Shown: positions 1 through 64,000 of the stretch, one piece after another
Layout: each line of letters starts with the position of its first letter
Numbering within the stretch: position 1 is the stretch's first letter
IMG/VR virus record: IMGVR_UViG_3300042891_000711
Span: 62,001-126,000 of that record
DNA: 64,000 nt
Strand: one strand, 5' to 3'
The notes under the pieces: generated by a model
What the model was told of the DNA's origin: nothing
What the model saw: the letters and a program-made list of their open reading frames with translations, nothing else
Databases searched by the model: none
Made by a program: the position numbers and the translations under genes

Positions 1-1
1 T

Positions 2-232
2 GCAGATGACGATGATGACACAATGTTCAACGGTATCGAACTTGAACTAACATGGGAAGATATTGACATGTTAGAGGAAGATATCAATCAAGGTGCACTA
101 CCTGGTACAAGTGGTTTCTTCTTTGGTGATCCGGCAGACGATTATTATCGTGAAGATGACTTAAAGTTCATTAAAGAAGCACGTAGTCAATTGTTCTTAG
201 GCTTACGTGTATTTTATAATTCAAGTTGGTAA
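2..232 (+). CDS. hypothetical phage protein, 5' truncated by window edge
   Basis: Frame open from position 2 to TAA at 232; ends FYNSSW. Confidence 0.7.
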   Translation, partial: ADDDDDTMFNGIELELTWEDIDMLEEDINQGALPGTSGFFFGDPADDYYREDDLKFIKEARSQLFLGLRVFYNSSW

Positions 233-242
233 GGAGAATAGT

Positions 243-425
243 ATGGATAAGGCAATTAAAGTAATTAAAGGTATTGGTGAAGTTGGTATTGATACTGAAG
301 CAAGTCCGGGCAATGGTCCTTACTATGTTAAGCACTATCGTACAGGCTATGATGTCTGTGGTTTTGACAGTGTAGAAGAAGCACTAATGGAGTTAGAATT
401 TGTCGAAGATGGGACATTGGCTTGA
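243..425 (+). CDS. hypothetical protein
   Basis: AAGGAG RBS before ATG at 243 (MDKAIK...). Confidence 0.65.
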   Translation: MDKAIKVIKGIGEVGIDTEASPGNGPYYVKHYRTGYDVCGFDSVEEALMELEFVEDGTLA

Positions 426-649
426 TTAACCACACGCTACAATGGTTAGGCACAAGCTGTTTGATTGCTATGTATGTGATCATGAGTTTTTATCCTGAGC
501 TATATCCTGTGAACATTATCCTTGGAGTCACCGGCGGCGTGTTTTATTTTGCCTGGAGTTTCCGTGTAGCTAACAAGCCGCAGATGTTGGTTAATGCCGC
601 AGGTATATTAGTATGTTCAGCCGGATTAGTTAAATTATACTTTACCTAA
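422..649 (+). CDS. small 3-TM membrane protein
   Basis: Hydrophobic segments; overlaps upstream stop; pattern resembles 16597-16827. Confidence 0.6.
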   Translation: MINHTLQWLGTSCLIAMYVIMSFYPELYPVNIILGVTGGVFYFAWSFRVANKPQMLVNAAGILVCSAGLVKLYFT

Positions 650-689
650 CATTCGACTTAAATAAGTATATAATAAGGAAACAGCCACA

Positions 690-905
690 TTGGCAAAAGA
701 AGAAGTCTTAAAATTCAGTGGAGTAGTCGAAGAAGTACTAGGCAATTCCATGTTCAGAGTTAAATTAGAAAACAATCACACTGTAATAGCGTATATTGGC
801 GGTAAACTGCGTAAGTTTACTATTAAAATTATTCTTGGTGATAAGGTTGATGTTGAAATGTCACCTTATGACTTATCTAAAGCACGAATCGTATATAGGA
901 AATAA
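690..905 (+). CDS. infA: translation initiation factor IF-1
   Basis: MAKEE...[18 protein letters not shown]...[21 protein letters not shown], classic IF-1; TTG start after AAGGAA. Confidence 0.95.
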
Positions 906-906
906 C

Positions 907-1230
907 ATGATTACATTACAACCAACTGCTATTGCAAAACTTAAAGAATTATTTGCTGAAGAAGATAATCCAAATATAAAACTACGTGTTTTTGTACAAG
1001 GTGGTGGATGCTCGGGTTTTCAATATGGATTTACCTTTGACGAAGAAGTTAACGAAGACGACTTTGATCTAGAGTTTGATGGTGTACGTTTACTAGTAGA
1101 CAGCATGAGTTCAAGTTACTTACAAGGTGCAGAAATTGAATATGTTGAAAGCATAAATGGCAGTTCTTTTAGTATTAAAAATCCACAGGCAACAACTACT
1201 TGTGGATGTGGTAGTAGTTTTTCAGTTTAA
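907..1230 (+). CDS. erpA: A-type Fe-S cluster carrier (ErpA/IscA family)
   Basis: [16 protein letters not shown] and C-terminal TTCGCGSSF; start reassigned to ATG 907. Confidence 0.92.
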
Positions 1231-1245
1231 CTAATTTTACCCAAC

Positions 1246-1269
1246 AAGCCCGCCGAGTGCGGGTTTTTT
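1246..1269 (+). terminator. intrinsic terminator
   Basis: AAGCCCGC-CGAGT-GCGGGTTT plus T-run after erpA. Confidence 0.85.
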
Positions 1270-1305
1270 ATTGACTAGACAAATTAAACAATAATAGTTT
1301 TAACA

Positions 1306-1311
1306 TAAATA
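1306..1311 (+). promoter_or_regulatory. TAAATA late-promoter-like motif for structural operon
   Basis: Core of T4 late promoter TATAAATA; recurs intergenically at 659, 10081, 18633, 21974, 25782, 27290, 28354, 32402, 38939, 41245, 46411, 52216, 56690. Confidence 0.7.
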
Positions 1312-1338
1312 CTTAAACAAGTATATTAGAGTGAAACT

Positions 1339-3291
1339 ATGACCATAACTACAGCACAATTTATTGCAATTAATACCGGACTTGTAGCAAATGACGGAAC
1401 CGGAGATGATTTACGCACAGCGTTTACTAAAGTAAATGATGCGTTTGCTAATATTGCAGATATTGGTTTCAATGCAGCAAATATCAGTGCCAGTGGTGCT
1501 ATCGAAGTAACCGGAAATGTAACTGCTGGAAATGTTAGTGCTACAAATTTATACGGTCTTATTCAGACCCCAACACAATCACAAATTACATCACTTGGCA
1601 CATTAACTGGTGCAAATATTAGTGGCGTCACACGTATTACAAATACTACTCAATCATTACAATTTAACAGCGGTGCATTAGTAATTGATGGTGGTGTTGG
1701 TATTGCTAAAGACGTATATATTCAAGGCAATTTGTATGTTGCTAATGCACTTGCAACTAGTGTAACAACCTTAGTATCGACTAGCCCGTTGGTATTTTTT
1801 GATACTGTTCCATCATATCCGTATAACTTTGACATTGGCTTCTTTGGAAGATTTACCGGTGGCGTTGGGAATTTAAGTCAGTTAACTGGCTTTGTGCGCA
1901 ATGATGCTGACGGTAAATGGAATTTATTTAGTAATGTAGCAAATGCTACAGTTACCACACAAATGTCATTGACCAATGCCAAATATGATACGTTAGTACT
2001 AGGTAATATCGAAATTAACTCACCTACACCAACTGCAATTACCAACGGTGGTACAACTGCTACTGGTAATATTGGTGCTAGTGGTGCAACATTTAACTAT
2101 GGTTATTTTACTAATCTAGTTGGAACACTACAAACAGCGACACAAAATAATATCACATCAGCAAGTGCATTGGCTACTGTTGGTACAATTACTTCCGGAA
2201 CATGGAGTGCTTCGTTTGGAAATGTAAGTGGTGCAAACTTAACTGTATTAACTGCAGGTAATTTGATAGGTACTATACCAAGTACAGTCATGAGCAATTC
2301 AACTGTACACGTTGGTACAACTGCAATTCCGTTAGATCGTGCAAGTGCTATACAAACATTAAGTGGTGTAAGCATCGATGGTAGTGCTGGATCTGTTGCT
2401 GCCAGCGCACTTACGGGCGCAGCATTGCCAACTGCGGTCGTAGGTTCGAACTTACAATCGGTGGGTACTCTCGGGTCATTAGCAGTAACTGGTAACATAA
2501 GAACAAACGGCACGTTAATAGCCAATGGTGCTGTAGCAAGTACATCAACCGCAACTGGAGCATTACTGGTAACAGGCGGAGTTGGTGTCACTGGTAATAT
2601 TAATGCGGCCGGTAGTGTAACTGCACCAACATTTATTGGTAATGTAACTGGCAACATAACTGGTAACATAACTGGTAATACCGCAGGTACGCATATAGGT
2701 GCAGTAGTAGGCAATGTAACTGGTAATGTAAGTGGGTCAGCGTTAACAGTAACACAAGCGGCACAATCAGCAATCACATCACTAGGAACATTAACGGGAT
2801 TAACCGTAAGTGGCACAATCGCTGCTAGTACAAACAATACCATTAATATAGGTGCTGTAGGTACAACATTTGCCACAGTATTTGCTACTACATTTAGTGG
2901 TGTATCAACTACAGCAAGATATGCTGACTTAGCAGAAAATTATCTAAGTGACTCTAAATACGAAGCTGGCACGGTAGTAGTATTTGGTGGCGATAAAGAA
3001 ATTACAACTACACAATTATTTGCCGATACTGCCGTAGCTGGAGTTATATCAACTAACCCTGCATATTTGATGAACGATGCATTAGATGGGCAGCCAGTGG
3101 CATTACGCGGTCGTGTTCCAGTAAAAGTACAAGGTTTTACTAGAAAAGGTGATTTGTTAGTTACAGGTAATATTCCCGGTGTTGCAGTAAGTGTTGGCCG
3201 TGATGGCAAATACGGATATGCTGTATTTGCCAAAGCATTAGAAAATAAGACCACCACTGATGTTGGTGTTATCGAAGCAGTGATTATTTAA
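1339..3291 (+). CDS. tail fibre/baseplate-associated protein with probable C-terminal intramolecular chaperone domain
   Basis: N-terminal ANDGTGDDLRTAFTKVN (T4 gp9/gp10-like motif), GNITGNITGN and GALxVxGGVG repeats, C-terminal YADLAENY domain. Confidence 0.8.
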   Translation: MTITTAQFIAINTGLVANDGTGDDLRTAFTKVNDAFANIADIGFNAANISASGAIEVTGNVTAGNVSATNLYGLIQTPTQSQITSLGTLTGANISGVTRITNTTQSLQFNSGALVIDGGVGIAKDVYIQGNLYVANALATSVTTLVSTSPLVFFDTVPSYPYNFDIGFFGRFTGGVGNLSQLTGFVRNDADGKWNLFSNVANATVTTQMSLTNAKYDTLVLGNIEINSPTPTAITNGGTTATGNIGASGATFNYGYFTNLVGTLQTATQNNITSASALATVGTITSGTWSASFGNVSGANLTVLTAGNLIGTIPSTVMSNSTVHVGTTAIPLDRASAIQTLSGVSIDGSAGSVAASALTGAALPTAVVGSNLQSVGTLGSLAVTGNIRTNGTLIANGAVASTSTATGALLVTGGVGVTGNINAAGSVTAPTFIGNVTGNITGNITGNTAGTHIGAVVGNVTGNVSGSALTVTQAAQSAITSLGTLTGLTVSGTIAASTNNTINIGAVGTTFATVFATTFSGVSTTARYADLAENYLSDSKYEAGTVVVFGGDKEITTTQLFADTAVAGVISTNPAYLMNDALDGQPVALRGRVPVKVQGFTRKGDLLVTGNIPGVAVSVGRDGKYGYAVFAKALENKTTTDVGVIEAVII

Positions 3292-3299
3292 GGTATATT

Positions 3300-6200
3300 A
3301 TGGCATTACCAAAGTGGATTACTCCGGCAGGACAATTAGGAATCGTACCAGAAACTGAGTACTATGAATATAACTTGGATGCATACGATGCAACTGGTGG
3401 TACATTAGTTTATAGTCACATCTCAGGTAAGTTACCCTTAGGTATACAATTGATACCCACTGGTAAATTACAAGGTATTCCAATAAGTGAGTTAGGCGGC
3501 GACAGAAATGTCACCTATACATTTACCATCAGAGTAAAAAATTCTACCACAAACGGAGTGTCAGATAGAACATTTAATATTACAGTATCTAATGTTGCTC
3601 CCCCAATTATTATACCACGTGATGTTGATTTAGGTATATACTTCGATGGCACTATAGTTAATATACAATTAGAAGCAGTCGAATCTACCCCTGGCGCAAA
3701 TTTGATTTGGCGCAAAAGTAGTGGTGAATTGCCGCCGGGATTGTCCATTTCTGCGGCCGGATTAATATATGGATATATCGAACCAATCGTTGGGCCAGGT
3801 CCTGGTAGCGATCCAGGATGGGATCAAACTCCGTGGAATATACTTGGCTGGGATTTTTCATTAATAGCAATTAGTAAAGCATTTACTTTCACCGTGGAAG
3901 TTTCTGATGGTGTTAACTACGATGCAACTCCATACAGAATATTAATAGTACCACAGGATGCACTTCAAGCAGATGCTACTACAATTACAACAGATACCAC
4001 AGAAAGTGGTGGAGACGAACTTACCATTGATGTTGGTGCAAGACATGAACCAATTATAGTAACTACACAAGTCGAATTAGAACCACAGCGACAAAGCAGT
4101 TACTTTTCATTCCAAATTGTTGGATTAGATTTAAATGGTGATGTATTGCAGTATATATTGCCTGCTACCGAAACTGGCAAATTCGATGAAGAATTACTAG
4201 TCGGGCCAGAAAGTCCTTATATCAATTCAACTTTGATCGGCGGTAATTTATTTGTAGGTGTTAATTCAACTATTAATTCCACTGAGCCTGCATTATTATC
4301 AGGTGATGATATTAAGGTATTAAGTTTAACCAGCCCAGATGAATTAAATTGGTATAATGCCACCGTAAACAATTACATTAAATTAAGATTGACTGGTAAT
4401 AAAGTAATTACTGGTTCTGTTGGTAATTTTATCACACAGGCAATAAGCGGTGCCAACGCTACAATATCTAGTATTAGTACTACAACGGGTAGTATAGAAG
4501 TTGCAGGCAATGTTATTGTTGGTAGTTTAGAAATACGTGGTAATACCAACATAGGTACACTTTCAGTTTCAAACCAATTAATTACAGCAAATGTGGGCGA
4601 TTTTATTACGCAAGTTAGTGGATCTGCAAATGCCACAGTTCGAGCAAATGTAGTAAGTTCATTATCTGTACCAATTGAATTAACCTCAGGTGTATTTACT
4701 AATGGCTCCGAAAATATAAAAATTAATGGTAGTACCATTAATGCATATCCAGTATCTTCTACATTCGATGATATATTAGTCACTGCCAACATTGGCGATA
4801 TAATAACACAAACAAGTAGTGGTGCAACTGCTACTGTAACTGCAAATGTTGTATCTGTAGTCGAAATACCAGTAGTGTATACCAGCGGAACATTTACGTT
4901 TAATTCAGGCAATATACAAATTAATTCTACAAATATAAATGCGTATCCTCGTTTATTTACAGGAACCGTAAATCCAGTAGGAGTTACTGCTAATGTAGGC
5001 GATGTAATAACACAAACAAGTAGTGGTGCAACTGCTACTGTAACTGCAAATGTCGCATCAGCACTGGTTATCCCAGTAACGTTCACTTCGGGTATATTTA
5101 CTACAGGATCTGGCAATATCACAGTTGGTGCAACTAATGTACCAGCACACCCAACTAACATCGCGGCAGAAGCTGATGTGGGTATGGTATATAACAGTGC
5201 AAATAATTTTCTATTAGATTCAGCTGCCGCTTCGGCGATTGTATATATTAATTATGTTAGTACTGGGGCAACACCTACATCTGTAATCAGTGTTGGGGTA
5301 ACACTGGGATTGATATCAACTGAAGGCACTGTTGGATTTGATGAAGCTAAATTTGATCAAAGCCCGCTGGCTATTGCTGAAGGTATAACTTTAGATATAG
5401 ATTCTGGATGGTTAACTGGACGATTGCCAACTTTAACTGCCAACGAAACTAATTATCTATTTGAAGTGTTAGTGTACAAACGAGATTATCCTGCATACCA
5501 AACCAGTGGACTATTCACATTAACTGTGTTAGGCGATTTAAACAATAAAATTAACTGGATTACCCCAAGTGATTTGGGTACTATTGAGAATGGTCGTGTA
5601 AGTGATTTGTCTATTAATGCAGTATCCACCAAAGGTAAAAATGTACAATATTCATTGACACCAGCATCTGCACATCGATTGCCACAGGGACTAAAACTTA
5701 TCCCTAGTGGACTAATATCTGGCAGAGTTAGTTTTGAATTGTTTAGTTTAGATCAAGGCACTACATTCTTGGATGGAACTATACTCGGCGATGCAACTAC
5801 AACATTTGATGCTACATATACATTCACTGTCACTGCTCGTGATTATGATAACAGTATCACAGCGGATCGTACATTTACTATTCGAGTACTTAATAGAAAT
5901 ACTATGCCATATGAAGATTTATATCTTAAATCTCTGTCATCAAAAGAACAACGTGCGCAATTTACATCAATTATGCGCAACACATCTATATTTCCGCCAA
6001 ATCTAATATATCGTAATGATGATCCATATTTTGGCCTGGCGGATACTATAAAAACATTATTTTTACCAGGATTGAATCCAAGTTTATTATCAGAATATGC
6101 GGCGGCGGTATCGACTAACCACTACGAAAAAAGAATTACATTGGGTAATGTAAAAACAGCAGTTGCTCGAGATAGTAACTTTAATATCAAATATGAAGTT

Positions 6201-7310
6201 GTGTATTTAGAAGTGACTGATGATAATACAAATGCAGATGGCCAAGGGCCAGCAGATATACAATTTCCGGCCATGGCCACTCCGTATTATGATTATGAAG
6301 GAAATACTTACACTACTGCATACCCAAATTCTTTCAGTAATATGAAAGATGTTACTGTTTCGGCATTGGGATATGCTAATAAAGGGGCATTGCCTGACTG
6401 GATGACCAGTAGACAAGCAAATGGTTTCATACTTGGATTTACTCGTGCAGTAGTACTTGCGTACACTGTACCAGGTGCAAGTAGTTTAATTGCTTATAGA
6501 TTTGCGCAACAAGACTTTAATGTCAACGAAATTGACTTTACCGTTGATAGATATCAAGTTGATAATATATACACGGCTAATTACGATATTACTGCTGGTG
6601 CATTTATTACCAGTAGAGAAACAACCTTTGACCGTTATCCTGGATTATCCAGTGTGTTTGTGGCCACTGGCACAGTTGATTATGCTGTGAGTATATCATA
6701 TGAAAGTATCAACAATCGTGCAAAATCATCTATTATTAGTCTTGGTGGTTTAGATGGTATTAAGTCCTTCAAAGATGGTGAAACACTAGTATTTGCACGC
6801 CAAGAATTTAGACAAGATCAAAACGATATCGGTGATTACAACCAAGGGTGGAATGATGTTGCTACAGTGTGGGGCGGAGATTCTTGGGATTATGATAATA
6901 ACACAGCTACCTTGATAGATGATCTAGGATGGGATGCCGCTAGCGCAGTCCCTGGATATAGAGAAAATAATCTTGATCCAACGGTAGATAACGAACGTAT
7001 CGGCATATGGCGTATTAACATCGCAACTGATGGTATGGTTACCTTAACCTACCTACAAGAAGTATCATTCTATAATAAATTATACGTGAGAAATGGTTAC
7101 ACCTACGGTGCAACTAATATCTACTATGATCCAGTTATCAAACCAGGTAATTTAATACCAAATTACAGTATTATACCAGAAGAAGTAAAAATATTATCCA
7201 CACAATTTGACGGAAATGGTACACGTTTCTACAGCTATCGAGATAGTTATACTATACCTGAAGCCGGAGATAAATACATTAAATTTAGTAAACTCGGAGT
7301 ATTTAATTAA
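3300..7310 (+). CDS. large virion structural protein with putative Ig-like domains (baseplate/tail)
   Basis: Repeated LPxGL...G.ISG...YTFTV Ig-like motifs and internal ANVGDxITQ repeats; structural operon context. Confidence 0.75.
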   Translation: MALPKWITPAGQLGIVPETEYYEYNLDAYDATGGTLVYSHISGKLPLGIQLIPTGKLQGIPISELGGDRNVTYTFTIRVKNSTTNGVSDRTFNITVSNVAPPIIIPRDVDLGIYFDGTIVNIQLEAVESTPGANLIWRKSSGELPPGLSISAAGLIYGYIEPIVGPGPGSDPGWDQTPWNILGWDFSLIAISKAFTFTVEVSDGVNYDATPYRILIVPQDALQADATTITTDTTESGGDELTIDVGARHEPIIVTTQVELEPQRQSSYFSFQIVGLDLNGDVLQYILPATETGKFDEELLVGPESPYINSTLIGGNLFVGVNSTINSTEPALLSGDDIKVLSLTSPDELNWYNATVNNYIKLRLTGNKVITGSVGNFITQAISGANATISSISTTTGSIEVAGNVIVGSLEIRGNTNIGTLSVSNQLITANVGDFITQVSGSANATVRANVVSSLSVPIELTSGVFTNGSENIKINGSTINAYPVSSTFDDILVTANIGDIITQTSSGATATVTANVVSVVEIPVVYTSGTFTFNSGNIQINSTNINAYPRLFTGTVNPVGVTANVGDVITQTSSGATATVTANVASALVIPVTFTSGIFTTGSGNITVGATNVPAHPTNIAAEADVGMVYNSANNFLLDSAAASAIVYINYVSTGATPTSVISVGVTLGLISTEGTVGFDEAKFDQSPLAIAEGITLDIDSGWLTGRLPTLTANETNYLFEVLVYKRDYPAYQTSGLFTLTVLGDLNNKINWITPSDLGTIENGRVSDLSINAVSTKGKNVQYSLTPASAHRLPQGLKLIPSGLISGRVSFELFSLDQGTTFLDGTILGDATTTFDATYTFTVTARDYDNSITADRTFTIRVLNRNTMPYEDLYLKSLSSKEQRAQFTSIMRNTSIFPPNLIYRNDDPYFGLADTIKTLFLPGLNPSLLSEYAAAVSTNHYEKRITLGNVKTAVARDSNFNIKYEVVYLEVTDDNTNADGQGPADIQFPAMATPYYDYEGNTYTTAYPNSFSNMKDVTVSALGYANKGALPDWMTSRQANGFILGFTRAVVLAYTVPGASSLIAYRFAQQDFNVNEIDFTVDRYQVDNIYTANYDITAGAFITSRETTFDRYPGLSSVFVATGTVDYAVSISYESINNRAKSSIISLGGLDGIKSFKDGETLVFARQEFRQDQNDIGDYNQGWNDVATVWGGDSWDYDNNTATLIDDLGWDAASAVPGYRENNLDPTVDNERIGIWRINIATDGMVTLTYLQEVSFYNKLYVRNGYTYGATNIYYDPVIKPGNLIPNYSIIPEEVKILSTQFDGNGTRFYSYRDSYTIPEAGDKYIKFSKLGVFN
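4801..5053 (+). repeat. 49-bp exact direct repeat (4801-4849 and 5005-5053)
   Basis: TAATAACACAAACAAGTAGTGGTGCAACTGCTACTGTAACTGCAAATGT twice, 204 bp apart, in frame. Confidence 0.9.
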
Positions 7311-8828
7311 ATGTCATCAATTAACCCAAATAACATTAACGGAAGCTATCCTATTGCTGGTCAAGATAATGACTCGCAGGGATTTCGTGATAATTTCACA
7401 AACGTTAAAAACAACTTAACCTTTGCTAAGACAGAGATAGAAGATTTACAAACTAATGCTATTTTAAAAACTGGACTAGCAGGTACTACATTAAACAATG
7501 AAATGAATTATGCGCAGATTAAAGGTGCACAATTAATTAAGACAGTTGAAACAATCAAAGATTGGGCAACACAAACTTCAGTTGAAATTAGCTTTGCAGA
7601 TGGTCACTACCAAAAAGTAACTACCGGTGGCCCATTCACTATTAGTGCATTTACTGGTTGGCCAACAAGTCAATTATATGCTAAATTAAGACTTGAAATT
7701 TATATTTCTACTCCATTAACCGATACAGTAACATTGCCAAGTGCAGTTTCTGTAGGACTTACAAATATACAAGGAGCTGTTGGACAAACTATTACATTCC
7801 CAACTGCTGGTTCATATGTATTTGAATTCACAACATACAATGCAGGTACTACAATTACCATTAATGATTTAACCCGTAATTACAATATAGTATCGGGATC
7901 ATCGACATTTAGTACAATCCAAGTTAGTACATTGGCTAATATTACTAGCAATGTTATATCGACATCAACAACTACAGGTGCATTGAAAGTAGCTGGTGGT
8001 GCAGGTATTGTAGGTAATTTATATGTAGGCGGGGATCTTGTTGTTACTGGTGCATTAGTTGACCCAGCAAATATATTCGAAGTAACAGTAGATGATGATG
8101 GTTCTGGCGCGCAAGAAGTATTTTTTCTAAATGGTACAGAATTAAAAACTAATACTGGTACAGAATTTGGTCTACGTTTTTATCCCGGAAACACATATAG
8201 ATTTGATTTAAGTGATGCTACTAATTTACTTGCTCCATTAAGATTTTCCACTACTCCGGATACTGCGGTTCCTGCATCAATTACTCCGTATACTACGGGA
8301 GTAACATCGTCTGGCCTCTCAGGCAATGTAGGCGCTTATATACAAATAACCATTGAATCTGATACCCCTACGTTATATCTATACGGTGATGAAACTGGTA
8401 CTATGATGGATACTAGTTTAGTTGGTGCTGCGCTTCCTATAGGAAGTGGAATTGACGCAAATGGTGATTCAACTATCACTGGTGACTTTACTGTTACTGG
8501 TAATTTGACTGTTGGTGGTGCAAAAATTGACACCGGCTATCAATATAGTGCCGCAACGACTGGTTTTAACCAAACTGTTGGTGCTAGTGTATCGCGTGTA
8601 ATTTATAACCCAGCCGGCACATTAGCCAACGGTACATTAACTTTACCAGCAGGTAATGTTGAAGCTAAAGTTGTTACTGTATCAAGTACTGCTAATATCA
8701 CCGCATTCCAAGTATTACCGAGTGTAGGTACAACATTAGTACCAAGTGCCAACGTTACATTAACTGCTGGAACAAGTGTATCATACTTTTACCATGCATC
8801 AGAAACTAAATGGTATAAAATAGGTTAA
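7311..8828 (+). CDS. virion structural/tail protein
   Basis: N-terminal YPIAGQDNDSQGFRDNF, GALKVAGGAGIVGNLYVGG fibre repeat, Thr/Gly-rich. Confidence 0.7.
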   Translation: MSSINPNNINGSYPIAGQDNDSQGFRDNFTNVKNNLTFAKTEIEDLQTNAILKTGLAGTTLNNEMNYAQIKGAQLIKTVETIKDWATQTSVEISFADGHYQKVTTGGPFTISAFTGWPTSQLYAKLRLEIYISTPLTDTVTLPSAVSVGLTNIQGAVGQTITFPTAGSYVFEFTTYNAGTTITINDLTRNYNIVSGSSTFSTIQVSTLANITSNVISTSTTTGALKVAGGAGIVGNLYVGGDLVVTGALVDPANIFEVTVDDDGSGAQEVFFLNGTELKTNTGTEFGLRFYPGNTYRFDLSDATNLLAPLRFSTTPDTAVPASITPYTTGVTSSGLSGNVGAYIQITIESDTPTLYLYGDETGTMMDTSLVGAALPIGSGIDANGDSTITGDFTVTGNLTVGGAKIDTGYQYSAATTGFNQTVGASVSRVIYNPAGTLANGTLTLPAGNVEAKVVTVSSTANITAFQVLPSVGTTLVPSANVTLTAGTSVSYFYHASETKWYKIG

Positions 8829-8843
8829 TTTCTACCAAACCCA

Positions 8844-8872
8844 TTGACTCCTTAGCGATATTACTATATACT
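8844..8872 (+). promoter_or_regulatory. sigma70-type early promoter
   Basis: TTGACT-17 bp-TATACT. Confidence 0.8.
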
Positions 8873-8900
8873 AGTAGTATAACTAAGGAGTTTCTCATTT

Positions 8901-9335
8901 ATGCAAATTGATTTAAACAAATATTCAGACTTCGTAAAAGAAGTAACTAGCCAACCTAGTAACGACTTAACTACTTTTATGAATCGTTTAGATGACCTAG
9001 ATGGTAATTATGACCACGAAACACAATCACACGGTCCGGATGTTAATGTTTCTTTACTAATAACAGCATGCTTAGGACTAGCAGCAGAGTCCGGCGAGTT
9101 TTGCGAAATTCCAAAGAAAATGTTGTTTCAAGGTAAGCCACTTACAGAAGAAAATCTATTCCACATGAAACGTGAGCTTGGTGATATTATGTGGTATTGG
9201 GTAAATGCATGTCGTGCGTTGCGACTAGACCCTAATGATGTTGTTGCTGAAAATGTACGCAAATTAGAATCACGTTATCCTGGCGGAAGTTTTGATGCCT
9301 ACTATAGCGAGAATAGACAAGACGGAGACCTATAA
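8901..9335 (+). CDS. mazG: MazG-like nucleotide pyrophosphohydrolase
   Basis: GLAAESGEF...KRELGDIMWY...NVRKLESRYP. Confidence 0.88.
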   Translation: MQIDLNKYSDFVKEVTSQPSNDLTTFMNRLDDLDGNYDHETQSHGPDVNVSLLITACLGLAAESGEFCEIPKKMLFQGKPLTEENLFHMKRELGDIMWYWVNACRALRLDPNDVVAENVRKLESRYPGGSFDAYYSENRQDGDL

Positions 9336-9571
9336 TGCATCCACTTACACCAGACCTTTCGGGTTTATCAGATGATGAGCTACATAAAAAACGTGCCGAA
9401 TTGAGTAATCGTATGATGTTTGCTTATCGCATGGGTCATGGTGATATGATTGGTCAGATACAGATGGTCATGGGCGATTATGATATGGAAGTGCAACGCC
9501 GTAATCAAAAAATGCTCGACGATTTAGAAAAGAACAGCAAAACATTTAAAGATAAAATTGACATCAAATAA
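9335..9571 (+). CDS. hypothetical protein
   Basis: Coupled via TAATG overlaps. Confidence 0.7.
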   Translation: MHPLTPDLSGLSDDELHKKRAELSNRMMFAYRMGHGDMIGQIQMVMGDYDMEVQRRNQKMLDDLEKNSKTFKDKIDIK

Positions 9572-10083
9572 TGAAATACGATGAATATGGACAGGGTTAT
9601 ACAAACAGTACTGAATTGTGTGACCTACTGTATACCAAACCTGATTTAAATATTAACTTATTTCAAGTTGAAGATCCTCTTGAGTTTAATGCTAGTGTCG
9701 ATGCCTTGCATGCCGAAATAAACAAACTAGGCTTATACACTAGTAAGCGTATGCCTATAGACAAATATGATGATGCTATGCAGTCGCAATGGCGCATGCC
9801 CGATGAATATAAAGAATTAGACATTGCGGAATATATTTTAAGTTTGTGTTGTGAAGAGTACGAATTACAGCGTGTGGCACAAGAGTTACTACTATATCAA
9901 GAGCGTGATTTGTTTAACTTATTACGTTACTTGAAATATTTAGTAGATACACTACGTAAAAATAATTTAGTTTGGGGGGTTGGACGTGGATCAAGTGTAG
10001 CAAGTTATGTATTGTTCTTATTGGGCGTACATAAAATTAATTCCTTACATTATCAACTTGACATCACCGAATTCTTAAAGTAA
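9571..10083 (+). CDS. stand-alone DNA polymerase III alpha (DnaE) fragment
   Basis: RVAQELLLY...WGVGRGSSVASYVLFLLGVHKINS matches the DnaE GRGS region; only 170 aa. Confidence 0.8.
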   Translation: MKYDEYGQGYTNSTELCDLLYTKPDLNINLFQVEDPLEFNASVDALHAEINKLGLYTSKRMPIDKYDDAMQSQWRMPDEYKELDIAEYILSLCCEEYELQRVAQELLLYQERDLFNLLRYLKYLVDTLRKNNLVWGVGRGSSVASYVLFLLGVHKINSLHYQLDITEFLK

Positions 10084-10111
10084 ATAAGTACACATATAAT
10101 AGGAGAAAGAT

Positions 10112-10540
10112 ATGGCAACATATAAAACAGCAATGGGCAAGGCAGTTGATATCGACTCGCTTCGTGTAGCAAATGAAAATGTAATTGCAGTAGGCAATAT
10201 GCGTACTAATGCTCGTGGGGATGAGTTGGGTGCAGGCGGCAAAATATTAAAAACTCGAGCTCAGCTAATGCAGGAATATCATAAATTAAATACTCCGGTT
10301 GCATCGCACGATTATGTAGTTGCATCGACAGCCGACGCCCCAACAAAACCAGTTACAAAACTTGTTACACCAACAGCAGTTGATACACCAGTTGTTACGT
10401 CGGCTGCTGCATCAGTTGAATATACTAAACCTCGTGGTAGTTTTGCTGGTGCAGTTGCTAGTGAAACTGAAGTTAAACAAGAACTATTAACTCCGCTAAC
10501 ACCAACATCAACTACTGCACCGGGCGTTAAACGAATCTAA
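10112..10540 (+). CDS. hypothetical protein
   Basis: AGGAG RBS; TAAATA upstream. Confidence 0.75.
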   Translation: MATYKTAMGKAVDIDSLRVANENVIAVGNMRTNARGDELGAGGKILKTRAQLMQEYHKLNTPVASHDYVVASTADAPTKPVTKLVTPTAVDTPVVTSAAASVEYTKPRGSFAGAVASETEVKQELLTPLTPTSTTAPGVKRI

Positions 10541-10549
10541 AGGAATATT

Positions 10550-10906
10550 ATGGCCGCATTCGAAGCACACAAAATAAACAAGATTAGAGCACTGCAAGAT
10601 CATGTGCTAGTAACTGATATGAACTTTGATCAACGTGTTACTACCAGTGGTATTATTATACAAAACACAGACGGCAAATTAGAAGGTATACACGCACGCT
10701 GGGGTCGAGTATATGCTATTGGTACCAAGCAAAAAGATGTCAAAGTTGGACAATATGTTTTAGTTAAACACGGTCGTTGGACACGTGGTATCGAAATTGA
10801 AGATGCCGCTGGCGAACATACCTTGCGTAGAATTGATCATAATGATATTTTATTAGTTAGAGATACACCAACAGTAGACGAAATTATAGGAAGGGGTTTA
10901 ACATAA
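10550..10906 (+). CDS. groES: GroES-like co-chaperonin
   Basis: IRALQDHVLV...TTSGIII...GRVYAIG...VKVGQYVL. Confidence 0.8.
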   Translation: MAAFEAHKINKIRALQDHVLVTDMNFDQRVTTSGIIIQNTDGKLEGIHARWGRVYAIGTKQKDVKVGQYVLVKHGRWTRGIEIEDAAGEHTLRRIDHNDILLVRDTPTVDEIIGRGLT

Positions 10907-11064
10907 TGCAACATCCAGATCCATGGAAACATCAAGTAGTAAGTTTTGCCAAAAGTGGCCTGCGCATATTGGCAGGCGGCTTTTTATGTGCTAATATATT
11001 AGTAAGTGCTGGGATATTGTTTATTCTGGCAGAAATATTAGGAATCGTAGAGGAATTAGTGTGA
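10906..11064 (+). CDS. small membrane protein (52 aa, not in ORF track)
   Basis: TAATG overlap; MQHPDPWKHQVVSFAKSGLRILAGG...AEILGIVEELV. Confidence 0.7.
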   Translation: MQHPDPWKHQVVSFAKSGLRILAGGFLCANILVSAGILFILAEILGIVEELV

Positions 11065-11225
11065 ACGACTTAGATCAAGTAGTAATTGACCAACATAACC
11101 TAGCACGTCAAGTTGAAGAAGCATTTGGACAATGCAAACTTAGTATAGAAATGCGTAGAATTGCTGACACACTTTCAACTCTCAATAGTCCCTTTAAACC
11201 ATCAACAGCCAAAGGCGAACAATGA
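11061..11225 (+). CDS. small hypothetical protein (54 aa, not in ORF track)
   Basis: GAGGA RBS, GTG start overlapping TGA; MNDLDQVVIDQHNLARQVEE...; ends in ATGA overlap with next gene. Confidence 0.65.
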   Translation: MNDLDQVVIDQHNLARQVEEAFGQCKLSIEMRRIADTLSTLNSPFKPSTAKGEQ

Positions 11226-12145
11226 AACAATTATGGGTAGAAGCACACCGTCCTAAAGACGTAGACGGTTATGTATTTCGTGATGAAACACAACGTGAAC
11301 AGGTCAAGCAATGGATTAAGGAAGGTGCAATACCTCACTTACTATTCAGTGGTAGTGCAGGTATTGGTAAGACCACATTAGCTAAGATTCTTATTACAGC
11401 GTTAAACATTGATGAGTATGATATTTTACAAATCAATGCGTCACGTGATAATGGTGTGGACTTTATCAGGACACGTATCGAAGGCTTTGTGAGTACAATG
11501 CCGTTTGGTAAGTTTAAAATTGTACTATTAGATGAAGCTGATTACTTGAGCCCAGGTGCGCAGGCAGTGTTGCGTGGGCTAATGGAAACATACAGTGATA
11601 CAGCACGTTTTATTATGACCTGTAACTATCCGCACAAGATTATTCCTGCGCTACATAGTCGTTGTCAGGGTTTTCATATTGAGAAAGTTGACCACACTGA
11701 GTTTACAGCCAGGGCCGCAACTGTGTTAGTAACAGAGGGTGTAGACTTTGATTTAGATACATTGGATAGCTACGTTAAGGCAACGTATCCAGACCTGCGC
11801 AAGTGTTTAAACTTGTTACAAATGAACAGTACCGATAATAAACTTAAAGCGCCAAGCGAAACAGGCACGGGCACAAGTGATTACAAACTTGCTATGATTG
11901 ATTTGTTTAAACATGGTAAGATACGTGAAGCACGTAAACTGTTATGCGAACAAGCCCGCCCGGAGGAAATGGAAGAAATTATCTCTTGGGCATACAATAA
12001 CTTGAGCTTATGGAGCAAAACCGATGAAGGACAGGACGAAGCAATATTAATTATTCGTAAAGCCGCAGTTAATGCACCGCTTGTTGCAGATCATGAAATT
12101 AACCTCAGCGCAATGATGATTGAACTAAGTCAGGTGACACAATAA
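11222..12145 (+). CDS. clamp loader AAA+ subunit (RFC/T4 gp44-like)
   Basis: LWVEAHRP, Walker A GSAGIGKTT, INAS, LLDEAD, HSRC, YPDLRK. Confidence 0.93.
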   Translation: MKQLWVEAHRPKDVDGYVFRDETQREQVKQWIKEGAIPHLLFSGSAGIGKTTLAKILITALNIDEYDILQINASRDNGVDFIRTRIEGFVSTMPFGKFKIVLLDEADYLSPGAQAVLRGLMETYSDTARFIMTCNYPHKIIPALHSRCQGFHIEKVDHTEFTARAATVLVTEGVDFDLDTLDSYVKATYPDLRKCLNLLQMNSTDNKLKAPSETGTGTSDYKLAMIDLFKHGKIREARKLLCEQARPEEMEEIISWAYNNLSLWSKTDEGQDEAILIIRKAAVNAPLVADHEINLSAMMIELSQVTQ

Positions 12146-12444
12146 TGGCAGATTTAAGCATTTATCTAATTGCCAAATATACAGGACAACCCAAGGACCC
12201 TAAACAAACTCATAAAGCAGGATATATGAAAGATCCTGCCAATATTGAGTATGAGGAGCAAGTGTACATCACCCGTGGATTGCACAACAAACAGCTTAAA
12301 AACCAAGTGATTTTGAACCTAACCGAAGCCAAAATCATTAAAAACACCTTCAAAAATGCCAATAATTTTGAAGAGCTATTCACACACTATTATGACGGCT
12401 ACGCCGAATATATCGACGAAGCCGTTAATAGTTTAAATGAATAA
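12145..12444 (+). CDS. hypothetical protein
   Basis: Translationally coupled ORF. Confidence 0.7.
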   Translation: MADLSIYLIAKYTGQPKDPKQTHKAGYMKDPANIEYEEQVYITRGLHNKQLKNQVILNLTEAKIIKNTFKNANNFEELFTHYYDGYAEYIDEAVNSLNE

Positions 12445-13006
12445 TATGAAACAGCCAGATTGGTTTTTTAAATCAATCGATGTACCTGAACTAATTGATA
12501 TACAATTAGAACTTACAAGTATTTTACCCACATTAATTCTACCTGCTACAGAATTAACTTTCTTTTATATCAAACGAGAGCTTATACAAGACAATGTTCC
12601 AAGTTATGTAAAACTATTGGATCGGCTAAATGTTTTAGATCGATGGACTTATTCAGCCATAGTTACTACACAGGGTAATCAAGAATTTCCTATACATGTA
12701 GATGCGTTAGATTGGGAAACTAGATGTTATGGATTAAATTTGCCCATATTAAATTGCGAAGATAGTTATACAGTTTGGTATGATGCTCCTATTGATAACA
12801 CTCCTACTACATATGAAGCTGATCCAAGAAATTCTGCTAGATTTTGCAATACAGACTCAGCTGTAGAACTATGTCGAATGCCTGCAACTACGCCTGCATG
12901 GGTAAATATTTCTATTCCACACCGTCCCCAAACAAATCATACAAACTTACGAGCAATCATATCAGCTAGATTTAGCCCCGAAGTCCACGACCTAATTAAC
13001 ACTTGA
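12437..13006 (+). CDS. cupin/2OG-Fe(II) oxygenase-like protein
   Basis: PIHVD...LNLPI...IPH...R pattern. Confidence 0.55.
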   Translation: MNNMKQPDWFFKSIDVPELIDIQLELTSILPTLILPATELTFFYIKRELIQDNVPSYVKLLDRLNVLDRWTYSAIVTTQGNQEFPIHVDALDWETRCYGLNLPILNCEDSYTVWYDAPIDNTPTTYEADPRNSARFCNTDSAVELCRMPATTPAWVNISIPHRPQTNHTNLRAIISARFSPEVHDLINT

Positions 13007-13031
13007 CAAATCCTATTAATTAGTGTATACT
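13003..13031 (+). promoter_or_regulatory. sigma70-type early promoter
   Basis: TTGACA-17 bp-TATACT. Confidence 0.85.
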
Positions 13032-13057
13032 ACATATAGTTAATAAGAAAGGTAAAG

Positions 13058-13657
13058 ATGAGTTACAAAAATAAAAAAATAATATTAACGGACTGCGACG
13101 GTGTACTCTTAGACTGGGAGTATGCGTTTCATGTATGGATGCAAGAGCGTGGATATGTATTACACGAAGATGCCAAACTCACATACTACATTCATTTGAT
13201 GTACAATAACCTAGAACACGATGAAAGTAAGAAGTTAGTACGCTTGTTCAATGAAAGTGCGGCTATGGGCTTTGTACCGGCCTTGCGTGACGCTGTATAC
13301 TATGTTAAACGCTTACATGAAGAATATGGCTATGTGTTTCACTGTATCACTAGTATAAGCAAAGATGTTAATGCACAGAAGTTACGTGCAATGAATCTTA
13401 ATAAGTTGTTTGGTGCTAGTGCATTTGAAGAGATTGTTTGTTTAGATACAGGTGCGGATAAAGATGAAGCACTTGAGAAGTATAGAGCCAGTGAATTATA
13501 CTGGATCGAAGACAAACCCGAAAATGCAGACTTGGGTCATGCAATAGGATTAAAATCAATACTATTCGAACATGGGCACAACATGCATCATGAGTGCCCA
13601 TATCCTGTAGTTAAAAATTGGAAAGAAATCTTTGAGTTAATTACCCAATCGGATTAG
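13058..13657 (+). CDS. HAD-family 5'(3')-deoxyribonucleotidase-like phosphatase
   Basis: ILTDCDGVLLDW motif I, WIEDKPEN motif IV. Confidence 0.85.
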   Translation: MSYKNKKIILTDCDGVLLDWEYAFHVWMQERGYVLHEDAKLTYYIHLMYNNLEHDESKKLVRLFNESAAMGFVPALRDAVYYVKRLHEEYGYVFHCITSISKDVNAQKLRAMNLNKLFGASAFEEIVCLDTGADKDEALEKYRASELYWIEDKPENADLGHAIGLKSILFEHGHNMHHECPYPVVKNWKEIFELITQSD

Positions 13658-14420
13658 CTTCGTTCCACTGTTCTTCAGCAATAATAAATTCACGAACAAA
13701 TCCACTACGTACAATATCATCATGATTGAAGTACACACTACGGAATGATGGTATCATTGCTGCAATCTTCACAAATTTAGCAAAGCCACTGATGTCATTC
13801 TTTTTACGATGTAGGTCGTTTTGTGCAATATCACCACAATAGATAAGTTTAGAGTGTTGTCCGACACGTGTTGCTACTGTTGAAAGTTCTTCGTAGTTAG
13901 CATTTTGGAATTCATCAAAGATAACAATACTATTATCCCAGGTTACACCACGAATGTTGCCCGTAGTGTGAAATTCCACAATGCCTGCTTCTTTTAAGAA
14001 TCTATACTGGTTTGTTTTTCTGAATAAATCATTAAACAGTTGTGTATAAGGCAATTCATAAATTGCATTCTTTTCTTCTTGCGTACCTGGTACATATCCC
14101 TGCTCACGAGCTTGAACTGCACTACGTACAATAATTATTTTTTCATATCCATTAACTTTATCTAGTACATCACACAATGAAAGATATAATGCAATAAAAC
14201 TCTTACCCGACCCTGCCGACCCGGCTAATATCATGGAATAGTCATCATTCCACATATCAAAAACTCGTTCTTGGTTTGTTGTTTTGGGACTTACATTTAC
14301 TAAATCATGACTTGAAAATTTCTTTTGGTTGTATGCGGTTGGTATTGGTATTGGGTTGCTGTCTATAAATCTTACGAATTCACGTGCTTTTGTGCTGGTA
14401 CTGCTTCTGCGTTTTGTCAT
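13641..14420 (-). CDS. phoH: PhoH-like ATPase
   Basis: GSAGSGKS, IIIVRS, GYVPG, RGVT, DEFQN, TRVG, GDIAQ, DIVRSG. Confidence 0.93.
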   Translation of the reverse strand: MTKRRSSTSTKAREFVRFIDSNPIPIPTAYNQKKFSSHDLVNVSPKTTNQERVFDMWNDDYSMILAGSAGSGKSFIALYLSLCDVLDKVNGYEKIIIVRSAVQAREQGYVPGTQEEKNAIYELPYTQLFNDLFRKTNQYRFLKEAGIVEFHTTGNIRGVTWDNSIVIFDEFQNANYEELSTVATRVGQHSKLIYCGDIAQNDLHRKKNDISGFAKFVKIAAMIPSFRSVYFNHDDIVRSGFVREFIIAEEQWNEANPIG

Positions 14421-14727
14421 AGTTCACCATTGTTAGTTAATTAGTTATTAATCTTGCGGTGTGGTAAATGTTTCGCCACTGTTAATTAAAGGTTGGTTGT
14501 TAATTGATATGTGTGTTTGAATACAGTAGTGCAGAGTTTAATTGAGACTGTCCGAATATGCCTTCTTGTAGTGTCAGTGTATTAAAACCGTTGTCGTCTG
14601 AGTGTACAATTTATTAAACTTATGCTATTTCTGTATCGCTTTGTCCTCCTATGTTAAATTTATTTAACTATAAGAAACTGACTGAATGTGCTCAGTTATA
14701 TCAGAGATTTAATTACTAAATACTGAG

Positions 14728-15243
14728 CTAAGAGATCCACTCTGCATAAATTCTATTTCCAGTGTCCCACCTTGCAACAGCCATGTTATAACCAAATAGG
14801 TCAGCAAACTCTATATGTTTCTCTATAGTCCATGGATAGAAGTCTATAAATTTACATTCATCATTATTATGATCGGCTAGTCCAGGATTACAACGCCAAT
14901 AGATACGTGATTTAGGTTTAAGCGAATTAACTACTGCACTGATTTGATTTAAAATATTCTCTTCATTACCAAAATTAATACTGCCTAGACAAAATGCTAC
15001 ATCAAATTTGTTTGTGGAAGTAAATTCTTCTATAGATACTTTAACATCAGCGCAGTCGTTGGCAGGGTCAATGCCCAACAGGTTAGGCATACGTGCCCGG
15101 AATTCATTGAATCCGCACCCCACATCCAATACTAATTCATAAGGCTTTATTTTATCTACCAACTCCCACCCAGAATACTTGTATTGTTTTAGGTTGCTAC
15201 GCCACGTGGTACTAAAATAATTATTAAGTGCTGTTTGATTCAT
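14728..15243 (-). CDS. class I SAM-dependent methyltransferase
   Basis: VLDVGCG motif I, FDVAFCLGS. Confidence 0.85.
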   Translation of the reverse strand: MNQTALNNYFSTTWRSNLKQYKYSGWELVDKIKPYELVLDVGCGFNEFRARMPNLLGIDPANDCADVKVSIEEFTSTNKFDVAFCLGSINFGNEENILNQISAVVNSLKPKSRIYWRCNPGLADHNNDECKFIDFYPWTIEKHIEFADLFGYNMAVARWDTGNRIYAEWIS

Positions 15244-15255
15244 ATAATTACTTAT

Positions 15256-15840
15256 ATGAGCAATTTACCTAATCACATATTTTTTACAGGTGTACCCGGT
15301 TCACGGTGGAGTGGCATAGCACAGGTGTTGGAAACTATTCCGGGTATGAATACCAGCGATCGTACACCAGAGCGCAATTATACACATCACACCTATACAG
15401 GACATGTTGGAGCATACTTTGGCCGAGGCATGGAGTTTGATGCTATTCCTATTGCTAGTTATGTAGATCAAGCATGGACAGAATCGGGTGGGTGTAAGCT
15501 AGTTAAGAGTCATGATTGGGCATATAGATTAAATGAGCTACCTAGCTGGACTATGATGGTCTATCGTCCAGATATGTCGAGTTATGCTTGGTGGCACGAA
15601 GCAGGCGGATTTCAAATCAAATATCCCTGTTATGATGCTTATAAGGATAGTGTAGGGATGATGAATGAGATTATGGCACAGAATAAAGCCATATTAGAAT
15701 TTGGTATGATAAATAACTGTAAGTGGGAGTACTTTACATCCGGGTGGATTAAGGCTAACTTCAACGCAGATGTCAAGGTAACTAACGTCTGGCCAGATAT
15801 TCTAGTTACATTGATTAAAAATAACGTTATAGGAAAATAA
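15256..15840 (+). CDS. P-loop/sulfotransferase-like protein
   Basis: IFFTGVPGSRWSG N-terminal loop, LVKSH; start reassigned to ATG 15256. Confidence 0.55.
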   Translation: MSNLPNHIFFTGVPGSRWSGIAQVLETIPGMNTSDRTPERNYTHHTYTGHVGAYFGRGMEFDAIPIASYVDQAWTESGGCKLVKSHDWAYRLNELPSWTMMVYRPDMSSYAWWHEAGGFQIKYPCYDAYKDSVGMMNEIMAQNKAILEFGMINNCKWEYFTSGWIKANFNADVKVTNVWPDILVTLIKNNVIGK

Positions 15841-15841
15841 A

Positions 15842-16531
15842 ATGAACTCAAAACAATTTGTTGCCAAAATGGCACAAGACAATGAAGCACTATTTCAAGC
15901 AAGTGAAATGAACGTTGAAGCATACTTTGCTAGTAACCCTAGCCAAGAAGCACTAGTAGAACACTTTACTGGTCGTATGGTTAACGAACGTATGAACATG
16001 GTTGAAATCTCAACTAAAGTTGCTAATGCACCCGCTGATACATCAGTAGAAACACTAGCATTATTAAGTAAACAAGCATTAGATGAAGCTAATCACTTCC
16101 GTATGGTTAAAGAAGTTATCGAACACATCACAGGCAAAGAAGTTAATGTTGAAGCGGCTATTCAAGCCGAAGAGGCTAAACCAACTGCTAAAGGTGCTGC
16201 GTTATTAGCTAAGTATGAAGCACAAAACGATCCACTGGCACTTGCTGCATACCAATTCATTGCTGAAGGTCGTGCAGAACGGGTATGGGCTAAAATGGCT
16301 GAATGTATCCAAGACGAATTCATCTCAACTACCTACGCTAAGATTGCTAAAGATGAAGGCTTTCACAGCAACATCGGTCGTCGTAGTTTAGAGTTGTTGG
16401 CTACAGATGCTGATACACAAGCACGTATTGAAGAAATTGCGCAGACAATGCGTATGGACTTGTTTGCTATTAGCTGTATGAACACAACAGCAACAGTAGA
16501 AGCTAAAAAATTAATGGGCGTTACTCACTGA
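15842..16531 (+). CDS. ferritin-like diiron protein
   Basis: Two E...DExxH motifs (DEANH, DEGFH), all-helical. Confidence 0.75.
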   Translation: MNSKQFVAKMAQDNEALFQASEMNVEAYFASNPSQEALVEHFTGRMVNERMNMVEISTKVANAPADTSVETLALLSKQALDEANHFRMVKEVIEHITGKEVNVEAAIQAEEAKPTAKGAALLAKYEAQNDPLALAAYQFIAEGRAERVWAKMAECIQDEFISTTYAKIAKDEGFHSNIGRRSLELLATDADTQARIEEIAQTMRMDLFAISCMNTTATVEAKKLMGVTH

Positions 16532-16556
16532 GCATAATTAATTGTATAAGTTTCAG

Positions 16557-16581
16557 AAAAGGGGCTTAGGTCCCTTTTTTT
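16557..16581 (+). terminator. intrinsic terminator
   Basis: AAAAGGGGC-TTAG-GTCCCTTTT plus T-run. Confidence 0.8.
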
Positions 16582-16596
16582 ACCTCTAGGATTTCG

Positions 16597-16827
16597 ATGA
16601 AAGATTACACAAAGATAGTCAAATGGTTTTCAGCAACAATGATTTTATGTGCTATGCCTTTGCATATTTTGGGTATCACCCCTTGGAACAGTATATTACA
16701 AATTATTGGTGCCTGCGGGTGGGTCTATGTAGGTTTCAAATGGAATGAAAAAAGTTTAATCACTAACTTCTTACCGCAGATCTTTATGATCATCGCCGGT
16801 TTAATTTACTTTGCTTATTACAAATGA
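16597..16827 (+). CDS. small 3-TM membrane protein
   Basis: Hydrophobic; AGGA RBS. Confidence 0.7.
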   Translation: MKDYTKIVKWFSATMILCAMPLHILGITPWNSILQIIGACGWVYVGFKWNEKSLITNFLPQIFMIIAGLIYFAYYK

Positions 16828-17360
16828 ATATAATTATCACACAACGCCAAACTACTATTAACAACATAGTATATGATTGCTTAGATCCGAGTTGGTATAG
16901 TTTTCTCGATAATCATAATGTTATACCAATGCCCAATATTATAGAGGTAGATTTTAATGCCGACTTATTAATATTATCGGGCGGAAATGATACTACTGAT
17001 AGACTGGCAACTGAACAAAACTGTTACAACATTGCTGTAGATAAAAATATTCCAATCATTGGCATTTGTCGAGGTGCATTTGTATTAAATCAACTATACA
17101 ACGGTGCTAATAGAGAGTTACCAGGACATCGTAATGTTGATCATACTATAGAAATGGAGGGCAAAACATTTACAGTTAATAGCTATCATGATATGGGTAT
17201 ATACTTAATCGGTGACGACATAGAAGTTATTGCTGAATCCGATGACGGCATTGAAGCATTCAAGCACACATCGCTGCCCCATTGGGGAATTGTATGGCAT
17301 CCTGAGCGCATGAACAATCCCGTATTGCCCGAAGAAATAGCGGATATGCTCAATGGCTAA
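16824..17360 (+). CDS. class I glutamine amidotransferase / peptidase C26-like
   Basis: LILSGGND, GICRG, VNSYH, WHPE catalytic triad motifs. Confidence 0.9.
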   Translation: MNIIITQRQTTINNIVYDCLDPSWYSFLDNHNVIPMPNIIEVDFNADLLILSGGNDTTDRLATEQNCYNIAVDKNIPIIGICRGAFVLNQLYNGANRELPGHRNVDHTIEMEGKTFTVNSYHDMGIYLIGDDIEVIAESDDGIEAFKHTSLPHWGIVWHPERMNNPVLPEEIADMLNG

Positions 17361-17988
17361 GATGCTAATACTAACTGGTCCGCAAGGCGCTGGCAATCAC
17401 CTATGGAGTAAAATATTCAGCCTACATCCAGAAGTATACGGATGGAAAACTCTGCTAGAAAATTATTGGGAAGCTCATCGTTTTGCAGAACCCTTTGCCC
17501 GACACTGGAAGGACCACAGTCTGTTAGCTGCATTTGATTGGACTCAAAGTGACTATTATTTTACTAGTATTAGTTTACCGTTGGGTATTATTGGCAGTGA
17601 TATTAATCCTATATGGATTGCTGATGTACAAGGATTTGCAACTAATGTGTTAGCACAGGGTGTTGAAGTTGAAATAGCTGTAGTCGGCCGCGATCAAACT
17701 ATACTTGCAAATCAACAGACTCGCATTAGAACACAAAGTACCTTGCCACTGTTCTTAGAACAACTACCTAAACTATCAAATCCAACATTTCTAAGTTACG
17801 AATTATTGTATCTGTATAAACAGGATTATTTAAGAAGTTTAAAACTTAATATACCAGTGGCGCACGATAGTCCTAGACTAAGTGAAATACTAGCAGATGA
17901 TGCTAATACAAAATATGTACACAGCATAGACTATAATGAATTAGACAACGGCAACAAATTTGGAACAACATTTAAAACTAAACCATGA
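17353..17988 (+). CDS. P-loop/sulfotransferase-like protein, paralog A
   Basis: LILTGPQGAGNHLWSKIFS. Confidence 0.6.
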   Translation: MAKMLILTGPQGAGNHLWSKIFSLHPEVYGWKTLLENYWEAHRFAEPFARHWKDHSLLAAFDWTQSDYYFTSISLPLGIIGSDINPIWIADVQGFATNVLAQGVEVEIAVVGRDQTILANQQTRIRTQSTLPLFLEQLPKLSNPTFLSYELLYLYKQDYLRSLKLNIPVAHDSPRLSEILADDANTKYVHSIDYNELDNGNKFGTTFKTKP

Positions 17989-18635
17989 AAAAGTTATTAA
18001 TCATTACTGGCCCACAAGGCAGTGGCAATCATTTATTCAGCCGTATTTTAAGCACACACCCTGATGTAGGCGGCTGGAAAAGTTTACTTGAGCAATATTG
18101 GGTACCCAGCGATTTAGAACCTTTTGCTGAATATTGGGTCTATCCCGAACGTCTTACTGAATCACAGTTTACAGGACACGACTATTGGTTAGCTAATGTT
18201 AGCTGCCCATTCTTTTACGATGGTCGGCGCTACATACCTAAGATACTCGAAGTAGCCCAGCAGGCACGAGGCTTTGGTATAGATGTTAAGATTGCTATCA
18301 TAACCCGCGATAAGAATATTAATGCAGAACAACAGTTACGAGTACGTAAGGAAATAACCACTCCAATTGCGCAAGAATACTACTATAATCATCTGTTAAC
18401 CAGCGATTTTCCTATACATTTCCTGTCAAATGAATCATTATTTTTACACCGCGAGCATTACCTTAAATATATTAGTAAACTAGTAAGTTTCCCTATTGAT
18501 TACACTAATCCAGAAATATTTAAATTTATATCCGAAGATCCCAATGCCAAATATGTCAAGCATGTAGATGAATATTGGTTAGATCAGGAAGTGTGGCAAG
18601 GTGTACAATCGAAGCAAGCTCGCGGAATTGAATAA
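17985..18635 (+). CDS. P-loop/sulfotransferase-like protein, paralog B
   Basis: LIITGPQGSGNHLFSRILS; clearly homologous to upstream ORF. Confidence 0.6.
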   Translation: MKKLLIITGPQGSGNHLFSRILSTHPDVGGWKSLLEQYWVPSDLEPFAEYWVYPERLTESQFTGHDYWLANVSCPFFYDGRRYIPKILEVAQQARGFGIDVKIAIITRDKNINAEQQLRVRKEITTPIAQEYYYNHLLTSDFPIHFLSNESLFLHREHYLKYISKLVSFPIDYTNPEIFKFISEDPNAKYVKHVDEYWLDQEVWQGVQSKQARGIE

Positions 18636-18657
18636 ATAACATAAAGAACCTAATATT

Positions 18658-19224
18658 ATGACCCAAGCAATCACAGACGTTATACAAAATACTAAAGATA
18701 TATTCATGACTGACAGCAGTCTGAATACACTCTTGGACTTTGAACGAGTATTAGACGAACTTGATCTATATGTGTTTAAACATTGGAAAGAGGGTGAACT
18801 GGTGCAAGGACCTGCGTACGAAAAATACTTTGTAACCTGCACATTTATGTGGCCTGCAAAACGTATGCCGGATCCACGTGGTGGCGAGCGGTTACTAAGT
18901 TATGACTGCGAAGTTTACTACAGCAAAGATATGTTAGAATATCCAGTTAAAGTTAAAGAGCCAGATGACTTTGAACCGGGCGGCAAAATGCCTAAGATGA
19001 AAAAAGTTCCAGTCTGGCTAGTTAAAATCGTTATGCCTAAAAAGCTAATGCAAGAAATACAACAAGGTAGTTTGGAATTAGAAAGCGAAACACTGGACCT
19101 TGAGGATGTAAATCAAGCATACGAAGAAGGTGATGACGCAGCAGAAAATATGTCAAGCGAACAACAAGATAATGAGCAAGGCAATGAACAAGGTATCGCA
19201 CAAAATGCACAACAAACAGCTTAA
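18658..19224 (+). CDS. hypothetical late protein
   Basis: TAAATA upstream; LLDFERVLDELD. Confidence 0.75.
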   Translation: MTQAITDVIQNTKDIFMTDSSLNTLLDFERVLDELDLYVFKHWKEGELVQGPAYEKYFVTCTFMWPAKRMPDPRGGERLLSYDCEVYYSKDMLEYPVKVKEPDDFEPGGKMPKMKKVPVWLVKIVMPKKLMQEIQQGSLELESETLDLEDVNQAYEEGDDAAENMSSEQQDNEQGNEQGIAQNAQQTA

Positions 19225-19771
19225 CGAAAACTTAGAAGGCGGCGATTTAAAGCGTCTTGTTCACGACGAGCTACACATCGACGAATACAAAAGTAAAATG
19301 GGCGATGATGCAGATGTCTGTGTGGTCAGTTTTAAGGTAGCCGGTAAAGAACCAGCAATCGACCTAGTTAGCTTTATTGAAAAGGGCTACGATTGGGTAC
19401 TTGATGCGGATGTCAGCTCGGGTGAGAAAGAAGGTGGCGACTACTTGGTGTTTGTTGAACTAGATCGGACTGCGGCATTACCAGAACAAATTTATCAATT
19501 GATTGCAGATATAGTAAACCTAACAGAACAAGATATCACTGATTGGCGTGTGCGTTATTATAAATCCAACAACGAACATGACCTAACTGTTGAAACACTG
19601 GGACAGATTGTGCCATTGTCTCCGGAAAAATATCGTGCCAAGTACGAAAAAGATCAAGAACCGGATAGAGAATTAGATCAACTTAAAACAGCCGCAGGAG
19701 TTGATGTAACCACAACAGCGCCGATTAATGAATATACAGAAAGTTTAAGACGGGCGGCAGGAATAAAATAA
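19205..19771 (+). CDS. hypothetical protein, probably head-associated
   Basis: MHNKQLNE leader; C-terminal LKTAAGV and LRRAAGIK motifs. Confidence 0.7.
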   Translation: MHNKQLNENLEGGDLKRLVHDELHIDEYKSKMGDDADVCVVSFKVAGKEPAIDLVSFIEKGYDWVLDADVSSGEKEGGDYLVFVELDRTAALPEQIYQLIADIVNLTEQDITDWRVRYYKSNNEHDLTVETLGQIVPLSPEKYRAKYEKDQEPDRELDQLKTAAGVDVTTTAPINEYTESLRRAAGIK

Positions 19772-19789
19772 CAACAAGGATTTTCAATT

Positions 19790-20635
19790 ATGCAAATTAC
19801 AGCAGGTATAATCAAAGCAATATTTCCAAAGTACAAGCATCCAGAAGACCTAGCAGAAGTACTTACAGAGCAATTTGAAAAGTACGAGATTAACACAGTT
19901 AATCGTGCTGCAGGCTTCTTAGCACAATGCGGACATGAGTCTGCAGGCTTTACAATCTTAAAAGAAAACTTAAACTACTCAGCAGAGGGTTTAAACAAAA
20001 TCTTTAAAAAATACTTCCCTACACTAGCAAGTGCTCAACCATATCATCGTCAACCAGAAAAGATTGCTAACAAAGTCTACGGTGGACGTATGGGCAATGG
20101 ACCAGAGTCAAGCGGCGATGGATTTAAGTTCTGTGGCCGTGGTGCTATTCAACTTACAGGTCGCGATAACTATACTAAATTTGCTAATTCGGTAGGCTTA
20201 ACTGTAGAAGAAGCAGTGGCAGATTTAGAAACACTAGATGGTGCTATCGAATCAGCATGCTGGTTCTGGAAAACAAATGGCCTAAATGCTATCTGTGATA
20301 CAGATGATATTGTTAAAATGACTAAACGTATTAACGGCGGCACAATTGGCTTGGAAGACCGCACAAAACACTACAAAGAAGCTAAACACTTGTTAGGTGG
20401 CGGACACGTAGCAGAGTCACATGCGGCGCCTGCATCTACTACAGAGTACGTAACAGTGCGTGTAGGTAGCAATAACGACACAGTCAAAGCAGTACAAAAA
20501 GCATTAGGACAAACAGCAGATGGTAAGTTTGGTCCGGGTACAGAGAAAGCAGTTAAAGCATGGCAAACAGCACATGGCCTAACAGCAGATGGTATTGTTG
20601 GTCCGGCAACTATTCGTAAGATGCTAGGAGAATAA
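19790..20635 (+). CDS. endolysin, GH19 plus peptidoglycan-binding domain
   Basis: FLAQCGHES, ENLNYS, GRGAIQLTGRDNY, INGG; C-terminal ADGKFGPGT...ADGIVGPAT. Confidence 0.93.
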   Translation: MQITAGIIKAIFPKYKHPEDLAEVLTEQFEKYEINTVNRAAGFLAQCGHESAGFTILKENLNYSAEGLNKIFKKYFPTLASAQPYHRQPEKIANKVYGGRMGNGPESSGDGFKFCGRGAIQLTGRDNYTKFANSVGLTVEEAVADLETLDGAIESACWFWKTNGLNAICDTDDIVKMTKRINGGTIGLEDRTKHYKEAKHLLGGGHVAESHAAPASTTEYVTVRVGSNNDTVKAVQKALGQTADGKFGPGTEKAVKAWQTAHGLTADGIVGPATIRKMLGE

Positions 20636-20636
20636 C

Positions 20637-21089
20637 ATGTGGATGTTAACATTTATTCCGGATAGCATCTTACATGCGTTCGTTAATTCTGTATTCTATG
20701 CTGGTATCATTACTTCATTATTGGGCTTTGTATTCAATTTTAGTTATCTTAGACCCTATCGACTAATAGTACAAGTTGTAGGTATCATGCTGTTAGTAGC
20801 AGGTGTGTATTTTAAAGGCGGCTACGAAGTTGAACAACAATGGCGAGCACGTGCTGCAGAATTACAATCAAAAATAGATACTGCTGTAGTTAAAAGCCAA
20901 ACTGCTAACACAGTGATTCAAACTAAAGTAGTTACCAAAATTAAACGAGTTAAAGAAATACAGGTACAACTACAAAAAGAAATTATTGAAAAAGAAAAGA
21001 TCATCAACGGTGAATGTGTAGTGCCCAAAGAAGCTATCGAAATACTAAACAAAGCCGCTGAAGGGCCTAGCAAGGAGGAAACTAAATGA
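20637..21089 (+). CDS. i-spanin (Rz-like)
   Basis: N-terminal TM segments then coiled coil, downstream of endolysin. Confidence 0.7.
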   Translation: MWMLTFIPDSILHAFVNSVFYAGIITSLLGFVFNFSYLRPYRLIVQVVGIMLLVAGVYFKGGYEVEQQWRARAAELQSKIDTAVVKSQTANTVIQTKVVTKIKRVKEIQVQLQKEIIEKEKIINGECVVPKEAIEILNKAAEGPSKEETK

Positions 21090-21346
21090 GATATCTATTA
21101 GTAGTATTATTGCTCTCAGGATGTTCAACGCTAGTGCCAGTTCGAGCAACATTCCCAGACGTTCCTAGTGAACTTGCTATAGATTGCCCAGTTCTTAAAC
21201 AACTACCTGCAGACACAAACAAACTAAGTGATGTTGTAGGCAATGTAAGTGAAAATTACAGCACCTACTACGAGTGTCAGGCCAAACATGAAGCCTGGGG
21301 TATTTGGTATAAAGAACAACGTCGTATCTACGAGGAAATTAAATGA
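21086..21346 (+). CDS. o-spanin lipoprotein (Rz1-like)
   Basis: Lipobox LLSGC, Pro-rich, two further Cys. Confidence 0.75.
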   Translation: MRYLLVVLLLSGCSTLVPVRATFPDVPSELAIDCPVLKQLPADTNKLSDVVGNVSENYSTYYECQAKHEAWGIWYKEQRRIYEEIK

Positions 21347-21756
21347 AAAAGCTAGCCTTAGTTAGTCTAGTAGTATTATTAACTGGTTGCGCTAGTATTA
21401 ATACCATAATTGATGCTTACCGTATGGCCAAGTTCGACAGCAACGAATATAGTTTAGTCAATCAAATTCATACTCAAGCACAAGTGGGCGTGGCCAAATG
21501 TGGTACTAAAGATGTACTAGTTTATGTAGACAATGTTTATATTAAGAGCATAGAACTACGTAACTATTCAGCAAGCATTCCGCACAACAATGAAACAGTT
21601 ACAATGACTACAGAACTTGCGGCTATTACTAAAGGTCTTAAAGATCGTTATGATAGCGGTGACGAAGTTAGTAAAAAGTACTGCGAACTTAAATTTAACA
21701 ACATAGAAAACAGTTCGGGTACAATGAAAACAGTAATAGGAGCAAAACCAAGATGA
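21343..21756 (+). CDS. second lipoprotein in lysis cassette
   Basis: Signal peptide with lipobox LTGC. Confidence 0.7.
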   Translation: MKKLALVSLVVLLTGCASINTIIDAYRMAKFDSNEYSLVNQIHTQAQVGVAKCGTKDVLVYVDNVYIKSIELRNYSASIPHNNETVTMTTELAAITKGLKDRYDSGDEVSKKYCELKFNNIENSSGTMKTVIGAKPR

Positions 21757-21962
21757 GCAGTGTAGACAGTGTATTAATAGAAGTACATGCATTACAAGCA
21801 GAATTTGCTAGTGGTAAGTTATCACTAAGTGAATATAAAGAATTACTTAAAGATTTACAAAGCACTAAAGTTATCGAAGCAGCGGCTGGCGATCTAGCAA
21901 AATTAAGTCAGTTAAACGAAATAATTAATAATTTAATTGATATAGCCAGCGCAGTAAGTTAA
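21753..21962 (+). CDS. hypothetical protein
   Basis: ATGA overlap, AGGAG upstream. Confidence 0.65.
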   Translation: MSSVDSVLIEVHALQAEFASGKLSLSEYKELLKDLQSTKVIEAAAGDLAKLSQLNEIINNLIDIASAVS

Positions 21963-22008
21963 CCACAAACTAATAAATAATAATAACAATAATAATTAGG
22001 AGCATGAT

Positions 22009-22299
22009 ATGGTAACAGCAGCAGAAAAAAAATCAGAAGATTGGATGACCAGTAAATGGCGTCCACTAATGGCCGTAACATATATGGCAACAATTTGGTT
22101 TGACTTTATTGTAGGTCCAATCTTATTCAACTTACTTCAATATTGGAATCCAGGGCAGGCAGTGGGTATGTGGGTACCGTTAACATTACAGGGCGGTGGT
22201 TTATATCATATCTCTATGGGTGCTATTTTAGGTATTGCAGCATGGACACGCGGTAAAGAAAAAGTAGCAACTATCGAAGCAGGTGACTCGGGAAAGTAA
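22009..22299 (+). CDS. putative holin (3TM-holin/GTA-holin-like)
   Basis: KWRPLMAVTY...GAILGIAAWTRGKEK; follows endolysin and spanins. Confidence 0.75.
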   Translation: MVTAAEKKSEDWMTSKWRPLMAVTYMATIWFDFIVGPILFNLLQYWNPGQAVGMWVPLTLQGGGLYHISMGAILGIAAWTRGKEKVATIEAGDSGK

Positions 22300-22529
22300 C
22301 AGGGTTCGAAGACGCCCCAGTATTAAGTTCTTCGACAGAGCCTGTATGGTTAAGCCAACGCAATCCGGCAGATAATGTACCTGTAGCTAGTGTAGCACCA
22401 GTACTTAACGAACCAGAAGTTGCTGAAGGTTATGCGGCAGCAATTTCAAATGCTCCAGTTGAAGCAGAAGTTGCACCAGAACCTGTAGCAGTGGATCCTA
22501 ATAGACCGTTGCGTAGAAAGAAAACTTAA
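22290..22529 (+). other. predicted -1 programmed ribosomal frameshift site and 77-codon extension of the holin
   Basis: G GGA AAG (22290-22296) directly before TAA; -1 frame open to TAA 22527-22529 with no usable start; downstream stem TCGAAGA/TCTTCGA. Confidence 0.75.
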
Positions 22530-22553
22530 CCACAGGTAATTTCGATAGTAAAT

Positions 22554-22594
22554 AAAAAGGAGAGCTTGACAATTCTCCTTTTTTCACATACAAT
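22554..22594 (+). promoter_or_regulatory. terminator hairpin overlapping sigma70 promoter
   Basis: AAAAAGGAGA...TCTCCTTTTT hairpin with TTGACA (22566) in its loop, 17 bp, TACAAT (22589). Confidence 0.75.
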
Positions 22595-22601
22595 AACTAC
22601 T

Positions 22602-23435
22602 ATGACAGATGCATACTCAACACTAGGCGTACAACGTGGCGCCACAGACGAAGAAATTAAACGAGCTTATCGCAAGCTCGCTGCTAAACATCATCCTGAT
22701 AAAGAAGGTGGTGACACTGCTAAGTTTCAAGAGATACAGGGTGCATACGAAACGCTCTCGGATCCACAGAAACGACAACAACATGATAATCCAAATCCGT
22801 TTGCTGCAGGTGGTAATGGTGGTGGATTTGAATTTCATTTTGGCGGAGGTGGTCCTCAAGATATATTCAGCCAATTCTTTAGCCAACGTGCAGGAAATCC
22901 ATTTCATCAACAATCACAACCAAGACGTAATAAAGACCTACGTATCAATATAACTGTTACCTTAGCCGGTACGTTAAATGAACAACAAAAAACAGTAAGT
23001 GTACAGACTACTAAAAATGATAAGTTTAACGTAGATGTCAAAATACCGCGTGGTGTAAGTAACGGTACAACAATTAAATACACACAAATGGGCGATAACT
23101 TCTTCGAGTCGTTGACACGTGGTGACTTGTATGTTATTATTAATGTAATTGCTGATGCAAGGTTTGAAATACATGGTGTTAATTTAGTTAGTAATTTAGA
23201 AATTTCCTCAATTGAAGCCATGACAGGCACAGAAAAAGAAATAGAAGGCGTTGATGGTAGTACGTTCTTAATTAAGATCCCGCAAGGATGTCAATTTGGT
23301 ACTAAGTTTGGTCTACAAGGCAAAGGTCTATATCAAATGAATACAGACTATCGAGGTGATTTAATTGTTAATACAATAATTAAAACTCCAACATTAACAG
23401 CGGCACAGATAGAAATACTTAAAACAATTAACTAG
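22602..23435 (+). CDS. dnaJ: DnaJ/CbpA-class co-chaperone
   Basis: J-domain with HPD, G/F-rich linker, C-terminal domain, no Zn finger; ATG at 22602. Confidence 0.93.
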
Positions 23436-23449
23436 GCAAGGACTAAACA

Positions 23450-25759
23450 ATGGCAATAAATTCCAATCCCGAAATTGAAGAAATCATTGCGGCTGCAACT
23501 GATCTCGCACGTGATTATAGGCACGAATATGTAACACTCGAGCATTTGTTAATTGCACTCGTTGAATTTAGATCATTTAAGAAGTTGTTAACTGATTATG
23601 GCATTGACACTACACCGCTATTAGCAGACTTATACGAATACACTGCTCAACAGGATCATCTTGTTGACTTGTCGGATAAAGAAATCGTTCCACAACGTAC
23701 ACATAGTTTAGAGCGTGTGTTTAATCGTGCATTTACACAGGTGTTGTTTACAGCACGTGAGCAAATGGAGCCAGTGGATTTATTTCTAAGCATCAGTCAA
23801 GAAACTAATAGTCATGCCGCTTACTTTATGCTTAAATGGGGTATTAACCGTAAAGATCTAGTAAAATATTATGCAGATAAATTTGTCGATGGTAAAGCAG
23901 TCAAGACTAAAGATCCAAAAGTCAAACAGGATTACTCTGATGCAATATTAGAAGAATACTGTACAAATCTAAATGCCGTTGCTACAGAAGGCAAAATTGA
24001 TCCAGTTATTGGCCGTGAATACGAATTAGAAGAAATTGCACAGGTATTAGCACGTCGTCATAAATCCAACGTGCTTATGATTGGTGATCCAGGTGTGGGT
24101 AAAACTGCTATTGCAGAAGGTCTAGCATATAAAATAGTCAACGGTGAAGTGCCAGAATACTTAAAACCCTACACAGTCTATAACTTAGAGATTGGTAGCT
24201 TACTAGCAGGTAGTAAATATCGCGGCGAGTTTGAAGAAAAACTTAAAGATGTACTTGAATCACTGAACACCAAAGGCAATTGTATCTTGTTTATCGACGA
24301 AGCACATCAAATGCAAGGTGCCGGCGCAGGTAGTTCAAGCAGTGTAGATTTTGCTAATATGCTAAAACCTGCACTGGCCAAAGGTGGTATTAAAGTTATT
24401 GCATCAACTACCTACGAAGAATACACACAGTCATTCGAAAAAGACCGTGCGCTAATGCGTCGTTTCTATAAACTAAACATTGACGAGCCTAGTCCAGAAG
24501 TTGCCAAAGATATTTTACTTGGGCTTAAAGGGCACTTTGAAAAGTTCCATAATGGTGTAATCTTAGAAGAAGCAATTGAACTAGCTGTCGACCTAAGTGT
24601 ACGTTATCAAACAGACAAACGCTTACCAGATAAAGCTATTGACCTAATCGACATGAGTTGCGCACGTCTTAAAATTAATAATCCAACTTGGGTAGTTAAT
24701 GGCGATGCAATTGTTGAAACACTAGCTAAAGCAACTAAGATTCCTAAAGAGAATTTTGACAGCAAACATGCATCAACATCATTACCAAGTTTAGAAAGCA
24801 ACATTAAAGATAAACTATACGGACAAGATACCGCAGTTGATGCAGTACTTGAAAAGATTTATGTTGCTAAGGCCGGATTGAAAGCACATAACAAACCAGT
24901 AGGTAACTTTTTATTCTTAGGCCCAACTGGTACAGGTAAGACAGAGTTAGCTAAATTGCTTAGTGAAAACTTAGGTATGAAGTTAATCCGCTTTGATATG
25001 AGTGAATACCAAGAGAAGCATGCTATGGCTAAACTTATCGGCGCTCCCCCGGGCTATGTTGGCTATGAAGATGGTAACTTAGGTGGCGGCTTGCTAATTA
25101 GCGAAGTTGAGCGTAACCCACATTCAATTATCTTACTAGATGAAATTGAAAAGGCTCACCCGGACATCAGTAACTTGTTACTACAGATTATGGACGAAGG
25201 TACTATTACTGGTAGTAACGGTAAGAAAGCGGATTGCCGCAATGCTATGCTAGTATTAACTAGTAACTTAGGTTCAGCAGACAACGAGCAAAACAACATT
25301 GGCTTTGGGCGTGACTTACAAAAATCAGGCGAAGATGATAGTGCTGTTAAAAAGTTCTTCAAACCAGAGTTCCGCAATCGTTTAGATGCAGTTGTTAAAT
25401 TCAACGGACTTGATAAGATTAGCATGAAGAAGATTGTTGTTAAATTCTTAAACGAGCTTAACGAATTGCTTGCAGAGAAACAAATTAAACTACGTTCAAC
25501 AGAAGCACTAGTTGACCACTTAGTTGAAGTTGGATTCGATCGAGCAATGGGCGCACGTCCACTATCACGTAAGATCAGCGAGTTAATCAAAGTGCCGTTG
25601 AGTAAGAAAATCTTGTTTGATAACATTGCCAGTGGCAGTAGTATTACCGCAGACTATGTCAACGATGCTGTAGATTTTATAGTAGTTGATCCAATCGATG
25701 ATATGATTCTATTAGAAAATAAAACAGTTGATGACGAAGGTTTTATTATAGTAGAATAA
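23450..25759 (+). CDS. clpA: ClpA-like AAA+ unfoldase
   Basis: Clp N-domain, GDPGVGKT and [26 protein letters not shown] loop. Confidence 0.93.
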
Positions 25760-25816
25760 TTTATACCTGTATTTGCCATGATAAATAATTATATACAGCT
25801 ATTATAAGGATATATC

Positions 25817-25981
25817 ATGGCAAAGTTACAAGAAGAAGTATTAGTAATCAAAGTAAGTAAACTGTTGAAAGACAGTGAAAATTCAACAGAGATTATCAGC
25901 AATGATATATTGCATAGTCTCGAAGCAGTAGTAGAAGAGCTTGCGGGTGCAGGCACATTAGTAGAAATCGAAAGAGCATAA
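25817..25981 (+). CDS. small hypothetical protein (54 aa, not in ORF track)
   Basis: TAAATA plus AAGGA RBS; MAKLQEEVLVIKVSKLLKDSE...LVEIERA. Confidence 0.75.
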   Translation: MAKLQEEVLVIKVSKLLKDSENSTEIISNDILHSLEAVVEELAGAGTLVEIERA

Positions 25982-26007
25982 TTTAATTCAATAAAGAGAG
26001 ATTTTCA

Positions 26008-26835
26008 ATGGCAAAACGTATTAAACCTAATCAATCGGCGATTAATGCCGCACTACCACAAGCACAACAACAGCAACCAGACTTTAGCAAATATCACATT
26101 CACTTTGCTATCCCTTGTTACGGTGGGCAAATTAATGAACCTACGTTTACAAGTTTCCTACGTTTCATTCTTATGGCGCAACGTATGGGCTTGCAATGGT
26201 CATTAGACACGATGGTTAACGAATCATTGGTAACACGTGCTCGTAATAACTTAGTTGCTAAGATGATGACTAATGAAAAAGCCACACACTTTATGTTCAT
26301 CGATGCTGATATTAGATTCCAACCAGAAAGTATTTTCCAAATGTTGTTATGCGAAAAAGACATCATTGGTGGATTGTATCCTAAGAAAGCATTACCAATT
26401 AATTATGTAATTAACGTTAAGCCTGGCACACAGATTGTTAACGATATTTTCCCAGTAGATACTATGGGTACAGGCTTTATGATGTTTAAGCGTACAGTTG
26501 TTGAAAAAATGATCGAAGCCTACGGCGCTGATACAAAATACGTAGATGATGTTGGTCTCGGTAAACAATACGAGCCATACATGTATTCATTGTTTGACAC
26601 AGAAATTGATGAGAAAGGTCACTATCTAAGTGAAGACTGGACATTCTGTCGTCGTTGGTCTGCACTAGGTGGTGAGATTTATGCTCATGCCAAAGTGTTA
26701 TTGAACCATTGCGGTCACTATGAGTTTGCAGGTGATTTAAGTGTACTAACTGGTGGTAAACCAACAATGCCAGATATTACTCCAGATCAAATTGCAGCTA
26801 AAGCCGCACAAACTGCACAACATCACCCGGTATAA
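26008..26835 (+). CDS. GT-A fold glycosyltransferase-like protein
   Basis: FAIPCYGG, ESLVTRARN, FMFIDADI (DxD), LSEDWTFC. Confidence 0.8.
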   Translation: MAKRIKPNQSAINAALPQAQQQQPDFSKYHIHFAIPCYGGQINEPTFTSFLRFILMAQRMGLQWSLDTMVNESLVTRARNNLVAKMMTNEKATHFMFIDADIRFQPESIFQMLLCEKDIIGGLYPKKALPINYVINVKPGTQIVNDIFPVDTMGTGFMMFKRTVVEKMIEAYGADTKYVDDVGLGKQYEPYMYSLFDTEIDEKGHYLSEDWTFCRRWSALGGEIYAHAKVLLNHCGHYEFAGDLSVLTGGKPTMPDITPDQIAAKAAQTAQHHPV

Positions 26836-26837
26836 AA

Positions 26838-27287
26838 ATGGAACAGGAATCATTAGACTTTTCAGTTACAGTTAGCGGAACATATTGGAGTAAAAAACCA
26901 CAGTTCTCTATCTGGCTCGATAATGCAGTTATCATGCAAACTGAAATTTCTAGTGAATCTCCACAAACTCACAAGTTCACTCATACAATAGATGAAGGTG
27001 AACATACTCTTAGAATTAAATTAGAAAATAAAACTGATTATGATACACTAGTTGTTAATGATCAAGTAAGTAAAGATATGTTACTTAACATTGACGATAT
27101 TACGATTGATGATATATCTCTTGGACAATTATTATGGTCTGAATCAATATTTCAACTAGATAAACCACATGAATATCAGGGTAAAGAAATAACCGAATTA
27201 GATAATTGTGTTAATCTTGGATGGAATGGTTCATATATGCTTAAATTTACCAGTCCTTATTATATTTGGCTCTTAGAAAAATTATAA
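26838..27287 (+). CDS. hypothetical protein
   Basis: ORF in operon. Confidence 0.7.
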   Translation: MEQESLDFSVTVSGTYWSKKPQFSIWLDNAVIMQTEISSESPQTHKFTHTIDEGEHTLRIKLENKTDYDTLVVNDQVSKDMLLNIDDITIDDISLGQLLWSESIFQLDKPHEYQGKEITELDNCVNLGWNGSYMLKFTSPYYIWLLEKL

Positions 27288-27317
27288 ACTAAATATAGTA
27301 ATAGCTACAGGATTACT

Positions 27318-28034
27318 ATGTTTTTATCGCAACTCTTTGAATCAACTACTCCTAAACATGCTGCCTTTTGCTTTGGCCGTATGAATCCACCTACCGTAGG
27401 TCACGGACAATTAATCAACACAGTAGCATCAGCTAGCCAAGGTGGCGATTATTTTGTATTTGTTAGTCAGACACAAGATAAGAAAAAGAATCCTCTAAAC
27501 TATGCTACTAAAGTTAAATTTGTTCAAGCATTATTCCCAGAACATGCAGGTCATGTTGTATATGATGCTAGTATAAAAACTATTATGGATGTTATTCATT
27601 GGTTGTATGCTAATGGATATCGTAATGTAACAATGGTTGCAGGCAGTGATCGTATCAGTAGCTTTCAAGACCTATTGCCTAAATACAATGGCGTGGAAGG
27701 TGTAAACGGTGCCTACTATAAGTTTGACAGTATCAACTTTGTCAGTAGTGGCGAGCGTGACCCTGATGCAGACGGTATAGCCGGTGTTAGTGCTAGTTCA
27801 GCACGTGAAGCTGCTAGTCAAGGTAATTTAGAAGCGTTTGCACAGGCCACAGGTGCAGGTAAACTAGCTGAACCATTGTATAATGCTGTACGTAAAGGCA
27901 TGTTGTTAGAGTGTAGTGGCTATATTCCAAAGAATAAGAAAGAAGCAAAAGATCCACGCTGGAGTAATTCTCTTACTGTAGATATTAAACCAGGTGCGAT
28001 TAACAAAAATCTCAAAGCATTACGGTTAATTTAA
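27318..28034 (+). CDS. cytidyltransferase-like (HxGH) nucleotidyltransferase with leader peptide
   Basis: FGRMNPPTVGH, KNPL, AGSDR, SAS; MFLSQLFE leader. Confidence 0.85.
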   Translation: MFLSQLFESTTPKHAAFCFGRMNPPTVGHGQLINTVASASQGGDYFVFVSQTQDKKKNPLNYATKVKFVQALFPEHAGHVVYDASIKTIMDVIHWLYANGYRNVTMVAGSDRISSFQDLLPKYNGVEGVNGAYYKFDSINFVSSGERDPDADGIAGVSASSAREAASQGNLEAFAQATGAGKLAEPLYNAVRKGMLLECSGYIPKNKKEAKDPRWSNSLTVDIKPGAINKNLKALRLI

Positions 28035-28035
28035 T

Positions 28036-28356
28036 ATGACCGCATTAAATCTCACAGTTGAAGTAAACTGTCATAGACCGGCTTGGTCGATCAATAAAAA
28101 TTATCCAACCGCATATAGAATTTACAATAATAATGATTTATTGACCGAACGTACATGGATGTGGAATAATAATACCGTTATTCGAGAAAATATATGGTTA
28201 TATACAGATACCAACGTATCAAATGTACTGACTATAACTCCTGTTGTTAATATTCAAGAACAGGCTGCATTTAATCTTAACAATTTTACAGTATTAAATC
28301 ATTCAGTTAGTGCCGAACAAATCAATGAACATACCATAAGTTTTATATTACAATAA
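28036..28356 (+). CDS. hypothetical protein
   Basis: ORF track. Confidence 0.6.
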   Translation: MTALNLTVEVNCHRPAWSINKNYPTAYRIYNNNDLLTERTWMWNNNTVIRENIWLYTDTNVSNVLTITPVVNIQEQAAFNLNNFTVLNHSVSAEQINEHTISFILQ

Positions 28357-28364
28357 ATACATAT

Positions 28365-28532
28365 ATGAAAATAACCGATATTATCAAACGACCAGACTTA
28401 ACCGAAGATGCAACAGGCGGAGCAACCAGCTCTGGCGCTATTGCCACTGTACCAGGTGTTGGAACAGGTCCTAAAGTGGGCACATTGTTTGGTGGTACGT
28501 ATAAACAACCTAAAAAGAGAAAAACAAAATGA
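28365..28532 (+). CDS. small leader-bearing protein (55 aa, not in ORF track)
   Basis: MKITDIIKRPDLTE-DATGGATSSGAIA...KKRKTK; TAAATA 5 nt upstream; ATGA overlap with next gene. Confidence 0.75.
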   Translation: MKITDIIKRPDLTEDATGGATSSGAIATVPGVGTGPKVGTLFGGTYKQPKKRKTK

Positions 28533-31500
28533 GTATGATGCGAAAACTATTAGAAGCTATGACTAAATTTGCTGGTGAACCTGAGCAAAAACCGGGTGAG
28601 CAATGGAAGGGTACGGACAAAGGTACTCCAGGTAAAAAACTAGTAGGTGATAGCATCATTAAAGATCTAGTCAAGGGTCCTACTCCAAAAACTAAAGAAG
28701 AAGAATTAGCAGAGGCATACGCTAACTTTATGGAAGATGACATTGGTGTAGAACCTAAACGTCCGGGTCGTAAGAGTGATCGTCCAGCTCGTGAATATAC
28801 TAAACATGGTAAGCCAAGTAAACGTTATACTACAGTTGAAGAAGGTTGGAACACAGGCAATAACCGTGTAAGTTTACCTGATACGCCACACACTTACTGG
28901 AGTGGTACTGGAGCATTACAAAAAGAATACGATGCCTTATACGATGCACTAGTACCAAGTCAAGGTAAAGCAGATACTATTGAAGGCGAAGTATTACGTG
29001 CGTCTAGTAAAATTGTTTATCGTCACTATAACGACGGTGATGAATTTAACGAGGCTAGTTTTGATCAATTAACACCATACATCGGTACAGTTACTGGCTA
29101 CGATGATCTAGCACATAAAGCTATAGAGTTTGCTCTTAAAGCCAATGGTAACTATACTCCAAACCCAGACTGGGATAGTTTAGACGTTATGGACTACGGT
29201 CCTGCGGAAGATGACTACGAAGATGAAGATGAAGAAGATGACGATAGCTGGGATCATGATGACGACGAAGATTTATTAGGAGAAGGTATGGAAGAATTTG
29301 CCAAATCTCAAGCTAAACAACGTGCTGAAAAAAGAAAATCAATTCCTTGGCCTAAAGAAGTTCCAACTGATGCTGAACAAGAGCGCGATCGCACTCGTGA
29401 CGAAGAAGAAAACGATCCACATCCGTATGCAGACACTCCGGACTTAGATGAAGGTGCTACTGACGTTTACTCAATAACATCAGAAAGAAATGGTAGAGAG
29501 CGTAGCAAGTCTGGAACATTGGCTGAACTTATTGAATACTATAGCTACACATTAGAAACTGGTAAATCATACGAACATGAACGTGGTAACAGAAAAATCA
29601 ATCTTAACCCAAAGAGTATTGAATCATTGGTACAAAATTTAAACAATGCTAAAGACAATGCTGCAGCCAATGGTAGTAGCAACGAACGCTTTTACGTAGA
29701 TCATAGCAATATGGCAGAAGGTCGTGGTCCTAGCAAAGGTCTACACAAAAAAGTTACTATCGTTAAAGGTCGTGATGCTGGTAAAACTGGATATGTTCGT
29801 CAGATCAAAACTGACAAGTTAAGAAATCGTGTATATCTTGACCTAGACTTAGAAGATGGTGGGCAAGCAGTAGTGCTTAAACAAGATGTACGTTTAGTAA
29901 AAGACCTAGCAGAAAACTACACTGGTCGTGAAACTAAAGACGGTGTTTGGCGTGTATTTAAAGATGGTCAAGGCGGAAGTGTTGCTGGTCCATTTAAATC
30001 AGCTGAAGAAGCCAATGCATGGATTAAAAAGCAAAATCAAGGTGTGGTGGAAGCACGTACTACGTGGAACAACGATTTCTATGTGTACGATCCAGAAACT
30101 AAAACAGTTAAAAAGAAATTTCGCACACACAGAGGTGCTAAACAGTACGCAGAAGCCAACGGTTTAGCAGTAGCAAGTGCTGAATACTATCATGATTCTG
30201 TTAGTAAAGAAGTAAATGAACATGGTGACCAAGAAGGTTACGAACCGTGGGGCTCACAAGATCTAAAACCAGGTCAAAAGGCTATTCAAGGTAAACCTGT
30301 AAAGGATACTAAAAAATTCACTAAAGATTTGGCTAAAGATTTAGGCAAACAATTTAGTCAAGAACCTAAAGTTAAGGAAGGTTGGGAAAGTGGTCCTGAA
30401 GAACGTACCAGAGTTGAACGTGATCCAGACGCTGAATATGATGCACGTCGTCAAGAGAAATTAGATGCGCCTTATGCTCAAAAAGAACCAGAAGCTAAAG
30501 GATATCACGTAGTTAGCCTCGATACACGTCAGCCAGTCACCGATAAAGTGTTTCCAACTAAAGGACACGCTATGGCCTATATCCAATCTAACTACGGTAA
30601 GAACTTAGCTTATCGTGCTATCAATGAAGGTATTGAAAGCGGTGATCCAGTTGAAAGTGCTGTACTAAGTGCAGTACAAGAACTTATTCAACAAGGACAT
30701 ACAGAAGTAGCACCAGAAGTTATTACTAATATGGTAGTAGCGGCTACAAGTCAACCATTCTTACTTAAAGATCTAGTTGATTGTAACAATAATAGCCCAG
30801 CTATTCAACACTATGTTGACAGTATCAATCCTACTAAAGTTAAATTCTCTAATGAAATTTTAACTGTTAAAAATGAAGATCCTGCAAAAGATAAAAAGCA
30901 AGCACAAGCCGGTGTAAGCAGTATGGCGGCACGTGCGGCTAGTCGCAATCGTCTAGGCGAAACTAAAGCAATATCAGAATTGTCTACTGATTTAGTTACT
31001 AAAGTAGGTACTGCCAGGGCTCAACAACTTGCTCCGCATGTAGCATCTAATAGCACAAGTCCCGACAGATTGAAGTTTGCTATTAAAAAGAATAAAGCTG
31101 TAGATAATTTATTAGCAAAATCAAGAGCGGCAAACGAAATAGGTGATACAGCATCGGCACAGCACGCAGTTGCTGGTGTACGAAAAATTAAAGATACAGT
31201 TGATGGGATTAGTGAAGGCAGTGAAACTCCGTTACGTGATACAGAAGATTATCGGGCCAAACGTAGTGCATTACAACAAATTCAAATGGACCTGGATACA
31301 CATAAAGATCCACAACTTAAAGCTGAATTAACACGTAGATTGGGCAGTTTAAATCAACAATATGCAGATTTACAAAGTAAGTTACGTGAATTTAAAGAGT
31401 CTCGTGGACATAAAGTTATTGCTACCAAGTTAGGTAATATGGATCGCATGAACAATGTTCAGATTCCTACACCAGCAGAACGTCAAGAACAAATACGCTT

Positions 31501-31837
31501 ACGTAAAGAAAAGGAAGCAGGTAAAAAGCCTGTTAAAGAGTTTGCAGTTCCTGGCGCGGCTACTGTAGCTACAGCAACACCAGGTGCTAAACCAGCTGAT
31601 CCGGCGGCTGTAGCCAAAGCGGCAGCGGCAACTAATACACTAAAAGCCGCAACAGGCACTACAGTTGCTCCAGCAACATTAGATAAAGCACTCGATTCAG
31701 CTACACAAGGTACAGCAACATCAACTGATGTAAAAGCCCTTGCTCCAATAATGGGCGTACTTAATAAAGCCGCTGCAGATCCTAAACTTGCAACACAGTT
31801 TAAAACTATAGCAAATCAAGCTAAACTAACACCATAA
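28529..31837 (+). CDS. modular polyprotein-like internal head protein
   Basis: Unrelated short modules joined at (I/L/V/M/F)-x-E sites. Confidence 0.65.
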   Translation: MSMMRKLLEAMTKFAGEPEQKPGEQWKGTDKGTPGKKLVGDSIIKDLVKGPTPKTKEEELAEAYANFMEDDIGVEPKRPGRKSDRPAREYTKHGKPSKRYTTVEEGWNTGNNRVSLPDTPHTYWSGTGALQKEYDALYDALVPSQGKADTIEGEVLRASSKIVYRHYNDGDEFNEASFDQLTPYIGTVTGYDDLAHKAIEFALKANGNYTPNPDWDSLDVMDYGPAEDDYEDEDEEDDDSWDHDDDEDLLGEGMEEFAKSQAKQRAEKRKSIPWPKEVPTDAEQERDRTRDEEENDPHPYADTPDLDEGATDVYSITSERNGRERSKSGTLAELIEYYSYTLETGKSYEHERGNRKINLNPKSIESLVQNLNNAKDNAAANGSSNERFYVDHSNMAEGRGPSKGLHKKVTIVKGRDAGKTGYVRQIKTDKLRNRVYLDLDLEDGGQAVVLKQDVRLVKDLAENYTGRETKDGVWRVFKDGQGGSVAGPFKSAEEANAWIKKQNQGVVEARTTWNNDFYVYDPETKTVKKKFRTHRGAKQYAEANGLAVASAEYYHDSVSKEVNEHGDQEGYEPWGSQDLKPGQKAIQGKPVKDTKKFTKDLAKDLGKQFSQEPKVKEGWESGPEERTRVERDPDAEYDARRQEKLDAPYAQKEPEAKGYHVVSLDTRQPVTDKVFPTKGHAMAYIQSNYGKNLAYRAINEGIESGDPVESAVLSAVQELIQQGHTEVAPEVITNMVVAATSQPFLLKDLVDCNNNSPAIQHYVDSINPTKVKFSNEILTVKNEDPAKDKKQAQAGVSSMAARAASRNRLGETKAISELSTDLVTKVGTARAQQLAPHVASNSTSPDRLKFAIKKNKAVDNLLAKSRAANEIGDTASAQHAVAGVRKIKDTVDGISEGSETPLRDTEDYRAKRSALQQIQMDLDTHKDPQLKAELTRRLGSLNQQYADLQSKLREFKESRGHKVIATKLGNMDRMNNVQIPTPAERQEQIRLRKEKEAGKKPVKEFAVPGAATVATATPGAKPADPAAVAKAAAATNTLKAATGTTVAPATLDKALDSATQGTATSTDVKALAPIMGVLNKAAADPKLATQFKTIANQAKLTP

Positions 31838-31838
31838 G

Positions 31839-31860
31839 ATTAAAGGGGCAACCCTTTAAT
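31839..31860. terminator. bidirectional hairpin between convergent genes
   Basis: ATTAAAGGG-GCAA-CCCTTTAAT, GNRA loop. Confidence 0.8.
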
Positions 31861-32302
31861 CGTCCAGTGCTTCTGGCTCTTGTCCGTCTGTTTGTAAATC
31901 CAAGTCTAATTTCTTTAGATACACTTTAACAGCCGACAGTTTACCAAACATACGGCTAGCACGTTTCTTATTAAGATACACACAGAACTTACCGGCTAGA
32001 TCTCGTTTAACTTCAGCTAAGGTATCACGTTTGAATCCAATGTTTGCTGTGTACACAGGCTCAATGTCAGCCATTGTGTCAAAGCCAAGTAATATACTAT
32101 CACCCTTGTTGCCCACCTTGACTAACTTAGTATCAAAGTATCCACTACTATTTGCTCGACGCATGATTATAGCCGCTAACTTAACATTGTTCTCAGCTAC
32201 TTGTATTGTACCGTCGGCGTCAATCCAGTAATCCTCGCCTTCATATGGTCCGTTAATTGGATCACCGATAATTTCATTTAATAGTTCTGCTACTTGTGTC
32301 AT
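31856..32302 (-). CDS. hypothetical early protein
   Basis: ORF with own sigma70 promoter. Confidence 0.7.
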   Translation of the reverse strand: MTQVAELLNEIIGDPINGPYEGEDYWIDADGTIQVAENNVKLAAIIMRRANSSGYFDTKLVKVGNKGDSILLGFDTMADIEPVYTANIGFKRDTLAEVKRDLAGKFCVYLNKKRASRMFGKLSAVKVYLKKLDLDLQTDGQEPEALDD

Positions 32303-32336
32303 TGAGTTTACTCATAGGTTGATTAAAGACATAGCT

Positions 32337-32365
32337 ATTATACTATCTTTTGCTAATAAAGTCAA
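32337..32365 (-). promoter_or_regulatory. sigma70-type early promoter
   Basis: On minus strand TTGACT-17 bp-TATAAT. Confidence 0.85.
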
Positions 32366-32435
32366 GTCTTTTTATAAGTTTTACTTAGAATTAAATTAGC
32401 ATAAATATCTTATATGAGTCAGTCTGAGAACAAAT

Positions 32436-33128
32436 ATGAGAATATATGATTTAAATCCCGTAGTTAACGAAGATAATGAAATGTCAGATGTCATTACTGC
32501 TCGCGGACTAGTAAATAGAGCATTAGATAATCCCGCTGCACGTCAGGAATACTTTGATTACATGACGCATCTGCGTAATAAACACGGTAAAGAATACAGC
32601 ACACGTATACATCAAAAAGCCACATCATTTGCTAAATCAGTAGACGAAACAATTAAAAAAGTAGGCAGCCAATACGAACTTGTTAGTAAATCGGGTAAGA
32701 ACCTAGGCAAGTATCCTACTAGAGCTGGTGCTGAGAAACGTGAGCAACAGGTTAATTATTTTAAACACGTTAAAGAAGATGCGTGGACTGGTGAAAATCC
32801 ACCGTGGCATAACGGTAATGATCAATGGAATGATGGTACTGACCAATGGCATAGTGCAGATGATGGTGCAGGTAGCAGTGCTGCAACTCCATCATCTGCA
32901 GGTCCGCTAACTGGTGAGATACCAGTTAAAGAAGAGTTTAATGCACAAGATGTTGTTAGTGTTGATGTTCCACTATTAATACGCTTACTTGAATATGCTC
33001 GCGAAGATGCTAAAACAGACATGGATTTACACACAGTAGCTGAACGATTAATTGATCTCAGTCAAGAAGGCGTTACACTAACAATGCAAGATTACGACAC
33101 AATTTGCAACACCAAGGAAACTGATTAA
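32436..33128 (+). CDS. modular putative internal head protein
   Basis: MRIYDLNPVVNE leader; modules after VDE, VKE, VKE. Confidence 0.65.
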   Translation: MRIYDLNPVVNEDNEMSDVITARGLVNRALDNPAARQEYFDYMTHLRNKHGKEYSTRIHQKATSFAKSVDETIKKVGSQYELVSKSGKNLGKYPTRAGAEKREQQVNYFKHVKEDAWTGENPPWHNGNDQWNDGTDQWHSADDGAGSSAATPSSAGPLTGEIPVKEEFNAQDVVSVDVPLLIRLLEYAREDAKTDMDLHTVAERLIDLSQEGVTLTMQDYDTICNTKETD

Positions 33129-35911
33129 TGAGTCTTATAAGTCAAACCAATTCATACACTACACCCGGAACATATACATACACTATTCCTCAAGGAGTAG
33201 GGTCGCTTGAATTTCATATATGGGGTGCAGGTGGAGCTGCAGGTGCATCTGGACCAGCTATTCAGGTACAAAGTGGCACGACTACAGCTCGAATACCAAG
33301 TGGTTCAGAACAAGTTCAAAGTGGAACGACTCGAGTTGAATCTGGTGTAGCACAAATACAAACTGGAACAACACAGGTACAAACTGGCACAACACAAGAA
33401 GCCTATACAGTTACTACTACTTGTTTTCTTGGTAATGCATTAATAAGCACACCATCCGGTCTTGTTGCTATCGAATCGCTGGCAATCGGTGATTTGGTGT
33501 ATGGGTTCGATGCATATAGCGAAACGGGTGAAGTAGTCTATGATGCAGAATTAGTAACATCACCAGTGACTAAATTGTTTAAACATACCTGGGAAGAAGC
33601 TGATGAATTTTCGTATTTGTTAGTAATTACACACGAACAAGGTGTATTAACTGTAACAGGCGGACACGAAATATTAACATCATCAAGAAAAGACACAACC
33701 TGTTATGATGGTTTCGTACGTGCAGAAAATTTAAGAGTAGGCGATGTACTTTATACTGAAGACGGTACTGCTTCTGTAATACAAAACATTATCCGTGGTG
33801 GCGAATATGAGATGGTATACAATCTTGAAATTGATGGTGTACACACATACGTTGCTGATGGCATTCGTGTTCATAATGGTATTATTAATAATAACAATAC
33901 TACCAACACCAAAGGACAATCTACTACTAATACCAAATTCAATAAAGGAACAACAACAAAAACATTGTATCGAGATGTTCCAGTATACGCAACTGTTCCT
34001 GTGTACACTACTGTACCAACTTATAGTGATGTTCCGACATATACTACACAAACTACATTTACTACAGTATATAATCCTGTATATGAATCAGTTTCCGGCG
34101 GTAGTGGTGCCAGCGGTGGGGCAGGCGGTTATGCATCGAGAAAAATCCAAGTTACTGCTGGCGATGTAATCGTAATTTCAGTTGGTAGTGCAGGAGTTGG
34201 ATCCATAGGTGGACAAAGTTCGTCATCAATTGGTTTCAACGGCGGCAATGGCGGAGTATCATCAAACGGTGGACGTGGAGGCGGTGGCGGTGCTGCCACC
34301 GTGATTACTGTAAATGGAACTATTGTTGCAGTTGCCGCAGGCGGCGCCGGTGGTGGCGGTGGCGGAACATCTGGATCGGCAGGTACTGCGGGAACAGCTG
34401 CATCCATTTCAGGAATTGGATCAGGTACACAAGGTGCCGGTCTATCGTCGGTTGCTGGTCCAGCAACAGGTGGCGGAGGCGGTGGTGGTTTTTATAGCGG
34501 ACTTGCTGGTGCAAGCGGTAATGCCGGCGGAGGTGGACAAGGCGGAGTAAGTTTCGGCACAGTAATTTATGGTGGTAGCGGAACAACTCCTGGAGGCAAC
34601 AACATATCAGTTTATCCAGGAAGAAATGTTGGTGCTGCAGCATTTGGTGGTGCAGCTTTATTAATATTCAATAAATCATTTAATATAAATGTAAAACGTG
34701 CTGGAACTTGGAATCCAGTTAACAGTGCCTGGGTTAAAGTCGGTGGTTCATGGAAAGAACTATTAAATGGATGGACTAAAGTTAGTGGTGTATGGAAACC
34801 ATTGATTTCTGCAGATGCTGTAGTTGGTTCTGAAAATTTAACAACTCCTGCTATAACATATTCGTTATCTGCAGATTCAGCAAGTATTACCGAAGGTGAT
34901 TCAGTGGTATTTACACTAGCAACCACAGGTATTGCCGCAGGTACATCGATTCCGTATACTGCTACAGGTATTGCGGCAGCCGATTTATCAGCCGGCGCAT
35001 TAACAGGCAATTTTATTGTTGGCACAACCGATACTATCACATTTACTCCTAGAGAGAATAATACCACAAATGGTACCAGAACATTACGTGTATCTATTGA
35101 TAATTCTACTGCGGCTGCAACTTGTACAGTATTAGACACATCATTGACTCCAGTGTATTCACTTGTCGGCAATGTTGCAACAATAAACGAGGGTGGATCA
35201 GTTACATTTACTTTATCAACTAGTTATGTTGATTCAGGCACAGTAATTCCATATTCAGTTAGTGGCATTAGTGCTGCAGACTTATCATCTGGATCGATGA
35301 CTGGCAATTTTATAGTCGGAAATGTAACCACTGCAGCATTTACTTTAGCATCAGATTCACTCACAGAAGGTGCTGAACGAATAACTATTACCTTACACAG
35401 TGTACCAGGAAGTGCAAGTTGCGCTATAGCTGATACATCGACTACACCTTATGTAGCATTTAGTGGCTCAATTACATTAAGTGGTAATGGTACATGGACT
35501 GTGCCAGATTATGTAACTTCGTTATCTGTTTCAGTAATAGGCGGTGGCGGCGGTGGTGGTGGCAACCACAACAATTGTGGTAACCGAGCACATGCTGGTG
35601 GTGCTGGTGGCGGTGGTTATACAAATTCAGACACACTATCAGTTTCCCCAGGACAAAAATTTACATATCGAGTAGGTGTCGGTGGAGCAGGTGGTGCGGC
35701 TAGTGCATTAGGTGGTACTGGTGTATCTACATTCTTTGGTTCAGTTTCGGCCGCTGGCGGCGGTGGTGGTGGTGGTGGTACGAAAGGCACGGCGGGTGTC
35801 GGTGGAGCAGGCACCAATGGTGGTATAGGCGGCTTATATACAGATAACTTAGGTAAAGCAGGTGGTAGTGGATCCATTAGTCTTTCTTGGACAGGATCAA
35901 GACCAGGATAA
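33128..35911 (+). CDS. glycine-rich tail fibre/adhesin with inserted Hint domain and Calx-beta/Ig-like repeats
   Basis: WGAGG/GGGGG glycine-rich domains, SITEGDSVVFTL repeats, Hint motifs. Confidence 0.8.
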   Translation: MSLISQTNSYTTPGTYTYTIPQGVGSLEFHIWGAGGAAGASGPAIQVQSGTTTARIPSGSEQVQSGTTRVESGVAQIQTGTTQVQTGTTQEAYTVTTTCFLGNALISTPSGLVAIESLAIGDLVYGFDAYSETGEVVYDAELVTSPVTKLFKHTWEEADEFSYLLVITHEQGVLTVTGGHEILTSSRKDTTCYDGFVRAENLRVGDVLYTEDGTASVIQNIIRGGEYEMVYNLEIDGVHTYVADGIRVHNGIINNNNTTNTKGQSTTNTKFNKGTTTKTLYRDVPVYATVPVYTTVPTYSDVPTYTTQTTFTTVYNPVYESVSGGSGASGGAGGYASRKIQVTAGDVIVISVGSAGVGSIGGQSSSSIGFNGGNGGVSSNGGRGGGGGAATVITVNGTIVAVAAGGAGGGGGGTSGSAGTAGTAASISGIGSGTQGAGLSSVAGPATGGGGGGGFYSGLAGASGNAGGGGQGGVSFGTVIYGGSGTTPGGNNISVYPGRNVGAAAFGGAALLIFNKSFNINVKRAGTWNPVNSAWVKVGGSWKELLNGWTKVSGVWKPLISADAVVGSENLTTPAITYSLSADSASITEGDSVVFTLATTGIAAGTSIPYTATGIAAADLSAGALTGNFIVGTTDTITFTPRENNTTNGTRTLRVSIDNSTAAATCTVLDTSLTPVYSLVGNVATINEGGSVTFTLSTSYVDSGTVIPYSVSGISAADLSSGSMTGNFIVGNVTTAAFTLASDSLTEGAERITITLHSVPGSASCAIADTSTTPYVAFSGSITLSGNGTWTVPDYVTSLSVSVIGGGGGGGGNHNNCGNRAHAGGAGGGGYTNSDTLSVSPGQKFTYRVGVGGAGGAASALGGTGVSTFFGSVSAAGGGGGGGGTKGTAGVGGAGTNGGIGGLYTDNLGKAGGSGSISLSWTGSRPG
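33422..33877 (+). other. Hint (intein-like/BIL) domain
   Basis: CFLGNALI (block A), LTVTGGHEI (block B), VYNLEIDGVHTYVADGIRVHN (blocks F/G); +1 residue is Gly. Confidence 0.88.
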
Positions 35912-35917
35912 TAATTT

Positions 35918-35939
35918 TATAGTAGCACAGGCTACTATA
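35918..35939. other. intergenic hairpin
   Basis: TATAGTAGC-ACAG-GCTACTATA, followed by TAAGTA motif. Confidence 0.55.
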
Positions 35940-35976
35940 TAAGTAACAGTAACATCAATTAACTAAGGAAAGTTCA

Positions 35977-36315
35977 ATGTCAAAAATTACAATTAAAATT
36001 ATCGATATAGATCGTACGTCAAATAATATCATAGTAAAATATGCCAGTGAGGCAAGTGCAAAACCAATTGATGAATATTCAGCTATGGGTTTTCAAATAA
36101 CCGATACATCAATTCTAACACCAGAACAGTTTGTCGAATCTATTAGATACGAAGTATCACAGCACGTCGCAGTTAGAGATGCATTAGAAGCGCACACATC
36201 GGCACTAGATTTTAGTGCATGGAGTGGATATACAACTGAAGTCGATGCTAGTGTACTTGTAGCGTCAGCACCACCAGTAATAGATGCACTAGCGACCCCT
36301 GAAGTAGTCCTATGA
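35977..36315 (+). CDS. hypothetical protein (tail-fibre associated)
   Basis: AAGGAA RBS; follows fibre gene. Confidence 0.7.
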   Translation: MSKITIKIIDIDRTSNNIIVKYASEASAKPIDEYSAMGFQITDTSILTPEQFVESIRYEVSQHVAVRDALEAHTSALDFSAWSGYTTEVDASVLVASAPPVIDALATPEVVL

Positions 36316-36824
36316 TTTTAAATAATGCCCTCAATGCTGGTAACTTTGTTTACTGCATGATACACTGGAGCCCGCACGAAGAAATTGAATATTTCAACGA
36401 CGGTGATGGCCACTATCATCCATCTGTGTATGTTTTAGAGGGCAAGGGGTGGGCTGAATTTAAAACACCAGAAGGTGAAATATACATAAGTGAAGCCACT
36501 GGCGCTCCAGGAACAATTGTAGATACAAGTCATAGCAAGGGTAATTATCAAATTATCCGTACCATGGATAGTGGACTTACATTGTTTCACATAAACCCTG
36601 TACCAGCAACTAGAAATTTGCACACAGAAATAGTAAACGGTCCCATCACTCGCACAATTACTGCTGGTGATAAACGAGTAGTCGTTGTGGTTATTACGGG
36701 TCCAATTACTGCTAACGGTAAACAACTATCTAGTCTACAACATAGTAAAGTATTTCCCAGCAAGTCAGTAGAATTGATAATTCCAGAGCATGCAATATGC
36801 GCATTAGTGACCGAAATAAACTAG
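36312..36824 (+). CDS. cupin-like hypothetical protein
   Basis: HYH...YVLEGKG beta-rich pattern. Confidence 0.55.
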   Translation: MILNNALNAGNFVYCMIHWSPHEEIEYFNDGDGHYHPSVYVLEGKGWAEFKTPEGEIYISEATGAPGTIVDTSHSKGNYQIIRTMDSGLTLFHINPVPATRNLHTEIVNGPITRTITAGDKRVVVVVITGPITANGKQLSSLQHSKVFPSKSVELIIPEHAICALVTEIN

Positions 36825-37591
36825 CTATTAATCTACTAAATCCCTTTAGACAATTTGCTACGATATTACAACTGCTTTTGCCAGTTAGTATCTATCTTGG
36901 TATAACATCTGATGCAGGTGCAATGTGGTGGCTAGTTGCTGTTTTCTTTTACCTAGTAATCTACACAATGATTGGAAATAATATTGCACTGCATCGTTAT
37001 TTCACGCACGGACACTTTACAGTAGCAAAACCTGTTGAATACTTCTTTTTATGGTGCGGATCTATGATAGGCATGGGCGATCCGTTGAGCTATGCAATGA
37101 CGCATACTGTACATCACAATCCAAAATACACCGATACTCCTTTAGATCCACACGGCCCATCATGCGGACTACGTTCAATTCTATTTTGTTTTCAACGCCC
37201 GATTAATCCCAACATAACTCCTGTATTCAATAGACATGTTTTAGAATTAAGTAAAAGGTATTGGTGGTTACATAGATACTATGTTCCTATTATACTAGCC
37301 AATGCCGCACTTTTATGGATGATTGATTATAAAATATTCTTATTCTGCTGGTTAATCCCTGTGTCATTATCAATTTGGGGTATTGGGTTTGCTGTCTTAA
37401 GACAACATTGGCCAATGAAAGCTAATAACTGCCGTACACATTTAATTGAACCTTGGTACGAAGGTCTGCATTTAAATCATCACAATTGGCCAATGGCTCC
37501 GAATACTGCGATATATACTAATGAAATCGATTACACTTATCAATTTAGTAAAATATTTTTTCCTAAATTTAATACCAAAGGGCAACCGTGA
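36797..37591 (+). CDS. membrane fatty acid desaturase-like protein 1
   Basis: His boxes HRYFTH, HTVHH, HLNHH; DPHGP. Confidence 0.88.
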   Translation: MRISDRNKLAINLLNPFRQFATILQLLLPVSIYLGITSDAGAMWWLVAVFFYLVIYTMIGNNIALHRYFTHGHFTVAKPVEYFFLWCGSMIGMGDPLSYAMTHTVHHNPKYTDTPLDPHGPSCGLRSILFCFQRPINPNITPVFNRHVLELSKRYWWLHRYYVPIILANAALLWMIDYKIFLFCWLIPVSLSIWGIGFAVLRQHWPMKANNCRTHLIEPWYEGLHLNHHNWPMAPNTAIYTNEIDYTYQFSKIFFPKFNTKGQP

Positions 37592-38355
37592 ACAAATTTA
37601 TCAAATGGCTTATTCAACCTAATTATTTTTGGATGACTCTAATGCAGGTTATGTTGCCTGTATATCTATATCTAGCTGTTACCAGTGGTGCAGATTGGCT
37701 GTGGTGGATGGGTAGTTTTATCTTTTACTTCTTATATCTAGCTATCGGTAATAATATTGGCATGCACCGTTATTACTGTCATCATTACTTTACTATGAAC
37801 AGGTCCACAGAATGGTTTGTTGCTTGGTGTGCTATGATGGGCGGCATGGGCAGTCCAATATGCTATGCTAGTATTCATCAAGTACATCATAGAATACACG
37901 ATACTGAACAGGATCCGCATGGTCTAAATCGAGGATGGCGTAGCGTGCTGTACTATTTCCACAGACAAATAGATCAAAAAGAAATTAAATTTAATAGAAA
38001 CATGGCAGAATTAACAAAACGTTACGGATTTGTACATCAATTCTACTGGCCAGTTGTATTTGCTAACGCGGCTATATTTTATTTAATTAGTTGGAAAGCA
38101 TTGCTATTCTTATGGTTAATTCCTTGCAGTTTAACCTTGTGGGCAGTAGCATTAGTATTGTTAATGCAACACGACCAAGATGGTCCAAACAACAGTAGAA
38201 GTTATATGTGGTTTGGCTGGGGCGAAACATGGCATAAAAATCATCACGAAGACCAAAGTCTGGCAGATCATAGTCTAGGCAAGGGCGTCGACTGGACTTA
38301 CCAATTATCCAGATTATTAGCAAATGACCAATCCAATACAAACAAAAACAATTAA
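37588..38355 (+). CDS. membrane fatty acid desaturase-like protein 2
   Basis: HRYYCH, HQVHH, GETWHKNHH; DPHG. Confidence 0.9.
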   Translation: MNKFIKWLIQPNYFWMTLMQVMLPVYLYLAVTSGADWLWWMGSFIFYFLYLAIGNNIGMHRYYCHHYFTMNRSTEWFVAWCAMMGGMGSPICYASIHQVHHRIHDTEQDPHGLNRGWRSVLYYFHRQIDQKEIKFNRNMAELTKRYGFVHQFYWPVVFANAAIFYLISWKALLFLWLIPCSLTLWAVALVLLMQHDQDGPNNSRSYMWFGWGETWHKNHHEDQSLADHSLGKGVDWTYQLSRLLANDQSNTNKNN

Positions 38356-38941
38356 TCTAGATCTGGATCGACTTAAACGCGATGCCAGACGTATTAATAA
38401 TAAAATTATCAAAGCCTATAGTAACTTAGCGGTGCCTGATAATAAGTACTATCAAAACGAGCTAGCTAAACAGTTAGAAGGTGTGCCTATGAGTAGTAAA
38501 TATCATGACTACTATAATGCATTGACCTTTCCTTATCAAGAAATACATCAACTATACCGAGAAGCCTGTACATTCTTTAAGGAAGTTAATCAATATGATC
38601 AACCTTACTGTGTACATGCTTGGTTAAACTATTTAGAAAAAGGCGACAGTATTCCATGGCATAATCATTGGGGTGCCTTAAGTGGCTTGCACGAAACTTA
38701 TGTTTGTAGTTATTACATTAATGCAGAATCTAGCACCACTATATACAAATTCCCCAACGAAACCTACAATGTAGCTTGCAAAAACAACACTATTAACATG
38801 TACGAAGATGTAGGTGATGTTCACATGGTAGAGCCGTGGCAAGGTAATGAGCCGCGCATTAGTATTAGTATGGACTTTGTACCGTTAAAATACGTACATG
38901 CTACACCGTTTGTCTTAAATACTTGGATGCCGGTTGTATAA
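38324..38941 (+). CDS. 2OG-Fe(II) oxygenase-like protein
   Basis: AWLNY...WHNH...SYYI...HMV...RISISMD. Confidence 0.7.
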   Translation: MTNPIQTKTINLDLDRLKRDARRINNKIIKAYSNLAVPDNKYYQNELAKQLEGVPMSSKYHDYYNALTFPYQEIHQLYREACTFFKEVNQYDQPYCVHAWLNYLEKGDSIPWHNHWGALSGLHETYVCSYYINAESSTTIYKFPNETYNVACKNNTINMYEDVGDVHMVEPWQGNEPRISISMDFVPLKYVHATPFVLNTWMPVV

Positions 38942-38974
38942 ATAAACATAGTATATAATTAAGGAAGATTTTCA

Positions 38975-39688
38975 ATGAAAAAACTAGTATTATTAGTAGG
39001 TCTATTATTAAGCGTAAATGCTTATGCAGGCATCAATCAAGAGTGCCCTACACTAACAGCCGCAGGTGCAGCTACATACGCTGCCAAACCAGGCGATCAA
39101 GAAATTTGTCATAAGAACTACGCTGTTATCCATAGCTGTGCAGTTAAAGCACCTATTGCAGTATTTGAACGGTTGTCATTAGAAGACATGACAGGTCCTG
39201 CAAAACGTAAAGACGACTTCCGACCAGATCCAAAAGTTACTCCGGCATGTTCAGCTACCCTAGCTGACTATGCTACTGTAGGTCGTACACATGACCGTGG
39301 ACATATGAGCCCGGCTGGTAACAACACACAAGATCCAGCAATCATGAGTGAAAGTTTCTTCCTAAGCAATATGGAGCCACAAATTGCTAATAACAATCGT
39401 GGTATATGGAAACAGTTAGAAACATACGAACGTGAATGGGCTAAACAACCAGGTACAGATTATTACATTATTAGTGGTGGTATCTTTGATGCAGGCCATC
39501 AAAAAACAGGCAACGGCTTAGGTATTCCTACACGTTTATACAAGATTATTATTGAAAAGAATAGTAAGAAAGTTAAGGCTTACTTGATGCCAAACACAGC
39601 ATTACCTGTAGCAGACTTACCCAAATATGAAACTACAATAGCTAATGTAGAATCAGCAACTGGTCTTAAGTTTGCCCTACCTAAATAA
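38975..39688 (+). CDS. DNA/RNA non-specific endonuclease (NucA/EndA family) with signal peptide
   Basis: DRGHMSPA, SFFLSNMEPQ, NRGIWKQLE; MKKLVLL...NAYA signal. Confidence 0.92.
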   Translation: MKKLVLLVGLLLSVNAYAGINQECPTLTAAGAATYAAKPGDQEICHKNYAVIHSCAVKAPIAVFERLSLEDMTGPAKRKDDFRPDPKVTPACSATLADYATVGRTHDRGHMSPAGNNTQDPAIMSESFFLSNMEPQIANNNRGIWKQLETYEREWAKQPGTDYYIISGGIFDAGHQKTGNGLGIPTRLYKIIIEKNSKKVKAYLMPNTALPVADLPKYETTIANVESATGLKFALPK

Positions 39689-39690
39689 TA

Positions 39691-40455
39691 TTATTTTGCA
39701 GCTAATTTAAAAAATACTCTAACAAAATAATATTGAGGATTTATATACCTAACCCACGTGGGGCCTTTAAATATATGGCTCCACGTGGTATATTTTTCTC
39801 TGAAATCTTGATGATGTTCGTAATGCCACGCTTGATTTAAATTAAGTGGAAACAACCACGGATATGTTTTTTCTCCGTAGTGCAGAAGATAATAATCGTG
39901 TTGTACTTCTAATATAACTTTAAACAATATAGGTAATACGATTATATAGAAGTAATAATCAATACCAAATAATAATATAAAAATAATAGATAGTATCAGC
40001 TCTAGTTCTCGTAGATATTTAATTATAAATGGAAATTCTGTATATTGTTGTAATAAGATATTCATATTATCTATAGATGGCTTGCTAAATGGATTTAATC
40101 CAATCCAAAAATAGAAAATACCTTTATGCAATGTTGTTGTAAATATATCTTTGTCTGTTTTCCAATACAAATGATGATACCAGTGTGTTTTGATAGATGA
40201 CGATTTATCTGCATAAGTGTCCGGACTGACAATATAGATAAAACAATCAATTATATACCTAAAAAAAGTATTTTTTGGAAGTATATATCGATGTTCCACA
40301 TAATCATGGCCTATGATTTCCGCAAACATCCATACTATGTACGTAACAAGTAATGAGATTGTTAATAAATGCCAATTATTAAAATATAATAACCCGCTAA
40401 CGGCTATTATAATATAAGCATGCTGTTTAATAAATTCTATTAGAGTTTGTTTCAT
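39691..40455 (-). CDS. divergent desaturase-like membrane protein 3
   Basis: HDYVEH, HWYHH, HYEHH plus TM helices. Confidence 0.72.
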   Translation of the reverse strand: MKQTLIEFIKQHAYIIIAVSGLLYFNNWHLLTISLLVTYIVWMFAEIIGHDYVEHRYILPKNTFFRYIIDCFIYIVSPDTYADKSSSIKTHWYHHLYWKTDKDIFTTTLHKGIFYFWIGLNPFSKPSIDNMNILLQQYTEFPFIIKYLRELELILSIIFILLFGIDYYFYIIVLPILFKVILEVQHDYYLLHYGEKTYPWLFPLNLNQAWHYEHHQDFREKYTTWSHIFKGPTWVRYINPQYYFVRVFFKLAAK

Positions 40456-41233
40456 TTTTGGTAAATGCTATTAAAAATATCCAATACTGTAAGTTGATAT
40501 ATTTCCACCATTTACTGCCAAAATATAATTTATTTGGATTTTTATGATGACTAACGTGATATGCTGTATTAAACCAAATTGGTAACATCCATGGTAAATC
40601 TTTACAAGGTCGTTTACTTGTATGAAAAAAGATATCAGGGCCTGCACAATATACTATTACTATATATGTAAGAGGTAATACATAAAAAGATATGTAATTA
40701 GCAACGCCGAATAACAATATGTATACCACACTACATATTGTTAGTATCGTAAATCGATAGTTAACCAACCAATCAGGATAGTACCAAGTTGGCTGATACC
40801 TCGACACATCAATATCTAACATCATTGATGGTGTTGTTTTTTTATCAATCATGGTAAATGTATTACAAAAAAACATAAAGGTATTTTCATTGACTGCCGC
40901 TGTAACTGGATCTTGATTGATAAACCAAAATTTATGATGTATTATATGGCCGACAATATAACCTTTTTGATTTTTGGCCGATACAAATGGGGAATATATA
41001 TACGCTATCACTAAAAATAAATATCGTGTCAGTGAATGTTTAAATGTAATTATATTGTGTTGAGCATACTCATGAACAAATAATGTCAACATTGCGCATA
41101 TAACATATGAAAATATAAATCCCGATACCAGATTAACATAACCTAAATATGTCATTATGCTTAAAAATATAAGCAATAAAAGATAATAATAATCAACAAT
41201 TTTTATTTTAATAAAATTTAATAAGTTTAACAT
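40427..41233 (-). CDS. divergent desaturase-like membrane protein 4
   Basis: HEYAQH, HIIHH, HVSHH; start reassigned to ATG 41233 (MLNLLNF). Confidence 0.72.
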   Translation of the reverse strand: MLNLLNFIKIKIVDYYYLLLLIFLSIMTYLGYVNLVSGFIFSYVICAMLTLFVHEYAQHNIITFKHSLTRYLFLVIAYIYSPFVSAKNQKGYIVGHIIHHKFWFINQDPVTAAVNENTFMFFCNTFTMIDKKTTPSMMLDIDVSRYQPTWYYPDWLVNYRFTILTICSVVYILLFGVANYISFYVLPLTYIVIVYCAGPDIFFHTSKRPCKDLPWMLPIWFNTAYHVSHHKNPNKLYFGSKWWKYINLQYWIFLIAFTKNETNSNRIY

Positions 41234-41238
41234 AGTAA

Positions 41239-41250
41239 TATTTATAAATA
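41239..41250. promoter_or_regulatory. bidirectional late-promoter palindrome
   Basis: TATTTATAAATA gives TATAAATA on both strands between divergent genes. Confidence 0.75.
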
Positions 41251-41279
41251 CTAATTGTAAACAAAAATAAAGGTCCGGT

Positions 41280-42017
41280 ATGAAAATAACTGAAGGTGGG
41301 AATGTATTTAAACTAGCTGATGGTAGCGAAGCAACCGGACGTATCAATCGTGCAGATGTCATTCCTACAGTTAAATGGTTAGAGCAATTAACAGGACTTA
41401 ATCTAGTAGACAATATGCTAGGGTCAACTGGCTACAAAGAAACAAGTGGCGACCTAGACCTAGCAGTTGATGTAAGTAAAATCAGCAAAGATGTACTGGT
41501 ACAACAACTATTAAAGAAAGGCATTGAACCTACTGACATTAAAAAGACAGGCGACAGCGTACATTTTAAAACACCCATCAACGGTGAAGCAAAGAACGGC
41601 TACGTACAAACTGACTTTATGTTTGGTGATCCAAACTTCCAACGTTTTAGTATGACAGGTAGTCCAGAAGGTAGCCCATTCAAAGGCATGCATCGTCATG
41701 TATTACTTGCTAGTATTGCTAAAGCACAGGGCATGAAATGGTCATACAAGAATGGCCTAATGGACCGTACTACAAACGAAGTTATTTCAAAAGATCCAAG
41801 TGAAATTGCACACAAACTATTCAATGGTAGTGCCGCTGATCTAGCATCAGTTGAAACTATCGTTGCTAAGATTAAAAATCTACCTAACTACAATGCCTTA
41901 GTAGCAGATGCACGTGAAACATTAGGCAAGGAAAATGTACAACTACCGGAATCACAGCAGGCAATAGTAGGCGAAGGTTCGGCAGCATGGTTTAAGAACT
42001 GGAAGTCAGTGCTGTGA
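41280..42017 (+). CDS. Pol-beta superfamily nucleotidyltransferase with leader
   Basis: MKITE leader; LGSTG...SGDLDLAVD...VQTDFM. Confidence 0.8.
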   Translation: MKITEGGNVFKLADGSEATGRINRADVIPTVKWLEQLTGLNLVDNMLGSTGYKETSGDLDLAVDVSKISKDVLVQQLLKKGIEPTDIKKTGDSVHFKTPINGEAKNGYVQTDFMFGDPNFQRFSMTGSPEGSPFKGMHRHVLLASIAKAQGMKWSYKNGLMDRTTNEVISKDPSEIAHKLFNGSAADLASVETIVAKIKNLPNYNALVADARETLGKENVQLPESQQAIVGEGSAAWFKNWKSVL

Positions 42018-42955
42018 GAGCTAAGGAGTTTATCTTAGAAGGCGGTTGGGCAAGTACTTTAACACAAGGTACACATATCACACCTGCACTAGTTGATGTT
42101 GTTGTACAATCATTACCTGCATTTGAACAAGCATTAAATGCTTTCTTAAAAACCAAAGACCTAGCACCAGTTAAGATAGGCACGCCAGTTGGTAGTACAA
42201 CATACTACAAACGCGACCTTGCACAAAATCCTCAACGTGAATACGGTGACATTGATGTTAACTTCTTTGTGCCACGCTTGTCTGATATGTCGGACAATGC
42301 TAACGAACAAACATACAGTTCAGCTATTAAAGAGTTTTGCGACAGTAACCCTAACTACTCAACTAACAACGGCACAAATGTTATAATTAAAGTAGGCGAC
42401 GAATATGTACAAGTTGACTTTGTTACAGCATACTATGAGAACGAACAGTGGAGTCGTGCCTTAGGACCAGAGTACAATGTTAAAGGTGTACTAAGCGCAA
42501 GTTTATACTCATCACTAGCAGAAGCATTAAATCTCAGCTTTGGTGGACGTGGAGTACAGGTTAAATTACAAAATGGTGTGCCAGTTAGTTTTAGACAAAC
42601 TAAAGATACAGAGCTTAAAACCATAACAAATAATCCCGACACATGGGCAGTTGATATTGCTACATTCCTTGGTGCTAAAACTATCAGCGCACGTTTAGCC
42701 AAGTATCCAGGTATGGGTGACGAAATAAAAACTTCAAATACTATTAACAGTATTGTTGGCATTGCTGAAAGTTTAGGCCGTCCTGAGTTAATAGAACAAG
42801 TGAAAGCAATTTACATAAGTAAAATAAGCAAGGCAGTTAATAGCAGTAAGTTTGATAAAGCTGTGACATCAGAAGCTAAGAAAAAAGCTGAAGATACCAA
42901 AGCATTATTAACAAGAGAAGCACAGCGTATATTAGGACAGTTTGATGCGATTTAA
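42014..42955 (+). CDS. Pol-beta superfamily nucleotidyltransferase with leader
   Basis: MRAKEFILE leader; VGSTTY...YGDIDV...VQVDFV. Confidence 0.78.
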   Translation: MRAKEFILEGGWASTLTQGTHITPALVDVVVQSLPAFEQALNAFLKTKDLAPVKIGTPVGSTTYYKRDLAQNPQREYGDIDVNFFVPRLSDMSDNANEQTYSSAIKEFCDSNPNYSTNNGTNVIIKVGDEYVQVDFVTAYYENEQWSRALGPEYNVKGVLSASLYSSLAEALNLSFGGRGVQVKLQNGVPVSFRQTKDTELKTITNNPDTWAVDIATFLGAKTISARLAKYPGMGDEIKTSNTINSIVGIAESLGRPELIEQVKAIYISKISKAVNSSKFDKAVTSEAKKKAEDTKALLTREAQRILGQFDAI

Positions 42956-44297
42956 AGAATTTTTAAGAGAATACAGCAGAGAGAAAACAGTCAATGTCTT
43001 TGGCAACAAACTTGTTGCGGCATTAGGCAAGGATAAGAGCCACACTCTTTCTGGTACACAGTTAGGCACGGATCGTGCGTTCATTGATCAAAAGATCAAA
43101 GTTAATGATATGATTACAGCAGAACAACGTCAAATAATTATCGATCACATCATGGTTGTAATTGAAAATTCTGACCCTACAGCAAACAAAGAGTATGTAC
43201 AGTGGTTGACTAAAGTATATGCTAACCAAGGTATTAAACTAGAAGATATAATAAGTCGTGGTAACAGTGCGCTTAAAATGTATCACGAATTCAAAGTTAA
43301 AAAAATATTACCAGCAGAATATAGAGACATTGGTCGCATTGACTTTGCTGGCTTAGAAGCAATAGCACAAAATCTTGACCTACGTAATGCCTTAGCCGCT
43401 AAAGAAGAACAAGAAGCCGCTAAGACTGTAGACAAGGGCGAAGCTGAAACTGTATTTGAAAATGCTGCAGTGCGTATCATTGTACCCAAGAATGAAGCAG
43501 CATCCGGTTACTATGGACAAGGTACACGTTGGTGTACTGCTGGACGTGACAACAATATGTACGATCGTTATGCTCGTGATGGTGACTTGTATATCTTACT
43601 ACCTAAGAAACCCGACTACGAAGGTGAGAAATATCAACTACACTTTAGTAGCAATCAGTTTATGGACGAAGGTGATAACTACGTAGACAGCGTAAAAGAC
43701 CTAATAACTAAACGCTTTGGCAATTTATTACCATTCTTTATGGAGCGCGAGCCTTCACTTAAAGATTGGTTAGTGTTTACTCCAGATGAGGTATTAAAAC
43801 CATTATTGGCTAAAATTAAAACAGCCGTAAACGACCACGTAAGCGAAATAGTCAACGACTGGGAAGTACAAGACGACTACTGGTGGGATCACCTACGCAG
43901 TGAAGGATATGTATATCCAGAAGGTCACGACGAAGAAGGCGAGATTGACTTTGATGCTGCGGCAGATGCCGATCTAAGTTACACTGATTGGAACTACGAA
44001 GCCAGCGACTTTATTCGAACAATTAATAATGCTGTAGATCTAACGCCAGAAGAAGTGCGCGAAATTGCCCAAGAGGAAGAAGATGATTACAACGGAGATG
44101 TGGGTGTTAATGACCTTGATACTATCATAGAACGCAGTATATCAAAAAATATTGGTAGAAATAGTAGTGACGGTGGTGTGATAGAATGGATTAAAGATCA
44201 CATTTATATTAAGAAAACTGGTGGTGATGGAGCATGGGACGTTAGTTTGCTGTACACAGACAAAGAAGGAAAGCGTGCAGAATACGCAATACACTAA
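42945..44297 (+). CDS. PcfJ-like domain protein with leader
   Basis: MRFKEFLRE leader; YGQGTRWCTA...KYQLHF. Confidence 0.65.
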   Translation: MRFKEFLREYSREKTVNVFGNKLVAALGKDKSHTLSGTQLGTDRAFIDQKIKVNDMITAEQRQIIIDHIMVVIENSDPTANKEYVQWLTKVYANQGIKLEDIISRGNSALKMYHEFKVKKILPAEYRDIGRIDFAGLEAIAQNLDLRNALAAKEEQEAAKTVDKGEAETVFENAAVRIIVPKNEAASGYYGQGTRWCTAGRDNNMYDRYARDGDLYILLPKKPDYEGEKYQLHFSSNQFMDEGDNYVDSVKDLITKRFGNLLPFFMEREPSLKDWLVFTPDEVLKPLLAKIKTAVNDHVSEIVNDWEVQDDYWWDHLRSEGYVYPEGHDEEGEIDFDAAADADLSYTDWNYEASDFIRTINNAVDLTPEEVREIAQEEEDDYNGDVGVNDLDTIIERSISKNIGRNSSDGGVIEWIKDHIYIKKTGGDGAWDVSLLYTDKEGKRAEYAIH

Positions 44298-44298
44298 T

Positions 44299-45000
44299 AT
44301 GAGAGCTAGAGACTTTACAAAGAACAACGTTGCTTATAACAAACAACTAAATCCAGTGGCCTGGGACAATAATCAATTAAACGATGAAGTGCGAGATCGA
44401 CTACTAGAGATTGCTGAACGTTTTGTCAGCTACTTAGAGATTCCTAATTTTAAAGTAGAAGATGTTGTACTCACAGGTAGTATGGCCAACTACAACTGGA
44501 CTAAGTTTAGTGATTTTGATGTGCATGTTGTTACTAACTACAGTGACCTACAATGTGATGATATTGCCGAAGCGTTCTATCGTGCCAAGAAACAAATTTG
44601 GAATGACGGGCACGATATTACTATCTACGGTTATGATGTAGAATTGTATGTAGAAGATGTTGCGCAACCTCCAGTTAGCGAAGGTGTATATAGTTTGTTA
44701 AACAATAAGTGGCTTAAAACTCCCGACTTTAAAGTGCCATCAATCGATCGTGCTAGTGTTAATGCCAAAGTATTAGATCTACGTAGCCAAATTGATCATG
44801 CTATTGTAGCCGCTGATGATCCAGAAGATATTAAACGTATATCAGAAAAGATTCGTAAAATGCGCCGTGCAGGATTAGATGCTGGCGGCGAATTCAGCAC
44901 AGAAAATCTAGCATTTAAAATCCTACGTAATATGAAGTACATGGATAAATTAAGTAAAGCATATCGTCAACAACAAGACGATGATTTGAGTTTAAAATAA
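44299..45000 (+). CDS. Pol-beta superfamily nucleotidyltransferase with leader
   Basis: MRARDF leader; LTGSMANYNWTKFSDFDVH...DVELYVED; start reassigned to 44299. Confidence 0.82.
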   Translation: MRARDFTKNNVAYNKQLNPVAWDNNQLNDEVRDRLLEIAERFVSYLEIPNFKVEDVVLTGSMANYNWTKFSDFDVHVVTNYSDLQCDDIAEAFYRAKKQIWNDGHDITIYGYDVELYVEDVAQPPVSEGVYSLLNNKWLKTPDFKVPSIDRASVNAKVLDLRSQIDHAIVAADDPEDIKRISEKIRKMRRAGLDAGGEFSTENLAFKILRNMKYMDKLSKAYRQQQDDDLSLK

Positions 45001-46004
45001 TGAGAGCACGTGAATTTATAACTGAAGCTATTAGCAACAAGCGAGTAATTCAGTATATTAAACAACATCACCCTAGAGGCGAATGGACTGCGGTTGCTAA
45101 TAACATGGTTATGAAATACCCAAAATACGAATTATCGTGGGTTCCTGTTAGCCAACTTAAAATAGATGGTGACGAGCCAATTGAAGATCCGTATAGTCGT
45201 GTTATTGACGTAGATCAAAGTTATGCAAGCAGACTTTCTACACAAGATATTGAAGATAATCCTATTGTCATAGACGCACAAGGACATATCTTAGATGGTA
45301 ATCATCGTGCTTGGCAAGCAAAACAATTAGGCATGGATATGATACCAGCGTATGTGCCTGTTAAAGAATTAACTGAATCACTAGATCTTGAAGTTGAAGA
45401 ATTTTTAAATAATCTAACACCGGAAGATGTTGGTGTAGACGAAGTAGGCGATTACCGTGTACACTTTGAAGGCTTTACTGATGACTGCCAATCCAGCAGA
45501 GATTACTGTCGTAATCCAAAAAAAGTGTTTCAAGAAGTATTTGCTGATTTTATCCGCCGTGAGGGTGGACAACAACCTGTAGCGTCAGGTATGGTAGGTG
45601 ATGATGACTACCCTATTCTATACAGCGTGTTTAAGGACACAGTTAGAAAAAATGTGCCGTTAACTCCAGAAAAAGCATACCAAATAGCATATAATAAAAA
45701 GAAACCGTGGCCTACAGGCAGTGCTGAAGAGCAACTAATTCGTAGTGATTTCCAATTAAGTGATTTGTATGATAGGTATGTGTTGAATCAGACCGATATG
45801 AGAGCAAATGAATTTATAAGCGAAGACGAAGGATTAAGCTATCAAGGTAATTGTACCGATGATGATGTTATTGAATATATTTTCGGTGATGCCACTACGT
45901 TTGCGCAGTTGGTTGACGAATACGGCGATGAGTTTGTATTAGACGATTTAGTAGTAAAGTATAATCCAGAAGAAGATATACACTACTTCTATTATAAGAG
46001 CTAA
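45000..46004 (+). CDS. ParB/Srx-like domain fusion protein with leader
   Basis: MRAREFITE leader; PIVIDAQGHILDGNHR; second in-frame leader MRANEFISE at 45798. Confidence 0.75.
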   Translation: MRAREFITEAISNKRVIQYIKQHHPRGEWTAVANNMVMKYPKYELSWVPVSQLKIDGDEPIEDPYSRVIDVDQSYASRLSTQDIEDNPIVIDAQGHILDGNHRAWQAKQLGMDMIPAYVPVKELTESLDLEVEEFLNNLTPEDVGVDEVGDYRVHFEGFTDDCQSSRDYCRNPKKVFQEVFADFIRREGGQQPVASGMVGDDDYPILYSVFKDTVRKNVPLTPEKAYQIAYNKKKPWPTGSAEEQLIRSDFQLSDLYDRYVLNQTDMRANEFISEDEGLSYQGNCTDDDVIEYIFGDATTFAQLVDEYGDEFVLDDLVVKYNPEEDIHYFYYKS

Positions 46005-46005
46005 T

Positions 46006-46314
46006 ATGAGAGCCAATGAATTCTTAACCGAGTCGTACGAGTTTTTTGATACTATAGTAGATCAAATCAAAGCTCAAGTGCCAGCAGAAGAAATATGGTT
46101 TCACGGTAGCAGGGTAATTGGAACTGAACACGATGAAAGTGACTGGGATATCTTAGTTATTGTTCCTGATAACATAGTAGGTGATGAGTATATCAATGTT
46201 ACTAGGATATTACAATCTATAGCAAGAAGATACGAAAATTTTGATATACAACCTGCTCGTGCGTCAAACAATATTGCCCGTATAGCAAGAGAAGAAGGCG
46301 AACGAATAGATTAA
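46006..46314 (+). CDS. minimal nucleotidyltransferase (MNT-like) with leader
   Basis: MRANEFLTE leader; IWFHGSRVIG...SDWDILV. Confidence 0.85.
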   Translation: MRANEFLTESYEFFDTIVDQIKAQVPAEEIWFHGSRVIGTEHDESDWDILVIVPDNIVGDEYINVTRILQSIARRYENFDIQPARASNNIARIAREEGERID

Positions 46315-46316
46315 AG

Positions 46317-46395
46317 AACACCTACCTTAGGCCCATACTCGTTATGGTGTTTGGTGTGGCCGGCTGCTGGCCTGGAGGGATGCCAAAAGTGAGCA
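46317..46395 (+). ncRNA. candidate structured RNA (family not identified)
   Basis: GC-rich intergenic island with stems ACACC/GGTGT, CCATA/TATGG, GGCCGG/CTGGCC. Confidence 0.5.
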
Positions 46396-46422
46396 AGATT
46401 AAACAAGCGATAAATACTTAAT

Positions 46423-49400
46423 ATGCGATATAGTCAAATTAAACAAGCCTTAAAAGAAGCAGAGATCATTGATGAAGTATCAATGAGTCCTTCCAGCCTA
46501 GAAGCGTTCGCTAACAGTCCGGAAGCTGATGGTATGCTTATGGGTATTGAATTTGAAATGTGCGTACCCAATGCCAGCTCAGGTGACTATGAGCCTGAGT
46601 GGGAATACGATTACGAATACAACGAAAGCGCCTACAATATTGATGATATTCTTAACTTCTTCCGCAACGGTGATTTCAGTAACATGAGTCGTAGTGACTC
46701 TGAGCGTTATCGTAGTGAACTATATGACGAATACCTAGACTGGACTAATGAAGCATCTAATCGCTATATAGACGATAACGTAGATGAATTAGACAGCCTT
46801 ATCCGAGATCAACTTGAAGGCGAAATTGATCGTGATGATGTCAAAGATGCGGCACGTACTCGCTGGATAGAAGCAAACCCTGACGAAGATCCCGACAGTG
46901 ACGATGCTGATGCAGAAATTCGTGTCATAACATTAGAAATGATCGAAGATCGAGTAGATGAATTAATGGCAGATACCAGCGGTAGAGAGTATCAATATGC
47001 CTACGACCAAGCACGTCAAGAAATGGAAGATGACTTCCGTAACGGTGGTGATGGCGATGAAGGTGCTTGGTTAAGCGACATTGGCATTGGTGATATGCAG
47101 GACGCTGAACGTCATTGGGGCTTTGATTGGCCTCACATGTATGACGCTAACGAAGGCAATGATGGTGGTGATGCAGACATAGATCAAGTAGCAGATGACT
47201 TTTATGGTGCTACTGGATATGAAGCACGCGGGTTTAGTAATTACCACAGTGGCAATCGTAGTCAGCAACAACAAGAAGGTTACTTTATTATTGAACCCGA
47301 TGCTTCAATTGATGCTGAACAAGGTGATGCAGGCTTAGAGTTTATCAGTCCAGCTATGCCACTTAAAGATGGCTTGACTATGTTGAAAAAAGTTAAACAA
47401 TGGGCTAAGTTGGCAGGTTGTTATACTAACAAATCAACGGGCCTACACATGAACATCAGTGTGCCTAACATGACCACTGATAATCTAGACTATGTTAAAC
47501 TAGCATTATTCCTAGGTGACGAATACGTACTTCAAGAGTTTGGTCGTCAGTACAATACCTATGCTAAAAGTGCCATGAAGATTGTTAAAGAAAAGATTCA
47601 GGCCAATCCAGAAAACGCCACAGAATTGTTGGCCAAGATGAAAGAACATCTTGGAGCGGCAGCTAGTAAACTAGTACACAGTGGCGTTACACAAAAGTAT
47701 ACAAGTATCAATACCAAAGGCAACTACGTAGAATTCCGTGGTCCAGGTGGTGATTATCTAAACGAAGACATACCTAAACTTGTTAATACTGCTCTACGCC
47801 TAGCACAAAGCCTACGTATTGCCACAGACGAGTCAGCATACAAACAAGAATACGCTAAGAAATTATACAAACTAATCAGCCCAGAAGGCGAGTGGACTGA
47901 TCCTAATAACTCAGTAGCATTGTTCAGTCGCTATGCTCTAGGACAGATCAACAAATCAGAATTAGTAAGTAATGTTCGTCAAGCACAAACAGCTCGTAAA
48001 GAGAAGAAAGGCGAAGAAGTACAGTACTGGGTAATGAATAAAGATGGCACTGGTGGTAAGCAAATGGTATTTGCCGCTAGTGAAACAGCCGCTATCATCC
48101 TAGGCGGTAAACAAATGGGCATGAACCGTGAACAAAGTATCAGCAAACTTAAAGCTGAATTGTTTGTAGATACTAACAAAGAAAATACACCGCCAGCATC
48201 AGTACCACTTAGTTGGATTGATTGGATAACAGATACACTACCTACGGTTACTGTAGATACAGCAAATTCTGTAAGAGAAAGAATAAAAGATGGCAGAGAT
48301 AATTTAGATGCAGATGCCAATGGTTGGATAGTTAGACAGATTGACAACGAACTACGCAGTAGAATGGATCAAGGAGTAGTCGACGGCAATGAAACACGCT
48401 GGAAGGTTTATTTTGCTCGTGGTAGACATGTAGATCAAGACCCGGTATTCGTCGATGCTGATAGTCCTCGTCAGGCTAAACTTAAAGCCGCAGATATATT
48501 CATGCGAGAGCAACGGATATCAGTGGGCCTACACGATTTAGAAGCCATTGCTACCACACAAGATGCTGGCCGTCCAGAAGTAACTTGGAATATTATAAAC
48601 GGTCTAGGTGAACCTGCTGGTACTGTTAACGCAAGAACCAGTGACGAAGCACTACATGTATACGGTAGTGTTAATAATGTCGATACTAGATACTATAGAG
48701 CAACACCAGTTGAAACAACGCCAAGTGCAGGCACGTACACTAGTTTCGCAGATGCGCAGGCTGCGGCAGATAGAGCAAACGCTGGTAATACCACTAACAG
48801 AGAAGTGTTTGACGGTTTAGCCAATAACTGGCAAGAGTGGCTTCAGGGTGTTGGTAGACATACCGACGGTAATCTACAGCGTATACTTGATAATATGGCC
48901 CAGGGTGTTAATGCTCACTATACCAACTTAACTCTTGACGAGAAAGACTTTATTATTAATACTGTTAATCAAGAAATACGCCGCCGTAGTAGTAATAACG
49001 AATTAGCTGCCAACGCAGGTGGTGCCGAAAACGCAGTGCGTGATAGTTTGCCCCAAGCACATCGTGAGTGGTTAGACAATGTAGCCGATAAGAGTGACAT
49101 GGATCTAATCAACGTATTCCGTAATGTCAGCACAACCGCAGTATTAAATGATCAACAGACTGCTTACTTTAGAGTTATTATTAAACGTGAACTACGTCGT
49201 CGTGGTATCAGCGACAGTGAGCGCGATGCTAGCGAACAAGGCGCAACTCCAGTACCTAATTATGAGATATATGCGCCAGACAGCGGAGTAGTAGTACACC
49301 AATTCCACGCCGACAACGAAACAGACGCAAATAGAAAGTTCAGTGAATTTGAACAGAATTACGAATCAGATTACGATTTCCATCACGAGTATCGCAGAAT

Positions 49401-49650
49401 TGGCCCTGCACAACAGGAATTACCATTGGAACCCGCAGTGCCACAGACCACTGCTACAGATTTTGAAGTAGTTAAAGCTGATGGTAGTGTGGTGTCAAAC
49501 ATACGAGGTGCTGATATGGTCTATGCTCATCGTAAAGCACGTGAATTAGAACAAGACCTGGGCTTAGAAAGTGGTGCGTTAACAGTTAGAGCATTACCAA
49601 CAACAAACGAATCTATAAAACAATTACGCCGATTGGCAGGATTAGTATAA
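46423..49650 (+). CDS. putative amidoligase (COOH-NH2 ligase) multidomain protein
   Basis: GIEFEM, IEPDASI, GLEFISP, TNKSTGLHMNIS, KYTSIN, VEFRGPGG; leader ending LKE; C-terminal LRRLAGLV. Confidence 0.82.
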   Translation: MRYSQIKQALKEAEIIDEVSMSPSSLEAFANSPEADGMLMGIEFEMCVPNASSGDYEPEWEYDYEYNESAYNIDDILNFFRNGDFSNMSRSDSERYRSELYDEYLDWTNEASNRYIDDNVDELDSLIRDQLEGEIDRDDVKDAARTRWIEANPDEDPDSDDADAEIRVITLEMIEDRVDELMADTSGREYQYAYDQARQEMEDDFRNGGDGDEGAWLSDIGIGDMQDAERHWGFDWPHMYDANEGNDGGDADIDQVADDFYGATGYEARGFSNYHSGNRSQQQQEGYFIIEPDASIDAEQGDAGLEFISPAMPLKDGLTMLKKVKQWAKLAGCYTNKSTGLHMNISVPNMTTDNLDYVKLALFLGDEYVLQEFGRQYNTYAKSAMKIVKEKIQANPENATELLAKMKEHLGAAASKLVHSGVTQKYTSINTKGNYVEFRGPGGDYLNEDIPKLVNTALRLAQSLRIATDESAYKQEYAKKLYKLISPEGEWTDPNNSVALFSRYALGQINKSELVSNVRQAQTARKEKKGEEVQYWVMNKDGTGGKQMVFAASETAAIILGGKQMGMNREQSISKLKAELFVDTNKENTPPASVPLSWIDWITDTLPTVTVDTANSVRERIKDGRDNLDADANGWIVRQIDNELRSRMDQGVVDGNETRWKVYFARGRHVDQDPVFVDADSPRQAKLKAADIFMREQRISVGLHDLEAIATTQDAGRPEVTWNIINGLGEPAGTVNARTSDEALHVYGSVNNVDTRYYRATPVETTPSAGTYTSFADAQAAADRANAGNTTNREVFDGLANNWQEWLQGVGRHTDGNLQRILDNMAQGVNAHYTNLTLDEKDFIINTVNQEIRRRSSNNELAANAGGAENAVRDSLPQAHREWLDNVADKSDMDLINVFRNVSTTAVLNDQQTAYFRVIIKRELRRRGISDSERDASEQGATPVPNYEIYAPDSGVVVHQFHADNETDANRKFSEFEQNYESDYDFHHEYRRIGPAQQELPLEPAVPQTTATDFEVVKADGSVVSNIRGADMVYAHRKARELEQDLGLESGALTVRALPTTNESIKQLRRLAGLV

Positions 49651-50315
49651 TGAACTTATTTGAAATGTTTGAACAAGGGCCACCTAAGCCAACGCTGATA
49701 GATGCATTGCGTGATTTTTTGCCCATCGCAGTTCAACATTTAAAATTAGATCACATTCCTAAAATTCGTTTAGTTAAATCATTAGATGATACAACATTTG
49801 GTCGTTATGTCAATGATGAGCAAGTAATTTATGTAGTTGTTGATAATCGCAATCCTGTAGATATCTTGCGTACACTAGCACACGAAATGGTACATTATGC
49901 GCAGGGTCAAGATGATCAACTTGATAGCACTTCCGGCGAAACAGGCAGTCCAATTGAGAACGAAGCCAACGCAGAAGCAGGTGTTATTATGCGGTTGTTT
50001 AATCAAAAACATCCTAGCTATATGCAGGCCGATCCAATAGCATTACCTGAAGCATGGAGTGCAAAATACAAAAAGAGTATTAATTGCAGTAACCCAAAAG
50101 GATTCAGTCAAAAGGCGCACTGTGCCGGACGTAAGAAAACTGATGAGAACTTTGCAGATGGTAAGAAGCCAGGCCGTAAAGGACTAGCCAAACGTTCAGG
50201 TGTTGACTGTGGTCAAAGCATAAGTAAATTAAGAAGCGTTGCAAAAAATAGCAGTGGCGAAAAGCAACGTATGGCACACTGGTGCGCTAATATGAAATCA
50301 GGGAGAAGTAAATGA
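49650..50315 (+). CDS. zincin-like (HEXXH) protein plus basic Cys-pair modules
   Basis: MNLFEMFE leader; LRTLAHEMVH...ENEAN. Confidence 0.72.
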   Translation: MNLFEMFEQGPPKPTLIDALRDFLPIAVQHLKLDHIPKIRLVKSLDDTTFGRYVNDEQVIYVVVDNRNPVDILRTLAHEMVHYAQGQDDQLDSTSGETGSPIENEANAEAGVIMRLFNQKHPSYMQADPIALPEAWSAKYKKSINCSNPKGFSQKAHCAGRKKTDENFADGKKPGRKGLAKRSGVDCGQSISKLRSVAKNSSGEKQRMAHWCANMKSGRSK

Positions 50316-50989
50316 AGTCAAATGAATTTTTATCAGAATCTGAAAAGCAAAAAGGTGTTGACGGTAAAGCCTGCTGGGATGGTTATAAGCGCATGGGCAC
50401 TAAGAAGAAAGGTGGCAAGACTGTTGACAACTGTGTTAAGATGGAAGAATCCATTGATGAGTACGATGACGAAGCCGGCATGGTTGACAGTAATTTAGAA
50501 ACAATTAAACGTGCTGCTGAAGAATTAGATCAAGTGTTAGGCCAAGATGACAACATGGCTGAATGGGCACAGGAAAAACTAGCAGTAGTTAAGAGCATGT
50601 TAGTTGCTGTTAAAGACTATGTAGTTAGTCAAAAATCTACAGGCATCGATCCACAAATAGACGAAGAACTAGAAGAAACATACCACGGTGATGAGTTCTT
50701 CGAAGCCTACGGCGAAATGTGGTTTAACGAAGATGAACAATTAGACGAAGCTGAATATCACGGACGTAAAGTTCCCCTAGGTAAACCAATGCAGGGTGAT
50801 GTTAAGAAGTTTAAAGTATATGTTAAAGATCCTAGCACAGGTAACATCAAAAAAGTAAACTTTGGTGATCCTAATATGCGTATTAAGAAGTCAAACCCTG
50901 CGAGACGTAAATCATTTAGAGCACGTCACAACTGTGCAAACCCGGGTCCACGCACTAAAGCACGTTACTGGTCATGCCGCAAGTGGTAA
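50312..50989 (+). CDS. modular basic internal head-like protein
   Basis: MKSNEFLSE leader; ACWDGYK...DNCVK; RKSFRARHNC...YWSCRKW. Confidence 0.72.
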   Translation: MKSNEFLSESEKQKGVDGKACWDGYKRMGTKKKGGKTVDNCVKMEESIDEYDDEAGMVDSNLETIKRAAEELDQVLGQDDNMAEWAQEKLAVVKSMLVAVKDYVVSQKSTGIDPQIDEELEETYHGDEFFEAYGEMWFNEDEQLDEAEYHGRKVPLGKPMQGDVKKFKVYVKDPSTGNIKKVNFGDPNMRIKKSNPARRKSFRARHNCANPGPRTKARYWSCRKW

Positions 50990-50990
50990 T

Positions 50991-51410
50991 ATGACCAACT
51001 GGGAAACTTACGTTAAAGAATCCTATGAGCTTATTAAAGAAGCTGAAACTGCACTATCAATCACATTAGAACACAATGTTGAAGCATACGTTGTACACTT
51101 GTTCGCACACTTCCTAGACAAACCCAATGTCAATACAGAACCTGTGGGCATTAAACTAATGGCCAGTACCAATCTACCCGTAGCACAACGTAAGATATTA
51201 CTCAAAGATGTAGGCGATGAATGCTTGTTAATCAATGCTATGGAATGGAACCGACGTCGTTGGCCTACTGATACCTACTATGCTGAAATGGGGCAATCTG
51301 CTTATGTTACACGTGCTGTTGTGGCTAGGCCTGTAGAAGATATCTACGACGATTTGGCTATGGAATTTACTACAGTTACACAGGTTCTACGTAGATGTAG
51401 AATTAGTTAA
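50991..51410 (+). CDS. hypothetical protein
   Basis: ATG 50991 (MTNWETY); EAYVVHL...LKDVGDECLL...MGQSAY. Confidence 0.7.
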   Translation: MTNWETYVKESYELIKEAETALSITLEHNVEAYVVHLFAHFLDKPNVNTEPVGIKLMASTNLPVAQRKILLKDVGDECLLINAMEWNRRRWPTDTYYAEMGQSAYVTRAVVARPVEDIYDDLAMEFTTVTQVLRRCRIS

Positions 51411-52139
51411 TTTCATTAATTTCATTGCTATTAACACCCTGCAATACAACCAACTAGTATCAATTTCCCACCAATACCGATTGAAGTACGGAGTAGTTGT
51501 ATCATTATGATGATGCGCATGCAATACTTCACCGCCGCCGAATATACCCGGAAAAAATATTTTTGATTTATCCTTGCCACTATTGCCTGCATAGGTAAAC
51601 CCAATTTTATGATAGCCATAGTTTGATAATATTACAGCACAGGGATTAAAGACATAAAGAAAAAATGCGCCTATTACTGCACCAGGCACGCCAAATAATA
51701 TAGTCAGCACAGCCCACAATATAATTGTTCCCAATCTTGGATATTTACTATATAGATTAAGTTCAATCCAATCAATGGCAGTTATGATATCTGGTGCATA
51801 TAATTTCATTTCCTCGTCGCTGATATAATAAGGACGGCCTAGTTCATTGTGTTTATAGTCAAGCATCTGCGTAAATGTTAATTGATAAGGACTATGTGGG
51901 TCTAGCTCAGTATCACTATACTTGTGATGTTTTCTGTGTTGGGCGGCATAGTGTTGCATCCAATTGGGCCAAGAATACTGCATGGTAATCCATACCCAAA
52001 ATCTAAAAAAATGTTCTAGTCCAGGTGCAAAGCTAAAATAATGATGGCCTTTACCTCGATGTATGTAGATGGAAAATACCACAAATGTTACATGCATTAT
52101 TATTAAAAATGTAATTATAGCTGCGGTTAACCCAAACAT
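51387..52139 (-). CDS. membrane fatty acid desaturase-like protein 5 (delta-9-like)
   Basis: HRGKGH, HRKHH, DPHSP, GEVLHAHHH, WWEID. Confidence 0.9.
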   Translation of the reverse strand: MFGLTAAIITFLIIMHVTFVVFSIYIHRGKGHHYFSFAPGLEHFFRFWVWITMQYSWPNWMQHYAAQHRKHHKYSDTELDPHSPYQLTFTQMLDYKHNELGRPYYISDEEMKLYAPDIITAIDWIELNLYSKYPRLGTIILWAVLTILFGVPGAVIGAFFLYVFNPCAVILSNYGYHKIGFTYAGNSGKDKSKIFFPGIFGGGEVLHAHHHNDTTTPYFNRYWWEIDTSWLYCRVLIAMKLMKLTNSTST

Positions 52140-52201
52140 TGTGCGCCTCTTTGTATTATCATACTTATATATCAGCGTCGGTAATAATAAATTTTATAGT
52201 G

Positions 52202-52230
52202 TTGACATGGAGATGTAAATAGTATATAAT
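52202..52230 (+). promoter_or_regulatory. sigma70 promoter with nested TAAATA
   Basis: TTGACA-17 bp-TATAAT; TAAATA at 52216. Confidence 0.88.
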
Positions 52231-52256
52231 ATATTTTTAACTAAAGGAATGACATC

Positions 52257-52514
52257 ATGGCATTAATGTTTTCAGCTGAACAAAAGGCAAAACTTATTCA
52301 AATTGTTAACGAAGGCGTACAAGTACTACAAGAAGTAGAAGATTTAAGTGCCGGCCTTAGTGATACTATCAAAGCAGTAGCAGAAGAATTAGAAATTAAA
52401 CCTGGCCTACTTAAAAAAGCAATTAAGATTGCACAAAAAAGTAAATTCGGCGAGACAAACGAAGATCACGAAACTGTTACTGATATTTTAGAAACAGTTG
52501 GCCGCACACTTTGA
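52257..52514 (+). CDS. small dsDNA-binding protein (T4 DsbA/GapR-like)
   Basis: Helical ...DTIKAVAEELEIKPGLLKKAIKIA; upstream of polymerase. Confidence 0.55.
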   Translation: MALMFSAEQKAKLIQIVNEGVQVLQEVEDLSAGLSDTIKAVAEELEIKPGLLKKAIKIAQKSKFGETNEDHETVTDILETVGRTL

Positions 52515-52801
52515 TTGATTGGCACAAGACTGCGGAATTCATTCGTCGAGATTGGCACAGTCATCCAATACGACTAATATTAGAAACAGTCAACTGGGCA
52601 TTGAATTTTGTAATAGCTATGTTGTTTACACTAACAGTGCCCGATGTGCCATTACTGGTAATTTATCCATTGTTTTTCACAGCATTGGGTATCAGTATGT
52701 ATTCTGCAGCTAGTCGAGGCAGTTTTGGTTTATTAATGACCAGCGTAACTATATTTTTAATCGATTTAGTAGGCTATTACCGGCTATTAATGTTACAATA
52801 A
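52511..52801 (+). CDS. small membrane protein
   Basis: Three hydrophobic segments. Confidence 0.65.
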   Translation: MIDWHKTAEFIRRDWHSHPIRLILETVNWALNFVIAMLFTLTVPDVPLLVIYPLFFTALGISMYSAASRGSFGLLMTSVTIFLIDLVGYYRLLMLQ

Positions 52802-52862
52802 AAGAGTCGTACACTTTACGTACAAGCACAAGGTTAACCGGCCACAAGCGGTAGGAGAGTAA
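52801..52862 (+). promoter_or_regulatory. structured 5' leader of the DNA polymerase gene
   Basis: GTAC/GTAC hairpin; ACCG/CGGT stem abutting AGGAG RBS. Confidence 0.5.
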
Positions 52863-55526
52863 ATGAGTTATGTTGACGCACTGTTTGACAGGGCAAAAGA
52901 TCGTATCTACGTTGTAGAAAGAAAAGAAGGCATGCGCGAGTATGTCGAATACCCAGCAAATTATGTCATGTACATTGATGACCCTAAGGGTAAGTATCGC
53001 ACAGTATATGACACTCCAGTAAGTCGTTTCAGCACACGTGTTGGCAAGGAATTCCACAAAGAAACACGTATTCAATCGGGCAAGCGTATATGGGAAAGTG
53101 ATATCAATCCTGTGTTCCGTTGTTTATCAGATAACTATCTTGGTATTGATTCACCTAAACTACAAACTGCGTTTTGGGATATTGAAACAGACTTTGACCC
53201 AGCACGTGGGTATGCTCCTACCAGCGATCCGTTTAATCCTATTACAGCTATATCAGTTTACTTAGATTGGCTAGACAAGTTAGTTACCTTAGTTATTCCG
53301 CCCAAGAGCTATAGTTGGGAAACTGCACAGGAAATATGTGACCAGTATGAAAACTGTTTTATGTTTGAACGTGAAGCAGACATGTTGGATACATTCCTTA
53401 ATCTAATTGATGATGCAGATGTCTTAAGTGGCTGGAACAGTGAGGGCTATGATATTCCATATACTATTGGGCGTGTTACACGTGTGTTAAGCAAAGATGA
53501 CACTAGACGCTTTTGTCTATGGGGTCAGTATCCAAAACAGCGTGAATTTGAACGTTTTGGTGCCGCAAACATCACTTTTGACCTCATTGGCAGGGTTCAT
53601 TTAGACTACATGCAGTTGTACCGCAAATACACCTATGAAGAGCGACATAGTTATAGTTTAGATGCTATTGGTGAATATGAATTAGATGAGCGTAAGGTTG
53701 CCTATGAAGGTACATTGGATCAACTGTACAACAAAGACTTTCCTAAGTTCATTGACTATAACCGTCAGGATACTATGTTGCTAGGAAAACTAGATAAGAA
53801 GTTACGCTTCTTAGACTTAGCCAATGAACTTGCGCATGATAACACAGTGTTGCTACAGACTACAATGGGTGCTGTAGCAGTTACAGAGCAGGCTATCATC
53901 AATGAAGCACATCAACAAGGGTTAATTGTTCCTAATCGTAAGAATAGAGATGACATGGGCGATACACAAGCGGCAGGTGCTTATGTAGCCACTCCAAAAG
54001 CAGGCATGCATGATTGGATTGGTTCGGTTGATATTAACTCCCTGTATCCTAGTGCAATTCGTGCGCTTAACATGGGACCAGAAACTATTATTGGACAGAT
54101 ACGTCCAATTATGACAGACCATTATATCAATGAAAAGATGGCCAATAAGTCAAGTTTTGCAGATGCTTGGGAGGGCTTGTTCGCTACCCTAGAGTATACT
54201 GCGGTTATGGAAAGTAAACCCGGTGTTGAACTTACAATCGATTGGGAGGCTTCGGGAGAAAGTACTGTACACAGTGCGGCAGAAGTATGGACACTAATCT
54301 TCGATAGCAATCAACCATGGATACTCAGTGCTAATGGTACCATCTTTAGCTTTGAGAAAGAAGCAGTTGTTCCGGGTTTGCTAAAACGTTGGTATGCCGA
54401 ACGTAAAGAACTACAGGCTAAGATGCGTTCATGTACAGATCCAGAAGAGATTGCGTTCTGGGATAAGCGTCAGTTAGTTAAGAAGATTAACTTGAATAGC
54501 TTGTATGGTGCCTTATTGAATCCGGGCTGTCGTTTCTTTGATAAGCGTATTGGACAATCAACTACACTAACTGGTCGTACTATTGCTCGACACATGGATG
54601 CGTTTATTAATGAATGCTTCACTGGTGTATATGATCACACTGGTGATGCTATTATCTATGGTGATACAGACTCATGTTATTTTAGTGCTTGGCCTATGAT
54701 CAAAGATGAAGTTGAAGCTGGTAACATGGAGTGGAATGCCAGTATTGCTATTAAGCTGTATGACGATATTTCGGACCAGGTCAATGAAAGTTTTCCCGCA
54801 ATGATGGAACGTAGCTTTCACGTGCCACGCAGTATGGGCAGTGTGATCAAAGGCGGGCGTGAACTGGTTGCAAGTAAAGGCTTATTCATTAAGAAGAAAC
54901 GCTATGCTGTGCTGATTACAGACTTAGATGGCAAACGCATGGATACCCACGGCAAGCCTGGCAAGGTTAAGGCTATGGGCCTAGACTTGAAACGCAGTGA
55001 TACTCCAAAAGTAGTGCAGGATTTCTTAAGTGAGATTTTACTAGCGGCACTTACTGGTGTAGACAAAACTGCTATTATTGACATGGTGCGCGAGTTTAAG
55101 ATTGCGTTCCAAGATAGACCTGCTTGGGAGAAAGGTACACCCAAACGTGTAAACAATCTAACCAAGTTTACCAAAGCAGAAGAACGTGAAGGTCGTGCCA
55201 ATATGCCCGGACATGTACGTGCGGCTATGAACTGGAATAACCTAAAACGCATGCACGGTGATAACTATTCAATTAACATTGTCGATGGTATGAAAACTAT
55301 TGTGTGTAAGTTAAAAGATAATCCAATTGGATTTACCAGTGTGGGCTATCCAACAGATGGCACTCATATTCCGCAATGGTTCAAAGACTTACCTTTCGAC
55401 AATGACCTAATGGAGTCGACAATTGTTGATCAAAAAGTAGAAAACTTACTCGGTGTGCTTAAATGGAACATTACAGAAAGCACAGACATTAAAACTACAT
55501 TTGATGCATTGTTTAGTTTTGATTAA
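52863..55526 (+). CDS. family B DNA polymerase
   Basis: Exo DIET, GWNSEGYD; pol DINSLYPS, KINLNSLYG, YGDTDS, KKRY. Confidence 0.97.
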   Translation: MSYVDALFDRAKDRIYVVERKEGMREYVEYPANYVMYIDDPKGKYRTVYDTPVSRFSTRVGKEFHKETRIQSGKRIWESDINPVFRCLSDNYLGIDSPKLQTAFWDIETDFDPARGYAPTSDPFNPITAISVYLDWLDKLVTLVIPPKSYSWETAQEICDQYENCFMFEREADMLDTFLNLIDDADVLSGWNSEGYDIPYTIGRVTRVLSKDDTRRFCLWGQYPKQREFERFGAANITFDLIGRVHLDYMQLYRKYTYEERHSYSLDAIGEYELDERKVAYEGTLDQLYNKDFPKFIDYNRQDTMLLGKLDKKLRFLDLANELAHDNTVLLQTTMGAVAVTEQAIINEAHQQGLIVPNRKNRDDMGDTQAAGAYVATPKAGMHDWIGSVDINSLYPSAIRALNMGPETIIGQIRPIMTDHYINEKMANKSSFADAWEGLFATLEYTAVMESKPGVELTIDWEASGESTVHSAAEVWTLIFDSNQPWILSANGTIFSFEKEAVVPGLLKRWYAERKELQAKMRSCTDPEEIAFWDKRQLVKKINLNSLYGALLNPGCRFFDKRIGQSTTLTGRTIARHMDAFINECFTGVYDHTGDAIIYGDTDSCYFSAWPMIKDEVEAGNMEWNASIAIKLYDDISDQVNESFPAMMERSFHVPRSMGSVIKGGRELVASKGLFIKKKRYAVLITDLDGKRMDTHGKPGKVKAMGLDLKRSDTPKVVQDFLSEILLAALTGVDKTAIIDMVREFKIAFQDRPAWEKGTPKRVNNLTKFTKAEEREGRANMPGHVRAAMNWNNLKRMHGDNYSINIVDGMKTIVCKLKDNPIGFTSVGYPTDGTHIPQWFKDLPFDNDLMESTIVDQKVENLLGVLKWNITESTDIKTTFDALFSFD

Positions 55527-56665
55527 TGAATGATGTTCAGAAAAAATTAGATGAACTGATCTCACTACGAGAACAATTAGTTCATCTAACTAACAATTTT
55601 GAATTGGCAGGTATAAAAAATATCAGCGGTACATCCAATTATGTTAGTAAGGTGCAGGTTATTGCTGAACAATATCAAGATCGTCAGCTGGAAAATAAAA
55701 CAAATTTTAATAATGCAACTAATAAAGTTCGAAATAAGATTAAAGAAAGCCAACGATTGGCTAGAGAAAGTCAGTTGGCGGCTAGAGAAAGTCAACGTTT
55801 AGCTAACGAAAATATTAAAAATTTTAATAAATTAAATTTAGCTGGTACTAAACAATGTGTTAGTTCTATAGAAAGCCTAATAGGTACAATTGACGTAGAT
55901 ATTATTAACACAACTAAAGAGTTAACTAGACTAAAAACTTTAGATAAAATATATAATCAATGTAATACAGATGAATATTTAAAACATTTTTTAATAGAAT
56001 ATTTGAATAGTGACATTGTAGAAACTGTTGATGATGCACTATCAATAACTACATTTAAAATTAAATCACACTGCGATTGGAAATACCCAGGATTGCAGTT
56101 GCATCCTATGTCAGAAGAATGGATTAATTGTATGATAACAGCCGATCCATTGTATCTTACCTATCACACCGATATATCTATATATAATAAAAATTTATCA
56201 GCATTACCTGAAATTCCCGTTGCAGAATCAATTTCGACATTTACAATTGATTATCAACGACGATTAAGAATATACAACATAAAGAATCAAGATTTTTCTG
56301 CACTACCACAAGAATCATTTGGCTGTATTTCATGTTGTAATTTTTTAAATCAGTTTACTTTAGCAGATATCGAACATTATCTACGTAGGTGTTTTGAATT
56401 ATTGAAGCCGGGTGGTACTTTAATATGTACACTTAATTTTAATTATGTAATGGCGTCTGTCAACTTGGTTGAGTATGACTATTTTAAATATGCAGTTGAT
56501 AGAGTAATAGTTAAGTTTTTTGAAAATAATAGATATAAAATTATATCAACTGTTGATTTATCTGCAGGTGAATGGTCATCTGCAATATTAATAGAAGCAC
56601 AAAAACCCGGAGAATTAACTACCTCTAAGGCGCATCAGGTATTGGGTTCAATAATTGAAAAATAA
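55526..56665 (+). CDS. coiled-coil plus methyltransferase-like protein
   Basis: C-terminal LPQESFGCI...LLKPGGTLI; N-terminal coiled coil. Confidence 0.6.
   Translation: MNDVQKKLDELISLREQLVHLTNNFELAGIKNISGTSNYVSKVQVIAEQYQDRQLENKTNFNNATNKVRNKIKESQRLARESQLAARESQRLANENIKNFNKLNLAGTKQCVSSIESLIGTIDVDIINTTKELTRLKTLDKIYNQCNTDEYLKHFLIEYLNSDIVETVDDALSITTFKIKSHCDWKYPGLQLHPMSEEWINCMITADPLYLTYHTDISIYNKNLSALPEIPVAESISTFTIDYQRRLRIYNIKNQDFSALPQESFGCISCCNFLNQFTLADIEHYLRRCFELLKPGGTLICTLNFNYVMASVNLVEYDYFKYAVDRVIVKFFENNRYKIISTVDLSAGEWSSAILIEAQKPGELTTSKAHQVLGSIIEK
55745..55807 (+). repeat. 3 x 21-bp imperfect tandem repeat
   Basis: Encodes ESQRLAR-ESQLAAR-ESQRLAN. Confidence 0.85.
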
Positions 56666-56679
56666 TTTTACCATATCTC

Positions 56680-56708
56680 TTGCATTTTCTAAATACATCA
56701 TATACAAT
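56680..56708 (+). promoter_or_regulatory. sigma70-like promoter with nested TAAATA
   Basis: TTGCAT-17 bp-TACAAT; TAAATA at 56690. Confidence 0.65.
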
Positions 56709-56737
56709 ACATTATAACACTTTATTAGGAGAACTAC

Positions 56738-57469
56738 ATGCGTGATCATTTATTAGACATCGTTAAAAATACTTATGGCTTAGGTATTATTGATTTAGTT
56801 AAGGTAACAGGTACAGACACAGAAACAAATATAGAAGCAATTGCTGAAGATCGGTCAGTTATTGTGCAGGCAAAAATTAACAACCCGGTGCCAGAGTTTG
56901 TTGGTACGTTTGGTATGCCAAATTTAAGCAAACTAAGCACTATTCTTAACATTCCAGAATACAAAGACGATGCTAAGATTAGCTTAACTAAACAAGATCG
57001 CAACGGTGAATCAGTTCCAGTGGGCCTACACTTTGAAAACAAAGCAGGTGACTTTAAAAACGATTATCGTTTTATGAGTTCAGAAATTGTTAACGACAAA
57101 CTTAAAACAGTTAAGTTCAAAGGTGTTAGATGGAATGTTGAATTTCAACCAACCGTTGCTAACATTCTACGTTTGAAATTCCAAGCAAGTGCCAACAGTG
57201 ACGAAACTACGTTTACTGCAAAAACAGAAGGTACAGACTTAAAATTGTTCTTTGGTGATCACAGTAGCCACGCAGGTAACTTTGTATTCCAAAGCGATGT
57301 TGCTGGTACATTAACTAAAGGTTGGTCATGGCCAGTTGCGGCAGTTATTAGTATTCTTAACTTGCCAGGTGATAAAACATTCCGTATCAGTGATGAAGGC
57401 GCGGCGCAGATTACTGTTGACAGCGGTATGGCAACTTACAACTACATCTTACCTGCACAAAGCAAATAA
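56738..57469 (+). CDS. probable sliding clamp (gp45/PCNA-like)
   Basis: 243 aa, near PolB, alternating beta/alpha pattern, C-terminal YNYILPA; clamp loader present. Confidence 0.6.
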   Translation: MRDHLLDIVKNTYGLGIIDLVKVTGTDTETNIEAIAEDRSVIVQAKINNPVPEFVGTFGMPNLSKLSTILNIPEYKDDAKISLTKQDRNGESVPVGLHFENKAGDFKNDYRFMSSEIVNDKLKTVKFKGVRWNVEFQPTVANILRLKFQASANSDETTFTAKTEGTDLKLFFGDHSSHAGNFVFQSDVAGTLTKGWSWPVAAVISILNLPGDKTFRISDEGAAQITVDSGMATYNYILPAQSK

Positions 57470-57811
57470 ATGATTAAAAACTTAGATATTACTAGTCCGC
57501 ATTTAACTGGCAACTTCATCAGTACTCCCTACGTTAACAACAATGGACAGAGTGCTGGTAGTGTGCGCTGGAATATGATGACACAACAAATGGAAGTGTC
57601 AGACGGTAATAACTGGATTAACATTAGTCAAAATGCTAGTATCGGCTTAAGCTGGACTGCCAACGAAGCTATACAATGGGTACAGGAAAAGATGAAGGAA
57701 GAGTCTGCGCTTAAAGCTAAGTTGGAGAAATACCCATCACTTAAACATGCATACGAGCAATACAAAATAATAGAAGCATTGGTACATGAGGAAGAAACAA
57801 GTGGCACATGA
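57470..57811 (+). CDS. hypothetical protein
   Basis: ORF in operon. Confidence 0.7.
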   Translation: MIKNLDITSPHLTGNFISTPYVNNNGQSAGSVRWNMMTQQMEVSDGNNWINISQNASIGLSWTANEAIQWVQEKMKEESALKAKLEKYPSLKHAYEQYKIIEALVHEEETSGT

Positions 57812-59474
57812 AATAGATAATTTAACCGCAAAACAACTAGACTATGCAGTGTTCTTACCAGCACTTAGTGGTTTCTATGCTACATACGTAGGCAAACAAC
57901 GTTTTCCAGATCCTGTAAAAGGTTTGTATGTTGATTCTACTCGTATGCCGACAGACTTTGAAAATGGTATGGAAGGTCTTAACTGGCTTAATCCAGATGC
58001 GGCATACTTTCCTTATCAATGGAGTCTATATTCAGCAGGGCATGCTGAGTTAGATGTTAATAAGTTTAGTCCTAAAGAAGATATGGTTCGTAATCGTGAT
58101 AGATCACGTAGTTTTATCCTAGGTGACTCTGGTGGTTTCCAAATTGGTAAAGGTGTTTGGGAAGGTGATTGGAAGAATCCTAACTGTCCTAAAGCACAAA
58201 AGAAACGTGAGCTAGTTCTTACTTGGATGGACGCCTACATGGACTATGGTATGTGTTTGGATATTCCAGCTTGGGTAGCTCGTAGTCCGAATGGTCGAAA
58301 AGCAACTGGTATTAATACATACGAAGAAGCTGTACAGGGCACTTATATTAATAACGATTGGTTTATTAACAATCGTAATGGTAACTGTAAGTTCTTAAAC
58401 GTATTACAGGGTGAGAATCACGCAGACGCAGACGATTGGTATGATCGTATGAAGAAGTATTGTGATCCTAAACAGTATCCGGGTCGTCATTTTAATGGCT
58501 GGGCCATGGGTGGGCAGAACATGTGTGATGTACACTTGGTATTGCGCAGACTTGTTGCCTTACGTTTTGATGGCCTATTAGAAGAAGGTCTACATGATTG
58601 GATGCACTTCTTGGGTACAAGTAAACTAGAGTGGGCATGCTTATTGACTGACATCCAACGTGCTGTGCGTAAGTATCATAATCCTAACTTTACAATCAGC
58701 TTTGACTGTGCAAGTCCATTCCTTGCTAGTGCAAACGGGCAAATTTATACCCAGACTGAAGTTGAAGATGGTAAGAAATGGGTATATCGTATGGTACCTA
58801 GTGTAGACAATAAGAAGTATGCATTAGATACACGTAGTTTCCGTGATGCTGTATTACAAGATGGTAAATTTAAATCTTTTACAGAAAGTCCTGTTAGCGC
58901 ACGTATTAAAATTAATGATGTTTGTGTATATCACGATGGTGTACGCAAAACTGCTGCAGAATTGAACGGTGAGACATTTGATGTAACTAATCAAGATCAT
59001 TATAGCACGCCGCCTGCACTTAATAAGATTAACAAGGTTGGTAAGACTAGTTGGGATAGCTTTGCCTATGCCATACAAATGGGTCATAATGTTTGGAGTC
59101 ATTTAACTAGTGTGCAAGAAGCAAATAGACAATATGACCAAGGTATTCGTCCAGCGATGCTGTCAGCTATTACTGCTGATAAAAAATCACACAGAGCATA
59201 TGATTTAATTTACTTTAGAGATATCGTTGATGCTATATTTGCTATTGATAATAGAGCAGATGCAGAAGCAATGGTAGAACATTATAATCAATATTGGATG
59301 AATATCCCAGGTTCGCGTGGTGCAGTTGGTAAGAAGACTATGAATACCAGTACTACATTTGGTAATTTATTTGAAGAAGTAGCGGCGCCCGAAGTTGAAG
59401 AAGAACATCATATAGATGATAGCGGACTCGACGAAACAAATCTTAATAACTTAGAAGCAGGATTGGAGGACTAG
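57801..59474 (+). CDS. TGT/DpdA-like guanine transglycosylase
   Basis: LGDSGGFQI, MCLDIP, NVLQG, GWAMGG, HFLGT, SFDCASP; GTG start after GAGGA. Confidence 0.8.
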   Translation: MAHEIDNLTAKQLDYAVFLPALSGFYATYVGKQRFPDPVKGLYVDSTRMPTDFENGMEGLNWLNPDAAYFPYQWSLYSAGHAELDVNKFSPKEDMVRNRDRSRSFILGDSGGFQIGKGVWEGDWKNPNCPKAQKKRELVLTWMDAYMDYGMCLDIPAWVARSPNGRKATGINTYEEAVQGTYINNDWFINNRNGNCKFLNVLQGENHADADDWYDRMKKYCDPKQYPGRHFNGWAMGGQNMCDVHLVLRRLVALRFDGLLEEGLHDWMHFLGTSKLEWACLLTDIQRAVRKYHNPNFTISFDCASPFLASANGQIYTQTEVEDGKKWVYRMVPSVDNKKYALDTRSFRDAVLQDGKFKSFTESPVSARIKINDVCVYHDGVRKTAAELNGETFDVTNQDHYSTPPALNKINKVGKTSWDSFAYAIQMGHNVWSHLTSVQEANRQYDQGIRPAMLSAITADKKSHRAYDLIYFRDIVDAIFAIDNRADAEAMVEHYNQYWMNIPGSRGAVGKKTMNTSTTFGNLFEEVAAPEVEEEHHIDDSGLDETNLNNLEAGLED

Positions 59475-59475
59475 C

Positions 59476-59664
59476 ATGGACGCAGACAAATTACCTCATC
59501 ATATTGCACAGTTAGAAGAAAAACACCGTGTAATCAAACAACAAATTGCTGAAGGGTACACTCATTATTTAGATGATGCACATCTAGGCAAAATGAAGTT
59601 AGAAAAATTAATAATCAAACGTCAAATCGTAGAAGCAAAAACAAAACTTAAGGCACAACAATGA
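59476..59664 (+). CDS. small coiled-coil protein (DUF465/YdcH-like)
   Basis: LEEKHRVI...KLEKLIIKRQI; GGAGG RBS. Confidence 0.6.
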   Translation: MDADKLPHHIAQLEEKHRVIKQQIAEGYTHYLDDAHLGKMKLEKLIIKRQIVEAKTKLKAQQ

Positions 59665-60548
59665 AAAGTTTAATCGTAGGTATGGGTATTGGTAACTTGT
59701 ATAATGAAGTATTGACTAACTTAGGTCATGAGATTGTAACAGTTGACTTAGACCCAAGTAAAGCAATGTACACAAATGTGGAAGATGCTATTGCGGCACA
59801 TGAATATTTTGATACTGTACATATTTGTACCCCAAATTTTACACATGAACCTATTGCTAGAGCTGTCGCGCCATATGCCAAGATTGTGTTTGTAGAAAAA
59901 CCAGGATTTAAAACTTGGTTAGAATGGAAGTCTACTTGCGAAGCATTTCCACACACACGCTTTATGATGGTTAAGAATAATCAATGGCGTGACAACATTA
60001 AAGAGTTACGCAGACTTGCTAGTAATTCCGTTACTATTAACTTATGTTGGATTAACAAGAATCGCGTACCTAGTCCTGGTACATGGTTTACCACTAAAGA
60101 ACTAGCCTACGGTGGAGTTAGTCGTGATTTAATGACACACTTACTAAGTTTATTCCAAGCACTTAACTATTCATACAAGTCCACACCACTTATCAGCGCC
60201 AGTGCAGAACAACGTTATAGCTTAGAAGATGTTAGCGATACAGAATACGGCGCAGTTAAAGCAGATGGCATCTACGACGTAGACGATGTATGTAAGTTCA
60301 TATTCCAAGGTCCGCAACGTACATGGAATTTAATTGCTGACTGGCGCAGTACTAGTATTGAAGAACGTGCTATTACTTTTAAAATGGTAGATGGTACAAC
60401 TGAACGATTTGAGCTAGGTCTGTGCCCAGCAGAAGCATATCAGGCAATGATTGCGGATGCAGTAGCAAACGTAGACAACGATACGTTTTGGGCAAACCAA
60501 CTTGAATTAGATGTATGGATTCATGACATGGTTGAAGTGCAACTTTGA
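59661..60548 (+). CDS. Gfo/Idh/MocA family oxidoreductase
   Basis: IVGMGIG, ICTPNFTH, VFVEKP, GGVSRDLMTH. Confidence 0.88.
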   Translation: MKSLIVGMGIGNLYNEVLTNLGHEIVTVDLDPSKAMYTNVEDAIAAHEYFDTVHICTPNFTHEPIARAVAPYAKIVFVEKPGFKTWLEWKSTCEAFPHTRFMMVKNNQWRDNIKELRRLASNSVTINLCWINKNRVPSPGTWFTTKELAYGGVSRDLMTHLLSLFQALNYSYKSTPLISASAEQRYSLEDVSDTEYGAVKADGIYDVDDVCKFIFQGPQRTWNLIADWRSTSIEERAITFKMVDGTTERFELGLCPAEAYQAMIADAVANVDNDTFWANQLELDVWIHDMVEVQL

Positions 60549-61726
60549 GTTTGACAAGAAATGTTATAATTAGAAATACCCTAGCAGGAGTCACTACAAG
60601 TTTGGCTATGGTGCCAGAAGTAGTGGCTTTTGCTTTATTAGCACATGTTAATCCTCTAGTAGGGTTGTATGCCGCATTTATACTAGGCTTAGTAGCTGCC
60701 GTGTTTGGCGGCAGGCCAGGTTTAATTAGCGGCGGCGCAGGTAGTCTTGCAGTAGTCAGCGTAGCACTTGTGGTAACACACGGTGTTGAATACCTATTTG
60801 CCTGTATAGTACTCATGGGTATACTGCAACTGGCATTTGGTTATTTTAGATTGGGTAAGTTGATTAAATTAGTCAGTCCTACTGTAATGACTGGCTTTGT
60901 TAATGGACTTGCGTTGGTTATTTTTCTTGCGCAGTTTCATCAGCTTAAAACGAATGGAATGTGGCTACAAGGACTGCAATTATATACTACTGTAGGATTA
61001 GTAGCATTAACAGTATTGGCAGTATTGTTAGCTACAAAACTTATTAAACGTATTCCGGCAAGTTTAGTCGGTATTGTTGTTGCCACTACAGCGGCATTAA
61101 CATTTAATCTAGACACACATTATGTCAAGGATATTGCAACTATATCTGGTGCATTTCCTAGTTTTCATATACCTAATGTGCCATTTACATGGCAAACCTT
61201 AGCTATCATTGCTCCATACTCGTTTATACTTGCATCCATTGGTTTAATAGAAACATTACTAACTGCACAATTAGTAGATGATTATGTGCATCAGCATAAA
61301 CCCATTGGTAAAACGCACCCAAACAAAGAAAGTATGGCACAAGGCGCAGGCAACTTACTTACTGGATTATTTGGCGGCATGGGCGGCTGTGCTATGATTG
61401 GGCAAACTGTAATTAACTTGGAAGCTGGCGGCTTCGATAGATTAGCTGGCATAGTGCAATCGCTGTGTATACTTGCTTATATTCTATTTGCTAGTTTTAT
61501 AATTGAAAATATACCAATAGCGGCATTAGTCGGTGTAATGTTTGTTGTTTGCTATCATACGTTTGACTGGAAAAGTCTAACTCTTAATCAACCTAAAGAA
61601 AATATCTTATTGATATTGACAGTGACCACGCTAACTGTTATACTTAATTTAGCTTATGCAGTTTTAATAGGTATCGCATTAACTAGTTTAATACATTATT
61701 GGCAACATGTTAACACAAAGGAATAG
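60545..61726 (+). CDS. SulP/SLC26 anion transporter lacking STAS domain
   Basis: LAGVTTSLAMVPEVVAFA, GGRPGLISG, NKESMAQGAGN, GGCAMIGQT. Confidence 0.9.
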   Translation: MSLTRNVIIRNTLAGVTTSLAMVPEVVAFALLAHVNPLVGLYAAFILGLVAAVFGGRPGLISGGAGSLAVVSVALVVTHGVEYLFACIVLMGILQLAFGYFRLGKLIKLVSPTVMTGFVNGLALVIFLAQFHQLKTNGMWLQGLQLYTTVGLVALTVLAVLLATKLIKRIPASLVGIVVATTAALTFNLDTHYVKDIATISGAFPSFHIPNVPFTWQTLAIIAPYSFILASIGLIETLLTAQLVDDYVHQHKPIGKTHPNKESMAQGAGNLLTGLFGGMGGCAMIGQTVINLEAGGFDRLAGIVQSLCILAYILFASFIIENIPIAALVGVMFVVCYHTFDWKSLTLNQPKENILLILTVTTLTVILNLAYAVLIGIALTSLIHYWQHVNTKE

Positions 61727-61728
61727 CA

Positions 61729-62625
61729 GTGAACGTAAAACTATTATCTACAGATGGTAAAGGTACATTCCAAGAAATGGATTGGGATAAACCAGCAATT
61801 ACCGACGACGAAATTGAAGTGCGGGCAGTATTAACAGGTGTATGCCGCAGTGACATTGATATGATGCAGGGTGAGTTTGGTCCATTACCTATTAGTATGC
61901 ACGGACACGAAGGACTTGGACAAGTTACTAACGTTGGCGCCAATATTAAAGATGTCAGCATTGGTGATTACGTAGCCACCCGCGGTGAGCCTGCTTATGC
62001 AGATATGTACAATGTTAGGGCACGAGAATATGTCAGTGTGCCCACAGCAGAACCTAAATACATATTAGAACCTGTTGCTTGTGGTATTAATGTAGTCTAT
62101 CAAAACTTGCGCGAAGTTGCCGAACGTTCTGGTGAAGGTCGTCGCTTGTTAATATTGGGCAGTGGCTTCCTTGCATGGGTAGCGTATAACACCTTGTTAA
62201 TTAATCATTTAGAGTTTGATATCACAGTAATTGGTCGCAGTAATCAAGACTTGTGGCAGGGTAAATTATCTCAAGAAATTACTGGTGTTTATGATGTTAT
62301 TATTGATTTAACTGAACGCACTGATTATCTACAAGGCGACTGTGTTGCAAATAATGGTTTAATCATTATTGGTACTGACAAACATATTAATCAAACATTT
62401 GGACAATTGATTTGGAAAGCCGTTACTATTAGTTTCCCAAGCCCACGAACACCACGCTTTTATGAAGCAATGGTGTTAGCACGTGATTGGGTTGCTTCTG
62501 GTCAATTAACCGTTGACAAGTTCTGGACAAAGTCGTATAATAGAAAGATAGAGTGGCAATCTGCATTTGCAGATGGCGTTAATAGACCAGCAGGCTACAG
62601 TAGAGGATACATTAAGTGGGATTAA
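61729..62625 (+). CDS. zinc-dependent MDR alcohol/sugar dehydrogenase
   Basis: GVCRSD, GHEGLG, LEPVAC, ILGSG. Confidence 0.88.
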   Translation: MNVKLLSTDGKGTFQEMDWDKPAITDDEIEVRAVLTGVCRSDIDMMQGEFGPLPISMHGHEGLGQVTNVGANIKDVSIGDYVATRGEPAYADMYNVRAREYVSVPTAEPKYILEPVACGINVVYQNLREVAERSGEGRRLLILGSGFLAWVAYNTLLINHLEFDITVIGRSNQDLWQGKLSQEITGVYDVIIDLTERTDYLQGDCVANNGLIIIGTDKHINQTFGQLIWKAVTISFPSPRTPRFYEAMVLARDWVASGQLTVDKFWTKSYNRKIEWQSAFADGVNRPAGYSRGYIKWD

Positions 62626-63134
62626 ACACAGAAGAACGTCAGGAAGTAGTATATTTTACAGGATATGAAGTAGAGCATACAATATGTTATGGTATGAAAA
62701 CATTGTTTGTAGTGGGCACTCCACCTGTAGAAGAAATATTTGAAAAAGCTCGGGCAAATGAATGTAGTCACATTTACTTTGGTACTAGTCAAAGTTTTAA
62801 TCCGCAAGCAATGACCTATGAAGAATACAAGCCCTGGGATGATGTTATTCTTGAATGTTTAAAGAATGACTACTGGGTCAGCTTAGACTTTGGTGTAGAA
62901 CACATCGAAGGTGTTATTGAAAGCGGGTATTCTGAATACGCTAGATTTGTTCCTATGATCAGTGTTAAATTACCCTACATTAATCAACTTAACTACAATG
63001 CTACACTTAAACTTGATGACATTACGTGGGGTAAAACTAATCCTGGCGTGTGGACACATCATTTACAAACGCTAATGGGTAAAGATAAATTTACCTATTG
63101 GGATCAATATACTCAAGATACAGAGATCAAATAA
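62616..63134 (+). CDS. hypothetical protein
   Basis: YFTGYEVEHT...TLFVVG...HIYFG; GAGGA RBS. Confidence 0.7.
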   Translation: MGLNTEERQEVVYFTGYEVEHTICYGMKTLFVVGTPPVEEIFEKARANECSHIYFGTSQSFNPQAMTYEEYKPWDDVILECLKNDYWVSLDFGVEHIEGVIESGYSEYARFVPMISVKLPYINQLNYNATLKLDDITWGKTNPGVWTHHLQTLMGKDKFTYWDQYTQDTEIK

Positions 63135-63154
63135 TCAAATACAGAAAGGTTGAT

Positions 63155-63643
63155 ATGAACTTACAATTAGTTACAGAAATCTTAAAAAGCAAACATAATA
63201 ATTTAATGAAATTAGTACCAACATCTGCTAAACTTACTAGTCGAGATTATAATGAAGTTTTTGAAACTAACTATCCATGGTATCAAGTAGTCATCGGACT
63301 AAGCGGAAAATGCACTGACAGTAAAAAAAGAGCAGCCAAAATGGGATTTGACTATAATTTAGATTTAAGATATATGACAGATCTATGGATTAAACAAAAA
63401 GGACGATGTCAATTAACTGGTCAAATTATGAGTTTTCAACCAGGAAACCAATGGAATAAAAACCCGCTATCGTGTTCAATTGACCGAATTGATAACAGCC
63501 AAGGGTATATCAAAGGTAATGTTAGATTACTCACTCACTGGGCTAACAATGCTAAAAGCACATGGGATTTTAATGTCTTTGAGAGTATGATTAAAAGTTC
63601 TTCAATAAATTTGGGATTAATAAATGATACAAGCAGAACGTGA
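63155..63643 (+). CDS. HNH-like (homing-type) endonuclease
   Basis: KQKGRCQLTG...SIDRIDNSQGYIKGNVRL...AN.AK; start reassigned to 63155. Confidence 0.75.
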   Translation: MNLQLVTEILKSKHNNLMKLVPTSAKLTSRDYNEVFETNYPWYQVVIGLSGKCTDSKKRAAKMGFDYNLDLRYMTDLWIKQKGRCQLTGQIMSFQPGNQWNKNPLSCSIDRIDNSQGYIKGNVRLLTHWANNAKSTWDFNVFESMIKSSSINLGLINDTSRT

Positions 63644-64000
63644 ACAACTAGAACGTATTAAGTCCAATGGAATACGTACAACTTATATTAAAGTTAGAAC
63701 TGAATTTGAAGGGTTTCATTACTACCCTAACGCAGGTACTATTGATTCGCGTATCAAATTTCTTGAGAATGAACATCGACATATATTCAAAGTTGAGGTG
63801 AAAATATCAGTTACGCACCTCGACCGTGAATTAGAATTTTTCTTAGTTAAATGGGCTTTACAAGAATTTATTAAAGCAGGTAATCAAAATCACAAATCGT
63901 GTGAAATGATTGCTGTTAACATTTTAGAAAATCATTTAATACCATTGTATGGTAATAGATCTTATACTGTAGTAGTATCCGAGGATGGGGAATCAGATGG
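63624..64000 (+). CDS. QueD/PTPS-like protein, 3' truncated (not in ORF track)
   Basis: MIQAERE...FEGFHYYP...EHRHIFKVEV...SCEMIA...VSEDGE. Confidence 0.65.
   Translation, partial: MIQAEREQLERIKSNGIRTTYIKVRTEFEGFHYYPNAGTIDSRIKFLENEHRHIFKVEVKISVTHLDRELEFFLVKWALQEFIKAGNQNHKSCEMIAVNILENHLIPLYGNRSYTVVVSEDGESD

What the first reader, a model, noticed from the sequence alone, without database searches (positions are those of the whole stretch)
8844..8903. RBS-sequestering hairpin wrapped around an early promoter
Seen: ACTCCTTAG (8847-8855) pairs with CTAAGGAGT (8883-8891, containing the mazG RBS), with inner stem ATATTACTA/TAGTAGTAT. The promoter TTGACT-17-TATACT would start near 8879, omitting the anti-SD arm. 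Established: T4 silences some late genes (e, soc) on early read-through RNA with such hairpins. Inference: the mirror-image logic here, with mazG translated from the early transcript and silenced on late read-through from the tail operon.
Basis: partly seen in the sequence, partly recalled or inferred. Interest (0 to 1): 0.6.

Follow-up and report, generated by a model that had tools for sequence, protein, structure and literature searches.

The report
Hairpin-wrapped early promoter before mazG
A conserved 47-base RNA hairpin between a late tail-fibre gene and the early mazG gene of an uncultured lake phage encloses a whole early promoter and hides the mazG ribosome-binding site, so it can form only on RNA coming from upstream, where it probably stops that RNA and silences whatever reads through.

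Summary
Bases 8846-8892 fold into a two-tier hairpin (dG -22.7 kcal/mol, z about -6). The -35 box sits in its 5' base, the -10 box in its loop and the mazG Shine-Dalgarno (SD) sequence in its 3' base.

It is not chance. I found 30 distinct versions in IMG/VR relatives. All keep TTGACTCC...GGAGT with a -10 box at 16-18 nt, while the stem bases between them co-vary (108 of 120 variable cells paired; shuffles 72 +/- 4). G.U pairs favour the sense strand, so the selected fold is in the RNA.

The predicted early start lies 11-17 nt past the 5' arm in every version, so only upstream-initiated RNA can fold. The upstream tail-fibre genes carry T4-type late promoters (NATAAATA).

First, the hairpin is always followed by a T-rich tract (T5-T7 in several clades), so it also looks like an intrinsic terminator. 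Second, it is not specific to mazG: relatives place the same cassette before other genes, and it marks a mosaic junction.

The best reading is a PeSL-like terminator/early-promoter/RBS cassette that insulates the early block from late transcription. This is a new variant of known kinds. No transcript ends were mapped.

The parts
1304..1311 (+). T4-type late-promoter motif CATAAATA, about 34 nt before the 650-aa tail-fibre-like gene (1339-3291)
   Evidence: The motif is positionally enriched before virion genes.
7269..7276 (+). T4-type late-promoter motif GATAAATA, about 41 nt before the 505-aa tail-fibre-like gene. It is the nearest likely source of RNA that reads into the hairpin.
   Evidence: No terminator-like site was found between it and 8846 on the + strand.
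7311..8828 (+). Tail-fibre-like late gene (505 aa). Its stop codon ends 17 nt before the hairpin base.
   Evidence: PHROG tail-fibre families; tblastn hits to phage tail-fibre and virion proteins; the stop-to-hairpin gap is 13-34 nt in 29 contexts.
8835..8839 (+). Conserved CCAAA, 4-5 nt upstream of the -35 box. This is the position of a proximal UP-element A-tract (inference).
   Evidence: Alignment A1; used as an anchor in the pattern search.
8844..8849 (+). -35 hexamer TTGACT. Bases 8846-8849 also form the base of the 5' arm of the hairpin.
   Evidence: Invariant in 30 variants, including the TT (8844-8845) that lies outside the stem.
8846..8855 (+). 5' outer arm (anti-SD arm, GACUCCUUAG)
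   Evidence: There is covariation at the four variable pairs.
8858..8866 (+). 5' inner arm, which is the promoter spacer
   Evidence: The inner stems of relatives are unrelated in sequence but all pair.
8867..8872 (+). -10 hexamer TATACT. It occupies the apical loop (8867-8871) plus the first base of the 3' inner arm.
   Evidence: The -10 variants in relatives all keep A2 and T6, with spacers of 16-18 nt.
8872..8880 (+). 3' inner arm. The predicted early transcription start (about A8879, range 8878-8881) lies inside it.
   Evidence: The TSS is inferred from the usual 6-9 nt distance from the -10 box; it was not mapped.
8883..8892 (+). 3' outer arm, containing the mazG Shine-Dalgarno sequence AAGGAG (8885-8890)
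   Evidence: The SD unpaired probability is 0.00 in the long leader and 0.37 in the promoter-initiated RNA. The residual pairing comes from a weak fold (dG -0.5 kcal/mol).
8892..8900 (+). T-rich tract TTCTCATTT. It serves as the SD-ATG spacer and as a candidate terminator U-tract.
   Evidence: By T content it ranks 5th of 110 SD spacers (0.64 against a mean of 0.29). The tract is T5-T7 in several relatives.
8901..9335 (+). mazG (144 aa, MazG-type nucleotide pyrophosphohydrolase). Its stop overlaps the start of the next gene (9335-9571), which in turn overlaps the gene at 9571-10083.
   Evidence: Pfam PF03819 at 1.5e-08; PHROG 229 at 3.2e-46; 55-56% identity to cyanomyovirus MazG; ORF coordinates.

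Best explanation
This is a compact boundary cassette of the PeSL type (a composite terminator / early promoter / RBS element) in a distant T4-related lake phage. Its parts are nested rather than placed side by side.

Early in infection, host sigma-70-type RNA polymerase starts at about 8879 from TTGACT-17-TATACT. That RNA carries only the 3' arm, so its SD sequence is open and mazG and the coupled genes behind it are translated.

Late in infection, RNA started at the NATAAATA promoters of the tail-fibre genes runs into the cassette and transcribes both arms. The 19-bp, two-tier hairpin forms 17 nt past the tail-fibre stop codon. Together with the U-rich tract it terminates or attenuates a share of these transcripts and leaves them a stable 3' end. 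Any RNA that reads through keeps the mazG SD locked in a -22.7 kcal/mol helix and is not translated at that start.

What is shown: the fold, its conservation and covariation, the sense-strand bias, the nesting geometry, and the promoter and late-motif conservation.

What is inferred: the TSS position, the termination efficiency, the existence and amount of read-through, and the size of the translational block.
For: - Fold and statistics.
- Relatives: 13 variants were found through MazG and 30 distinct cores in all after a pattern search. All fold alike, with dG -18 to -27 and z -4 to -7.7.
- Outer-stem covariation on alignment A1: 6 pairs are invariant, fixed by the -35 box and the SD. The 4 variable pairs all show double changes (17 cells), and 0 of 500 shuffles reach the observed score.
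- Across 30 cores, 108 of 120 variable cells pair, against 71.9 +/- 4.3 in shuffles and 0 of 2000 shuffles as high. At least 12 different complementary extensions occur.
- Strand bias: the sense strand is more stable in 26 of 30 cores (mean -20.4 against -17.0, Wilcoxon p = 4e-5), with 42 G.U pairs. This argues for RNA rather than a DNA operator.
- Promoter: the -35 box is invariant even outside the stem, the -10 box keeps A2 and T6, and spacers are 16-18 nt while the spacer sequence varies.
- The genome has about 40 consensus sigma-70-type promoters, clustered before small ORFs.
- Late context.
- U-tract.
- The stop-to-hairpin gap is never below 13 nt, so a terminating ribosome should not melt the hairpin (inference).
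- Synteny of tail fibre, cassette and early block is kept although neighbouring proteins fall to 45-50% identity.
- A second hairpin of unrelated sequence in the same genome (G000 141,659-141,714) wraps TTGACT-17-TATAAT and pairs the -35 box with the SD of an HD-phosphohydrolase gene (dG -23.2). It has no U-tract and is kept in relatives. SD occlusion by a promoter-wrapping hairpin therefore recurs without a terminator tail.
- In L022 and L121 the anti-SD arm lies in the promoter spacer instead of the -35 box, still upstream of the TSS.
- Precedents: the T4 genes e, soc, 49 and I-TevI (PMC3014915) and PeSLs (PMC2839356 and PMC4122927).
Against: - No transcript 5' or 3' ends, no termination measurement and no translation measurement exist. 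The host is unknown and there is no close cultured relative.
- The window's own U-tract is interrupted (UUCUCAUUU), and the stem is much longer and more A/U-rich than the canonical terminators of this genome. The simple terminator scan did not flag it.
- A rough d'Aubenton-Carafa-type score is negative for the window's clade and positive only for some relatives. The score also misjudged obvious terminators, so it is not calibrated.
- If termination is efficient, SD occlusion has little RNA to act on. If it is weak, the U-tract needs another explanation.
- In the closest relatives the -10 box is weak (TAAACT, TAAATT).
Confidence: 0.55

Rival explanations
1. Terminator only. The hairpin is simply the intrinsic terminator and 3'-end stabiliser of the late tail-fibre operon. 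It overlaps the -35 box and the SD only because the intergenic region is compact and GGAG/CUCC are handy G+C-rich stem bases in an A+T-rich genome. SD occlusion would then have no selected role.
For: - The T-rich tract after GGAGT is conserved in all 30 variants and reaches T5-T7 in several clades.
- The spacer is unusually T-rich for this genome.
- Other composite terminator/promoter sites exist in the window, at 22553-22600 and 1246-1327.
- L031 has a plain terminator before mazG.
- PeSL stem-loops are proven terminators (PMC2839356).
Against: - The genome does place canonical short G+C-rich terminators outside promoters when it needs them, so overlap is not forced.
- Every variant uses the SD as the 3' arm. 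When the anti-SD arm moves (L121, L022) it still pairs with the SD.
- The HD-phosphohydrolase hairpin has the same nesting but no U-tract.
- Stems of 19-21 bp are far longer than termination needs.
Confidence: 0.2
2. Pure translational gate. Late transcripts read through freely to express downstream genes, and the hairpin exists only to keep mazG untranslated on them. This would be the mirror image of the T4 genes e and soc.
For: - The nesting geometry.
- The stability of the fold.
- The second, U-tract-free instance before another nucleotide hydrolase gene.
- No late-promoter motif lies between 8900 and 15700, so any late expression of downstream genes such as the cpn10 homologue would need read-through.
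- A contig from an RNA library bridges the upstream gene, the cassette and mazG in a relative.
Against: - The conserved U-tract is left unexplained.
- The cassette precedes other genes where mazG is absent, so the logic is not specific to mazG.
- The bridging contig may be DNA carried over in the RNA library.
Confidence: 0.15
3. DNA-level element. The inverted repeat would be an operator for a dimeric regulator of the early promoter, a cruciform, or chiefly a recombination site for swapping tail-fibre modules.
For: - The palindrome spans the promoter.
- The cassette is a sharp mosaic junction: L002 against L004 and the window is about 90% identical from -20 onward but about 52% upstream.
- PeSLs mediate such shuffling (PMC2839356, PMC4122927).
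Against: - The arms co-vary instead of keeping a fixed half-site sequence.
- 42 G.U pairs and a significant sense-strand stability bias are not expected for a duplex-DNA site.
- A recombination role can be a by-product of conservation and does not explain the pairing.
Confidence: 0.06
4. Chance complementarity between a -35 box ending in ACT followed by CC and a GGAGT Shine-Dalgarno sequence.
For: ACTCC and GGAGT are complementary by their nature, so a 5-bp core could arise without selection.
Against: z is about -6. There are 30 variants with compensatory changes, and their inner stems are unrelated in sequence yet always paired.
Confidence: 0.01

Closest known systems
Promoter-nested, RBS-occluding hairpins of the phage T4 genes e (lysozyme), soc, 49 and I-TevI
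   Same: The SD and/or AUG is locked in a helix on transcripts that start upstream. A promoter lies inside the DNA that encodes the helix, so its own RNA lacks the 5' strand and is translated (PMC3014915). The geometry here is the same.
   Different: In T4 the nested promoter is a late one (TATAAATA) and the silent RNAs are early or middle. Here the nested promoter is of the sigma-70 early type and the incoming RNA is late, so the temporal polarity is inverted. Here the hairpin also carries a terminator-like U-tract, and the -35 hexamer itself supplies the anti-SD. The T4-polarity version also seems to exist in this genome, at G000 212,891-212,960.
PeSLs (promoter-early stem-loops), the composite terminator/early-promoter cassettes of T4-like phages RB49/phi1, PST/T4 and nt-1/KVP40
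   Same: An intergenic cassette with an AT-rich upstream region, a sigma-70-like -35 and -10, a stem-loop that terminates or attenuates upstream transcription, and the SD and ATG at its 3' end. PeSLs sit at indel and replacement junctions (PMC2839356, PMC4122927). Here the cassette has all these parts and marks a mosaic junction.
   Different: PeSL stem-loops lie upstream of the promoter, between the -35 and -10 boxes, or over the -10 box, and they do not pair with the SD. Here the stem encloses the whole promoter and uses the SD as its 3' arm. PeSLs are many per genome and flank ORFans in hyperplastic regions. This genome has a single TTGACTCC copy plus one analogue. Mini-circle formation and terminator activity were not tested here.
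Canonical intrinsic (Rho-independent) terminators
   Same: The stem base is G+C-rich (3 G-C pairs in the 5 basal pairs) and is followed at once by a U-rich tract, T5-T7 in several clades. The element sits right after the last gene of a late operon.
   Different: The stem has 19-21 pairs with internal loops and a mostly A/U upper half. In the window the U-tract is interrupted. A whole promoter is embedded, and the U-tract doubles as the SD-AUG spacer. The element was not flagged by the simple scan.

Membership tests
T4 e/soc/49/I-TevI-type promoter-nested RBS-occluding hairpin | The SD and/or start codon is sequestered in a stable helix on upstream-initiated RNA | tested here: met
   SD 8885-8890 lies inside the 3' arm. 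dG is -22.7 kcal/mol, and the SD unpaired probability in the long leader is 0.00. This is a computed fold only.
T4 e/soc/49/I-TevI-type promoter-nested RBS-occluding hairpin | A promoter lies within the helix-coding DNA, so its transcript lacks the 5' strand | tested here: met
   The -35 box is in the 5' base and the -10 box in the loop. The predicted TSS is 11-17 nt past the 5' arm in 30 of 30 variants. The TSS is inferred, not mapped.
T4 e/soc/49/I-TevI-type promoter-nested RBS-occluding hairpin | The nested promoter is a late promoter (TATAAATA) and the silenced RNAs are early or middle | tested here: not met
   The nested promoter is TTGACT-17-TATACT. The late motifs lie upstream, at 1304-1311 and 7269-7276. 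The polarity is inverted.
T4 e/soc/49/I-TevI-type promoter-nested RBS-occluding hairpin | A measured drop in translation on the long transcript | not testable with these tools
   This needs reporter fusions or toeprinting.
PeSL (promoter-early stem-loop) cassette | A strong sigma-70-like early promoter with an A/T-rich upstream region, in an intergenic cassette that ends in the SD and ATG | tested here: met
   CCAAA-N4-TTGACT-17-TATACT...AAGGAG-N10-ATG, conserved in 30 variants.
PeSL (promoter-early stem-loop) cassette | A stem-loop in the cassette acts as terminator or attenuator of upstream transcription | tested here: inconclusive
   A stable hairpin and a conserved T-rich tail are present. 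Termination was not measured, and the window's own tail is interrupted.
PeSL (promoter-early stem-loop) cassette | Many similar copies per genome, flanking ORFans in hyperplastic regions | tested here: not met
   There is one TTGACTCC cassette in the 218.9-kb genome plus one analogue of unrelated sequence. Other terminator/promoter composites exist but are not copies.
PeSL (promoter-early stem-loop) cassette | It sits at recombination, indel or replacement junctions | tested here: met
   Identity falls from about 90% to about 52% at the 5' edge of the cassette between L002 and L004 or the window. The cassette precedes different genes in different relatives.
Intrinsic terminator | A G+C-rich stem followed directly by a run of U | tested here: inconclusive
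   The basal pairs are A-U, C-G, U-A, C-G, C-G. The tail is UUCUCAUUU in the window and U5-U7 in L010, L026, L038, L071, L107 and L121. The scan did not flag it, and the ad hoc score was not calibrated.
Described RNA families (Rfam 15) | A match to any curated covariance model | tested here: not met
   No match with E up to 1 in 8600-9100.

The most novel reading that the evidence does not exclude
A widespread clade of uncultured freshwater T4-related phages uses a portable, roughly 60-nt 'promoter-gated translation' module. An early promoter is built into the two arms and loop of an SD-sequestering hairpin, so the first gene behind it can be translated only from that promoter and never from incoming late (or any upstream) transcription. 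This would be the temporal mirror image of the T4 e/soc switch, fused to a terminator. The two strongest cases in this genome guard nucleotide-hydrolysing enzymes (MazG and an HD phosphohydrolase), whose late synthesis might be harmful during DNA replication and packaging.
Probability: 0.4. Interest if true: 0.6.

Novelty: new variant of a known kind. Interest (0 to 1): 0.5.

Why it matters
The element shows how four signals can share about 60 nt and stay together over deep divergence: the end of a late operon, an early promoter, an RBS and a translational lock.

It extends the T4 idea that 'promoter choice decides translatability' to the opposite temporal direction. It also extends PeSL-type cassettes to a large group of uncultured lake phages.

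In practice it gives annotation rules for such genomes:
- the boundary between the late and early gene blocks;
- the early and late promoter motifs;
- the junction at which tail-fibre (host-range) modules are exchanged.

It also offers a naturally compact insulator design that can be tested in E. coli.

Tried and rejected
- Megablast of 8300-9600 against isolated phages gave no match. Blastn of the cassette gave only chance-level hits with E at or above 0.2. So no cultured phage has this element. The portal protein is only about 50% identical to those of Atu_ph07 and PA5oct-like phages, and the host remains unknown.\n- Rfam gave no match.\n- The simple terminator scan did not flag the site.\n- A d'Aubenton-Carafa-style score built with modern energies also scored obvious terminators of this genome negative, so I dropped it as evidence.\n- Reads: only Logan contigs were available. 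One contig from a metatranscriptome, belonging to an L002-like relative, bridges the upstream gene, the cassette and mazG. DNA carry-over cannot be excluded, and contigs show no transcript ends. The other five TTGACTCC sites lie in unrelated contexts without the hairpin.\n- A literature search of the open-access library for an early promoter nested in an SD-occluding hairpin found no precedent. That is not proof of absence.\n- I considered a mazG-specific explanation (keeping MazG off late). I demoted it because the cassette precedes other genes in relatives.\n- The large protein searches, structure prediction and complex prediction were not needed and were not run.

Full report
**What is there.** The window is bases 62,001-126,000 of a single 218.9-kb contig with 38% G+C. 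Near-identical DNA occurs in many lake-water metagenomes. No isolated phage is close at the DNA level. The portal protein is about 50% identical to those of Atu_ph07 and PA5oct-type myoviruses, and MazG is 55-56% identical to cyanomyovirus MazG.

The genes around the site all lie on the + strand:
- three tail-fibre-like genes (1339-3291, 3300-7310, 7311-8828);
- a 72-nt intergenic region;
- mazG (8901-9335; Pfam MazG at 1.5e-08, PHROG 229 at 3.2e-46);
- a 78-aa gene and a 170-aa gene, each overlapping the gene before it by one base;
- a Cpn10-like gene and clamp-loader genes.

**The observation.** The repeat finder gives arms 8847-8866 and 8872-8891, 20 nt long and 85% complementary. As RNA, 8846-8855 pairs with 8883-8892 and 8858-8866 pairs with 8872-8880. 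The dG is -22.7 kcal/mol, and none of 200 dinucleotide shuffles folds as well (z -5.75 and -6.52).

The -35 box TTGACT (8844-8849) runs into the 5' base of the stem, and the -10 box TATACT (8867-8872) fills the loop. The SD sequence AAGGAG (8885-8890) lies in the 3' base, and TTCTCATTT leads to the ATG. The leader is the third most stable of 272 in the genome. It is one of only two leaders below -20 kcal/mol among 18 strong promoter/SD/ORF units.

**It is conserved and it co-varies.** A MazG-based search of IMG/VR returned 80 loci. Wherever mazG follows a tail-fibre-like gene, the same architecture is present, in 13 distinct versions.

I then ran a pattern search anchored only on CCAAA-N4-5-TTGACTCC...GGAGT. 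After removing hits without a -10 box, this raised the count to 30 distinct cores. All of those tested fold alike, with dG from -18 to -27 and z from -4 to -7.7.

On alignment A1 the six basal pairs never vary, because they are the -35 box and the SD. All four variable pairs show double compensatory changes (17 cells), and 0 of 500 shuffles reach the observed score. Over the 30 cores, 108 of 120 variable cells pair, against 71.9 +/- 4.3 after shuffling partners. At least 12 different complementary extensions occur, among them TTAG/CTAA, TTGG/CCAA, TAGT/ACTA, TTTG/CAAA, TTGC/GCAA and TAAT/ATTA. The inner stems are unrelated in sequence between clades, yet they always pair.

The sense strand is the more stable one in 26 of 30 cores (p = 4e-5), and the stems hold 42 G.U pairs. 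Selection therefore acts on the + strand RNA, not on a duplex-DNA operator.

**The promoter is real by comparative criteria.** TTGACT is invariant, including the TT that lies outside the stem. The -10 box varies only among TATAAT, TATACT, TATAGT, TAAACT, TATTAT and TAAATT, and always keeps A2 and T6. Spacers are 16-18 nt long while their sequence changes freely.

The genome holds about 40 near-consensus promoters of this type, clustered before small ORFs. In all 30 cores the predicted start lies 11-17 nt beyond the last 5'-arm base. The promoter's own RNA therefore cannot form the hairpin. In the window that RNA has dG -0.5 kcal/mol.

**The incoming RNA is late.** NATAAATA occurs 42 times in the genome, and half of the sites lie 15-70 nt before gene starts. 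The genes behind them include the portal, baseplate wedge, baseplate hub and other virion proteins. Two such motifs precede tail-fibre genes, at 1304-1311 and 7269-7276. No terminator-like site lies between 7276 and the hairpin.

The gap between the upstream stop codon and the hairpin base is 17 nt here and 13-34 nt in 29 contexts. By the usual ribosome footprint (my inference), that is enough for the hairpin to escape a terminating ribosome.

1. GGAGT is always followed by a T-rich tract. T makes up 83% of the first 4 nt across the 30 cores, and the tract is T5-T7 in several clades. SD-ATG spacers in this genome average 29% T and 42% A, and the mazG spacer ranks 5th of 110 for T content. A stem base rich in G+C followed by a U-run is the anatomy of an intrinsic terminator.
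2. The cassette is not tied to mazG. In L135, L146, L105 and L123 it precedes the 78-aa gene. In L101 it precedes a 126-aa ORF. In L131 and L098 it sits after the cpn10 homologue.
3. It is a mosaic junction. L002 is about 90% identical to L004 and to the window from 20 nt upstream of the -35 box onward, and about 52% identical further upstream.

These three traits are those of PeSLs, the composite early-promoter/terminator cassettes of T4-like phages (PMC2839356, PMC4122927). The window also has plainer composites: a terminator with a -35 box in its loop at 22553-22585, and a terminator abutting promoters at 1246-1327.

**Why termination alone is not enough.** A second hairpin of unrelated sequence lies elsewhere in the same genome, at G000 141,659-141,714. 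It wraps TTGACT-17-TATAAT and pairs the -35 region with the SD of an HD-phosphohydrolase gene. Its dG is -23.2 kcal/mol and its z is -5.5. It has no U-tract, and relatives keep the arrangement.

In L121 and L022 the anti-SD arm has moved into the promoter spacer, yet it still pairs with the SD and still lies upstream of the start. The genome also uses short canonical terminators outside promoters, so the overlap is not forced by lack of space.

**Mechanism proposed (confidence 0.55).** Early in infection the nested promoter makes a short-leader mRNA with an open SD. Late in infection, tail-fibre transcripts fold the hairpin. A share of them terminates at the U-tract, and the rest carry a locked mazG SD. 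The cassette thus insulates the early block from late transcription at both the transcriptional and the translational level.

Direct evidence is lacking. The only transcript hint is one contig from an RNA library, belonging to an L002-like relative, that bridges the upstream gene, the cassette and mazG. This could be DNA carry-over.

**Comparison and novelty.** The element works like the T4 e/soc/49/I-TevI hairpins (PMC3014915), but with inverted temporal polarity and a sigma-70-type nested promoter, so it is not a member of that set. It resembles PeSLs in its parts and in its junctional position. It differs from them in topology (the stem encloses the promoter and uses the SD) and in copy number.

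I found no Rfam family for it and no precedent in the open-access literature searched. I rate it a new variant of known kinds, with interest 0.5: an elegant and well-supported architecture that still lacks experimental proof.

Noticed in passing
G000 212,891-212,960 (L082 about 1892-1961; outside the window): A near-perfect palindrome (dG -26 kcal/mol) holds two divergent late promoters (TATAAATA) and buries both start regions (CCATGG). The genes are a baseplate-hub-like gene on the minus strand and a tape-measure/lysin-like gene on the plus strand. This is the T4 e/soc topology with the usual polarity.
   Followed up: partly
G000 141,659-141,714 (L081 2660-2715; outside the window): A second promoter-wrapping, SD-sequestering hairpin lies before an HD-domain phosphohydrolase gene. 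Its dG is -23.2 kcal/mol, it has no U-tract, and relatives L084-L096 keep the arrangement. A late-promoter motif lies about 3 kb upstream on the same strand, at 138,586.
   Followed up: partly
window 22553-22600: A canonical terminator, AAAAAGGAGAGCTTGACAATTCTCCTTTTTT, carries a -35 TTGACA in its loop. TACAAT follows 17 nt later. This is a PeSL-like composite of the plainer kind.
   Followed up: no
window 1246-1327: The terminator GCCCGC...GCGGG plus T6 is followed directly by TTGACT and then by the late-promoter motif CATAAATA (1304-1311), just before the first tail-fibre-like gene.
   Followed up: no
L002/L003 against L004/L005 and the window, at the 5' edge of the cassette: The cassette and the downstream genes are identical or near-identical, but the C-terminal parts of the tail-fibre gene upstream are unrelated. 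Identity drops from about 90% to about 52% within 20 nt of the -35 box. The cassette therefore bounds an exchangeable tail-fibre (host-range) module.
   Followed up: partly
L022 and L121 (IMG/VR relatives): In these variants the anti-SD arm lies in the promoter spacer rather than in the -35 box. In L022, GACTCCTGTAGTA pairs with TACTACGGGAGT, followed by T7 and ATG.
   Followed up: no
window 9571-10083: A 170-aa ORF matches only the N-terminal NTPase region of DNA polymerase III alpha (Pfam PF07733, 2e-07; PHROG 11127 'DNA polymerase', 7e-44). It is conserved next to mazG in all relatives. Its role as a stand-alone small protein is unclear.
   Followed up: no
whole genome G000: The late-promoter consensus is NATAAATA rather than the strict TATAAATA. 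The strict form occurs only 13 times, fewer than composition predicts (about 37), and mostly lies before gene starts.
   Followed up: partly

What the first reader, a model, noticed from the sequence alone, without database searches (positions are those of the whole stretch)
14728..18635. Mini biosynthetic cluster of unknown product
Seen: SAM methyltransferase, three proteins with an N-terminal TGxxGS/A loop (two clear tandem paralogs), ferritin-like diiron protein, small membrane protein and class I glutamine amidotransferase. Inference: a pathway that modifies a small molecule, surface glycan or virion protein by sulfo/phospho-transfer, oxidation, methylation and amide chemistry. The sulfotransferase call is tentative.
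Basis: inference. Interest (0 to 1): 0.6.

Follow-up and report, generated by a model that had tools for sequence, protein, structure and literature searches.

The report
Phage sulfotransferase-fold tailoring gene cassette
A large uncultured aquatic phage carries a seven-gene cassette (methyltransferase, iron oxygenase, glutamine amidotransferase, small membrane protein, three sulfotransferase-shaped proteins) that is inherited together in related phages and some bacteria and probably decorates a small molecule, though its product is unknown.

Summary
Window 14728-18635 holds seven intact genes:
- a class I SAM methyltransferase;
- a 194-aa protein with a GxPGS(K/R)WS loop;
- a ferritin-like diiron protein (two ExxH motifs);
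- a 76-aa three-helix membrane protein (DUF6552);
- a class I glutamine amidotransferase with an intact Cys-His-Glu triad;
- two tandem paralogs (36% identical) with a GPQG(S/A)GNH loop.

Predicted structures of both loop families resemble sulfotransferases most closely. For the paralogs the top 11 matches are all sulfotransferases (Z 12.5-9.6). The paralogs lack the canonical catalytic Lys/Arg of the donor-binding loop, and neither family matches a Pfam sulfotransferase model.

Among 38 non-redundant related phage loci, the methyltransferase is present in 37, the amidotransferase in 37, the 194-aa protein in 35 and the paralog family in 27, in 31 gene orders.

In Bdellovibrionales and Tahibacter the diiron homolog heads operons with canonical sulfotransferases. 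The Bdellovibrionales operons also carry PAPS-synthesis genes, and the Tahibacter operon a sulfatase and a MatE exporter.

The best reading is a mobile sulfation, hydroxylation and methylation cassette acting on a small metabolite with host PAPS. The product, acceptor and donor remain unproven. No described system matches it.

The parts
14728..15243 (-). g1: class I SAM-dependent methyltransferase, short form (171 aa; most distant homologs are about 240 aa with an N-terminal extension)
   Evidence: Motif I VLDVGCG, GIDP and LGSINF are conserved in alignment A4. Pfam/NCBIfam matches are weak. Profile hits to solved SAM methyltransferases reach E 0.003. Present in 37 of 38 related loci.
15256..15840 (+). 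g2: sulfotransferase-fold protein with a G-x-PGS(K/R)WS loop, a KSH motif and an RP(D)D motif (194 aa from the ATG; the ORF list gives TTG 15235)
   Evidence: Alignment A2. AF2 model pLDDT 93.5. VIA-align top four are TPST1, TPST2, olefin-synthase ST and tick TPST, Z 8.8-8.2, against P-loop kinases at Z 7.5 or below. Foldseek is weak (Stf0, E 0.04). The Tahibacter homolog has a weak Sulfotransfer_3 hit, E 0.0037. Present in 35 of 38 loci.
15842..16531 (+). g3: ferritin-like diiron-carboxylate protein, presumed oxygenase
   Evidence: Invariant E49, DEAxH 81-85, EGRAE 142-146 and DEGFH 171-175. Atlas feature neighbours are R2-like, AurF, DUF455 and rubrerythrin clusters. The Tahibacter homolog passes Pfam PaaA_PaaC (31.8 bits against 28.5). 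The family is narrow: 112 representatives in 1.84 billion proteins.
16597..16827 (+). g4: 76-aa membrane protein with three hydrophobic helices (DUF6552), possibly a SemiSWEET-like small transporter unit
   Evidence: DUF6552 E 4e-11, and a weak MtN3_slv hit at E 0.15. Hydropathy shows three segments. Present in 16 of 38 loci.
16824..17360 (+). g5: stand-alone class I glutamine amidotransferase / gamma-glutamyl hydrolase-type protein
   Evidence: Peptidase_C26 and GATase are above Pfam cut-offs. The best NCBIfam match is NF045546, gamma-glutamyl-CDP-amidate hydrolase, at 90 bits; the next family scores 46 bits and the NF045546 cut-off is 250. Cys in GICRG and His/Glu in HPE are present. Nearest solved relatives are the PabA domain and GuaA subunit A. 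Present in 37 of 38 loci.
17353..17988 (+). g6: sulfotransferase-fold paralog (211 aa), loop TGPQGAGNH
   Evidence: 36% identical to g7, E 1e-42. Member of family alignment A1. Predicted to pair with g7.
17985..18635 (+). g7: sulfotransferase-fold paralog (216 aa), loop TGPQGSGNH; its start overlaps the g6 stop by 4 nt
   Evidence: AF2 model pLDDT 95.6. Foldseek top hits are TPST1/2, E 1.5e-6. In VIA-align the top 11 are all sulfotransferases, Z 12.5-9.6, with the first kinase at Z 9.4. 1453 homologs, all unnamed and without Pfam domains.

Best explanation
The region is a real, jointly inherited accessory cassette of an uncultured clade of aquatic T4-like jumbo phages. It lies at a variable spot between phoH and a virion-protein gene.

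I read it as a tailoring pathway for a low-molecular-weight metabolite, run during infection on host-made donors (PAPS, SAM, glutamine). The proposed roles are:
- The diiron protein g3 hydroxylates or N-oxygenates the substrate.
- The sulfotransferase-fold proteins transfer a sulfuryl group, or a closely related group carried on a 3'-phosphonucleotide donor. These are g2 and a g6/g7 dimer resembling the tyrosylprotein sulfotransferase dimer.
- g1 methylates.
- g5 either supplies amide nitrogen from glutamine or removes a gamma-glutamyl group.
- The three-helix membrane protein g4 moves the substrate or product. Related phages carry TctC, TctA or a sodium-solute symporter that could do the same.

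**Shown here:** gene integrity, motifs, predicted folds, co-inheritance, and the bacterial operon context.

**Inferred:** every catalytic step, the donor, the acceptor and the benefit to the phage.
For: **Co-inheritance.** In 38 non-redundant loci chosen only by g3, with at least 5 kb on both sides, g1 is present in 37, g5 in 37, g2 in 35 and g6/g7 in 27. There are 31 different gene orders (raw table).

**Fold.**
- g7 model: pLDDT 95.6; the top 11 structural matches are all sulfotransferases.
- g2 model: pLDDT 93.5; the same four sulfotransferases rank on top.
- g6+g7 complex: ipSAE 0.89, best of 3 controls 0.04. That mark was reached by 51 of 78 solved complexes and 2 of 108 mismatched pairs. 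The runs share at least 67% of contacts and partner pLDDT is at least 85.

**Bacterial context of g3 homologs.**
- Bdellovibrionales: CysNC and CysD, then g3, a 418-aa Sulfotransfer_3 protein, an ADI/DDAH-like protein and a Sulfotransfer_1/3 protein, followed by a B12-radical SAM enzyme and two methyltransferases.
- Tahibacter: g3, two sulfotransferases, an ADI-like protein, a sulfatase, a g2 homolog and a g1 homolog, then a MatE exporter and a 2H phosphoesterase.
- Massilia and Janthinobacterium: g1, g2, sulfatase, 2H phosphoesterase, a glutamine-cyclotransferase/3'-nucleotidase-like fusion, g3, a cupin and g7.

**Other support.**
- An APS_kinase-family gene lies inside the cassette in 9 of 38 loci. 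In this phage it lies elsewhere in the genome, 46% identical to the in-cassette form.
- Transporters inside related cassettes (TctC, TctA, SSF) and MatE in Tahibacter point to a small molecule.
- Every version has an enzyme acting on the side-chain amide or guanidino nitrogen of Gln or Arg: GATase, ADI-like, or glutamine cyclotransferase.
Against: - No sulfotransferase HMM matches g2, g6 or g7. The profile search against solved chains gives only E 0.4 to TPST1, and nothing for g2.
- In the (non-significant) alignment to canonical bacterial sulfotransferases, g6/g7 have Gly12 where the essential Arg/Lys of the 5'-phosphosulfate loop sits. The 3'-phosphate Ser position is Gln116.
- The margin of g2 over generic P-loop kinases is about 1 Z unit.
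- The phage genomes lack PAPS_reduct-family (CysD/CysH) genes, and the APS-kinase-like gene is absent from 2 of 5 relatives.
- The canonical-sulfotransferase operons belong to g3 homologs only 48-52% identical. Guilt by association is therefore indirect.
- Periplasmic binding proteins and importers in related cassettes could mean assimilation of an imported nutrient rather than biosynthesis.
Confidence: 0.5

Rival explanations
1. The cassette modifies a macromolecule rather than a metabolite. Candidates are tyrosine sulfation and methylation of a virion or host protein, or sulfation and methylation of a host surface glycan to change adsorption or block superinfection.
For: The closest solved folds for both g7 and g2 are protein-tyrosine sulfotransferases, and g6/g7 are predicted to dimerise as those enzymes do. 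The cassette abuts a virion structural gene (phrog_12928). That protein ends in an acidic tail with one Tyr.
Against: No glycosyltransferase turned up among the cassette genes and recurrent accessory families scanned in the phage or bacterial versions. Adjacency to the virion gene reflects backbone position and is not kept in many relatives, where g8 lies upstream of g1. The bacterial operons include a MatE exporter and no phage structural genes. Transporters for small solutes occur inside related cassettes. The olefin-synthase sulfotransferase, which acts on an acyl intermediate rather than a protein, scores as high as the protein enzymes.
Confidence: 0.17
2. The three loop proteins are not sulfotransferases. 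They would be P-loop-derived kinases or nucleotide-binding enzymes using another donor or acceptor, such as phosphorylation of a hydroxylated intermediate or of nucleotides. The cassette would then do phospho-chemistry rather than sulfo-chemistry.
For: The loops are non-canonical for sulfotransferases and lack the Arg/Lys at the expected place. P-loop kinases follow closely in the structure rankings, especially for g2. Phosphoesterases (2H, metallophosphatase, 3'-nucleotidase-like domain, alkaline-phosphatase-superfamily 'sulfatase') surround the bacterial versions.
Against: The loops also lack the Walker A Lys-Ser/Thr: g6/g7 have Asn-His there. For g7, eleven sulfotransferases rank above the first kinase by up to 3 Z units. 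Canonical sulfotransferases and PAPS synthesis genes, not kinases, accompany g3 in bacteria.
Confidence: 0.15
3. The cassette makes an O-methyl-phosphoramidate-like or sulfamate-like group, by analogy with the Campylobacter jejuni MeOPN pathway or the ascamycin/nucleocidin sulfamate genes. An N-substituted glutamine would be cleaved by g5. The activated amidate would be carried on a 3'-phosphonucleotide, transferred by the sulfotransferase-fold proteins and methylated by g1.
For: The best family match of g5 by a wide margin is gamma-glutamyl-CDP-amidate hydrolase (90 bits against 46 for the next). The phage clade has an APS-kinase-family gene, the family of the cytidine diphosphoramidate kinase by my recollection. 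A methyltransferase is nearly always present. In Massilia the g5 slot is taken by a glutamine cyclotransferase fused to a nucleotide-binding domain. The ascamycin cluster combines a sulfotransferase, a sulfatase, an amidinotransferase and PAPS genes (PMC9113183), much like the Tahibacter operon.
Against: g5 scores far below the equivalog cut-off (90 against 250 bits). No PPDK_N-type glutamine kinase and no NTP_transf_3 cytidylyltransferase occur in this phage or in four relatives, two of them complete. The diiron protein has no counterpart in either known pathway. The phage cassette has neither a sulfatase nor an amidinotransferase.
Confidence: 0.1
4. There is no common pathway. The region is simply a hypervariable island where unrelated accessory genes accumulate.
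For: The site is variable: there are 31 gene orders, many inserted accessory genes, and gene-by-gene allele replacement. For example, g5 is 44% identical between relatives whose neighbouring genes are 90-97% identical.
Against: The same four to six families stay together through all rearrangements and also travel together into bacterial chromosomes (Massilia, Janthinobacterium, Tahibacter). That is not expected for unrelated cargo.
Confidence: 0.05

Closest known systems
PAPS-dependent sulfotransferases of the tyrosylprotein sulfotransferase / olefin-synthase (CurM, OLS) type
   Same: The overall fold of g7 (Z 12.5-12.0, rmsd about 3 A over 165-169 residues) and of g2 (Z 8.8-8.2). An N-terminal strand-loop-helix nucleotide loop. 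A conserved Arg-Asp after the fourth strand where the 3'-phosphate motif begins. A predicted dimer for g6/g7.
   Different: The proteins are only about 200 aa. No HMM match. The loop reads GPQG(S/A)GNH or GxPGS(K/R)WS instead of P(K/R)SG(S/T)(S/T). The Ser of the 3'-phosphate motif is replaced. Donor and acceptor are unknown.
Bacterial operons with CysD/CysNC, canonical Sulfotransfer_1/3 enzymes, a DDAH/ADI-like enzyme and methyltransferases around the g3 homolog (Bdellovibrionales MAGs, Tahibacter aquaticus). To my knowledge these are uncharacterised.
   Same: They share the diiron family (48-52% identity). In Tahibacter they also share the g2 and g1 families. All combine a diiron protein, several sulfotransferase-fold proteins, one or more methyltransferases and a Gln/Arg-nitrogen enzyme.
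   Different: The bacterial versions use canonical sulfotransferases, encode PAPS synthesis (Bdellovibrionales), a sulfatase and an exporter (Tahibacter), and have an ADI-like enzyme instead of a GATase. The phage version has none of these.
Campylobacter jejuni O-methyl phosphoramidate (MeOPN) capsule-modification pathway (Cj1415-Cj1420)
   Same: A GATase-type hydrolase whose nearest family is Cj1417. An APS-kinase-family gene in the phage clade. A SAM methyltransferase. Transferases expected to use a 3'-phosphonucleotide donor.
   Different: No glutamine kinase or cytidylyltransferase. g5 is below the equivalog cut-off. The pathway has no diiron enzyme. Pathway details are from my own knowledge, not tested here.
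Sulfamate gene set of ascamycin/nucleocidin clusters (sulfotransferase AcmK, sulfatase AcmG, amidinotransferase AcmN, PAPS genes)
   Same: The same combination of enzyme classes as the Tahibacter operon that carries g1, g2 and g3 homologs (PMC9113183).
   Different: No sequence relation was tested. The phage cassette lacks the sulfatase and the amidinotransferase. The actinomycete clusters have no diiron homolog that I know of.
Auxiliary metabolic gene islands of marine T4-like phages next to phoH
   Same: A variable accessory island in a T4-like replication/structural backbone. Substrate-binding proteins or transporter parts are carried by some members.
   Different: The gene content (three new sulfotransferase-fold families, a new diiron family) was not found in GenBank phages, and four paper searches turned up no description of it.

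Membership tests
PAPS-dependent sulfotransferase superfamily (g6/g7) | Sulfotransferase fold | tested here: met
   AF2 pLDDT 95.6. Foldseek TPST1 E 1.5e-6. In VIA-align the top 11 are all sulfotransferases, Z 12.5-9.6, with the first kinase at 9.4.
PAPS-dependent sulfotransferase superfamily (g6/g7) | 5'-phosphosulfate-binding loop with catalytic Lys/Arg, P(K/R)xG(S/T)(S/T) | tested here: not met
   The invariant loop is GPQG(S/A)GNH. Against canonical bacterial GTERSGSN the Arg position is Gly12. That alignment is not statistically significant.
PAPS-dependent sulfotransferase superfamily (g6/g7) | 3'-phosphate-binding motif R-x7-S | tested here: inconclusive
   R108 is invariant and D109 nearly invariant (at least 90% of sequences), and both are in place. 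The position eight residues on is an invariant Gln116, not Ser.
PAPS-dependent sulfotransferase superfamily (g2, g6, g7) | Match to a curated sulfotransferase HMM | tested here: not met
   No Pfam or NCBIfam hit. PF13469 finds nothing in the phage genome. Only the Tahibacter g2 homolog has a weak Sulfotransfer_3 hit, E 0.0037.
PAPS-dependent sulfotransferase superfamily (g2) | Sulfotransferase fold | tested here: inconclusive
   The top four VIA matches are sulfotransferases, Z 8.8-8.2, but kinases follow at 7.5. Foldseek's best is Stf0 at E 0.04.
PAPS-dependent sulfotransferase superfamily | Use of PAPS as donor | not testable with these tools
   Needs binding or activity assays.
Ferritin-like diiron-carboxylate oxygenases (g3) | Four-helix ligand set E, ExxH, E, ExxH | tested here: met
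   E49, E82/H85, E142 or E146, and E172/H175 are invariant in 31 sequences. They are also kept in distant relatives.
Ferritin-like diiron-carboxylate oxygenases (g3) | Curated family match | tested here: inconclusive
   The window protein has none above cut-off. The Tahibacter homolog passes PaaA_PaaC. Distant relatives hit DUF455, MiaE_2 and AurF weakly.
Class I glutamine amidotransferase (g5) | Pfam GATase/Peptidase_C26 above cut-off and a Cys-His-Glu triad | tested here: met
   51.9 and 45.7 bits. Cys in GICRG and His-x-Glu in HPE are read from the sequence and aligned to a solved PabA domain.
Gamma-glutamyl-CDP-amidate hydrolase, Cj1417 equivalog (g5) | Score above the NCBIfam equivalog cut-off | tested here: not met
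   90.2 bits against a cut-off of 250, although it is the best family by 44 bits.
MeOPN phosphoramidate pathway | Glutamine kinase (PPDK-like) and CTP:phosphoglutamine cytidylyltransferase present | tested here: not met
   No PF01326 or PF12804 match in this phage or four relatives, two of them 100% complete.
Class I SAM methyltransferase (g1) | Motif I GxGxG with acidic beta-2 end; curated HMM | tested here: inconclusive
   VLDVGCG and GIDP are conserved. The Pfam score of 14 bits is below cut-off. The Tahibacter homolog reaches Methyltransf_11 at 26 bits against a cut-off of 21.2.
DUF6552 (g4) | Pfam gathering score | tested here: met
   43.5 bits against 27.

The most novel reading that the evidence does not exclude
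The GPQGxGNH and GxPGS(K/R)WS proteins are new branches of the sulfotransferase fold that have given up the canonical catalytic Lys/Arg. With the diiron enzyme, the amidotransferase and the methyltransferase they would build an unusual N- or O-linked sulfuryl or amidate group (sulfamate-, N-O-sulfate- or methyl-phosphoramidate-like) on a metabolite or nucleotide. A widespread clade of aquatic jumbo phages would make this during infection as an antimetabolite, signal or protective modification. The pathway would have been traded between phages and bacteria.
Probability: 0.15. Interest if true: 0.8.

Novelty: new variant of a known kind. Interest (0 to 1): 0.58.

Why it matters
- Phage-encoded sulfation chemistry is, to my knowledge, barely documented.
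- The cassette defines at least three protein families with no curated model: g2, g6/g7 and g3. The g6/g7 family alone has about 1,450 homologs at 90% clustering.
- It occurs in many freshwater and marine jumbo-phage contigs.
- It has homologs in culturable bacteria (Massilia atriviolacea, Janthinobacterium, Tahibacter aquaticus), so its product can be found by ordinary genetics and metabolomics.
- If the loop proteins are active without the canonical Lys/Arg, they widen what the sulfotransferase fold is known to do.
- If the product is a small sulfated or amidated metabolite, it would be a new kind of phage auxiliary metabolism.

Tried and rejected
- **GenBank phages.** DNA and protein searches gave only a 158-bp, 71% match for the DNA and nothing for g3 or g7.
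- **Profile searches of solved chains.** TPST1 at E 0.4 for g6/g7. Nothing for g2. An irrelevant prenyl synthase at E 0.6 for g3.
- **hhalign of g6/g7 and g2 against canonical bacterial sulfotransferases.** Motif-consistent but not significant.
- **hhalign of accessory families against A1, A2, A5 and A6.** This covered the roughly 300-aa and 228-aa families. Nothing was significant, so I do not claim they are further sulfotransferase-fold paralogs, despite similar N-terminal Gly-rich loops.
- **The 413-aa protein next to the APS-kinase-like gene.** It matches canonical loops only over about 20-34 residues.
- **ESM Atlas fold search for g2.** It returned only its own viral family.
- **Promoter and terminator scan.** No excess over shuffles.
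- **Paper searches.** Searches on DUF6552, phage sulfotransferase AMGs and the MeOPN genes found nothing describing this cassette.
- **Contexts of the most distant g3 relatives.** Uninformative.
- **PDB searches for the cupin and the 228-aa accessory proteins.** Uninformative.
- **MeOPN pathway membership.** Rejected for lack of the kinase and the cytidylyltransferase.
- **First complex-prediction run.** It failed as busy and was repeated unchanged.

Full report
**Where the window lies.** The window is bases 62001-126000 of a 218.9-kb IMG/VR virus record estimated 62% complete. It carries T4-like replication genes (clamp loader, family B DNA polymerase), a Lon-type protease and long tail-fibre genes, and no tRNA. 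GC is about 38% throughout, with no compositional break at the finding.

**Checking the observation.**
- g1 (14728-15243, minus strand) has the class I SAM methyltransferase motifs VLDVGCG, GIDP and LGSINF, conserved across 43 homologs. Curated models only graze it.
- g2 is best started at ATG 15256, giving 194 aa, by alignment with 38 homologs. Its invariant features are G-x-PGS(K/R)WS, KSH, RP(D)D and a WW...YP.Y block.
- g3 (229 aa) has invariant E49, DEAxH, EGRAE and DEGFH, the ligand set of ferritin-like diiron proteins. Language-model neighbours are R2-like, AurF, DUF455 and rubrerythrin clusters.
- g4 (76 aa) is DUF6552 with three hydrophobic segments and a faint MtN3/SWEET resemblance.
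- g5 (178 aa) is a class I amidotransferase with its Cys, His and Glu in place. Its best curated family is the gamma-glutamyl-CDP-amidate hydrolase of Campylobacter, at 90 bits. The next family scores 46 bits and the equivalog cut-off is 250.
- g6 and g7 are tandem paralogs, 36% identical at E 1e-42, and the g7 start overlaps the g6 stop. In 53 family members GPQGxGNH, W31, Y38, E45, W51, SxP, R108, Q116, R119, E150, Y159, NxKY and D200 are invariant, and D109 is nearly so.

**Are the loop proteins sulfotransferases?**
- AlphaFold models built on these alignments are confident: g7 pLDDT 95.6 and g2 pLDDT 93.5.
- For g7, Foldseek puts human and tick tyrosylprotein sulfotransferases first (E 1.5e-6), followed by many cytosolic and carbohydrate sulfotransferases.
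- An exhaustive alignment to 48,161 chains gives eleven sulfotransferases on top: Z 12.5-9.6, about 165-176 aligned residues, rmsd 3.0-4.0 A. The first kinase comes at Z 9.4.
- For g2 the same four proteins lead (TPST1, TPST2, the olefin-synthase sulfotransferase domain and tick TPST; Z 8.8-8.2). P-loop kinases follow at 7.5, and Foldseek alone is weak.
- So the fold call is good for g6/g7 and fair for g2.
- Membership in the enzyme family is not established. No HMM matches. Sequence-profile searches of solved chains give E 0.4 at best.
- When g6/g7 are laid on canonical bacterial sulfotransferases, the position of the catalytic Arg/Lys is Gly12 and the Ser of the 3'-phosphate motif is Gln116. 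Those alignments are motif-consistent but not significant.
- g2 and g6/g7 are not demonstrably homologous to each other beyond the loop.

**g6 and g7 as a pair.**
- A complex prediction scored ipSAE 0.89, with 0.04 as the best of three controls.
- That mark was reached by 51 of 78 solved complexes and 2 of 108 mismatched pairs.
- The three runs share at least 67% of their contacts and partner pLDDT is at least 85.
- The interface is pseudo-symmetric: strands 144-151 of both chains, plus residues 105-119 and 185-195. Many family-invariant residues sit there.
- Tyrosylprotein sulfotransferases are dimers (my knowledge), so the pass may reflect that likeness. It cannot tell a heterodimer from homodimers.

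- g7 found 47 viral loci and g3 found 230, of which 80 were kept.
- I took only g3-selected loci with at least 5 kb on both sides and removed duplicates, leaving 38.
- The core genes are nearly always present: g1 in 37, g5 in 37 and g2 in 35.
- The g6/g7 family is in 27, with copy numbers 0/1/2/3 in 11/14/12/1 loci. g4 is in 16.
- These are arranged in 31 different orders (raw table).
- The genes are therefore kept together through extensive rearrangement, and the finding survives its own test.
- The cassette sits at a variable spot near phoH and a virion-protein gene (phrog_12928). In this phage it lies between them. In many relatives both lie upstream.
- Related cassettes hold extra genes: TctC (9 loci) or TctA (7) of tripartite tricarboxylate transporters, a sodium-solute symporter, a cupin (8), an APS_kinase-family protein (9), a 228-aa family usually next to g2 (21), further methyltransferases, and several unassigned families of about 300 aa.
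- None of these is in the window. The phage has the APS-kinase-like gene about 77 kb downstream of the cassette, outside the window. It is 46% identical to the in-cassette form.

**Bacterial relatives.** A scan of one genome per prokaryote species with the g3 profile found 11 loci.
- Massilia atriviolacea and Janthinobacterium chromosomes carry the following genes: g1 and g2 homologs; a sulfatase-family protein; a 2H phosphoesterase; a glutamine cyclotransferase fused to a domain like the substrate-binding domain of 2',3'-cyclic phosphodiesterase/3'-nucleotidase; g3; the cupin; and a g7 homolog.
- Tahibacter aquaticus has an operon of g3, a Sulfotransfer_1/3 protein, a 429-aa Sulfotransfer_3-like protein, a DDAH/ADI-like protein, a sulfatase, a g2 homolog and a g1 homolog. 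It is followed by a MatE exporter and a 2H phosphoesterase.
- Three Bdellovibrionales MAGs have CysNC and CysD (PAPS synthesis) divergent from g3, a 418-aa Sulfotransfer_3 protein, an ADI-like protein and a Sulfotransfer_1/3 protein. A B12-radical SAM enzyme and two methyltransferases follow.
- A tree of g3 puts all phage copies in one clade with 100/100 support. The Massilia/Janthinobacterium copies and two MAG-bin contigs fall in that clade, with the Massilia/Janthinobacterium pair nested well inside it.
- Tahibacter and Bdellovibrionales fall outside that clade. Long branches to the outgroup make the root uncertain.
- The g3 family is small: 112 representatives at E 0.001 or better among 1.84 billion proteins, about twenty of them full length. 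The most distant ones grade into DUF455, MiaE-like, PaaA/PaaC and AurF families.

**What it most likely does.**
- Every version combines four elements: the diiron protein; two or more sulfotransferase-fold proteins; one or more SAM methyltransferases; and an enzyme that works on the side-chain nitrogen of glutamine or arginine. That last enzyme is a GATase in phages, ADI/DDAH-like in Tahibacter and Bdellovibrionales, and a glutamine cyclotransferase in Massilia.
- PAPS synthesis genes, canonical sulfotransferases, a sulfatase, 3'-nucleotide phosphoesterases, an exporter and solute importers appear around it in one lineage or another.
- The simplest reading is a sulfation-centred tailoring pathway for a small metabolite.
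- The oxygenase would create or adjust the acceptor. The methyltransferase would cap a group. The amidotransferase would deliver nitrogen or remove a gamma-glutamyl group.
- The phage version would depend on host PAPS. No PAPS_reduct-family gene (CysD/CysH) occurs in this phage or in four relatives, two of them complete.
- I give this reading about 0.5.
- The steps are inferred. What is shown is the anatomy, the folds, the co-inheritance and the context.

**Rivals.**
- A macromolecular target (virion protein tyrosines or a surface glycan) fits the tyrosylprotein-sulfotransferase likeness and the neighbouring virion gene. It does not fit the transporters, the exporter, the absence of glycosyltransferases among the genes scanned, or the bacterial chromosomal versions (0.17).
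- The loop proteins may be kinases or use another donor. The non-canonical loops allow it, but they also lack the Walker Lys-Ser/Thr, and sulfotransferases outrank kinases structurally (0.15).
- A methyl-phosphoramidate-like or sulfamate-like product is suggested by three things: the closest family of g5; the APS-kinase-like gene; and the likeness of the Tahibacter gene set to the sulfotransferase/sulfatase/amidinotransferase/PAPS set proposed for ascamycin sulfamate formation (PMC9113183). However, the glutamine kinase and cytidylyltransferase of the Campylobacter pathway are absent, and g5 is far below the equivalog score (0.1).
- A mere island of unrelated genes is contradicted by the co-inheritance (0.05).

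**Novelty.** The cassette and its three unassigned families are absent from GenBank phages, carry no names in the protein collection and were not found in the papers searched. I class it as a new variant of a known kind: a phage accessory tailoring cluster built on the sulfotransferase fold. The value lies in testability, because culturable bacteria carry homologous operons.

**Limits.**
- Only two structure predictions were allowed, so g3, g1, g5 and the accessory families were not folded.
- Sulfotransferase motif positions rest on non-significant alignments and on residue ranges from structure searches, not on inspected coordinates.
- Host identity is unknown.

Noticed in passing
L150 = G000:C1:155517-158774 (outside the window, about 77 kb downstream of the cassette): A dCMP-deaminase-like gene, an APS_kinase-family gene (165 aa; NAD in place of the usual DGD motif as I recall it) and a divergent 413-aa protein. 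The N-terminus of the 413-aa protein, LILTPDRVGSTLL, looks like a canonical sulfotransferase donor loop. Homologs of the 413-aa protein lie beside the cassette in L101-L103.
   Followed up: partly
L003-L006 compared with window 16597-18635: Gene-by-gene mosaicism. In close relatives g4 is 97% and g7 90-91% identical to the window, but g5 is only 44-46% identical. g6 is 58% identical in L005 and L006. Single genes of the cassette are being swapped for divergent alleles.
   Followed up: partly
window 15243-15256: g1 (minus strand) and g2 (plus strand, ATG start) begin 12 nt apart and diverge, so each gene's promoter would lie inside the other gene. The divergent g1/g2 or g1/g3 arrangement is kept in most relatives.
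   Followed up: no
L070:9251-10228, L075:9246-10697, L111:5071-6528: Related phages carry a TctC substrate-binding protein, a TctA membrane subunit or a sodium-solute symporter inside the cassette. In the 38 loci tallied, TctC and TctA never occur in the same locus.
   Followed up: partly
L129 (Massilia atriviolacea chromosome), L131 (Janthinobacterium): Chromosomal copies of g1, g2, g3, the cupin and g7. Their g3 nests inside the phage clade, which suggests transfer between phages and these bacteria. The flanking genes that were checked (AhpF and others) are not phage-like.
   Followed up: partly
L130 (Nitrosopumilaceae MAG contig), L132 (Rhodobacteraceae bin contig): Short contigs in cellular bins carry the phage-type cassette and branch among phage sequences. 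They are probably phage contigs binned with cells.
   Followed up: no
window 18658-19224: The virion protein next to the cassette (phrog_12928) ends in a long acidic, Gln/Asn-rich tail with a single Tyr in ...NQAYEEGDD.... This is the kind of context tyrosylprotein sulfotransferases favour (my knowledge).
   Followed up: no
window 14421-14727: A 300-bp AT-rich non-coding gap lies between phoH and g1, the only sizeable gap in the region. The promoter and terminator scan gave nothing above chance.
   Followed up: partly
window 13058-13657 and 13641-14420: An NT5C/HAD-type 5'-nucleotidase-like gene (phrog_420) and phoH flank the cassette. The HAD gene accompanies it in part of the relatives.
   Followed up: no

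Follow-up and report, generated by a model that had tools for sequence, protein, structure and literature searches.

[quoted passage not shown] In bacterial dnaX, the tau and gamma products likewise share an N-terminal core and differ by a C-terminal extension, with the shift-site stop directly after the site, and both architectures occur in nature, that is, the long product by standard decoding with the short one by -1 shift, or the reverse (PMC5009743). Pseudoknot-stimulated -1 sites, in which an X_XXY_YYZ heptamer is followed by a short spacer and an H-type pseudoknot with an A-rich loop, are found in IS3-family elements and RNA viruses, and pseudoknots are used for productive -1 shifting by bacterial ribosomes (PMC5009743). 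Holin isoforms, on the other hand, are known from dual-start holin/antiholin pairs (lambda S105/S107, phage 21 S68/S71), where one gene yields two proteins with the same membrane core whose ratio, in lambda, appears to set lysis timing. Here we describe a lake-water jumbo phage holin gene with a conserved slippery site and RNA pseudoknot that very probably shift some ribosomes back one base, producing a short and a long holin from one gene.

The analysed DNA (hereafter the window) is a 64,000-nucleotide stretch of a 219-kb IMG/VR virus record (IMGVR_UViG_3300042891_000711) estimated to be 62% complete, and it recurs in many lake-water metagenomes. A blastn search of deposited phages returned nothing, and only a protein-level search revealed distant homologs of the holin, the nearest cultured ones being in jumbo phages Phosso, Atu_ph07 and PA5oct. 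The features of the locus are as follows.

19790..21346 (+), the rest of the lysis cassette, comprising the endolysin (19790-20635), an i-spanin-like gene (20637-21089) and an Rz1/LysC-like o-spanin (21086-21346)
22009..22299 (+), the holin gene in the zero frame, encoding the short isoform of 96 aa with two predicted TM helices and a short basic C-tail, and ending at TAA 22297-22299
22289..22296 (+), an invariant C followed by the slippery heptamer G_GGA_AAG (22290-22296) in X_XXY_YYZ phase
22297..22301 (+), a spacer of 5 nt (UAACA), the first three bases of which are the zero-frame stop codon
22302..22317 (+), pseudoknot stem 1, in which GGGU (22302-22305) pairs with GCCC (22314-22317) and the loop holds the 5′ arm of stem 2
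22306..22335 (+), pseudoknot stem 2, in which (UC)GAAGA (22306-22312) pairs with UCUUC(GA) (22329-22335), with an A-rich loop 3 at 22318-22328
22296..22529 (+), the -1 frame extension of 77 codons (VTGFEDAP...DPNRPLRRKKT) plus TAA, which when read after the shift gives the long isoform of 173 aa
22554..22584 (+), a terminator-like hairpin with a U-run, placed after the stop of the extension and not after the zero-frame stop

The sequence was found to be as given in the preliminary description. The ORF ends TCG GGA AAG TAA, and the -1 frame is closed by TGA at 22284-22286 and then remains open from 22287 to the TAA at 22527-22529, the only start-type codons in the extension being GTG at codon 65 and TTG at codon 71. 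The ORF matched Pfam PF11351 (GTA_holin_3TM) at 28.8 bits against a cut-off of 24.8, although only profile positions 55-117 of 123 were covered, and phrog_3427 ‘holin’ at E 6.5e-8. It closes a lysis cassette on the same strand, in which a GH19-type endolysin with a peptidoglycan-binding domain (PF01471, PF00182 and phrog_181), the i-spanin-like gene (Rz-like spanin PHROGs) and the o-spanin (PF23793 LysC) lie 0.7-2.2 kb upstream, and which also includes two small ORFs. No tail-chaperone family match was obtained, and only the heptamer is shared with the lambda G/GT system, which lies between the tail-tube and tape-measure genes; the holin locus also has a conserved 3′ pseudoknot, whereas the lambda site probably works without a strong 3′ structure. 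No lambda-type Met-Lys-Met start was present at the N-terminus (MVTAAEKK...), although an invariant Met13, which was not evaluated as a start, exists.

Hydropathy analysis of the holin core revealed one strongly hydrophobic segment (about residues 20-44) and one moderately hydrophobic segment (about 62-80). An AlphaFold model of the natural long homolog L013 (L numbers denote individual related loci) showed helices at 12-46 and 64-90 and a tail from residue 91 with pLDDT below 50, which is therefore predicted to be disordered, although the overall confidence of the model was low, with a mean of 55; two helices are thus predicted and not the three of this family, the first TM of which appears to be absent. 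Basic residues flank both helices on the N- and C-terminal sides and the connecting loop is uncharged, from which we infer, by the positive-inside rule, an N-in/C-in topology with a cytoplasmic tail. The tail of the window is rich in Pro, Ala, Val and Glu, with a net charge of -10 over the first 67 residues and +5 over the last 10.

An in-phase heptamer alone is not significant, and an open frame of 77 codons occurred in 0.7% of shuffles; the weight of the evidence comes from conservation. We collected 34 related loci from viral contigs and 80 from metagenomes, the two sets overlapping in part. Of 115 loci, all 68 with a short zero-frame ORF carried an in-phase GGGAAAR, whereas none of the 40 loci with a single long ORF had it at that place. 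Among 51 non-redundant complete split loci, the heptamer was GGGAAAA in 43 and GGGAAAG in 8, and the zero-frame stop was located 0 codons after it in 41 loci, 1 codon after it in 2 and 3 codons after it in 8. The -1 frame was open for 62-93 codons in 50 of the 51 despite many in-frame indels, the exception being L083, which has a single nonsense codon 4 codons into an otherwise intact tail, so that the long form can be lost, at least transiently. Fifty of the 51 ended in an RP.RR..K motif. In 14 diverged loci no stop was observed in the -1 frame, while the other two frames had 3-11 stops each. The third-position bias in the extension was weak (2512/2291/3200); the tail evolves fast (59-71% identity, where the core is 94-99%) and purifying selection on its sequence is loose.

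To see whether the trans-frame product resembles natural proteins, the conceptual -1 products were aligned with single-ORF homologs of 180-191 aa, such as L013 and L021, and they aligned end to end, sharing the motifs G.AP...EPQW(L/I/V) and DPNRP.RRKK. More distant relatives encode the same tail, ending RP.RR..K, in one continuous 144-194-aa ORF, and the cultured phages Phosso (174 aa) and Atu_ph07 (127 aa) also carry an in-frame low-complexity tail. These natural homologs indicate that the trans-frame product is a real protein, and the long form looks ancestral. A tree of the holin core (273 nt) was too poorly resolved to count gains and losses of the split form; it showed only that split and fused forms are interspersed, that the outgroups are fused and that at least 2 changes are required. 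As the outgroups have only the long form, the tail-less short form looks like the evolutionary novelty.

We next examined the region downstream of the heptamer, where 46 non-redundant junctions aligned without gaps, with a spacer of 4-5 nt in all of them. The preliminary description had proposed a nested hairpin with an outer ACAGG/CCTGT and an inner TCGAAGA/TCTTCGA pairing; the inner pairing exists and is stem 2 of an H-type pseudoknot, whereas the outer pairing is absent from most relatives. The GGG/CCC core of stem 1 was invariant in 46 of 46 junctions, although it covers synonymous sites of a Gly codon and an Ala/Thr codon, and the fourth pair was UG in 29 loci and UA in 3. In stem 2, the window pairing is replaced in other lineages by GGAAC/GUUCC, GAAAC/GUUUC, GGAGA/UCUCC and GAGGAC/GUCCU, and compensatory double changes were found at three pairs (GC34/AU12; AU33/GC13; CG33/AU8/GC2) with almost no unpaired cells. 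Overall, 88.3% of cells were paired, against 62% or less when partners were slid, and the covariation score was 0.265 against a shuffled mean of 0.134, a value reached by 0 of 500 shuffles. These changes alter the encoded residues on both arms (Glu-Asp/Ser-Ser versus Gly-Thr/Val-Pro), which argues for selection on the RNA. The window lineage has a weaker stem 1 (4 pairs) and a longer stem 2 (7 pairs), while the majority lineage has 5 pairs in each. Nested minimum-free-energy folding, which cannot model pseudoknots, was uninformative and not better than shuffles for the window (z = -0.5), and the Rfam search gave only noise (E about 0.8).

Across 55 non-redundant loci, GGGAAA, the C just before it and 7 of 19 third-codon positions in the cassette were invariant, against 12% in the holin core; these include the synonymous third positions of NCG and GGA, and three positions in loop 3 (A35, A36 and U38), while position 7 of the heptamer was A or G. 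The SD-like AGCAGGTGA noted in the preliminary description was not conserved, as the 12 nt before the heptamer vary between lineages, and its GGTGA sits only 3 nt upstream of the heptamer; a lineage-specific GGAG was noted 8 nt upstream in L014-type loci. In this respect the locus differs from dnaX, an unrelated protein, which uses A_AAA_AAG with a 5′ SD-like element and a 3′ stem-loop. No sequence or Rfam relationship was found to the pseudoknot sites of IS3-family elements and RNA viruses; here the host gene class is new and the pseudoknot lies wholly inside the sequence encoding the extension. A scan of the window found no tRNA genes, so there is no phage tRNA-Lys or tRNA-Gly here to link to shifting. 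The hairpin after the extension (-11.8 kcal/mol, z = -2.8), which was revealed by folding but not listed by a consensus terminator scan, is consistent with the extension being part of the transcription unit.

Taken together, comparative sequence analysis supports a programmed -1 ribosomal frameshift at the end of a two-TM holin gene (probability about 0.85), as the preliminary description had inferred, including its 96-aa holin and ~173-aa isoform with an acidic Pro/Ala/Glu tail and a basic end; its own test, conservation of the heptamer plus an open -1 frame in homologs, is passed. In the proposed mechanism, ribosomes reach G_GGA_AAG with tRNA-Gly in the P site and tRNA-Lys in the A site, and the compact pseudoknot starting 5 nt downstream resists unwinding. 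Most ribosomes, or some set fraction, would terminate at the adjacent UAA and release the tail-less holin, while the rest would slip back one base, so that GGA re-pairs as GGG and AAG as AAA, and read GUA ACA GGG and onward, adding the 77-aa tail to the same membrane core. G_GGA_AAG is highly shift-prone in E. coli, although the GGGAAAA of 43 of 51 relatives is less so (PMC5009743); the phage is uncultured and its host unknown, and slippage itself is inferred, without direct evidence of the trans-frame protein or of the efficiency. In lambda the charged cytoplasmic C-terminus of the holin probably modulates timing, and by analogy only, the ratio of tailed to tail-less holin may tune when the membrane hole forms. 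This would be a C-terminal counterpart of the dual-start pairs, the isoforms differing here by 77 residues at the C-terminus and arising during elongation, and not by 2-3 residues at the N-terminus arising at initiation as in lambda.

Unexpectedly, single-ORF relatives inside the same clade were found to keep the pseudoknot in the homologous register. L013 and L015/L017/L070 have an in-phase G_GGU_UUU 5 nt upstream of stem 1, followed by AA, so that a -1 slip would read UAA at once, and the L061 and L100 groups have an in-phase U_UUU tetramer followed by AG, which gives UAG in the -1 frame. L015 and L017 differ at two stem-2 positions, and both versions stay paired, whereas distant single-ORF relatives have neither the pseudoknot nor a shift motif. 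This suggests a role reversal as in dnaX, where the short product arises by the -1 shift in most bacteria and the roles are reversed in a minority, a reversal noted to be easy when efficiency is near 50% (PMC5009743). We treat the inverted layout as a hypothesis, since it is limited to a few, possibly related, lineages, and a pattern scan of viral contigs for more GGGTTTT-type holins returned only the three loci already known, plus an unrelated family. A still bolder and doubtful extension is that a clade of freshwater jumbo phages uses one pseudoknot as a reversible recoding switch, in which easy inversion implies a shift efficiency near 50% and selection for a fixed isoform ratio acting as a new kind of lysis clock.

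Among the alternatives, the one that survives best, though unlikely, is that the frameshift occurs but the long product is the only functional holin, the short form being an inert by-product of an indel that frameshifting corrects. The outgroups make only the long form, and such ‘savior’ frameshifting is a recognised category (PMC5009743). However, the close single-ORF relatives with the retained pseudoknot may also make a tail-less form, and an elaborate, conserved stimulator with the zero-frame stop kept within 0-3 codons across 51 loci suggests that both products are selected; the interspersion of split and fused forms on the tree also speaks against it.

Transcriptional slippage, which gives two products in some bacterial and phage genes (PMC5009743), is very unlikely, although most relatives have a run of four A. 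Productive slippage in bacteria needs runs of about 9 A or T (PMC5009743), whereas the runs here are 3-4 nt, and the downstream pseudoknot at ribosomal spacing and the strict X_XXY_YYZ phase are features of ribosomal, not polymerase, shifting. A contig from an RNA library, derived from a ~92%-identical relative, crosses the junction without an indel, although contigs drop rare variants and this does not prove transcription. Equally improbable is a separate small gene with its own or coupled initiation; overlapping and coupled genes are common in phage lysis cassettes, the o-spanin start overlaps the i-spanin end here at 21086-21089, and some loci have GTG, TTG or ATG codons inside the extension. 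Nevertheless, no locus has such a codon in the -1 frame between its upstream stop and codon 15 after the shift, 5 loci have none at all, and the most conserved N-proximal motif (G.AP...EPQW) lies before any candidate start, so this reading is largely refuted, and it does not explain the heptamer, the pseudoknot or the single-ORF homologs. Finally, a truncation by a 1-nt indel leaving a decaying remnant, for which the once in-frame tail, its fast evolution and the nonsense codon of L083 could be cited, is refuted by conservation, as a remnant would not keep an invariant heptamer, synonymous sites and a co-varying pseudoknot in 51 loci whose tails have diverged and changed length by whole codons, and an assembly error is ruled out by contigs from two independent DNA runs covering 22176-22573 and 22022-22573 with 0 differences and 0 gaps.

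Both the mechanism class and the idea of two holin isoforms are well known; what would be new, judged by the literature searched, is the gene class for recoding and the way of making holin isoforms. In the literature searched, including the first 300,000 characters of the 2016 recoding review and the PRFect survey, no frameshift within a holin gene was found, while one genome announcement mentions heuristic frameshift calls in genes ‘near predicted holins’ of Streptomyces phages (PMC9671017). For annotation, about 230 nt after holins with such a cassette is coding and should be joined to the holin and not left as an intergenic gap. The small pseudoknot (about 34 nt), with natural covariation and natural ‘fused’ and ‘split’ alleles, is a convenient model for bacterial pseudoknot-stimulated shifting, and the apparent role reversal offers a second natural case, beside dnaX, for studying how the two architectures interconvert. 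Lysis timing is a central fitness trait of phages, and the known way to get two holin isoforms from one gene is dual translation starts; a conserved frameshift cassette inside a holin gene would add a second, mechanistically different route, and would also extend programmed frameshifting in tailed phages beyond the tail-chaperone and capsid genes into the lysis machinery.

The base just 5' of the heptamer, at position 22289 and at the homologous positions in relatives, was found to be an invariant C. The codon to which it belongs is NCG, encoding Ser, Ala, Pro or Thr in different relatives, suggesting an E-site or context requirement beyond the heptamer. One relative (L083, positions 1761-2060) has GGGAAAG and the pseudoknot but carries a TAA four codons into the extension, while the rest of the tail is intact, including DPNRPARRKKK; this could be a recent loss of the long isoform or a sequencing error. 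In three other relatives (L023, L024 and L026; about 3380-4700 in L023) the holin has a short in-frame tail (128-130 aa) and no pseudoknot. Its stop in these relatives overlaps the start of a 436-469-codon ORF (TAATG), so the gene neighbourhood differs from that of the window.

An unrelated group of viral contigs (loci L123-L130, L134-L136, L138 and L140) was found to share the exact pattern GGGTTTTAAT..GGGG(N10-11)CCCC within a conserved stretch that is not in an open frame. These contigs are about 3-6 kb long, except that one locus, L126, is from a 54-kb contig, and the shared pattern is possibly a conserved hairpin in small phage genomes.

The following features of the window were also noted.

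1339-8828: large tail-fibre-like ORFs, lying upstream
20637-21756: the i-spanin-like protein and the two lipoprotein-type ORFs that follow it
22554-22594: terminator-like hairpin and near-consensus promoter-like site
22566-25759: DnaJ-like co-chaperone and ClpA/ClpB-like AAA+ protein
52863-55526: family-B-like DNA polymerase

A search with ARAGORN found no tRNA genes in the 64-kb window (1-64000). Within the lysis cassette, the i-spanin-like protein (150 aa) has an unusually long hydrophobic N-terminal region, possibly with more than one TM, and it is followed by two lipoprotein-type ORFs (86 aa, LysC-like, and 137 aa) and not by one.

Directly after the lysis cassette, the phage encodes a full DnaJ-like co-chaperone (J domain plus DnaJ_C), for which the ATG at 22602 is the likely start, together with a 769-aa ClpA/ClpB-like AAA+ protein (phrog_4871, E 1.8e-240); phage-encoded chaperones of this size are unusual. 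The promoter-like site (TTGACA, 17 nt, TACAAT; 11 of 12 matches) has its -35 hexamer inside the loop of the terminator-like hairpin that follows the holin extension, and termination of the lysis transcript and initiation of the DnaJ transcript may therefore overlap.
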